Shown here: positions 1-32,122 of the stretch, piece after piece | How positions within the stretch are numbered: position 1 is the first letter of the stretch | Layout of the letters: each line of letters starts with the position of its first letter | Source of the DNA: Guillardia theta CCMP2712 | Taxonomy: Eukaryota; Protista; Cryptophyta | Assembly (NCBI RefSeq): GCF_000315625.1 | Contig: NW_005434531.1 | Span: forward strand, 124,631 to 156,752 | Length of the DNA: 32,122 bases | Reading direction: 5' to 3' | Made by a program: the position numbers and the translations under genes | Notes under the pieces: generated by a model | What the model saw: only the letters and a program-made list of their open reading frames with translations | Databases searched by the model: none | Told to the model about the DNA's origin: nothing

Positions 1-28
1 GTTCCCCTCCTGACGTTCGTGACCCCAG

Positions 29-742
29 GTGGCTGCGACCGACCTGCTCGTTCCAGGCATCGGGGAGTTGGTAGGAGGAAGTCAGCGAGAGGAGCGACTG
101 GATGTTCTCGTCGACAAGCTGAAGGAGTTCGGGCTGTCCCCAGAGGTTGCTCCTCCTTCCTCAATTGCCCCTGCCTCCCCTTCTCCTTGTCCTTCTCCTC
201 CTCTCAAATACGCCTGCTGCTGCTGCTGCTGCTGCTGTCCTCCTTCTCCTGCTGCTGCTGCTGCTGCTGCTCCTCCTCCTCCTCCTCCTCCTCCTCCCGC
301 TCCTGCTCCTGCTTCTCCTCCTCCTCCCGCTCCTGCTCCTGCTTCTGCTCCCGCTCCCGCTGCTGCTGCTGCTCCCGCTCCTTGGTACATTGCTCGGCCC
401 TCTCTTCCTCTCTCCACCTGCTCCTCAGGATCAGCTGCTCCGCATCTCTTACAGCTTCTGTAGGACTATTGGTGGTATCTCGACCTGAGGAGATATGGAA
501 GCACTCCCCATGCCGGGTAAGAACTCTTCCTCCGTCCTCCTCCATCCTCCTCCTCCTCCTCCTCCTCCTGTCCCTCCTCCTCCTTCGTCCTCCTCCTCCA
601 TCAACCATGCTTTTTCCTTCCTCTCACGGTCTTGCTCAGCTACGGTCTTGGCTTCGAGCGCCTCGTCTGCTACGTGACTGCTACTGAGAACATCCGAGAC
701 GCTATCGCGTATCCTCGTTATCCCGGCAATGCTGAGTTCTAG
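29..742 (+). CDS. asnS: Asparaginyl-tRNA synthetase, bacterial/organellar type, 3' partial (exons 29-145, 464-516, 640-742)
   Basis: Splicing at GT-AG sites gives [27 protein letters not shown]...GLSPE|[18 protein letters not shown]|[33 protein letters not shown]. This is the class II aaRS motif 3 region typical of AsnRS. The gene begins upstream of the window. Confidence 0.95.
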
Positions 743-1139
743 AGAGAGTGGGGAGAGGGGAGGATAAAAACTCAACAAAGAACTCTGTTCTATCCCCGTC
801 ACAACATGGCGGAGGCGGCCTCCTCCTCCTGAGGAGGAGGAGGGGGAGGGGGAGGAGGAGGGAGAGGAGGAGGGACAGGTGTGAAAATCTGTACGAGTAG
901 TTGACGTAGTGGGAGGGGAGGGGAGGGGAGGGGAGGCAGGATTTGGTAGAAACAGGATTCACTGATAACATGTTACAAGTTGGAATCAACAGGATGCAAA
1001 AAACTAAAAACCACGGTGGGTACTTAAAAAGAAAAGGAAAATTGAAAAAAAAGGTGAAGAGAGGGAGGGAACAGCGTCAGCGATGAGAATCACTACAAGA
1101 AATGGTGACCATATGCACTCCAAGACCAAGTGCGAAGCT

Positions 1140-1220
1140 GTCATAGCGTTCGATGATTGTTTGCACGTCATAGCGTTCGATGATTGTTTGCACGTCATAG
1201 CGTTAGATGATTGTTTGCAC
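1140..1220. repeat. 3 x 27-bp tandem repeat overlapping the stop codon of the 1203-2906 gene
   Basis: GTCATAGCGTTCGATGATTGTTTGCAC at 1140-1166 and 1167-1193; the third copy at 1194-1220 has one substitution that creates the minus-strand TAA. Confidence 0.95.
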
Positions 1221-2906
1221 GGTGAACTTCCACGCGCCAGTCAGACCAGGAGAAGGGAAGTGATCGGAAGGAGCAGGGAGAGTTCGAACTTCTTTCAGCC
1301 AGCAAGTCTTCTTCTCATGAGTGAAGGCGGAGCAGGACGGGGTCGAATCGCACCTTGCGCAGCACGCCTCCGGCGTCTCTGCTGGAGCTTGAGCTTGGTC
1401 CATGATGAGAATGTCTCCCACTCCCTTGAACATCTCAACGTTGGTCTTGAACGTGTAAGCGGAGCAGTCGCCTGTCCCCTTCCTTGTCTGATGGATGTCG
1501 AAGGTGACGAATTGCCTGAAGAACTTTCTCATGACAAAGACGTCCCTGTCGTACTGGTGCACTATGACAGCCCTCTCGTTCCTTGAGTTGATGACCACGT
1601 CGTTGTTGAAGCTCATCCCAACCTTGCTCTGCAGGTGAGCTACGGGACCGTTGTACTGATCCAAGACGTGCAGCCCTGGCAGCGAGCCCTGGTGGACTAG
1701 AACATTGTGTATCCCCTGGTCCACCCCGTTGCGCTCGCAAGCTGCGAAGTTGGGCCCGTTGATCTCCTTGGCCATGGCGTCGAGGTACGACTGCACGTGC
1801 ATGGTCGTGCCGAGGCTGATCCCTGAGCAGATGATCTCCTTGGACGCTAGCTCGTCCACCTTTCCTTGCCCGAAGCAGCTCCGGATCCACCCGGTGTTCC
1901 AGTCATCTCCCATGATGTTGACAGACTCACTGAAGGTCCACAGCCCTGCCTCGCTCACGATGCTGAACGGGTCGGACTGGAACCCGGTATCCCTCACGTC
2001 CGCGAGCAGCACCTTGTTGAAGTTGTGCCCTACCCGCTTCAGAAAGCTCTGCATTAATACCCACCGGGTGGTGGAGGGATGGTACTTTCCTAGAGTCGCA
2101 GGGTCCAGGCTCACTCGGTTGACAGGGAGGACAGTGACATTGCGCTCCTGGAACTTGGATTGGAGGCGGGGGCTGACCACGTCCATGAACAGGATGATGG
2201 CGCAGTCGGAGAACTGCCGGAGGGACTCGACAAACACACAGACGTTGGCGTCGTGAATGCCGTCGGCCATGCCCAGCACCAAGTTCTTGTTCCCTGCTGG
2301 TGGCAGGAAGTCCGACCTCCCCGTGACGATCGAAGAAGCAGCTTCGCTCACGGACATTCTCGCGTCTGATCCCGCGGGTTTCTCCTTGACAAACGCTGGT
2401 GGCAGGAAGATTTCACTGGATCTGACCTGCTTCAAAGGAGGGGTGACTGCAGGGGCGGTCACCACTCCATGGCTGCCTTTTATCTCAATGAGGATCAAGT
2501 CAAGCCTGCGCTTAATCTCCTGCGTGTCCTCCTGAAACTTCATCTCCAGTGCATGGACAGTGGCCAGTCTCGTTTGCATCTGCTCCAACTTCTCCACGAA
2601 GCTCGAGATTTCCTCATATACCCCCGCAGCCTCTTCGGAGCTAGGGCCGCCTCTTCTTCGCATTGAAAGAAATTCAGCAGTCAACTTGTAAGGCACGAGC
2701 TCGTTGGTGGCTTCAAGCTTGGTTGTCTCTCGGGACCTCAGCGAAGAAGCTTGCGAAGTCTTGCCCTTGCTCCCTTGGTTGCTGATCATGACCATGAGCA
2801 GCAGAAATGCGATGGAGATCAGGAAGAGCCAGATGAAATTGTTCCTGCAGAAAATCTGTGATGACCTCATCTGTCTCGACGCATATATGTTCTCCTTCTT
2901 CTTCAT
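1203..2906 (-). CDS. Type II membrane glycosyltransferase-like protein (GT-A, DxD-like) with C-terminal PAN/Apple domain, 567 aa, intronless CDS
   Basis: N-terminal TM (FIWLFLISIAFLLLMVMI), coiled-coil stem, motifs LLADVRDTGFQSDPF, IICSGISLG, DQGIHNVL and VHQYDR, then Apple-type CCARCDSTPSCSAFT...CWLK. Confidence 0.8.
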   Translation of the reverse strand: MKKKENIYASRQMRSSQIFCRNNFIWLFLISIAFLLLMVMISNQGSKGKTSQASSLRSRETTKLEATNELVPYKLTAEFLSMRRRGGPSSEEAAGVYEEISSFVEKLEQMQTRLATVHALEMKFQEDTQEIKRRLDLILIEIKGSHGVVTAPAVTPPLKQVRSSEIFLPPAFVKEKPAGSDARMSVSEAASSIVTGRSDFLPPAGNKNLVLGMADGIHDANVCVFVESLRQFSDCAIILFMDVVSPRLQSKFQERNVTVLPVNRVSLDPATLGKYHPSTTRWVLMQSFLKRVGHNFNKVLLADVRDTGFQSDPFSIVSEAGLWTFSESVNIMGDDWNTGWIRSCFGQGKVDELASKEIICSGISLGTTMHVQSYLDAMAKEINGPNFAACERNGVDQGIHNVLVHQGSLPGLHVLDQYNGPVAHLQSKVGMSFNNDVVINSRNERAVIVHQYDRDVFVMRKFFRQFVTFDIHQTRKGTGDCSAYTFKTNVEMFKGVGDILIMDQAQAPAETPEACCARCDSTPSCSAFTHEKKTCWLKEVRTLPAPSDHFPSPGLTGAWKFTVQTII

Positions 2907-4379
2907 TGTGATCCTACCGCGTGACCGTAAGGAGAGTACGGACTTGCCACAGACCTTTCGGCAAAAGCTCCTGGAGGGAGGAGAGCTATCCCGTAGTCCT
3001 GAGCAGGAGAGAGAGCGGACAAGAGAAAGAGTGTATCAGGCACAAGATACGAAGCAGAGACGCAGACACAAGGAAGAACCAGCTCTAGGTGCTCCGATCA
3101 ATCTATCAGGATTCAAGCCAAAGTGGCGATGAAGAGAGTACTGAATGTGGGCTTGATTGGGAACGAGCAGCTCCAAGGGCACGCAATCAGCGTGAAGACG
3201 GCATTTCGGAGAAGAAAGAAGAAACGAGAAAAAGAAAATATGGAAGCAGTCGCGACAAGAAGAGATCAAGGAACTAGCAAGGTGCGGATTGTGTACAGGG
3301 GGGAAGTTCCCCGATAAGTAATTGGAGGAGTGGAAGGGCCGGGCGTAAGTGAGCAACGTGGACCGGGATCGATGAGGCTGAAGATGAGAGAGATACTGTG
3401 AGTAGAAGGTGGAAGGAAGATGGAAGACGAGGGAGGAGGAGGAGGAGGAGGAGGAGGAGGAGGAGGAGGAGGGGAAGGGGAATATGAATGATAGCAGGAG
3501 CGTGTAGGGGGGAACAAGGAGGAGATCAGAAAATGGAAACTTCGTGGGGTAGGGTTCTCCAACTAGAAAGGAGGGGTGGTCATAACAAAACCAGGGAAGA
3601 GTCGATATGGAGGGGGTAGGGTAGACTCAATTTTGTCGATGGTGGGTCCATATTGAAGCGTTGTAAGTTTCGTGTTTAGCTTTTCGACTTGGGGTGGTAC
3701 AGTGGGGGAGTAGGGTTGCGGGCTATTCATAGGAGAGGGGTAATAGAATCGAGGGGTGGTACAGTAAGAAGCTTAAAACGATAGGAAGCATTGAAGGCCA
3801 TTATCTTCTATTGATTGACTTGAATAATATGTGACCTACAGTATATTCGATCAAATTTCCGGGCAGAAAGTTGTGCAAAAAATTTATGAGGGGTAGGGTA
3901 GGGTCTCGAAGGAGCTATAAGGAGGAGGGGGGGTTAAAAAAGGTAACTTCGTTCGACCCCGGAGAACCCAGGCTTACTTGGGGGTAGGGGTGGTCAGAGG
4001 AAACTTCCGAAGGGGGGTGGTTCCTCACAATGTTTTGACTCGGTGGACCCCACTGTTTCCCATTAGTTGACATCCTACTACCCCAGCCCGCTCCATCTAC
4101 CACCCCCACCCCAAGGCTACAGCTAGTTTGACTATTTTACACTACCTGATTTTTAACTTAAAACTTCGAGTAAAACCTGTAAAGCTACTACCACACTGAC
4201 TGTGAACAAAGTTTACTCAAAGTTAAGTTAAAATCAGTACCGTCGGAGGACAATCAGCAGTTTGAGTAAACATTGGCACCGTTCACGGTTATTTTCTTGA
4301 ATAATTTTTGAACTCGACTCTACTGTCATCTACGACCATAATTGTCCTAGTACTGATTGTAACTCGATTGTAACTCAAC

Positions 4380-4805
4380 TTCCGCTCGGAACTTCCGGCG
4401 AAAGGCCCACCGTACGCCGGCTGAGCGGCCGCCAAATGGCGGCGTCTGGCACGGTGGCAGTCGGATGTCACAAGTCCCGGTCCGGCGCGCCGTCCTCGGA
4501 CCCGTGACACCGGGCCTGGCCGGGAGAACGCCTTCGGATCGCCCGGCCGAGTCCCGGCGACCCGCCAAAGTGGCACGCCGCCGCCCCGCCGCCTGTTCCG
4601 CGCCGGGCCGCGCTGGCATGCCGCATGATGGCGCGAGGGGGAATTGGTCCTGCGCGCACTTAAGTGAAGACAATCATTTCAGCCGCCCCGGCCCGCCAGC
4701 CTGCCGCGCCGGGCGCGCCGGGACCGTCGGCCCGGCCCGCGGCGGGCGCCCGGCGATGGCAGCGGCCCGGTCAGAGTGTGGTCACTCGGCCCGCCCCGGA
4801 GGAAT
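4380..4805. promoter_or_regulatory. GC-rich intergenic island 1, between divergent genes
   Basis: Abrupt CpG/CCGG-rich block after an AT-rich flank, with a CGGAACTTCCG palindrome at 4387-4397 and no credible protein. Regulatory role is inferred. Confidence 0.45.
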
Positions 4806-5102
4806 CTTTAGTGAGATACAAGTTTGTGGTGGCGGAGCGCGAATGGCGGAAGTGTGAGGAAGACGATGGGAGGAGAGTGAGGAGGAGGAAGGAGAGCGAG
4901 GAGACAGACTACTGCATCACGAGAATGAAGGAGGGCGAACATGTGAGGGAGGGAAAGGAGGAGAGCTGCAAGCGGAGGATCGAAGCATCGCACCATACCC
5001 TGAGAGGGGGTCTGTGATGCTAGCGAGGACAAGGAGCAGTCAACCGGCACCATCGGATTCTTGAAGTCCTGAGACAGTGAGCTGTATAGTTGGAAGAGGA
5101 CA

Positions 5103-8100
5103 ATGAAGGCTCTGTGGGTGCCCGTCCTTTGCCTCATCCTTTCAGTACAGCCGTGCAAGGGTCGCAGTGTGAAGAGCTCCATCCCATGCTGGAGTCAGTG
5201 CTGCAGGAAGAAATTTCTGAGCATGCCTAACACCGGCATCAGCCAGAGAAACTTTCACAGGATGGAGCTGAGAGGAGGTTCGGTCAGAGAGCTGGGAGCT
5301 TTCAGCACTCAGTTGCTCGAGTCGGATCTTCAGCTCGCTGACTCTCCCAAGGACGTCATAGCGGTGCTGAAGAAGCACAAGAATGAGACTTTTGAGAGCA
5401 TCACTAACAAGTACATCTTAGAGAAGCTGTTGGCAACCTTGACAGATTTGTGGGAAGAGCAGGATGCTTGGCAATGGTTCGGGACTATCCGAAGAATACT
5501 TGCACGAGTTAGAGCGATGTGTCGTGGATGGGAGAAGCCTCAAAGTATTAGAAGAATTTTGATGAATCTATCTCATATCATGAGGATTCTTTCTGGAAAT
5601 ACGTGTTTCAAACAAGATTGCCTCGAAATTCTCCACATGCAGAATGCGATGTGTCAGAAGCTACTTGAAGACAACAGGAAATGTGATGGAGAGTGTCTGG
5701 CCGACATTGTTTCAGCGTTGGTAAGTTGAAGTTGATTGATGACGATGAATCGAATCTCCATGTGTCTCAATCATGATTTACACAGACTGACAGAACCCCA
5801 GGCTGCTACAGCTTTTGCACATTTCAACGCAACGCAGCGGGGTGTTGATGATTTCCCTGATATTCGGAGAGCCTGCAAAGCAATGCTGCAACGATTTGTT
5901 GACCTTCCGAGTGTTACAGTCACTGATGTGCGCTTAAAATGTGAGTTGTGATCGTTCTGTTTGACGGATCGTGAAGGTTTCCAAAACTATGTGGGCGTGT
6001 TCGGTTCTACAGTGTTTAGACCTGCCTGCTTCCTGCTATTTGTCTCGAAGACTTCTCAAAGATGGTTGTACATTTTGAAACCCCTCTACAGAGCTCATCT
6101 TTCTGTGCAGAATTCACAGATCTTGAGCCATCGGACATGATAGATTTGATTTGGAGCTTAACAACTCCAGTGCAACCCGACATCGGTCAAATCAACGTCA
6201 CTCAAATCAACAACGATAAATTTTGCAGAGTGGCAAATGAGACGTTTGCTGCACAGAAGCCTATATTTCTGTCATGCAATCACACTTTGAGACTCCAGAT
6301 GAAAGCTGTAAGCGCAATCCAGAATTCCACAGATGCTTTGGATATGGCCGACGTCTTTGACTTATTTCAGAGAATACCCTTGATATATTGCAATCTTCCC
6401 TTCAAGGGTCTGCTCCTAAGTTTCTATTCTTTCCAAGTTGTGACATGATAACAGATGAGAAACTGAAGAATATTTTGTGTATAGCTCTCCAGAATTTGTG
6501 CAAAACAATATTTCGATGCAAGGAGAGAACATCAAACTTTGTCACCCCGTTACGCCTGTTTTTCATGGTATCATATTCTTCAATCATCTTGAGTGCTTGC
6601 GAGAGGGTAAAAAACATGGCTAATTATTCTGAGGTTTTCAAGTGACAAATTGTAGGGATTTGAAGCAAATGATTGGCATTCAACGAATTCTCTTTTCATT
6701 TTGATGGATCTGGAGGCCTCGGATTCGATTGTGAATAGAAAACCAAATTACCTCGTGGAATACACCGCTCTGTCCTTAAACAAGGCAAGCAAAGCCTTAT
6801 TCCAGTATTTTGATCACGAAGTTGTTGAGGTGAAAATGAAGTTCGTTTTCTCAACAGGTTGTGATGATCTATTGCAGGATATCAACAATGACGATGTCAT
6901 CAAATTGGCAGCAATTCTGTTGTTTCAAGGTGAGCAGCGTCAAATGTTTCGAGGGAGGTTTCTCAAGAGTGAGCGCTAACGTGATATCCTTCGCTCCATA
7001 GAAACATCTCTGCAAGGAAAATCATTCTCGAAGATGATATTGGAGAATCTTGTTAACGATCGGGTATCAGACATTCAAATGATTCATCAAAAGCTCTGAC
7101 GAAATGACACAGAGGCTGAAAGTGATGTCCTTCTGTCAGTTAAGTCACGTCATAGAAATCATAGGTCTTTCATATCATTTCGGTGATCTTTATTCACGTT
7201 TTTCCATACTCAGGTTTGAGCCTCACATCGAACGCATTTGCAAGAAAGGTATTAGAAACCAACAATCAGTCCTGGAAGGTCATCATTGTTCAACCGCAGA
7301 TTTTGCAGTTCCAAGAGAACGATTTGTCCATCTGTCTGCATACTTTTTCCAACCTCCTACAAAACTTTTCGATCGAAGCTATTCGAGAAGGAGACAAATC
7401 AGTAATATCACGTTTTGTTCGAAACCTGGGGTGAAACGAAGTGGGGGATAATCTGTATTCATTCACGTTTCTATCAGGCTTGTCTCCGAGATTCAGTTCT
7501 TAGACCGTTGGTCAAATTGTCTCGAGTTTTGTTATCAGCTTGTCGACCTTGTGTTCTCAAAAATATTGAAATCTGTACGACTCGAACACTTGTCGATTGA
7601 TGACATTCGACATATCTCGTACGGAATTGCTAGGTGCACAGAAGTTTGGTCTAGTTTGACATCTTGGTGATCAGTGTGCTAGGTTACACAGGAACTTTCC
7701 TCATTTGTTTGATCCAGATGCATCACAAATGCAGACATTGATGGTCGAGCACATTCAGCAAATGTGCAGTGCATGTGCCGATCTTTACAAACTTGACGAC
7801 ACTTGTGACAGGCTCTGTGACTTCCAACACAAAGTGAAACAAAATTTCAAGGTGGGGTCCTTTGACCGACGTTCCATGCTTGCTGGAATATTCGTCCTGG
7901 AGGCTATGGCTGAGACAGGATGCTCAGCTCCTTTCCACTTTCTCGAGCAGGTTGCAGATTACCTTTCAGACAAGCAAACAAATGCGGTGAGATATATTTC
8001 AAGTAAGGCGCCACCCTCCCCTGAAAGTTGTTCATCACAGGATTTTCATCTCACTCCTGCGCTATCAACAAGGTGATTGACGAGTTTCAGTTTGTTTATC

Positions 8101-10056
8101 CTCAAGGTTTCAACAGTCTCCTGTGGTCTTATGCCAAGTACGACAGCGCGGACATAAGAATTCTCGGAGCTGTGTTGAATAGCTTTGAGGTTCGACCTTG
8201 CTGCCATTCTTAGACAGCAGCTCACAAATTTCTGTAGCATCCCAGCAAATTTCGGTGTCTGCGACCGAATCAAGTCTTGCAACTGATCGAGTCAATCTCC
8301 AAAATGTCGCAGTTGGTCGAGTGTTCAGATATCTCTATACACTCACGAGATCGTCAAGGTCATAGACCCATCCAAGCCTCCAAATGCCTTCGACAGCTTC
8401 TCGAGGCTAGACCACACCAACATCCTGTTGATCCAGATGCTCCGGATGATTCAGAAAATGCGATTGAATGGGCTGCAACTACTTCTTGGTCGGGTCCATT
8501 GCAAAATGTCCCAGCCGGTGAAGACGTGCAGGATATCGATTTGCAAACCGGTCCACACAGCGAGAGAAAGTCTGCATGGAAAATCATTCTTGGAGATGAT
8601 CCCACGATCATTGACAGATACCCTGCATCGAAGTCTGGAGTTGAGAATGAAGGGAGAGAGGGAGATAAGGTCTCAAGCGTCTATCACCCGTACATAAGCA
8701 ATACTTTGCTGCCCATTGAAAATGAGCATGCTCAGAATCTGAACACCGTAATATCCAATTCTCGATCTATTCATGGACATTTTCTTGGCTTGGAAGGCAT
8801 TCAAGGGCTTTTGAAGAGCCTCTCGGAGTTGACCTTCCAGCACGTCAAGCTCTCAAATCTCACTCGGTATACACTCTCTCAGGTGCGAAATTTCTTACAC
8901 TTTTAACCATCGTGACTGAATGGACTAATGTTCCAAATTGTTTTTGTTCAGGTTGTCAGAATGGCAGTTTCACATAGTGTAACTTGCTTCGAGAGTGACG
9001 AAGCTTGTAATTTCATCTTATTTCACATCATGCAGCACCGGAACAATCTAACTACTTCTGAGTGTTTGGATGTTCTGTGGTCCTTCACTTATATGAAAGC
9101 CAAATTTGGATCTTCAAGCTGGCAGGAGATGGAACTGTTTTTGTCCGCTCTCATCAATCAAGAAGGAACGAATGCCAACAGAGTGATGACGATGGGCCCC
9201 GACGATCTCATACTCTTTGCGACTTGCGGTAGTTACACCATATCGCTTCTCCCACCTGACATGAATTCGTCAGTTTCTGCTCACAGAAATAGCGATGTTG
9301 GGAACGAGGCAATGCACTGGGTCAAGCAAAGGGTGAGCCTGGAGGGTGCTTCCTTGGTTCTTACTGGCTTCAAGGTTCTCCTACCAGAATTTCTTCGCAT
9401 GCTCGACGAGGAACAAGCCATGCAGTTGATCTGGGCGATCACCTGGCATGGAAGTATGGACGACCTCGTGCACTCGAGCATTCAAGACGCCATGGCATTG
9501 CGACAGAGCTTGAGAACAGCTCGAGTCCAGGAGAATATGGTAGAACTCTTCCTTCTTTATTCACAAGAAATTTCTTGATGGGTTGGAACAGGCGACAAGA
9601 CTTCGAGAAATTCTAGAAGAAGACGACGGACTCGAATCATCACAATATCCCGCATGGTCCAACGAGACCAAAGCAATCGATCTCATTCAATCTCAGATTC
9701 TCTGGAACACTGATCACAACGAGCGACGCGAGTTCGTTCAAAATTCAGATGACAGCAAATGCATAATCTGCTCTGAGAAGTCGCCGCAAGTTCTCATACA
9801 GAAATCTTGCATACATTCTTTCGGCGACATCCCAAAGATCGACATCTTCAAGTCCGTATCTCCCGGATTGCGGACATGTCCTTTGGAGTTCTTCTCTTGT
9901 TTTGACGACAGAGTGTGCAATTGTCGGCCGCAGACATGTCGTGAGTGCATTGCCCTGTGGGTCTTGACATGTTTCAAGAAAGGAATGTTTCCGACTTGCC
10001 CGACTTGCCGGGTCAAATTCTGTCTTGCCGATGTGGTTGAATGTCGAGAAAAGTGA
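5103..10056 (+). CDS. Large multi-exon protein: signal peptide + transit-like region ending MELRGG, OPR/FAST-like helical repeats, C-terminal TMEM129-type C4C4 RING
   Basis: Exon 1 (5103-5720) starts MKALWVPVLCLILSVQPCKG. Repeat-like segments are VSKTMWACS, PSDMIDLIWSL, YPQGFNSLLWSYAKY, TSECLDVLWSF and QAMQLIWAITW. In-frame introns at about 8883-8951 and 9540-9591 join these to the last exon with CIIC...CNCRPQTCRECIALW...CPTCRVKFCLADV. Middle exon boundaries (about 6400-8270) were not all resolved. Confidence 0.72.
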
Positions 10057-10072
10057 GGCTCGAGGCTCGAGA

Positions 10073-12817
10073 TCATCCTTCAAAGATGAACTTCACCCTG
10101 GACTTCTCCTGTGCTCGCCGAGGCGTCAAACGTGAACTGAGAGGAATCGAGTGCATGAACTGATCGGAGACTCGATTGTGCTGCCGCAGCTCGTGTGGGT
10201 TCACTGAGATGGTCAAGGGTTGAGCATCCTTCCAGACTCTGGGCCTGGGCGTCTCGATACTTGACCGTGAAGACATGTTTCCCTCCTCCTCTGCTCCCTC
10301 GTCCTCTGAAATGCTCAGGTCGAAGTCTGCCCCGACGATGGCCGATACGTCTCGCTGGAAATTTTGGTACAAGATAGAATTTTTCTTCCTGTGGACAAAC
10401 TTTGAACATACCCACACGGATGCCATATCGAGCTCCCGTTCGCGGTCAGACTTGACGTCATTGAAGATTGGAAAATTACCGTCAAGTCTACGATTTCTCC
10501 TCAACCGAACAAAACAATGACCGATGACTCTATCTGCTCCGAATTGAAACTGATCATACACAGATATCATGAAATACAATGCAAGATGTTTGCTGAACAT
10601 TCTCTCGTTCAGACTCATGCAGCCTTTGTACACGCCTTGCTGAAAATGATGTACTTTGCTGAACACAAATCGTTCGTTCCAAATCGGGTTTGAGTTCTGG
10701 AGCACACTCGAGCAAAACTCATGTTTGAACCTTACAGACTCTCCTTGGCTTGCATTCTTATCGCCGATCTTCTGCTGTAAGATGAGCTTCAGCTCGCCGT
10801 CGTCACCAGACGATGCTTTCCGGATCATGACAAGTGAGAGTGTACAATACACAGAGGGCTCCTTGGGCCATGTCAAACGTTGAGGGATATTTTGAGCCGA
10901 GATCAAGGACATTTCGACAGCAAACATGGTTGCATTGTCATGGGATGGTGACGAGGCCTTACTTTGGAAGGCTTCTTTTTCGTTTTTGTCCGGCTCAGAC
11001 TCGTCCTTGCTCTTTCTTTTGCTGTCGTTTCTTGAATTGACAGCAATCCTCTCCAGAAACCTTCTTGCAGAATGTTCTAGTGGTCCCGACAGTTTTCCAT
11101 TCTTGAGTTTCGAGTGCTTGAAAGAAGATTTTGCGATCGTATTCTTGTTGTTGGTCCCTGCACTCGCGTGAGAGACTCTGTCTTCAGATCGCCTGCTGAC
11201 TGTCTTGGACAGAGTAGCTACATCTGCAACCTGAAAACCAATTCTCAGCCTAACAGCAGCCTCTGCATCTTCAGTTGTGTTGAGAACAGGCTCGTGCTTG
11301 TGCTTGAAAAGAGGAAACCAGTCATCGATCGGGTTGCCGGGACGAACCTCTATCACGCACTTGCCGAGTAGAGGGGGACTTCCAAACTTTGCTCGCTCAT
11401 GCACACTGAGAAGGAGAAGGACGTTCTGCCCGTCAAGTGGCGAGTTGTTCACCGTCGACATGATTGTTCGTTGTGATTCGTCGTCCCTGACCACAACGAA
11501 GCTGGGTCTCTTCTCCACCAGCACGTGGGTCTCGTTCCAGACAGGAAACAAGCCTCGGACCTGCCTCGTGATTGCTTGCGGTCTGATCTTGAACGGGCCG
11601 TTGGCTTGGAATGAGTTCATACTCAGTGAGTCTTGACACTCAATACCGTGCTCCAGCTCCAGCTCTTCTTCCTCCGTCTTGTCCGCAAACAGCAACGAGA
11701 CCGCGCAGAACGTCTGAGGGATCAGACCAAAGACTTGGGAGTTTGGGAAGTTCCTGCCCTCGACCACTTGCAGGTCGAACGCATAGGCCGTCTGATCCTC
11801 GTGGTCGGATGGCAGCGATAGCACTTCATCCTCTTCCTCCACTGAGATGTCTGGCGAAAGCGTCGCCTGCTCCTCCTCTGCCGGCTGATCGAAGTGAACG
11901 TGAGCGAGTCCATGAGAGAGTTGGGCAGAGGTCAGTCGTCCATGAAGATGGTCAACGCTCGAGACTCGGGAGATGTCGGGAGAGGGCGGAGAGGCAGCGG
12001 CATCGAAGTCGTCGTCCTGCTGGCCTATGGGGGAGGTGTGGGATGGCGAGCCAGGAGAGCATCTGACGGCGTATCTCAACATCTTCCAGTGAGTCTTCGC
12101 TGCTGCATCTTCGTTGATCAGCCTTAACAACTCAAACTCGAGCTCACGGCTTGTCTGCTCGGACCAGTGCCTTCTAGGATGAAACCTTACCGTCGCCTTG
12201 AGCGCCTGCGCGTCGAACCCGACATCGACTCTTTTCCTATCTACCTGCAACGCATCCTGGACCTCATCCTGCAGAGCCCTTGGCACTATGTGGTCCTTGA
12301 AGTCCGAGATGTGATGGGAGAAAGAGACTGTGAGCATGTGTTCTGCCTCGGACTGCTGCAGGAGGGTGAGGGGAGGGCAGCCAAGGAAGTCAACGGCCGA
12401 CTAACCTCGCTCATCTCCGAGGGACTGGAGGTCGAAGACACTTGAAAGATATCTTCTGTGTGCGGGGACTCTGCCTCGTCCTCTTCCATCGCCTACAGAG
12501 TGTGAGGGCGTGCAGGGAGAAAGCACATGAAACCTGTTGCCGCAGGTCCACCTGAATGGTTTGCATGCTGTCCTTGCTTTCCTACAGGAGATGTTTGATC
12601 GTTGACGATAGAGACAGTAAGAGAAAGATAGAACCTTCCTTGACTCCCTCGTGCCTTCAATGACTTGTTTCCCTGGGACTTGGTATCCGATAGCTATAAG
12701 CTCCCTCTCCTGCGCTCTCTCCTGCGCCTGCTCCTGCTCCTTCCTTTCCTTGTCCTCTTGCATCTTTCTGCGCATCTGCGCCCTTTGTAGCGCCAGCTCT
12801 GAGACGCTCGTGAACAT
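10073..12817 (-). CDS. Protein with two C2 domains (4 exons; large last exon contains the 754-aa ORF)
   Basis: C2 signatures FDLQVVEGRNFP...PVWNETHVL and FAVEMSLISAQNIP...NPIWNERFVF. Three short GT-AG introns link the upstream exons in frame from the ATG at 12817 (MFTSVSELALQRAQ...). The start codon is uncertain. Confidence 0.8.
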
Positions 12818-13122
12818 CCTTTCTTTCCTCTTGCCGAAGGAAAGAATCCTCAGGGATGTTGGAGATGACGAGGGAACAACGTTCAAGCAGGGAAAGGCGT
12901 TGTCTTCACTGTCTTATACTCATGGCTCCGATCTTGCTGCTTCCCCGTTTGTATCCTCAAACTTCCTTCCTCCTCCTCCTCCTTCTCCTCCCTCTGCCTC
13001 CATCGTGTCTAACCACTCCCTGGTGCGCACAATTGAAAAATTCAACACCCGCAATGCAGCCGTTATTAGGGCCGGGCAGGAGGATGCGGTATGTGGCAGC
13101 AGTGCGGTCGAGTGTCGATCAT

Positions 13123-13245
13123 GGGGAGGGAGAGGGGAGAGGGAGGGAGGGAGAGGGAGGGGGGGAGAGGGAGGGAGGGAGGGAGGGAGGGAGGGAGAGA
13201 GGGAGAGAGAGGGAGGGAGGGAGGGAGGGAGGGAGGGAGGAGAGG
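13123..13245. repeat. (GGGA)n polypurine tract, potential G-quadruplex/triplex
   Basis: About 120 bp of GGGA/GGGAGA units upstream of the C2 gene start. Confidence 0.85.
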
Positions 13246-13759
13246 TGACGTGAAAGGAACGACAAGTGATGTGTGGGGATTTGATGTCGGCACGAGTAAG
13301 ATAAGATGTGTGAAGTACTATGCGAAATTTGATGGAAATAGAGAGAGACGAACTAAGAAAGAGAGAAAGAGGAAAGAGAACTTGGGGAGATTGAGAGGCG
13401 GGGAGTAACGAGAGAACAGGGAGGAGACAAGATGAGAAGAGGGGAGGAGGTTCGAAGTTTTACTTCACATGTAGCAAGCAAGAGAAAGACATCAAGTGAA
13501 AGTGAGAGAGTTCCAAGATGGAATGCAATCATTTCGCTCACGCGCTGAAGAGGCTCGAACAGCATTAGCTACAAGAGAGGTTTCGCAGGCAGACATGCAT
13601 CGCTATAGTACATCTCCCGCTGAAGGCGCAGGATACTCCTCCATCGAGGAGGATGAAACTTTCGTTCCTCTTGGAAGTCGACTTGTTTCTGCAAAGAGAT
13701 CGCCATCCATGCCTCCCAGGCTGAGGAGACTGCGGAGGACGAGGACGAGGTTGAGAACA

Positions 13760-14985
13760 TTAGTAGTCAGACTTCTTGCCGGTGTCCTCCCCAAGAATCT
13801 GCAACAAGACTGTTAGAAATAAAGGGAGGGAGGACGAGGAGCTCTTACGAATTGTTTCGATCTGCCGATGCATCTGAGTTCACACGTGTATCAGCAAACA
13901 CTGCTTCCTATCAAGATTCATCTTTTACCTCATCATTGTCCGACGGCACTCGCCACACGTTAACCTCAAGGTCACTTTCTTGGTCACCTGTCCGCCCCAC
14001 CGTCAGCTCACGCACCAGCCAGCCTCTCACTCGCACGTACCTTGGCCTTCTTGTGGAAGATTGGTTTCTTCTGTCCTCCGAACCCTTGCATCTTGCGATC
14101 GTACCTTCGCTTTCCCTACACACGTACCTTTCACGTGACGCCTCTTCCTCCATCATGGCAACAGACCTGCGCTACAAGAGAAGCTGCGCCAGCCTTGTAC
14201 TGTGACACCTGAAGCTGCTCCATCATCGAGGAAGGCGAAGAAGAACAAGAAAGACCTTGTGCGTTTGATGCATGTTGCAATGGTTGCAATGACTGTGCAC
14301 AACAAAAGCTAGTGAGTCATGACATGCTGATCCCCTCCTCTGATGCCATGCTCTCCTCCTGATCCTCCACGGCAATCTCCACGGCAGCAGACTCATCCCT
14401 TCTTGTCTGTGCATTGCCCCCCACCCCAACTCCACCATCCTCACTTCTCAACGAAAATTTGTCTCTGCACATTCACTCACGTTCTCATTGTCTTCGGGCA
14501 TGAAACCATGGCGAGCAAGTTGGAGCCGCCGGAAAAGAGACCATCGCTGAGGAGAAGCATGAAGATGTCAGCTATGCATCCAAGAGCATGGACGGAAACC
14601 CACCTGGTTGCATGGCAATCGCAAAGGCAAGTCGTCTCATCACAGCCACCAGCAACGTCGGATTGAAACAAGATCCCCTGCAGGAGCCTTTGAGCGCATG
14701 TCGAACCAAGAAACATGAAGGATGAAGCCCCCTCTCATGCTCAACCATCGCTAAGACCTCTCATCGTGCCTAGTAGCCCCCAACTCTCTGCAACGCGCCA
14801 CTCACCTCGGCGTGCTCGGGCGATCCTTCGGCAGAGGAGCGCAGGGGCCGTGCTCCTAGAGAGCAGGAGAAGGGCCCAAGAGCAGGAAGGAAGGAGGAGG
14901 AGGCGAGAGAGGAGGAGGAGAGGAGCAGGAGCAGGAGCAGGAGATGTGCATCCCCGAGCACTGCCATCATGCGCGGCCGCACCAT
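13760..14985 (-). CDS. RPL36A: 60S ribosomal protein eL42 (L36a/L44) with N-terminal bipartite presequence; 9 exons
   Basis: Exons 14985-14806, 14677-14604, 14546-14481, 14292-14256, 14208-14167, 14115-14041, 13987-13929, 13873-13849, 13798-13760, all GT-AG and in phase. Mature part from the Met at 14509: [101 protein letters not shown]. The eL42 identity is secure; the presequence exons are less certain. Confidence 0.92.
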
Positions 14986-15059
14986 GGTTGTGGAAAGGGA
15001 TAGGTGGGTGGTGAGTCACTGAAGGGGTACACAGAACATACAAAGTTGGGGGTGCAGGG

Positions 15060-15375
15060 GGTGGTCAAAAAGTTTTGAGCCCAAACTTCTGAACTTTCTA
15101 ACTTCTGAACTTCTTAAGGCTCAGAAGTTTGAGTCACTGTCAGTCACTGCCTAGGCTAACTCTCCGAGGCTCCGGGAGTCCGGGCCGGTTCTGCGCCCGG
15201 CCCGCAGCCGGGGGGGGACGTGACTGCGGGGGCGGGGTGAGGGGCTGGCCCGGCTGGACTGAGTAACGGTCCGGGGCTCCGACTGCACAGCCTGACAGTC
15301 TCAAAGTGACTCGGTGGCCAACCCCCCGCGACAGTTCTCCGAGCGCAGTCACGGCGACAGTCGGATCCTTTGGGG
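15060..15375. promoter_or_regulatory. GC-rich intergenic island 2, upstream of the eL42 gene
   Basis: Inverted repeat CAAACTTCTGA/TCAGAAGTTTG (15082-15131), TGAGTCA at 15130 (another at 15012), then a CCGG-rich block. Confidence 0.45.
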
Positions 15376-15449
15376 GACAGGTAAATGACTTTCACTTGTT
15401 TCTAAGAGGATCTTCATCTCATCAGTTCAACAAGCCCTCACATGAGCGA

Positions 15450-18400
15450 CTACCCGATGGGTTCGGACAGAGCAGCGTAGATGTCGAAGAAGGAGATGAG
15501 GTCTCGCTCGTACATGCTGTGAAGCTCCTCGCTCAGCTCCTCCACCTGCCTCATCAGCTCCCTCGTCTCCTCCTCCTCCTTCGCTGCCTGCGCCGCCGTC
15601 GCTGCAGCCTCCTCCTCCTCCTTCGCGGCTCTGGCCGCGGCCTCCTCCTCCTCCTCCTTTCGTCTGGATGCTTCTTCTTCCTCTGCCCTCCTGGCCTCCT
15701 CCTCCGCATCAGTCTCAGGAGGTGCGTCCTCCTCGCTCTTCCCAGCTGCCTCCACCTGCACCTCTGCCAGCGCCTCTCCTTGCTGCGAAGTTGTGGATGA
15801 GCAGGGGGAGGGAAGAAAAGTTTACAGGTGTCACCTGATCCTCTTGATCGTTCTTTGGGGTAGCGGGTTCCTGCTCCTGCTCCTTGGGTTGTCCATCTTC
15901 ATCGCGTCCTGTCCTTTGGTTAGTCGCAACTTTCTGGATAGAGGACAGAGAGGAGAGAGAGGAGAAGAGGTGGACGACTTTGTGAGAGGAAGGAAAAGAG
16001 GAAGAGGAGGAAGAGGAAGAGGAGGAAGAGGAAGAGGAGGAAGAGGAAGAGGAGGAAGAGGAGGAAGAGGAAGAGGAGGAAGAGGAAGAGGAAGAGGAGG
16101 AAGAGGAAGAGGAAGAGGAGGAAGAGGAAGAGGAGGAAGAGGAAGAGGAAGAGGAAGAGGAGGAAGAGGAAGAGGAGGAAGAGGAAGAGGAGGAAGAGGA
16201 AGAGGAGGAAGAGGAGGAAGAGGAAGAGGAGGAAGAGGAAGAGGAGGAAGAGGAAGAGGAAGAGGAGGAAGAGGAAGAGGAAGAGGAGGAAGAGGAAGAG
16301 GAAGAGGAGGAAGAGGAAGAGGAGGAAGAGGAAGAGGAAGAGGAGGAAGAGGAAGAGGAAGAGGAGGAAGAGGAAGAGGAAGAGGAAGAGGAAGAGGAAG
16401 AGGAAGAGGAGGAAGAGGAAGAGGAAGAGGAAGAGGAGGAAGAGGAAGAGGAAGAAGAGGAAGAGGAAGAGGAAGAGGAGGAAGAGGAAGAGGACAGTNN
16501 NNNNNNNNNNNNNNNNNNNNNNNNNNNNNNNNNNNNNNNNNNNNNNNNNNNNNNNNNNNNNNNNNNNNNNNNNNNNNNNNNNNNNNNNNNNNNNNNNNGG
16601 AGGAGGAGGAGGAGGAGGATGAATGACCTGGGATGCATTGGAGGCCTGCGGAGGGTCAGAGGAGCTGGAGGGGAATGGAAACGAGTCACCTTAGAAGCCT
16701 TGGAGATGTTTGACAACTTTGACGCTTGCGAGGACACAGACTCCTGAGAACCCGTCAAATACAACTCTCCTGCTCCTCCTGCTCCTCCTGCTCCTCCTGT
16801 ATCCATCGCGCTCCTCCACTTCCTTCTCTGACCTTATCCTCCTTTCTCCCCGACTTGTTCCCCTGTCTCGTTCTACCACCGCACCCTCCTTCCTCCTCCA
16901 CCTCCCCTCTGCTACTGCCTTGCCCTCTCCCTCCTCTCACCGATACGGATGCCCTGCTCTGAGAGCGCAACTCATCGAAGTCCTCCAGCATCTCCTTCTC
17001 TTCCTCCTCCCGTCTCTCCTCCTCCTCGCGTGCATCTGCGTTGTCGAACAGCTCCACCATCCTCCTCCTCGCTGCGTTTCTTGCTCCGTGTCCTCTGAAC
17101 ACTCGCTGGATCGTCATCGCAGCCTGCCAGCGCCCGTCATACCTGCTACATGCTCCTTCCAACCCTACCTGCTCCTCTTCTGGGGTGGACTGCTCCTCCT
17201 CCTCTTCCTGCTGGAACAAGCATCAGTATCCCTCTCCTCTCCTCTCCTCTCCTCTCCCCCTCCCCAATTTCTCCCTCTCCTCCCCGTTTGTTTCCTGCCT
17301 CCTCCTCCTCTTCTCCTCCTCCTCCTCCTCCTGCTGCTTCTGTTCTCCTCCTCCTCCTCCTGCTCTGTTCTCCTCCTCCTCCTGTTCTCCTGTTCCTCCT
17401 CCTGCTTCTGTTCTCCTGCTCCTCCTCCATACCGGCATTGAATCCAGGAGCTCTTGCAAGTAGACCTGCACCCTCCCCCGCTCCCTGTGTCCTCTCCACA
17501 CCCTCTGCACCGTCATCGCTGAGAAATGCATCGCTCGGCTGCTCGTGACCGCGTACCGGCTCCTCACCTCCTCCTCCTCCTCCTCCCGCGGCATCTTCTT
17601 CACTTCCTTCCTTGCCGCATGGCCCCGCATGACCCTCTGCAGGCAGACAGCAGCTTCGTGCTCCTCTGCCCTCCTCACCAGCTCCTTCCTCGCCCGATGC
17701 CCACGGAAAACTTTCTGCACCCTCAGCGCCGCTGCGCTGGCGCCCACGTCCATAGTGAGGAGGCGGTACCTCCTCCTCCCCCGATGACCATGGAAGACTC
17801 GTTGGATCTGAATGGCGGCAAACTCCTCCGCCAGGCTCTGCCGCAGCCTCGCTCGCTCCATGTGCCCTCGGTACGTCGCCTGCAGCCGCAGGGCCGACCG
17901 CGTCTGGCGGATCAGGAGGAAGCCTTGCCTCCTCCCCACGTGGCCCCTGTACACTGACTGCAGCTTCTGCGCACACGCCTCCTCCCACTCCAGCAGCCTC
18001 ATCATCGCTACCACCTGCCGGTGGTGGACGGCGAACCTCCTCGATATGTGCCCCCTGTAGACAGCCTGCAGCCGGTTGGCCGCGTGCTGCCTGCGAACGA
18101 CGAGCATGTCGAGCCTCGAGATGTGCCCTCGGTAGACGGACTGGATCTTACACGCAAGGAAGTTCATCCTTCTGAACCTCGTCAGCTCTCGCCCCCAGTG
18201 TCCTCGGAGGACGGACTGGATCCTCATAGCCGCTTCGAACTCGATCTCCGACATCTGAAGCTCCCGCTCAGCGTTCGCCTCCAGTCGAGCCAGGTGGCCC
18301 CTGTACACAGCCTGCAGCTTGTTAGCTGCCATGATGATCCGATCGATCGCTCGTTGTTTCTTCTTCCCTCGATAGACGTTCCTCCCGAGATGCCCTCGGT

Positions 18401-19355
18401 AAACAGCTTGCAACTTAGTCACAGCAAACTCATCCAGCTCCAGCGCCTGGTACATCTCCTCCTCCTTCGCCATCCTCCTACCCACATGCCCGCGCCACAC
18501 GGCCTGCAGCTTCGTCGCTGATCGTCGCCTCCACTCCCTCCTCCACTCCTCTCGTCGCTTCGCGATGCTCCTCCGCACCAGATGCGCTCGGTAGGTTGCC
18601 TGGATCCTCGTCGAGCTGAACTTCTCCAGCTCCTCCCACTGCTTGATGCTCTCCTCCCGTATCTTGAGGCGAACAAGATGCCCACGGTAGACCGCCTGAA
18701 TGTCTGCAGCCGCGTCATCCAGCCTCTTCTTGCCCAGCAGCCTCCTGAAGTATCTTCTCGCGTACATGCTCCTGACCGCGCACTGCAGCAGGATTGCGGA
18801 CGAGTTCACCTTCACGGCTGCTCGGTTGTCGATGAGGATCTTCTTGAGCTTCATGAACAAGGAGCGGTAGTACTCGTCGAGAGGATGCTCCCACGAGCTC
18901 ACCCCCGACACGCTGTTGTAGTAGAACACGTTGCCGTTGGCGTCCGTGTGCTCCGACCATCCCTCTGGCAGAGCAGCACACAGCGCCTCCTCCGCGATCC
19001 ACAGCAGGTTCACGTCTCCAATAGGGTCCATGCCGATGTAGCGCGCGTAGTCGACGATCTCCTGTGCTGTTGGACCTCCCCGCTCCTGCGCATCGATAGG
19101 GCTGGAATGTTGGAAGTTCGGCATGGGAGGTGGACCCCCGCCGTGCCCCCTCACAGATCGGGTCATGTTGCTGGGGGGTCGATTGGCAGCAGCAGGGTCC
19201 CTTCCCCCATGTGCGATGATGCTAGACACCCTCTCGTCCACGACCGAACCTATCATCCCTTTACCCATGGACGTAGCGCCGAATGTCGGATTCGAAATCG
19301 ATTGTCCTAGACTTTGCCTGTTCGTCATGGCGCCGCCTCCGTTCGTTCTCATCAT
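15450..19355 (-). CDS. CEP164-type N-terminal WW domain + about 16 IQ calmodulin-binding motifs + acidic coiled-coil tail (multi-exon)
   Basis: EIVDYARYIGMDP...LLWIAEEALCAALPEGWSEHTDANGNVFYYNSVSGVSSWEHPLDEYY, followed by repeated [IL]QxxYRGHxxR. Exon 1 is 19355-17433; further in-frame exons lie at about 17210-16945, 16745-16690, 15935-15835 and 15782-15450. The 3' end is uncertain and one intron contains the assembly gap. Confidence 0.85.
15984..16494. repeat. About 510-bp uninterrupted polypurine (GAG/GAA)n tract, intronic
   Basis: Only A and G on the + strand, made of mixed GGAAGA and GGAGGAAGA units; it abuts the scaffold gap. Confidence 0.95.
16499..16598. other. Assembly gap (100 N, probably unknown size)
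   Basis: Exactly 100 N. Confidence 0.99.
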
Positions 19356-21166
19356 CTTTGCGGTTGTGGAAGCTGTTGTTGTTGCGTACTTACGATAAAT
19401 GTCGGTGATCTGTCAAGTCCTGATATTCCAACTTAGGTTTGTTGTACTCAGCCTTCTGAGTTGAGTCTAGCAGTCCCAAGGACGCAACGAGCAGCAGGCT
19501 GCCTAGCAGTGAAGCGTCTCAGCTCTTCCCTGATCCTGCTGTGGCGGCTCCCACTCTTTCTCCGATGTGCCTCCTCCTCCTCCTCCTCGCATCAGCTAGA
19601 CGGCACGTTGACCGCTGGCAGGCCGTTGGCAGTTGACTAATCAGAAATTTCCGTTAAAAACCGTTGTTTTTCTTTCTCACCGGTGCTTGCTTGCTCCAAA
19701 CTACCGGTTCTTGAATTTCCTGGATCAAAGTTCAAAGGTTTCAAAATTATGCTACTTAAATTCAAGATTAATCTGTGAAAATTTGTATTTTATCTGTTTC
19801 CAACCCTAGTTTCACTCCACCCGTACTTCCTCCCATTAGTACCCCCTTCTTTCCCCGCCTTGACACTCCATTATAACCCCCCCTGCACTCCCGTAACTCC
19901 GAAAATCCTGCCATCACGTGCAGCCATGGCACGACGGCGAAGCTGCAACATGCCATGACCGCGATGATCGGTTTGATGGAGCGATCTAACGAACTCTCTG
20001 CCATGGGAGCTACATGGCACGACAGGATGAGTTAGGTCGCTGCATGTCCTCTAGGACTGGCTCGGGGGAATGACTGTTATCGCCTCCATCACCTCGATCA
20101 GTTCAAGCTCTCAAGCAGCCTGGCTGGTGGGGCCGTTCGAGAAACGCAAACTTGGTCAGTCAGTACTTTCAACAAACGTCATCGAGGCATAATGCACATA
20201 GAGAAGCTTCCGCCTGCATGAAGGTTTGTATCCCACCCCCCTGCGTCTTTTTATGTTTTGTGTCCTCCGACCATGGACTACAAACTTGGGTGTTGAGAAA
20301 CGGCAATTCGTTGCTGAATATGTTCTACACCTATGAAATACCATGGAAGAATAAGTTATTGTTCACTTTGGGTGCATGGATTGAGTTCGGACCGCTGTTC
20401 TCATGTCCGGTGAAAATTCATGCAATGGTGAACGGTACATGATATATATGTTTTATGATCTCTTCTCCTCCCCCATTCTACTTCGAATCCTTGCTTTTGC
20501 CTGACATTCGCTTTCCCAGATTCATCTACTGGATCGACCTCTTAATCCTGTTCATCCCATGTTATTGAGAAACTCGATCTGGGAGCTCTCAGCCTGTCAC
20601 GAGAGATTCTCTTATCATGGATTCGGCTCTTCTTTGCCAGAATGTTCTGATTGCCGAGATCAACCATTATCGAGATCAGCTCACACCATTGTAAATAACT
20701 GTCGCTTTTGTAAATGATTGTCATCGTTCACATCTTGTTTCCTTGTGACGTTCGAATTCTTTCCATGTAAATCTGCGTATTCTTTCATGTAGCTTTTGTA
20801 GAATAGATTGAAAATTCATTGCAATAAACTATACAGTTTCCAACAAAATTGATTATCACCATCATATGTTCACTTGATCTAAAATTTCCCGAAGGCTGCA
20901 GGGGGGAGCATTGAATTCGACTGCATATCAACTGCATGGCCTTTACACGAAGCTGCCGGATACCTGATTGCAAACAAGTTAGCAAACATCAAAGCTTATC
21001 ATCGTGAAGTTGCTGGATTATGTGAAAACCAAACCAAGAATCTTCTTCATGATAAGATGATAGAGATATCCTCGTAGGCACCCATTTATCGGACCACACG
21101 CACAACAACAGAGAGCAGGGCAATTGTTGCAGACGTCGAATCAAACATGCAGAGGATGGGAATGAC

Positions 21167-21568
21167 TCACGGGTAGGAACAGTCGACTCTCTTGCCAAAT
21201 TTGGTGTTGGAGCTGTAGTCGTTGAGAATCTCAGCCCTTAACTTCTTCATCTGCTCGGCAATCTTTGCCTTCTGAGCATCTGTAAGGACCTTTCTCTTGC
21301 GTCCTTTGGTAGCTTCACCACTCAAATCAGTGTTGGTATCTAAGAAGGTGTTGCTGTGCAAGTTGCTTCCATCATGACGAGCTCGTGCCTTTTGGAACTT
21401 GGAGAGGAACCTGTGCTTGATGAGGGGGTCGGTGACATCTTCAACCAGTCCAGTCGATGCTTCTCGATGACTCGACCATAAGATCATCAGCAGAGCAGCT
21501 ATCATCATCACCAGTCCTGTCATAGCCGCCGCCGCTGCTGCCGCTCGATGTCTCCCCGACATCGACAT
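21167..21568 (-). CDS. Hypothetical single-pass membrane protein (possibly only the first exon)
   Basis: ATG-initiated 133-aa ORF with an N-terminal hydrophobic segment (MTGLVMMIAALLMILW) and a Lys-rich helix. The stop coincides with a GTGAGT donor-like site. No family recognised. Confidence 0.5.
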   Translation of the reverse strand: MSMSGRHRAAAAAAAMTGLVMMIAALLMILWSSHREASTGLVEDVTDPLIKHRFLSKFQKARARHDGSNLHSNTFLDTNTDLSGEATKGRKRKVLTDAQKAKIAEQMKKLRAEILNDYSSNTKFGKRVDCSYP

Positions 21569-22188
21569 AGCGGCGGCTTTTGAGCTCTAGGGAAAATGTT
21601 TAGTCATGTGAAGAATTCAAGTTCACCTCAACCACCATCTATGAAATTTTGAAGGCAGTAAATACATATTAGCCATTTTGGTTCTGCCCCGGGTTTTGAG
21701 GTTTTGTTGGATATGATGGCGATGATTCACAATATGAGACATCTCGGGATAGATATGGGGGGTGGGGGTGCAGTCACCATTATGATTACCGGTTATTTCT
21801 ATATATAAATAGTAGGTGGGGGTGATTAGTTCAGATGGGTAGTGCCTGTTTGAACTGAAAGCTTTTGGACAGGTGGCGGGAGCTCAAAATTACACGATGA
21901 TGGTAGGGTAGTTTAGAAAGGTTGGTAGGGGTACTCCAACATCTGATAATGGGTGCGTTCTCCAGGGGTAGTTCTTCACTCGTGGGGTACTCTCAAATCA
22001 CCCCTTCGTTTATGATACTTGTCCTGGTATATAGATAGGTAGGGTAATGAAAAATTTGGTTTTGGGTGGGTGGAGGTGAGAATCGTATTTTCTGTGTGGG
22101 TGGGTAAGTTTACATGACAATGTCAAGGTGGGGTGGTAATATTGGAGGGGTATAGCTGCAGGGGAGGGGTGGAACGAGAGGATCGGGC

Positions 22189-25100
22189 ATGGAAGCGATG
22201 GAGATCGACGAAGCGCTCTACAGCAGACAGCTGTACGTGCTCGGCCATGAGGCCATGCGACGAATGCAGGTATGTACACAATGATAGAGGAGAAGGAGGA
22301 CGAGGAGGACGAGGAGGACGAGGAGGAAGAGTTGAATTTCTCTCTTTTGAATTTCTCTCTCGGCAAAATAGCGAAGGAAATAGTGACTTTCACAGGGCGT
22401 TGCTGTCACAAACTTGTACCACTAGCTAGCGCAGGCAGGGATTCACACTTGATTTTGGGTGAGAGGGAGAGTAGATGGAGGATAAAATTTGATGCATGAC
22501 CGGAAATATCCGATCCTTTGTGGTCATCGCAAAGTATCATGTGGAAGTGAAATGAAAGATTCTTGGATACACCTTGAAGAGACAATATATATATACCGCA
22601 AGATAACTTCTCCTCACTTGAACTCGCAGGCCAGCAACATTCTTTTGTCTGGGTGCAAGGGTTTGGGTGTAGAGATAGGTAACCTCATCAAGTTGGTTTT
22701 TTATGATTGCTGACATGAAAGCAGGCAAGAATCTGGCTCTTGCTGGAGTCAAATCGCTCTCCCTCTATGACCCGAACCCAGTGGAACTAGCTGATCTTTC
22801 ATCTCAGGTGCAGTAAAAGTGTATCCGGTGTCCCGAAACTGATTATGTGCTCCAGTTTTACTTCACCGAGGAGGACGTAGGCAAGAATCGAGCTGAAGTG
22901 TCTGCAGCTCGTTTGCGTGATCTGAACCCCTACGTGAGCATCGAGGTGTGCAAGGCAGAGCTTGACAAGGACTGTCTCAAGCAATTCAAGGTAGGGACTT
23001 CTTCTCCACTTGTACACAAGTACATCATGATAGCCTTCACAGGTTGTGGTTCTGTCAGACTGCTCGTTCGAGCGTGCCCTGCAAATCAATGACATTTGTC
23101 ATGACATCGGCGTCCAATTTCTGTTTGCCCAGTACGTCTTCGGCTTGCACGATGATCGCATGTTGACTTCCTACAGGTCGAAGGGTGTATTTGGAAACGT
23201 ATTTGTGGACTTTGGAAAGGATTTCACTGTGTTTGATACTAACGGAGAAGAGCCTACATCAGCGATGATTTCTGCGATCTCATCGGTAGGGATACTGAGC
23301 CCTCGGAATTCTACTGACTCTTGCACGCAGGAGAATCCTGGTGTTGTCACTACCTTGGATGAAGCCAGACATGGGTTGGAGAGTGGGGACCACGTCACTT
23401 TTACCGAGATCCAGGGCATGACAGAGTTGAATGGTTGTGAACCGATTCGCATCGAAGTCACAGGTTGTTCTCGTGCGCGAGATCTGGAGGGTGCTGACAT
23501 GAGGGAAAGGACCCTATACTTTCACGATTGGCGACACCAGCAAATTCTCGCCCTACACCACTGGGGGATACGTGAAGCAAGTGAAAATGCCTCAGAAAGT
23601 TTCGTTTGTAAGCAACCTGCAGCATGTTTTGATCTGTACTTGACAGTTTTGTTCAGAAATCTATGCGCGAATCTCTTGTGGAGCCTGAATTCGTCCCTTC
23701 TGATTTTGCCAAAATGGACAAGCAGGAGCAAATTATGCTTGGGTTTTATGCTTTGGATGAGTTCGCCAAGCAAAAGGGCGAAGCTCCACGTCCTGGCAAC
23801 ATGGAACATGCGAAGGAGGTGATCAAGCTTGCCAAAGAGTTGAGCTCCAAGCACAACAACCTTGTGTCGGAATTCGATGAGAAGCTGCTCACTCAAATGT
23901 CGCTGAATGCCAGGGGAGATCTCTCGCCGATGGCGGCAGTTCTCGGAGGCATCGTTGCGCAGGAAGCATTGAAGGCATGTTCTGGAAAGTTCATGCCGAT
24001 CAAGCAATGGTTTGTGTACGATGTCATCGAGGCTTTACCGGAGGATTACTTGCCAGAGGACGAAGTGAAAGCTCAGGGATCACGATATGACGGTCAGATA
24101 GCAGTCTTCGGGAAGACTTTCCAGGATAAGATTACGAACTTGAACTACTTTCTTGTCGGTGCAGGTGCGATTGGATGTGAGATGCTGAAGAACTGGGCGA
24201 TGATGGGCTTGGCTAGCGCTCCAAAAGGCTGCATCCACATTACCGATATGGACACGATTGAGAAGTCGAATCTGAACAGACAATTCTTGTTCAGGGCTAC
24301 AGATATCCAGAAGCTCAAGTCGACGACTGCAGCCGAGGCAGTGACCCGAATGAACAAAGATCTGAACATCAAGTGCTACTCCACCCGTGTTGGCCCAGAC
24401 ACCGAAGAGTTGTTCGATGATGCCTTCTTCGAAAGCCTCGACGGCGTTTGCAATGCCCTTGACAACGTTCAGGCCCGTCTCTATGTCGATCAAAGATGTA
24501 TATATTATCAGAAACCACTCCTTGAATCTGGAACCTTGGGAACCAAGGGGAATGTGCAAGTGGTAGTTCCCAACCTAACGGAGTCCTACGGCTCTTCCAG
24601 AGACCCTCCTGAGAAGTCAATCCCGATTTGCACGCTCAAGAACTTTCCGAATGCGATCGAACATACAATCCAGTGGGCGAGAGACGAGTTCGAGGGTTTG
24701 TTCAAACAGGTCAGGGCGAGAGGGATTCTACGTGGTTCATGACGCTGCGTTCAGGCTGCAGAAGATGCTAATACCTACTTGAGCGACAGCGAGTACGTTT
24801 CCAAGTTGAAGAAACAGCCGGGAACAGGATTATCCACCCTCGAGATTCTTCGGGACAACTTGGTGTGTTGTGAACCCCGATTCTTCATGGAATGTTGATA
24901 GTGAATTTTGCAGGTTGCCAAGAAGCCAAAATCCATGACGGACTGCATTGTGTGGGCTAGATTGAAGGTGAATGACGATTTAAGTTTGCAGGACAAAGAC
25001 GTTGAATTCTTTTGTACAGTTCGAAGAGCTCTTTGTAAATAATATTAAGCAATTGCTCTTCAACTTCCCTTTGGACATGGTGACGGCTGGTGGAACTCCT

Positions 25101-26564
25101 TTCTGGTCTGGACCAAAGCGTGCGCCCACGCCTCTGTCTTTCGATCAGGGTATGTGAGGCGCCTCTGCTCCGATGAAACTGAGAGTCTCTGCAGAGAATC
25201 AGCTCCACCTGGACTTCGTCATCGCAGCTGCGAACCTGAGGGCGGGAGTGTTCGGCATCGAAGGCACAAGGGACGTGGCTGCCATCAAGGTGAGCTGCAT
25301 CTGCTCTGTCGGTCGTGAACCTTGTGAGACTTGTTCAGGCTGCTCTTGGCGATGTGATGGTGCCGGAGTTCACACCGCAGAAGGGTATCAAGATCCAGGT
25401 GAAGAAGGCGGTGAGGATGCGAGCGGATAGTGAAGAATCCTGCAGGTCAACGAGGCTGAGGCGCAATCAGACCAGAGTGCTCCACAAGATCTTGACGAGG
25501 CAGAGCTCAATCGCGTCATTTCGCAGCTGCCGAAACCAGAAGATCTCAAAGGTGGGTGGGAAGTGCGGAGAATGTTCTTGCCGACTGAGACGTCCGCGCG
25601 AAGGTCTCAAGTTGAACCCAATGGAGTTTGAGAAGGACGACGATACCAACTTCCACATCGACTTCATTACGGCCTGTTCGAACCTCAGGGCGACAAACTA
25701 TAACGTTGACCTTGTGTGATCCAACTGAGAAGGTGTGAAGCTAGTTCTCGCAGATCACCAACGCCGACAAGCATCAGACCAAGTTCATCGCCGGCAAGAT
25801 CATCCCTGCCATTGCAACGACTACTGCCATGGTCACTGGCTTCGTTTGCTTCGAGCTCTACAAGCTGGTAATTGCTTCTCGTCCACCACACTCTTGTGAT
25901 GATCCTGGAAGGCTCGGGGAGTCAAGCTGGAGCAGTACAAGAATGCCTTTGCCAACCTTGCGCTCCCCCTCTTCACCTTCTCTGAACCGATCGCTGCTCC
26001 TGTCCGGAAGTTCAAGGATCAGGTAACGCGAGCTTGCCGTCTGTCTCTCCCTTACAGACCGTGCAGAGCTGGTCCCTCTGGTCTCGCATAGATATCGATC
26101 AAGGGGACATTTCTCTCCAAGAGTTTATCGACTTCTTCCAGGTCAGCCGTCCAGCCCATTGCCCCTCTACCTCATTTCCCCAGCTTTCCCTCTCTCTGCT
26201 GATTTGTAAGCCTTCCAGAAAAACATGGATTTGGAGGTTTCCATGATCTCTTGCGGAGTGTCGATCCTGTACAGCTCGTTCATGACAACAGGAAAGAAGA
26301 AGCAAGAGCGAATGCCAATGAAGTACGTCCTCTCCTCCTCCTCCTCCTCCTCCTCCCTCTCCGCTTCCCTCCCTCCTCCTCCCTCCTCCCTTCCTCTGCT
26401 TGACTTGTCCCTGACTGCTGTCAACTAGGATGAGCGAGCTCGCCAAGAGCATCGCCAAGATTGAGTTCGGGCCGAAGCAGAAGTACATGGTGCTAGAAGT
26501 GTGCTGCTCGGACGAGGACGGAGAGGATGTCGAGACTCCGTATGTGCGCTATAAGTTTCGATGA
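22189..26564 (+). CDS. UBA1: Ubiquitin-activating enzyme E1 (about 20 introns)
   Basis: [27 protein letters not shown]|[16 protein letters not shown]|[11 protein letters not shown]; [14 protein letters not shown]; [17 protein letters not shown]; catalytic Cys in [10 protein letters not shown]; [14 protein letters not shown]; [14 protein letters not shown]; ends [13 protein letters not shown] (TGA 26562-26564). Confidence 0.97.
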
Positions 26565-26693
26565 GGGGGAGGGCCAGTGCTCGTACAAGAGCTTTAATGA
26601 AGTTTAGATGGCTGAAGAGCTTGGGGGGGGCGGGGGCAGGGCAGGCAGAGGAGGATATGGTCATCTTGTCTTGCTCAGCCCTACCAGGACTTC

Positions 26694-28412
26694 TCAGGTG
26701 CTGCGGTCGCCGCCAGGCCCGAACCTGCTGAGCTGAGCCATGAAGGGATCGCTGGCAAACTGCTGCCAGTTAGCTTGATACATTCCCATCAGCTTGCGGC
26801 TCGTCGCCTCGTACTCCTCCTGGGAGGCCCAGGTGTTCCTCGGGTTCAGCACGTGCGCGTCGACGCCTGGAAGAGCGAGAGGGACGGAGAGCTGGAAGCA
26901 AGGATCGGGAGACGAGAAGGTCGCCTCCTCGATGGACCCGTCGAGGATTGCAGCCACGATCGCCCTCGTCGTGTTGATGTCCATGCGCCTGCCGGTCCCG
27001 TAGGAGCCGCCGGACCATCCGGTGTTGACAAGGAAGACTTGGCAGCCGTGCTGCTCGATCTTGCTGCGGAAGAGCTGTGCGTACACGCGGGCAGGAAGGG
27101 GCATGAAGGCACCCCCGAAGCAGATGGAGAAGGTTGGGGTCGGCTCAGTGATGCCCATCTCCGTCCCTGCCACCTTGGACGTGTAGCCGCAGACGAGGTG
27201 GTAGAGAGCCTGCTCGGTAGAGAGGCGAGAGACCGGAGGGAGCACCCCGAAGGCGTCGCACGTGAGGAAGATGACGTTGCGAGGAGGAGGAGCGGTGCCG
27301 CTGGGCTGGTAGTTGGGGATGTGCCACATGGGATAGCTTCCTCGCGTGTTCTCCGTCTTACTGATGTCCTTGTAGTCCGGCCGGCCGTGCTGATCCAGTA
27401 CAATGTTCTCTAGGATAGCGTTCTCCTTGATCGCGGCATGAATCAGGGGCTCCTTGCTAGGGTCCAGGTCGATCATCTTGGCGTAGCATCCTCCCTCCAG
27501 GTTGAAGATCCCCTCCTCGTCCCAGCCGTGCTCGTCGTCTCCGATGAGGAAGCGGGTGGTGTCAGCCGAGAGCGTCGTCTTGCCCGTCCCGCTAAGCCCG
27601 AAGAAGATGGCCGTGTCTCCTCCCTTCCCCACCGTCGCAGAGCAGTGCATGGACATGATGTTCTGCAGGGGGAGGTAGTAGTTCATCATCGAGAAGGCTC
27701 CCTTCTTCATCTCTCCTGAGTACTCCGTCCCTGTGATGACCGACAGCCCGCGGTTCAGGTCGAGTGCGACGCAAGTCTCGCTCCGCAGCCCAGCCTCCTT
27801 CCATCCCTCGAACAGGTACCTGCTGTTGAGAATCGTGATGTCCGGCTTGAAGCTCGCAAGCTCCTCCTCTGTCGGGCGGATGAACATGTTGGTGCAGAAG
27901 TGGTGGTGCCATGCAAGCTCCGTCACCACCCGCACGGCCTTGCGGGAGGACCGGCTCGCCCCCACGAAGCCGTCGAAGACAAAAACTTCTTCCAGCCCGC
28001 AGAGTCTCTTAGCGCTTCCCTCCATGACCTTGTCGAACACTTCCTCCGTAATCCCTCTGTTGATGTCTCCCCATCCCACCTTGCTCGCGGCCTCTCCCGC
28101 GTTCACGATGTAGCGGTCCTTCGGGCAGCGTCCGGTGAACTTGCCCGTGTCGACCAGGAGAGCCTCGCTCTCTTGCACCAGCGATCCCTCCCCTCGAGCA
28201 AGGATCTTGGCTCTCACGTCCTCGAAGGACATGTTGCGGTGGCATCCTGGGTGGTCCAGGAAGTTGAACGGCACGGCTGGCTCCACTAACTTGGAGGTAG
28301 TGTAGGTGGCAAGCTTCAGGGTCTGCTCGACCACGTTGTCGCAACTTTCTTGGCGAACGTTGAACATGTTCTTGGTGTTGATGGTGAAGTCGTTGGATGT
28401 GGAGCTTGCCAT
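26694..28412 (-). CDS. pckA: Phosphoenolpyruvate carboxykinase (ATP), 572 aa, intronless CDS
   Basis: TGKFTGRCPKD, YSGEMKKG, P-loop FFGLSGTGKTTLS, IGDDEHGW, FNLEGGCYAK, ENTRGSYP, LVNTGWSGG. Confidence 0.97.
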   Translation of the reverse strand: MASSTSNDFTINTKNMFNVRQESCDNVVEQTLKLATYTTSKLVEPAVPFNFLDHPGCHRNMSFEDVRAKILARGEGSLVQESEALLVDTGKFTGRCPKDRYIVNAGEAASKVGWGDINRGITEEVFDKVMEGSAKRLCGLEEVFVFDGFVGASRSSRKAVRVVTELAWHHHFCTNMFIRPTEEELASFKPDITILNSRYLFEGWKEAGLRSETCVALDLNRGLSVITGTEYSGEMKKGAFSMMNYYLPLQNIMSMHCSATVGKGGDTAIFFGLSGTGKTTLSADTTRFLIGDDEHGWDEEGIFNLEGGCYAKMIDLDPSKEPLIHAAIKENAILENIVLDQHGRPDYKDISKTENTRGSYPMWHIPNYQPSGTAPPPRNVIFLTCDAFGVLPPVSRLSTEQALYHLVCGYTSKVAGTEMGITEPTPTFSICFGGAFMPLPARVYAQLFRSKIEQHGCQVFLVNTGWSGGSYGTGRRMDINTTRAIVAAILDGSIEEATFSSPDPCFQLSVPLALPGVDAHVLNPRNTWASQEEYEATSRKLMGMYQANWQQFASDPFMAQLSRFGPGGDRST

Positions 28413-29629
28413 GGCCTGTGCAGAAAGTTATATGCAGTCTTCCTGACAGCGAGGTGTGACAAATCACATTCACTCACAAACAGTCCTCACAGCACAAGTG
28501 AGTACGAATAGTTGCAGCTATGGCTCTGTGCATTCGGTTTCTTCCTTCACATCATCTACATCATAACACAGCTAGTGCTTGTTAATGCTGAGTCTGACCA
28601 GTAGGCGTGAGGGAGCAGGGATCACACGACAAAGAGTATAGTTGCAACATCGTACGAAGTGCAACCAAGAACGATGAGGATTTCCTAACCCAAAGTTGCT
28701 TGCTCATCAACATCATTTCATCGCTCTTCGACATGCTACCACTTCGAAACCATCTGAGACAGAGTTTGCATCATAACTTCCTTCCTCCTCCTCCTTCTCT
28801 CCCTCACTTTCTCGCGCCTCTGTTGAGCGCTCCCCGACAGTCTTATGTGGAGGGGGGAGGGGGAAATGGGGGTACGGCCCCGGTCAAAAAGGGGGGTGAT
28901 GGAGTGGGGTGGTGGGGTGAGGTACAGGACCCTTCCTAGCCCAAGGTGTAAACGAGTGGGTACAACAGAAGGCTTCGTTAAAGTACCGGTACTTTTGAAT
29001 AAAAAACGTCTAAAAAGTAGGGGTACTTTGAAGAAAGAGGCGCAAATTACAGGATGTAGAAGTTTAGGGGGGTATCGGCATGGTTAAAATCCGATGGGGT
29101 AGGGGTCACTACCCTAACCTATACAAAATGTGAGATATCCTGGGGTAGGGGTATCTGCTTTCCGCCCCTTGCGTGCAGTCCCTTTAAAATTATTTTCAAT
29201 TTCTAAAATAATTTATGAGCATCTAAAAATACTCCTTCGGTACTGATAATATTATATGTATGAAATAAATATACTTAATAAGATTACATTATTTTACATT
29301 TCGCCTTTGAGGAAGGGGAAGGGTCGGGGCGCAGGGGGCTAATTGTACTGAAATTTTGATCACCAGCCAATCTCATCCCAAATTCTTGTCTTTACTATCA
29401 ATAACTGCTAAATTGTTTTATACAAGGGACAGCCAGTACCAGGAGTTGGAGGTCGCCCCCTGCAGTAAAAAATAAAAATAACACCTTTTCGTTAAAGTCG
29501 TTTGTGAACAAGATATTGTTCGTTTATTTTAAAACACATAAACCCCAAAAATTGAAAACCCTACACTTCGTTTACGACCGAACGTACGGCGGGCGAACAG
29601 CTTACCCTCATCCCCGCTATGTCCCACTT

Positions 29630-30165
29630 GACTTCGAGCCGCGGCCCGGCCCGTCGGAACTTCGGAAGCAGCCCGGCCGGGCCCCGGGACTGCAGACTCA
29701 GAGCCGACTGCCACAGCACCAGGCTAACCTTCACCGTCACGTGCTGTCCTCAGACGGTCCGTCTCAGTCCGGCGCGGAACTTCCGTACCGTACCGTGGCA
29801 GCCTGAGTCACTCACGGAACTTCGGGCCGTCCGATTTGGCATCATCGTCCGACATTAAACGGTTGACCGCCGGCGCTGGCAGCTGAGCCGCGGCCGTTGC
29901 GGCGGTGCCACCCGGTGATGGAACGGCATGAAGCAACGTCTGCCGAGTCCGATCCGATCAGCCGCCGGCCGGACTGCCGTACGACGGTAGCAGCGCCGGA
30001 AGGCCCGCAGCTTCAGAAGTTCGGATGAGTCACGAGTCTGAGTCGCATCATGATGTGGCAGCCCGGGTAGCCACCGGCGGCCACCAGCGCCGGGGCCCGC
30101 GGCTGGCGGTCGCTGCCACTCCGGGAGCCTCGGAGTCACACCAAGTAGTCGGAACTTGCTGCTGG
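29630..30165. promoter_or_regulatory. GC-rich intergenic island 3
   Basis: CCGG/CGGC-rich block after an AT-rich flank. CGGAACTTC at 29655, 29775 and 29815; TGAGTCA at 29804 and 30026. Confidence 0.45.
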
Positions 30166-30348
30166 TAAGTTGATTCATAGAGAGTCATTGTTGAAGATGA
30201 TCATATCCTCTCTTCTCTTCTCCTCTCTTCTGAAGTCTCCTCCCTCCCTCCCTCCCTCCGCTCCCAGGGAGCCGCTTGGAGTCCCTCCCTCCCTCCCTCC
30301 CAGCCTTCGATTCATGATCCTTTCCTTCTCTTACTCTACACCTGACGA

Positions 30349-31341
30349 TTACAGACAGGCTATGTCCCTCCCGAACACTCTGGACTTCATCCAGTCGAAG
30401 AGGACGAGGACGCGGTTTCTGAACGCCACTTGCTTGGTGAGGTACACGCTCCTCCACAAGATCCAGCCTGCTAGGCCGGACTGTTTGGAGAGTCTCAACT
30501 GAGAGCAGAGGTCAGGAGATGGCGAGACTGAGGAATGAGGTGAGGAGGAGGAAGGTGGGAGGGGAAGGGGAAGAGAGGAAGGGGAGATCAGGAGGAGGAG
30601 CAGTAGCGGAATAAGGGAATTGAGGAGGAGGAGGAGGAGGAGGAGAAGGGAGATTAGGAGGAGAAAGAAGGGGTGAGGAAACGGGGGGATGGAAAGGGGA
30701 CGAGTAAAGGAGGAGTGGAGGCTTACAAGCTGAGTTCCTGTCTTGTGAGGGGAGTCCATGCCAACCTCGACCTGAGCGATGGCGCTTCTTCCTCCCACAT
30801 ACGCCAGCAAGCCGAGGGACAGGAACTGAAAGGGCCGCACAAACACCCTGTGCTCGTCAATCTGCATGCTCGTCAGGCATCTTGTGAGGGAAGGAAAAGT
30901 AGAGGAGGAGGGGGAGGAGCAGGAGCAGGAGAAGGAGAAGGAGCAGCAGGGGGACGAAGGAGAACGAGGAGGACGGAGGAGGAGTTCGAGGACGAGGAAG
31001 ACGAGGACGACGAGGAAATGGGGAGGGGAAAGCTGGAGGACTGGGAGGAGGGGAAGGAAAAGGGGGGCGGGGAGGGAAGGAGAAGAGGAGTGGTTGGTAG
31101 AAATATTACAATCGTCTTCGCAAGCTCATCCCCGTCTCTTGCTCTTGCTCGTAGGGACAGTGCCAGTGCTGCCCCGTACGTCTGCTCGGGCAGGAAGCCT
31201 TTGTCGGGCCCCTGACACGATTTTCCGTCAGTTGCAGCGTGTCGAGGGAGGTGGAAAGACAGGGAGGAAGAAGGAAGGGAAGTGGAAGTGCGAAGGGGAA
31301 GGAGCAGGGGTAGGAGCAGGAGCAGGAGCAGGAGCAGGGGT

Positions 31342-31380
<39 letters not shown>

Positions 31381-32092
31381 GGTAGGAGCAGGAGCAGGAG
31401 CAGGAGCAGGAGCGGAAGCAGAAGCAAGAGCAGAACCCTGAATTGACGGTTGAAAATTCTCGCAAGATAAGCTCCCTGTTGGGCTGCGACCTGTCAATGT
31501 GCAATGAGATGACGTGACTGACTCTCGCCTATCGCCCCTTCTCGTCCTCCCACCTTCCTCTTCCTCCTTCTCCTCCACTCTCTCATTGTCCTCCCACCTT
31601 CCCCTTCCTCCTCCCTCTCCACTCTCTCCTCCTCCCTTCATCATCCTTGTCATCATCGTCCTAGTCCTCATCCTCTTCCTTCCCCCTCTCTCCCCCATTC
31701 CTGTTCGTTCCTCCATATCGTTGATCTCTTCTTCATCACTTCTTCCCCCCGTCCCCTCCTCTCCCTCCTTCAGGTCTCAGTTACCTGCGCTGTCTGCGGG
31801 AGGACAACTGACTCTGACTCAGAGCAATCTCCGAGGGCGAAGACCGACCCATCATTGATGCCCACCTGATTATGCTGTCAAGGCTAGAGAGCGGAGAGGG
31901 AGGAGGGAGGAGGGAGGAGGGAGGAGGGAGGAGGAGGAAGGGAGGAACAAGTAGCGAAGGAGGAGGAGCGAGGAGGAAAGGGAGGAGAAAACATGAATGA
32001 AAGGGAGAGGCATGACGAGGAGAAAGTCTTACAACACGCAGCCAGTCATCAGTAACGATTCGTCCCCGCTTGTCTTGCTTCCAGGGTTGATT
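30349..32092 (-). CDS. Type II (alternative, rotenone-insensitive) NAD(P)H:quinone oxidoreductase, 3' partial, multi-exon
   Basis: Spliced minus-strand exons give NQPWKQDKRGRIVTDDWLRV|VGINDGSVFALGDCS...LPQTAQ|VAAQQGAYLARIFNRQFR|GPDK...KTI|IDEHRVFVRPFQFLSLGLLAYVG...|SGLAGWILWRSVYLTKQVAFRNRVLVLFDWMKSRVFGRDIACL*. These are NDH-2 hallmarks. The gene continues beyond the window end. Confidence 0.93.
31300..31420. repeat. (GGAGCA)n hexamer microsatellite in an NDH-2 intron
   Basis: Tandem GGAGCA units with periodic GGGGTA variants. Confidence 0.9.
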
Positions 32093-32122
32093 CTAAAACC
32101 AAGCCATGTGAATCTTCCCTCC

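Follow-up and report, generated by a model that had tools for sequence, protein, structure and literature searches.

Within the 32,122-nucleotide stretch of DNA from the cryptophyte alga Guillardia theta analysed here (the window), the coding sequence at 5103-10056 on the plus strand belongs to a real, expressed, single-copy nuclear gene. It comprises 21 exons and 20 GT..AG introns, and its 3915 nt correspond to 1304 codons plus a stop, with no internal stop among the 1304 codons and a frame that is open throughout all 21 exons. The exons, all taken from spliced contigs, and the transcribed leader in front of them are the following.

4897-5102, plus strand: transcribed 5' leader of about 205 nt or more, containing upstream ATGs (transcript contigs)
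5103-5720, 5802-5927, 5977-6064, 6111-6407, 6455-6606, plus strand: exons 1-5
6656-6829, 6878-6929, 7002-7063, 7113-7164, 7214-7248, plus strand: exons 6-10
7300-7430, 7478-7633, 7683-7763, 7812-7986, 8041-8072, plus strand: exons 11-15
8117-8189, 8238-8882, 8952-9228, 9274-9332, 9375-9539, 9592-10056, plus strand: exons 16-21

Fifteen of the GT..AG joints were read directly off spliced contigs from three RNA runs of different studies, and one contig of 6944 nt (run X1) covers 4900-10300 single-handed. For the five joints not listed in this way, the coordinates in the contig records were combined with GT/AG ends and the requirement of an open frame; this gives a single solution for introns 5721-5801 and 5928-5976, and for introns 6830-6877 and 6930-7001 it is the sole one compatible with the aligner piece ends and five hidden joints. 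Transcript contigs of runs X1, X2 and X5 start at about 4897-4920, there are upstream ATGs near 4926 and 5017, and a stop closes the frame 10 codons 5' of the ATG at 5103. All of the few raw stranded RNA reads place their first mate on the minus strand, which fits an RNA of the plus strand. A preliminary description of this DNA had proposed a single transcript with a single frame, in which an intron at 9540-9591 joins the RING exon in frame to the upstream exons; the spliced contigs and the one frame open over 21 exons bear this out, the boundaries of that intron being exact in the contigs, and every sequence element named there is present at its position. A reading as two genes is ruled out, as one contig carries one frame over all 21 exons, and it is also contradicted by a Hanusia transcript in which exon-11-like sequence is joined to the RING and by marine contigs that run from leader to RING on one strand.

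The encoded protein is divided into the following parts.

5103-5162, plus strand: signal-peptide-like start MKALWVPVLCLILSVQPCKG (rule of thumb, by eye)
5163-5267, plus strand: transit-peptide-like stretch of 35 residues (composition, periplastid leader rule of PMC6105332)
5268-5282, plus strand: LRGGS, the first block common to marine relatives, taken as the mature start (BLASTP)
5283-9539, plus strand, introns included: all-helical body with LLW[SA]-type two-helix repeats (motifs, orthologue model, look-alike search)
6122-6160, plus strand: LLW unit 1, residues 282-294 (motif)
8050-8141, plus strand: LLW unit 2, residues 737-752, spanning intron 15 (motif)
9048-9110, plus strand: LLW unit 3, residues 1016-1036 (motif)
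9192-9221, plus strand: LLW unit 4, residues 1064-1073 (motif)
9381-9452, plus strand: LLW unit 5, residues 1098-1121 (motif)
8331-8714, plus strand: conserved blocks in an otherwise probably disordered stretch (collinear with P0006, P0029 and L006)
8331-8402, plus strand: block ISIHSRDRQGHRPIQASKCLRQLL (collinear in relatives)
8571-8594, plus strand: block SAWKIILG (collinear in relatives)
8679-8714, plus strand: block VYHPYISNTLLP (collinear in relatives)
9592-10053, plus strand: one helix, then a TMEM129-type C4C4 RING, in the last exon (Pfam PF10272, model, E2 docking)

The C-terminal RING is of the TMEM129 type and all-cysteine. Its pattern, C-x2-C-x48-C-x-C-x4-C-x2-C-x16-C-x2-C at 9760-10011, has a 48-residue insert between the first two cysteine pairs, and, in the numbering of the last exon (which holds 14 cysteines), the zinc ligands are C57, C60, C109, C111, C116, C119, C136 and C139. 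The E2-contact residues of a RING-type E3 are likewise present (I58/I59, W123, P137 and R140), and in the family alignment all eight ligands together with W123, P137 and R140 are kept, invariant or nearly so. Against Pfam PF10272 (Tmpp129) the last exon scores 32.1 bits, over the curated cut-off of 27, with an E-value of 1e-7 and a match to profile positions 253-347 of 349; the RING of Hanusia, at 26.4 bits, falls slightly below the cut-off, and those of the marine relatives score 7 bits. The predicted structure (pLDDT 66.3, pTM 0.65) has a TMEM129 cluster as its best ESM Atlas match (TM 0.55 by query, 103 residues, rmsd 2.9), compared with TM 0.31-0.39 over 58-78 residues for ordinary RING-finger clusters and TM 0.47 over 95 residues for one SP-RING (zf-MIZ) cluster. 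In the PDB, both the fold matches (Foldseek, E at least 0.45) and the profile search (best match AMFR, at 0.029) were weak and consisted of RING/U-box ligases only. The earlier assignment to the TMEM129-type C4C4 RING thus passes the Pfam threshold and agrees with the top shape match.

Docking of the RING with a G. theta E2 (fold-with-controls) gave 0.61, the best of three controls reaching 0.15. Since the model is familiar with RING-E2 complexes, this pass indicates no more than likeness. Among solved complexes, 51 of 78 attained this mark, as did 2 of 108 mismatched pairs; in eukaryotes, it was attained by 39 of 65 solved pairs without a like older complex and by 2 of 126 pairs that are unrelated. 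At least 94% of contacts agreed between runs, with a partner pLDDT of at least 89. On the RING side, the interface consists of residues 58-62, 119, 122-123, 137-138 and 140, which is the canonical RING surface, and on the E2 side of helix 1 and two loops at 60-64 and 93-98. The partner E2 in this docking resembles UBE2K and is of the host type, not periplastid.

TMEM129, an E3 ligase of ERAD, is exploited by cytomegalovirus US11; it has E3 activity with UBE2J2 and associates with Derlin-1 at the ER. Its RING is C4C4 (PMC4024746), and it has about 360 residues and three membrane spans (PMC5127023). The G. theta protein is similar in its C-terminal C4C4 RING, in the long insert between the first two cysteine pairs and in the helix before the RING; it differs in having no counterpart of profile positions 1-252, in whose place stand a leader and about 1100 helical residues. 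Those positions were unmatched in both the gene and the 87.1-Mb genome, where this locus is the only PF10272 match and no canonical TMEM129 was found. No transmembrane helices were detected, the best 19-residue Kyte-Doolittle window being 1.46 and none reaching 1.5, in line with the earlier remark that the three helices of TMEM129 are not evident here; we therefore regard the protein as a carrier of a TMEM129-type RING and not as a TMEM129 orthologue. A RING described until now in an ER membrane ligase with three spans (PMC4024746, PMC5127023) stands here at the end of a large soluble helical protein, which we rate as a new domain architecture built of known parts. The TMEM129-type RING module is thereby shown to be portable, and its soluble form may be easier to study.

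The body in front of the RING was earlier called OPR-like, and of this a likeness at the level of motifs stands. Its repeats, (L/F)-x-P/T-x-x-L-x-x-(L/I/V)(L/I)W(S/A), may be compared with PQELSNxLWAxAK of FAST_1 proteins, and an all-helical body is shared with FASTK, HPR, RESC6 and OPR proteins. The family assignment is weak: OPR proteins are defined by tandem repeats of 38-40 residues with a PPPEW motif (PMC6212722), whereas here PPPEW is absent and the clear LLW-type motifs number only about five, spaced 43-46 residues apart, against 37-40 in the known families. One stretch previously read as an F-x-PQ repeat, the genomic VIDEFQFVYPQGFNS, lies within intron 15 (8073-8116); the mRNA over this junction reads DFHLTPALSTS/LLWSYAKY. 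In FASTK and HPR proteins, tandem 37-residue hairpins can be recognised by FAST_1 and a RAP domain is often present as well; none of the FASTK, HPR, RESC6 and OPR families carries a RING. Neither FAST_1, FAST_2, RAP nor any other Pfam repeat family matched any exon or the Hanusia orthologue (the Pfam copy searched excludes PF26188, RESC6), and the genome scan found no FAST_1 or RAP at this locus. An HMM built from the five LLW units and iterated on the family and the G. theta FAST_1 proteins gained no members, the latter scoring 0-3 bits and shuffled controls 2.3. With hhalign, one motif, LPE..L..WA, came weakly into register with PQELSNILWSFAK of the G. theta FAST_1 proteins (E 0.009-0.036, probability 1-4%). 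In a language-model look-alike search, the nearest clusters carry RESC6 or FAST_1 (scores 0.91-0.92, 172-187 common features); this was the only search that pointed to these two families. The AlphaFold2 model of the Hanusia orthologue (640 aa, 12-row alignment) is helical but of low confidence, with a mean pLDDT of 46.7, and was therefore not used for a fold search of the body; the region equivalent to 8331-8714 has a pLDDT below 50.

The family is tiny and, besides Guillardia, includes Hanusia phi and one group of uncultured marine eukaryotes, in both of which the order of the blocks is kept; in the marine relatives, the collinear blocks include the leader, the LRGGS start, the VYHPYISNTLLP motif, the last repeat and the RING. 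Among 1.84 billion representatives, no homologues were found in diatoms, haptophytes or other cryptophytes, so that a general role in SELMA is unlikely. Word-index protein searches with P0006, P0001 and a RING-module profile returned only near-identical or already known members, and a look-alike search with the marine relative P0029 gave no usable match. Genes next to those of the marine relatives yielded no informative Pfam families, and the single label borne by the cluster members, 'Promethearchaeia archaeon', stems from mis-binning. An architecture first noted as unrecognised is thus, by protein searches, nearly without relatives.

The presequence that had been proposed is visible, by rule of thumb and by eye, as a hydrophobic leader that runs into a basic stretch. 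The core of MKALWVPVLCLILSVQPCKG has 13 residues with a mean Kyte-Doolittle value of 2.56 and is followed by small residues at -3/-1 (C-K-G), and the next 35 residues are basic and Ser-rich (seven Lys/Arg, one Asp/Glu, seven Ser/Thr). With the cleavage site placed by eye, the presumed first residue of this stretch is Arg (or Val), neither aromatic nor Leu, and together these features have the form of a bipartite periplastid leader. In cryptophytes, a basic, Ser-rich stretch after a signal peptide is typical of plastid-directed leaders, and proteins whose transit stretch starts with an aromatic residue or Leu go to the stroma, others to the periplastidal compartment (PMC6105332). LRGGS was aligned by BLASTP of exon 1 against P0069 at positions 56 and 54 (E 0.012). 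The N-terminus of the marine relative consists of MRWRCSTLTLLALFSATCGRG, 19 further residues and LRGGS, its start being pinned 140 nt from a divergent gene; between core and LRGGS the sequence differs from that of G. theta and is basic in both. The divergent neighbour encodes a CrtI-family carotenoid enzyme with a signal-peptide-like start of its own (MRRLVALAVVACAIHAAGA/L), which suggests that plastid proteins of the marine relative are imported via the ER. The Hanusia sequence is N-terminally incomplete and uninformative on the leader.

The product is most likely a soluble ubiquitin ligase destined for what remains of the endosymbiont's cytoplasm. Its first 20 residues would be a signal peptide that is cleaved off, and some 35 residues after them would act like a transit peptide; because these begin with a non-aromatic, non-Leu residue, import would end in the periplastidal compartment, the former cytoplasm of the red-algal endosymbiont, and not in the stroma. 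There, the RING would recruit a ubiquitin-charged E2 via the usual RING surface, with contacts made by the Ile after the first Cys, the Trp in the helix, and the Pro and linchpin Arg at the last Cys pair, and the helical body with its SAWKIILG and VYHPYISNTLLP blocks may hold the substrate, a protein or possibly an RNA-protein. The TMEM129-type catalytic module would have lost its membrane anchor and come to sit on a solenoid scaffold. For this explanation as a whole, a periplastid soluble RING ligase with a TMEM129-type module on a solenoid, we see an even chance. A more specific version is unlikely, namely that the periplastid-resident soluble ligase works with a periplastid E2, that a FAST/HPR-like solenoid reads RNA or RNP substrates, and that the family belongs to Guillardia, Hanusia and an uncultured marine complex-plastid alga. 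If true, candidate substrates of the solenoid would be, for example, nucleomorph transcripts or relic 80S ribosomes, and the protein would link RNA recognition to ubiquitination in the relic cytoplasm or be the E3 that SELMA-dependent cryptophyte import lacks.

Different locations or activities would follow if the leader or the RING worked otherwise. An uncleaved hydrophobic start could anchor the protein in the ER or the outermost plastid membrane with body and RING cytosolic, so that a protein with a single anchor would functionally replace TMEM129 in the ERAD of the host or in quality control at the plastid surface. This is consistent with the basic residues after the core (KGRSVK...RKK), which under the positive-inside rule would hold the C-terminal side in the cytosol, with a genome in which no canonical TMEM129 was detected and with the host-type docked E2. 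We consider this quite unlikely, given a core of just 13-16 residues, short for a membrane span, Arg residues before the core and a typical small-residue site after it in the marine relative, as in signal peptides, and a stretch up to LRGGS that is variable yet basic in both, like targeting peptides. Still less likely is a main product that is a leaderless cytosolic helical RING ligase, translated from Met41 or Met54 or alongside the longer form. Met54 stands two residues ahead of the first conserved block and leaky scanning or re-initiation may be favoured by the upstream ATGs, so that a leaderless isoform may occur; however, no in-frame ATG stands between the stop and the one at 5103, which lies inside the transcript, the marine relative has no Met at its LRGGS block and must translate the leader, and the form of the leader is conserved in both lineages.

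More improbable again is an RNA-binding solenoid of the FAST/HPR/OPR kind that works in an organelle, in the stroma or elsewhere, and whose Cys-rich end contacts RNA or protein as a zinc finger and is not a ubiquitin ligase. The look-alike clusters and the LPE..L..WA register agree with it, but Pfam and hhalign do not support the relationship, the RING retains all E2-binding residues and docks canonically, and the presumed first residue of the transit stretch argues against the stroma. Least probable is a secreted or ER-lumenal protein with a merely structural RING likeness, for which the signal-peptide-like start and 14 cysteines able to form disulfides would speak, since the spacing, TMEM129 match and conserved E2-contact residues indicate a zinc RING and the basic, Ser-rich stretch a plastid-directed leader.

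The periplastid reading matters in that the cryptophyte periplastid space has a ubiquitin system whose import E3 has been called elusive (PMC12412216). As a RING ligase that is encoded in the nucleus and bears a leader of the periplastid type, the protein is a concrete candidate for an E3 of periplastid import or turnover. If the leader works as proposed, the protein would resemble the SELMA ligases s_Hrd1 (nucleomorph-encoded, cryptophytes) and ptE3P (diatoms) as a RING ligase of the periplastid system; those are membrane proteins, whereas this one is soluble, has another RING type and was found in Guillardia, Hanusia and a single group of uncultured eukaryotes only. Listerin/Ltn1 is a long helical solenoid with a RING at its end, and CNOT4 also has an RNA-binding domain; the likeness to both is one of design and not of descent. 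Pfam scans gave no sequence match to either, and a Listerin-like reading was dropped for this reason. Apart from TMEM129, the C4C4 RING ligase known is CNOT4 (PMC4024746).

The RING gene of Guillardia theta encodes known parts in a new combination, namely a leader, a helical body and a C-terminal TMEM129-type RING. The gene, the exon that carries its RING and the adjoining gene are placed as follows.

5103-10056, plus strand: RING gene, 21 exons, 1304 aa
9592-10053, plus strand: its last exon (154 aa), carrying the RING; RING residues are numbered within this exon
10073-12337, minus strand: convergent neighbour, a 754-codon open frame with a C2 domain (Pfam PF00168, E 6e-10)

In a search of public sequencing runs, this stretch was present in 15 runs from 6 studies, of which four were aligned to the RING gene and three of these kept as contigs. 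The contigs of the three runs skip short GT..AG stretches within the gene, and the region 4800-10400 was additionally read and its open frames enumerated. Of the resulting 20 introns (42-81 nt each), 15 joints were listed by alignment and 5 were derived from contig coordinates, GT/AG ends and the requirement for an open frame. The joined exons form one uninterrupted frame of 1304 codons, with a stop codon 10 codons 5' of the start, and a single contig of 6944 nt from run X1 spans 4900-10300; the preliminary description had proposed one leader-to-RING fusion, and a single transcript and frame bear this out. The X1 contig continues for 2580 nt beyond 10300, fused with the convergent neighbour, and this fusion is uninformative on the RING gene. 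The stop codons of the two genes are 16 nt apart, so their 3' ends must overlap, and transcript contigs of runs X1, X2 and X5 join them. Run X19 supplied a small number of raw RNA-seq reads, and in every one the first mate was on the minus strand, matching the expectation for plus-strand RNA in a stranded library. The 5' leader (4897-5102) holds an upstream ATG near 4926, with a short frame ending at 5017, and a second near 5017, with a short frame ending at about 5064; both are candidate regulatory uORFs.

The last exon matches Pfam Tmpp129 (PF10272) with 32.1 bits, above the cut-off of 27 (E 1e-7), covering profile positions 253-347 of 349, and is the sole PF10272 match in the G. theta genome (87.1 Mb, 669 contigs); no generic RING family was found in this exon by Pfam scan at E up to 1. 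The ligands are spaced C-x2-C-x48-C-x-C-x4-C-x2-C-x16-C-x2-C, and TMEM129 has been described as a C4C4 RING ligase (PMC4024746). A model of the exon, predicted from a family alignment of 11 rows, has a pLDDT of 66.3 (core 70-87) and a pTM of 0.65, and its first ESM Atlas match was a TMEM129 cluster (TM 0.55 by query, 103 residues, rmsd 2.9), compared with 0.31-0.39 over 58-78 residues for ordinary RING-finger clusters and 0.47 over 95 residues for one SP-RING (zf-MIZ) cluster. Matches in the PDB were weak and all were RING or U-box ligases. The TMEM129-type assignment, made earlier from the cysteine pattern, thus stands. TMEM129 itself has three membrane spans (PMC5127023), whereas the whole spliced RING protein has none, the highest 19-residue Kyte-Doolittle mean being 1.46 and that of the N-terminal window 1.31, as the initial reading of no evident transmembrane helices had it. 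Lacking the membrane domain, the RING protein is not a TMEM129 orthologue.

The last exon was co-folded with a UBE2K-like E2 of G. theta (contig L015), whose UQ_con domain is contained entirely in a single open frame. The predicted complex scored 0.61, with 0.15 for the best of 3 controls; the docking mark is reached by 51/78 solved complexes and 2/108 mismatched pairs and, among eukaryotes, by 39/65 solved pairs without a like older complex and 2/126 unrelated pairs. The runs had at least 94% of contacts in common, with a partner pLDDT of at least 89. The predicted interface, involving residues 58-62, 119, 122-123, 137-138 and 140 on the RING side and helix 1 plus loops 60-64 and 93-98 on the E2 side, is the textbook RING-E2 one. 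As RING-E2 complexes are abundant among solved structures, the docking indicates an intact RING-like surface rather than in-cell binding of this pair. The E2 exon (L015:1489-2010, plus strand; G000:C69:243004-243420) contains the whole catalytic domain, and its end holds the start of a UBA domain.

Pfam scans and the other family, search and fold runs used single exons or database proteins, while the joined protein served only for frame, hydrophobicity and motif positions. With a local Pfam copy that lacks PF26188, the exon-by-exon scan found no family in any exon of the helical body, and the Hanusia and marine relatives showed no Pfam family besides the RING. LLW[SA] motifs are clear at five positions. 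The label "OPR-like" given to these repeats had to be abandoned, because PPPEW is absent and the motif spacing is wrong by the OPR hallmarks (PMC6212722). G. theta encodes true FAST_1 proteins at other loci, with PQELSNILWSFAK-type motifs, and when two of them were compared by profile with the last three repeats, the motif fell in register, albeit weakly (E 0.036 and 0.0093, probability 1-4%). When the helical part of the Hanusia protein was used in a language-model search for look-alikes, clusters carrying RESC6 and FAST_1 came up (scores 0.91-0.92, 172-187 shared features). We conclude that the body is a helical-hairpin solenoid of FAST/HPR-like flavour, with membership of any repeat family no more than putative. 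Intron 15 (8073-8116) has no stop in the frame of exon 16, where it would read VIDEFQFVYPQGFNS, a lead-in of the FAST/OPR-like "F-x-PQ" type that is better than the one in spliced exon 15; at 44 nt it is not a multiple of three, so keeping it would cause a frameshift with respect to exon 15. Elsewhere in the genome, PDZ, DUF6832/FAST_1 and a weak RAP match come together in an open frame of 1543 codons (L011:2372-7000, minus strand; G000:C26), an unusual FAST-type architecture.

A HMMER search with the last exon over 1.84 billion representatives returned five proteins, the nearest from Hanusia phi, close kin of Guillardia.

Relatives of the RING protein
P0001: Hanusia phi, 640 aa, 75% identical, N-terminally incomplete, without equivalents of exons 13-16
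P0002: marine metagenomes, 849 aa
P0003, P0004, P0005: three fragments

The Hanusia transcript model replaces exons 13-16 (7683-8189) with a brief linker of unrelated sequence, possibly because of skipped exons, a gap in the assembly or a genuine difference. Sequence alignment showed conserved blocks that are collinear in the marine and cryptophyte proteins.

Blocks shared by cryptophyte and marine proteins
Block 1: S-x-D-x2-G-(H/R)-P-x2-A-x3-LR-x-LL
Block 2: SAW-x-(I/T)-ILG
Block 3: VYHPYISNTLLP
Block 4: two LLW units
Block 5: LPE-x-L-x2-L-x5-A-x2-L-x-WA-x4-G-x2-D
Block 6: DD-x5-P-x-W
Block 7: RING

The marine contigs have 60-64% G+C, and same-strand upstream open frames on three of them (L002, L012, L013) are parts of the marine homologue gene. 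Its first frame opens with MRWRCSTLTLLALFSATCGRG, and 19 residues later comes LRGGSARFL, the counterpart of G. theta MELRGGSVREL. The leader thus keeps its kind across the two lineages but not its sequence, and it stops at one shared block in each. A divergent CrtI-family gene (TIGR02734, 366 bits; L012:6498-8429 and L013:928-2859, both minus strand; carotenoid desaturase/isomerase-like) sits 140 nt from this start, and its N-terminus, MRRLVALAVVACAIHAAGA/LVAAP, is signal-peptide-like. This matches the pattern of algae importing plastid proteins through the ER, and hints that the marine organism has a complex plastid. In the clusters of the marine relatives, three near-identical copies (P0071, P0087, P0099) carry the NCBI label "MAG: hypothetical protein ... 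Promethearchaeia archaeon" (MGB1603069.1, MGB1601291.1, MGB1606933.1); the genes are clearly eukaryotic, and eukaryotic contigs appear to have been binned into an Asgard MAG.

In G. theta, residues 3-15 (ALWVPVLCLILSV) average 2.56 in hydropathy, and C-K-G comes next; residues 21-55 include 7 basic, 1 acidic and 7 Ser/Thr, and acidic residues are frequent only beyond LRGGS at 56. The presequence noted in the preliminary description is retained, as judged by rules of thumb. In cryptophytes and diatoms, the periplastid leader pairs a signal peptide with a transit-peptide-like stretch that begins with a residue other than leucine or an aromatic one (PMC6105332); here that residue is presumably Arg or Val, and by the same rules of thumb the N-terminus may be read as a periplastid leader. 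The best argument for this putative targeting signal is that the form of the leader, and the block at which it ends, are kept across two lineages. Most economically, the protein would be a soluble RING ligase that travels beyond the ER to the periplastid space, which in cryptophytes retains ubiquitin, E2s and a proteasome, its import-linked E3 being still debated (PMC12412216). So narrow a distribution speaks against a core role in SELMA, the symbiont-derived ERAD-like system of this space, and fits a lineage-specific quality-control or regulatory ligase. Less probable alternatives are that the protein is lumenal, that it binds RNA and is no ligase, that it is made as an isoform lacking the leader, or that it is a cytosolic ligase anchored in a membrane.

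Upstream of the periplastid-ligase candidate, a perfect (GGA)13.7 microsatellite (3432-3472) lies within strong G-over-C skew, which is 0.48 in the 1-kb window 3001-4000 and similar at 13001-14000 and 16001-17000.

What the first reader, a model, noticed from the sequence alone, without database searches (positions are those of the whole stretch)
13760..14985. Hidden 9-exon eukaryotic ribosomal protein eL42 with a signal + transit-like presequence: candidate host-supplied subunit of the nucleomorph (periplastid) ribosome
Seen: splicing of micro-exons (25-75 nt, apart from exon 1) yields a complete but divergent eL42, with GKRRYDRK, [15 protein letters not shown] and two CxxC zinc ligand pairs. 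Three upstream in-phase exons add about 97 aa: [51 protein letters not shown]...[10 protein letters not shown]. Established: cytosolic eL42 starts at MVNxPK with no leader; cryptophytes keep 80S ribosomes in the periplastid compartment (PPC); signal + transit peptides without Phe at +1 are retained in the PPC. Inference: this is a nucleus-encoded subunit imported to complete the endosymbiont's ribosome, by gene transfer or host replacement.
Basis: partly seen in the sequence, partly recalled or inferred. Interest (0 to 1): 0.88.

Follow-up and report, generated by a model that had tools for sequence, protein, structure and literature searches.

The report
Imported eL42 for the nucleomorph ribosome
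This is a real, expressed nine-exon gene of the cryptophyte alga Guillardia theta for a second, divergent ribosomal protein eL42 with a secretory-type leader, most likely shipped into the relic endosymbiont cytoplasm to complete its ribosomes; the principle has been published since 2012, but the public gene model misses the whole leader.

Summary
Observation confirmed. On the minus strand, nine GT..AG exons (14985 to 13760) give a 198-aa protein. It has a 97-aa leader and a 101-aa eL42 core with both zinc-binding Cys pairs. Single RNA contigs from three studies carry all eight junctions and reach past ATG 14985.

The genome is Guillardia theta CCMP2712. A canonical, leaderless eL42 lies on another contig. 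Published tables list no eL42 gene in three cryptophyte nucleomorphs.

The public model of this gene ("L36Ae_2, cytoplasmic type", 85 aa) starts at an internal Met in exon 4. It lacks the leader and the first CxxC.

I recovered leader-bearing orthologues from Cryptomonas curvata, C. paramecium and environmental contigs. They form one clade and share a conserved pre-core module: acidic stretch, CxC, SLW-like, then an invariant Ala before Met-Val. The extension is therefore coding and under selection.

That clade is sister to the cryptophyte host-type eL42 and shares a derived Lys-to-Gly change with it. This favours duplication of the host gene over endosymbiont gene transfer, but no red algal sequence could be included.

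The principle of nucleus-encoded periplastid ribosomal proteins is already published (Curtis 2012, cited by Maier 2013). This is a well-documented member of a known kind, with a corrected gene model. First readers of this scan noted similar leader-bearing eL22 and eL38 genes elsewhere in this genome.

The parts
14986..15013 (-). 5' UTR, minimum extent seen in RNA
   Evidence: X1 contig covers 14914-15013 and the X2 contig reaches 14992. There is no ATG between 15013 and 14985.
14902..14985 (-). Exon 1, codons 1-28: signal-peptide-like segment (two Arg, an eight-Leu core, then SSSSLA)
   Evidence: Kyte-Doolittle maximum is 2.8 over 9 residues. Ser at -3 and Ala at -1 precede residue 29. SignalP was not available.
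14830..14901 (-). Exon 1, codons 29-52: transit-peptide-like segment (7 Ser, 2 Arg, no acidic residue; starts SSSF)
   Evidence: Composition. It resembles published PPC training windows that start with Ser and have Phe a few residues in.
14806..14829 (-). Exon 1, codons 53-60: start of the acidic pre-core region
   Evidence: The junction 14806/14677 is seen in RNA.
14604..14677 (-). Exon 2: acidic, Cys-rich part of the pre-core module (contains CLCDC)
   Evidence: Junctions are in RNA contigs of three runs. The CxC is conserved in orthologues.
14481..14546 (-). Exon 3: end of the pre-core module (…[11 protein letters not shown]), then the ancestral eL42 start MVSCPKTMR (Met at 14509-14507)
   Evidence: Ala-Met-Val is invariant in 11 orthologues.
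14256..14292 (-). Exon 4: first zinc pair (HCNHC). The public 85-aa model P0172 starts at the internal ATG 14273-14271
14167..14208 (-). Exon 5 ([14 protein letters not shown])
14041..14115 (-). Exon 6: GKRRYDRK…[15 protein letters not shown], the most conserved eL42 block
   Evidence: PF00935 gives 30.8 bits against a cut-off of 25. Also.
13929..13987 (-). Exon 7: second zinc pair (TCGEC)
   Evidence: PF00935 gives 16.2 bits for positions 45-66.
13849..13873 (-). Exon 8, a 25-nt micro-exon (CIGRSKQF)
   Evidence: Both flanking junctions are in RNA contigs.
13760..13798 (-). Exon 9, coding part and TAA stop
13270..13759 (-). 3' UTR, as far as RNA contigs reach
   Evidence: The X2 contig extends to 13270; X1 and X6 extend to about 13444-13450.

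Best explanation
The gene encodes the eL42 (L36a/L44e) subunit of the 80S ribosomes in the periplastid compartment (PPC), the relic cytoplasm around the nucleomorph of Guillardia theta. The nucleomorph has no eL42 gene, so the host nucleus supplies one.

Shown here:
- The mRNA and its nine exons.
- The eL42 identity of the core.
- A separate canonical cytosolic copy in the same genome.
- Conservation of the N-terminal extension in other cryptophytes.

Inferred route: the N-terminal signal peptide takes the nascent chain through Sec61 into the ER lumen, which is continuous with the outermost plastid membrane. The Ser/Arg-rich transit-like segment takes it across the periplastid membrane by the ERAD-derived SELMA machinery. 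Without an aromatic residue at +1 it stays in the PPC.

More speculative: the conserved pre-core module ends in an invariant Ala directly before the ancestral Met-Val, which suggests a processing site that releases a near-native eL42 N-terminus.

Origin: most likely a duplicate of the host's own eL42 that gained a leader. The PPC ribosome would then be chimeric.
For: - Gene model and expression.
- eL42 identity and intact zinc ligands and core motifs.
- Only two eL42 loci in the genome. The other is canonical, intronless in its CDS, leaderless, with an in-frame stop upstream.
- Organism: P0122 and P0172 are NCBI proteins of Guillardia theta CCMP2712. The assembly has 87,145,349 bases in 669 contigs.
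- Nucleomorph gene lists lack rpL36A in three cryptophytes (PMC3879969 Table S2). The same paper states that some PPC ribosomal proteins are host-nucleus encoded.
- Leader-bearing orthologues:
  - Cryptomonas paramecium P0282 has a hydrophobic N-terminal signal, then about 140 aa, then …ALLA|MVKCPK.
  - Environmental P0180 has …AALLLTCSGAHA|E…, then a basic part, then an acidic CxC part, then …ASLA|MVCFPK.
  - BLAST alignments to the window protein extend 30-45 residues upstream of the core Met.
  - Ala-Met-Val is invariant in 11 sequences.
- In orthologue L044 the frame stays open for 156 codons upstream of the core Met.
- PPC-type sequences form a clade (98/97) sister to host-type cryptophyte eL42 (93/81). 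The G-R-x-K-x-F signature occurs in 61 of 272 fetched eL42s. All identified ones are cryptophyte host-type or PPC-type; a few carriers are unnamed environmental or MMETSP sequences. 208 others have K-R.
- Context: of five 80S families without a nucleomorph gene, four have two or more nuclear loci (eL42 2, eL22 3, eL38 2, eS7 2, eL37 1). Three families with a nucleomorph gene have one locus each (eL27, eL32, eL34).
- The divergent eS7 and eL38 copies also carry signal-type leaders.
Against: - No localisation experiment and no SignalP or ASAFind run.
- The signal peptide and cleavage site rest on hydrophobicity and the -3/-1 rule. A second permissible site (SSS|F) would put Phe at +1, the stromal signature.
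- The first 24 post-signal residues lack acidic residues, which is more typical of stromal transit peptides (PMC12136025).
- Absence from the nucleomorph rests on a published table, not on a sequence search here.
- The 45 residues before the core Met are acidic, unlike a transit peptide. Their role is unknown, and AlphaFold2 gives them pLDDT below 50.
- The origin call lacks red algal, Goniomonas and other outgroup sequences. The sister relation has support 93/81 only.
Confidence: 0.8

Rival explanations
1. The upstream 97 codons are a 5' leader or uORF-like region. Translation starts at Met 14509 and gives a second cytosolic eL42 paralogue.
For: The public annotation names the gene 'L36Ae_2, cytoplasmic type' and has no leader. 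The core Met sits inside exon 3, so a leaderless product would be possible from a downstream start. RNA contigs cannot show transcript 5' ends.
Against: - ATG 14985 is the first AUG in the observed mRNA and has a strong context.
- The frame stays open across two splice junctions.
- The extension is kept in frame with conserved residues in Cryptomonas and environmental orthologues, with an invariant Ala before Met-Val.
- The frame is open for 156 codons in L044.
- The public model is plainly truncated, because it lacks the first zinc pair.
Confidence: 0.03
2. The leader is real but sends the protein elsewhere in the secretory or plastid route: plastid stroma, ER lumen or secretion.
For: An alternative cleavage after SSS would expose Phe at +1. 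The transit-like part has no acidic residues.
Against: - An 80S-type eL42 has no known partner in the 70S plastid ribosome or the ER lumen.
- The best -3/-1 site gives Ser at +1. This matches published PPC windows that start with Ser and have Phe at +6 or +7.
- Orthologue P0180 has Glu at +1.
- The only compartment that lacks its own eL42 gene is the PPC.
Confidence: 0.07
3. Same function, different origin: the gene came from the red algal endosymbiont by nucleomorph-to-nucleus transfer, not from duplication of the host gene.
For: The divergent eS7 copy of the same genome has a red alga (Gracilariopsis) as its best named non-cryptophyte hit, so endosymbiont-derived PPC ribosomal proteins may exist. 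No red algal eL42 was in my trees. Cryptista and Archaeplastida may be close relatives.
Against: The PPC clade is sister to host-type cryptophyte eL42 (93/81) and away from green plants. Both share the K-to-G change and AKVTKK.
Confidence: 0.25
4. A decaying or functionless duplicate.
For: In the first tree, which had no other PPC-type sequence, its end branch was 1.17 against a median of 0.086. Once orthologues were added it was 0.21 against 0.14. 11 of 57 highly conserved columns are changed.
Against: It is expressed and fully spliced in several independent runs. The ORF is intact and the zinc ligands and core motifs are kept. An orthologous clade is conserved across genera.
Confidence: 0.02

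Closest known systems
Cytosolic eL42 (human RPL36A, yeast Rpl42, Pfam PF00935 Ribosomal_L44)
   Same: Full-length match to the family. Four zinc-binding Cys are present, as are GKRRYDRK and the GGQxKP(I/V)FHKKAK loop. About 55-60% identity to canonical proteins.
   Different: It carries a 97-aa N-terminal extension. Eleven otherwise conserved positions are changed (for example T52K, Q45M, C86S, H88Q). The C-terminus is shorter.
Public model of this gene: 'large subunit ribosomal protein L36Ae_2, cytoplasmic type [Guillardia theta CCMP2712]' (P0172, 85 aa)
   Same: 100% identical to residues 114-198 of the RNA-supported protein.
   Different: It starts at an internal Met in exon 4. It therefore lacks exons 1-3, the leader, the ancestral N-terminus and the first CxxC.
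Nucleus-encoded PPC-targeted proteins of cryptophytes with bipartite leaders (Gould et al. 2006; Curtis et al. 2012; ASAFind 2.0, PMC12136025)
   Same: Signal-peptide-like start, then a Ser/Arg-rich segment with a non-aromatic residue at the best predicted +1 position. The cleavage window looks like the published PPC training windows.
   Different: Between the transit-like part and the mature protein lies a further conserved acidic CxC module. I did not find it described in the held library.
Other leader-bearing 80S ribosomal protein copies in this genome (eS7_2 on C99, second eL38 on C15; eL22 copies noted by first readers)
   Same: A second, divergent copy of a family that has no nucleomorph gene, with a signal-type N-terminus.
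   Different: Their leaders end in a ubiquitin-tail-like RLRGG directly before the mature protein. The eL42 leader has no RLRGG and ends …SGGSNLLA before Met.
Nucleomorph-encoded rpl44 of the chlorarachniophyte Bigelowiella natans
   Same: The same ribosomal protein serving a PPC ribosome (Table S2).
   Different: There the gene stayed in the nucleomorph. In cryptophytes it is nuclear and the protein must be imported.

Membership tests
eL42 / Ribosomal_L44e (PF00935) | Profile match over the whole domain, above the curated cut-off | tested here: met
   Exon 6 alone gives 30.8 bits against a cut-off of 25. The spliced protein scores 131.7 bits over profile positions 1-101 of 105 in a local HMM built from 30 eL42s.
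eL42 / Ribosomal_L44e (PF00935) | Zinc ribbon with two Cys pairs | tested here: met
   HCNHC and TCGEC align with the canonical ligand columns.
eL42 / Ribosomal_L44e (PF00935) | Conserved basic loop GKRRYDRK…GGQxKPxFHKKAK | tested here: met
   Present. T52K and V55I are the only changes in this block.
eL42 / Ribosomal_L44e (PF00935) | Incorporation into a 60S subunit | not testable with these tools
   Needs proteomics or cryo-EM of PPC ribosomes.
Cryptophyte PPC-targeted preproteins (bipartite signal) | N-terminal ER signal peptide | tested here: inconclusive
   The basic n-region, eight-Leu core and SLA site fit the classic pattern. Orthologues P0282 and P0180 also start with hydrophobic signals. 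No trained predictor was available.
Cryptophyte PPC-targeted preproteins (bipartite signal) | Transit-peptide-like segment after the signal peptide | tested here: met
   Residues 29-52 hold 7 Ser, 2 Arg and no Asp or Glu.
Cryptophyte PPC-targeted preproteins (bipartite signal) | No aromatic residue at +1 of the transit peptide | tested here: inconclusive
   The best -3/-1 site gives Ser at +1. An alternative site three residues on gives Phe. The rule is taken from PMC12136025.
Cryptophyte PPC-targeted preproteins (bipartite signal) | The function is needed in the PPC and is not encoded by the nucleomorph | not tested
   Taken from Maier et al. 2013 Table S2: no rpL36A in three cryptophyte nucleomorphs. 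Nucleomorph sequences could not be searched here.
Cryptophyte PPC-targeted preproteins (bipartite signal) | Experimental PPC localisation | not testable with these tools
   Needs a GFP fusion or immuno-EM.
Leaders ending in a ubiquitin-like RLRGG tail (seen in eS7_2 and eL38 of this genome) | RLRGG directly before the mature N-terminus | tested here: not met
   The leader ends …[12 protein letters not shown] before Met-Val. None of the 11 orthologues has RLRGG.

The most novel reading that the evidence does not exclude
The conserved pre-core module (acidic stretch, CxC, SLW-like motif, invariant Ala before Met-Val) is a so far undescribed element specific to imported PPC eL42. It could be a dedicated processing site or an assembly or nucleomorph-delivery signal. 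It would work as an alternative to the RLRGG-tail design of other imported ribosomal proteins. The PPC ribosome would be a true chimera that uses a host-derived eL42 paralogue on endosymbiont rRNA.
Probability: 0.3. Interest if true: 0.6.

Novelty: new member of a known kind. Interest (0 to 1): 0.42.

Why it matters
This is a concrete, RNA-verified case of the host nucleus supplying a core part of the endosymbiont's own translation machinery.

It corrects a truncated public gene model, and models like it hide the targeting leader from proteome-wide predictions. The eS7_2 model is cut in the same way, so published counts of PPC-targeted ribosomal proteins may be too low.

The conserved pre-core module and the likely host-paralogue origin give testable handles on two questions:
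- How imported ribosomal proteins are matured in the periplastid compartment.
- How chimeric the nucleomorph ribosome is.

Tried and rejected
1. The search of protein representatives with the exon-1 peptide, to reach the annotated full protein, returned only a low-complexity 863-aa protein. The reason emerged later: the public model lacks exon 1.
2. The look-up of encoding contigs with a neighbouring ORF failed, because records of the window's own genome are withheld.
3. The spliced 198-aa protein has no reference, so I did not type it into any search tool. All comparisons of it were run locally on fetched sequences.
4. Curtis et al. 2012 is not held. Its content is cited only through PMC3879969 and PMC5635652.
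5. ASAFind scoring was not run, because it would have meant typing large matrices. I compared the cleavage window by eye with the published PPC windows.
6. AlphaFold2 on orthologue P0180:70-203 with an 11-sequence alignment gave mean pLDDT 57.5, and the pre-core module stayed below 50. It says nothing about structure, and I ran no fold search.
7. A 'G inserted after 14919' appears in raw reads and in one contig. I reject it as a frame problem. Those reads fit only about 14906-14941, a CTC/CTG low-complexity stretch, and continue into unrelated sequence. The full spliced contigs cross the site with no gap.
8. The odd long 'joints' (13755>14912, 14251>14920, 14943>15566) have 21-letter sides in the same repeat. 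I take them as artefacts.
9. The first tree, without orthologues, placed the window protein on a very long branch. It was superseded.
10. No 5' signal-peptide exon could be defined in L044.

Full report
**What is in the sequence**

Read on the minus strand, 14985 to 13760 holds nine exons bounded by canonical GT..AG introns:
- 14985-14806
- 14677-14604
- 14546-14481
- 14292-14256
- 14208-14167
- 14115-14041
- 13987-13929
- 13873-13849
- 13798-13760

Joined, they give 597 nt and 198 codons. Residues 1-97 are an N-terminal extension. Residues 98-198 start [10 protein letters not shown] and are a complete eL42.

A profile I built from 30 canonical eL42 proteins aligns to residues 98-196 over profile positions 1-101 of 105 (131.7 bits). 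Exon 6 alone passes Pfam's cut-off for PF00935 in the six-frame genome search (30.8 against 25 bits). Both zinc pairs and the GKRRYDRK…[13 protein letters not shown] loop are kept. 46 of 57 columns that are at least 90% conserved in canonical proteins are unchanged.

**Is it transcribed as read?**

Yes. Contigs from three RNA data sets of three studies (X1, X2, X6) each carry all eight junctions in one molecule, with no mismatch or gap. The X2 contig is colinear from 13270 to 14992, and a further X1 contig reaches 15013. So ATG 14985 lies in the mRNA and is preceded by at least 28 nt with no other ATG. It has A at -3 and G at +4, and an in-frame stop lies 11 codons upstream.

A high-depth spike and some odd joints at 14906-14941 come from a CTC/CTG low-complexity run that attracts unrelated transcripts. 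The apparent one-base insertion there belongs to those foreign reads, not to this mRNA.

**Which organism, and is there another eL42?**

The assembly has 87,145,349 bases in 669 contigs. Proteins identical to its products are NCBI entries of Guillardia theta CCMP2712.

The genome holds exactly two eL42 loci. The other is G000:C30:232491-232718. It has an uninterrupted 107-codon CDS that starts MVNFPK, with a stop 21 codons upstream in frame. It is identical to transcript-derived ORF P0001. The two copies share 58 of 101 residues.

**Does the nucleomorph need it?**

Maier et al. 2013 (PMC3879969) list the ribosomal protein genes of four nucleomorphs. The rpL36A row is empty for G. theta, Hemiselmis andersenii and Cryptomonas paramecium, and filled (rpl44) only for Bigelowiella natans. 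The same paper states, citing Curtis et al. 2012, that some proteins of the periplastid 80S ribosome are encoded in the nucleomorph and others in the host nucleus. I could not search nucleomorph DNA myself.

As context, I counted nuclear loci for eight 80S families.

| Family | Nucleomorph gene | Nuclear loci |
|---|---|---|
| eL42 | no | 2 |
| eL22 | no | 3 |
| eL38 | no | 2 |
| eS7 | no | 2 |
| eL37 | no | 1 |
| eL27 | yes | 1 |
| eL32 | yes | 1 |
| eL34 | yes | 1 |

The sample is small (four of five against none of three), but it points the expected way.

**The public model is truncated**

The NCBI protein for this gene is P0172, named 'large subunit ribosomal protein L36Ae_2, cytoplasmic type'. 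It is 85 aa long and equals residues 114-198 of the RNA-supported protein. It starts at ATG 14273 inside exon 4, so it lacks the leader, the ancestral N-terminus and the first CxxC.

The annotators therefore knew of a second 80S-type copy, but the leader is absent from the public record. The same holds for the second eS7 copy (see the side observations at the end).

**Orthologues show that the extension is coding**

The spliced protein could not be sent to search tools. I therefore scanned metagenome contigs for a degenerate pattern of the derived GGQKKP(I/V)FHKKAK block.

One of the 28 hits, L044, is 69.6% identical to the window core, against 56% to the host copy. It has the core Met preceded by 156 open codons, ending …GGWGGLA before MVCCPK.

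Using its second exon as a referenced query returned the truncated G. theta model and a set of 140-270-aa eL42 proteins. These come from Cryptomonas curvata (P0173), C. paramecium (P0174, and its full-length form P0282) and Baffinella frigidus (P0177), plus many environmental contigs.

- P0282 starts with a hydrophobic signal, followed by about 140 Lys/Ser/Pro-rich residues and then …SSALLA|MVKCPK.
- P0180 has …AALLLTCSGAHA|E…, a basic stretch and an acidic stretch, then …CDVCSCVH…SLWENTRGPAASLA|MVCFPK.
- In G. theta the same place reads …[21 protein letters not shown]|MVSCPK.
- BLAST alignments of the window protein to these orthologues extend 30-45 residues upstream of the core Met.
- In an 11-sequence alignment, the Ala before Met-Val is invariant. 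The preceding Leu and one Cys of the CxC are nearly so.

A non-coding leader would not behave like this.

**Targeting**

- Residues 1-28 have the classic signal-peptide layout: Arg3 and Arg5, eight Leu, then SSSSLA.
- Residues 29-52 are Ser-rich with two Arg and no acidic residue.
- Residues 53-97 are acidic (8 Asp/Glu, no Lys or Arg) with four Cys.

The rule that PPC proteins lack Phe or a similar residue at +1 of the transit peptide is taken from PMC12136025. Its PPC training windows include several that start with Ser and have Phe at +6 or +7, like SLA|SSSF here.

The caveat is that cleavage three residues later (SSS|F) is also allowed by the -3/-1 rule and would give the stromal signature. 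The functional argument decides for me: an 80S protein has a partner only in the PPC.

**Origin**

With the orthologues added, the PPC-type sequences form a clade (98/97). It has a Guillardia-Cryptomonas subclade (100/96) and an environmental subclade (96/91). The clade is sister to the host-type cryptophyte eL42 clade (99/94), with support 93/81 for the pair, and lies away from green plants, amoebozoans and opisthokonts.

Both types share a Lys-to-Gly change in …(I/L)GR(C/S)K.F. It occurs in 61 of 272 fetched eL42 proteins. All identified carriers are cryptophyte host-type or PPC-type, and a few are unnamed environmental or MMETSP sequences; 208 others keep Lys.

This favours duplication of the host gene followed by gain of a leader. 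No red algal, glaucophyte or Goniomonas sequence was among the fetched proteins, so I rate this at about 0.6 against 0.25 for endosymbiotic transfer.

**Comparison with what is known**

- The core is a member of the eL42 family.
- The leader fits the bipartite class defined by Gould et al. 2006 and used by Curtis et al. 2012.
- Host-supplied PPC ribosomal proteins are already published as a principle.
- New relative to the records I could reach: the full gene model, the comparative proof that the extension is conserved, the pre-core module, and the sister relation to the host copy.
- AlphaFold2 gave no confident structure for the module.

**Side observations**

- The divergent eS7 copy on C99 reads as a signal peptide, a short linker, then MRLRGG directly before the Met at which its public model (P0145, 'S7e_2, cytoplasmic type') starts.
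- The divergent eL38 copy on C15 has …PLRLRGG directly before the eL38 start.
- A published G. theta PPC window (gt_85468) also contains LRLRGG.
- No paper in the held library combines RLRGG with periplastid.
- The eL42 leader does not use this design.

**Verdict**

The kind is known, and this is a well-documented member with a corrected model and a few new details. Interest is moderate.

Noticed in passing
G000:C99, locus L021:609-1130 (minus strand): The divergent second eS7 copy reads as a signal peptide (MKAFLTVATLLLAVFPCTSG), a short linker, then MRLRGG directly before the Met where the public model P0145 ('S7e_2, cytoplasmic type') begins. The public model lacks this leader. Its best named non-cryptophyte hit is the red alga Gracilariopsis chorda (35% identity).
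   Followed up: partly
G000:C15, locus L022 nt 719-976 (plus strand): The divergent second eL38 copy has …AGEPLRLRGG directly before the eL38 start (GSLQIYEIK, with the next exon reading DFLTITRRKDARLV…). A ubiquitin-tail-like RLRGG thus ends the leader of at least two imported-type ribosomal proteins. It also occurs in the published PPC window gt_85468. No held paper links RLRGG with periplastid.
   Followed up: partly
G000:C30, locus L001 about nt 1320-1450: The public model of the canonical eL42 (P0122, 140 aa, 'L36e_1, cytoplasmic') has a 33-aa hydrophobic N-terminal extension joined through a 32-nt GT..AG 'intron'. Transcript-derived ORFs (P0001) are 107 aa. The extension is probably a model artefact, but I did not check it with reads.
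   Followed up: no
G000:C18:22719-22841: Only one eL37 locus was detected, although no eL37 gene is listed for any nucleomorph in the published table. A micro-exon copy may have escaped the six-frame search, or the PPC ribosome may do without eL37 or share the host protein.
   Followed up: no
window 14906-14941: The CTC/CTG low-complexity run that encodes the Leu/Ser stretch of the signal peptide attracts many unrelated RNA contigs (summed depth near 5000). It produces false joints and a false one-base insertion in read layouts.
   Followed up: yes
window about 15080-15125 (minus strand, upstream of the gene): Two close copies of GTTCAGAAGTT lie about 100-140 nt upstream of the ATG. They may be a promoter element or chance.
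   Followed up: no
window 26694-28412 (-), 23663-24742 (+), 17223-19355 (-), 10073-12337 (-), 1203-2906 (-): Long ORFs in the window carry these Pfam domains: ATP-dependent PEP carboxykinase (637 bits); a ubiquitin-activating E1 fragment (ThiF, E1_4HB, SCCH); IQ repeats plus WW; a C2 domain; a PAN domain. None shows a link to the eL42 gene.
   Followed up: partly
L044 (Ga0209555_10107065) nt 565-1074: The environmental PPC-type eL42 orthologue has a single intron in its core (after …KIHQ), three codons away from G. theta intron 4, against six introns in the G. theta core (eight in the whole gene). Intron density in this gene differs strongly between cryptophyte lineages.
   Followed up: partly
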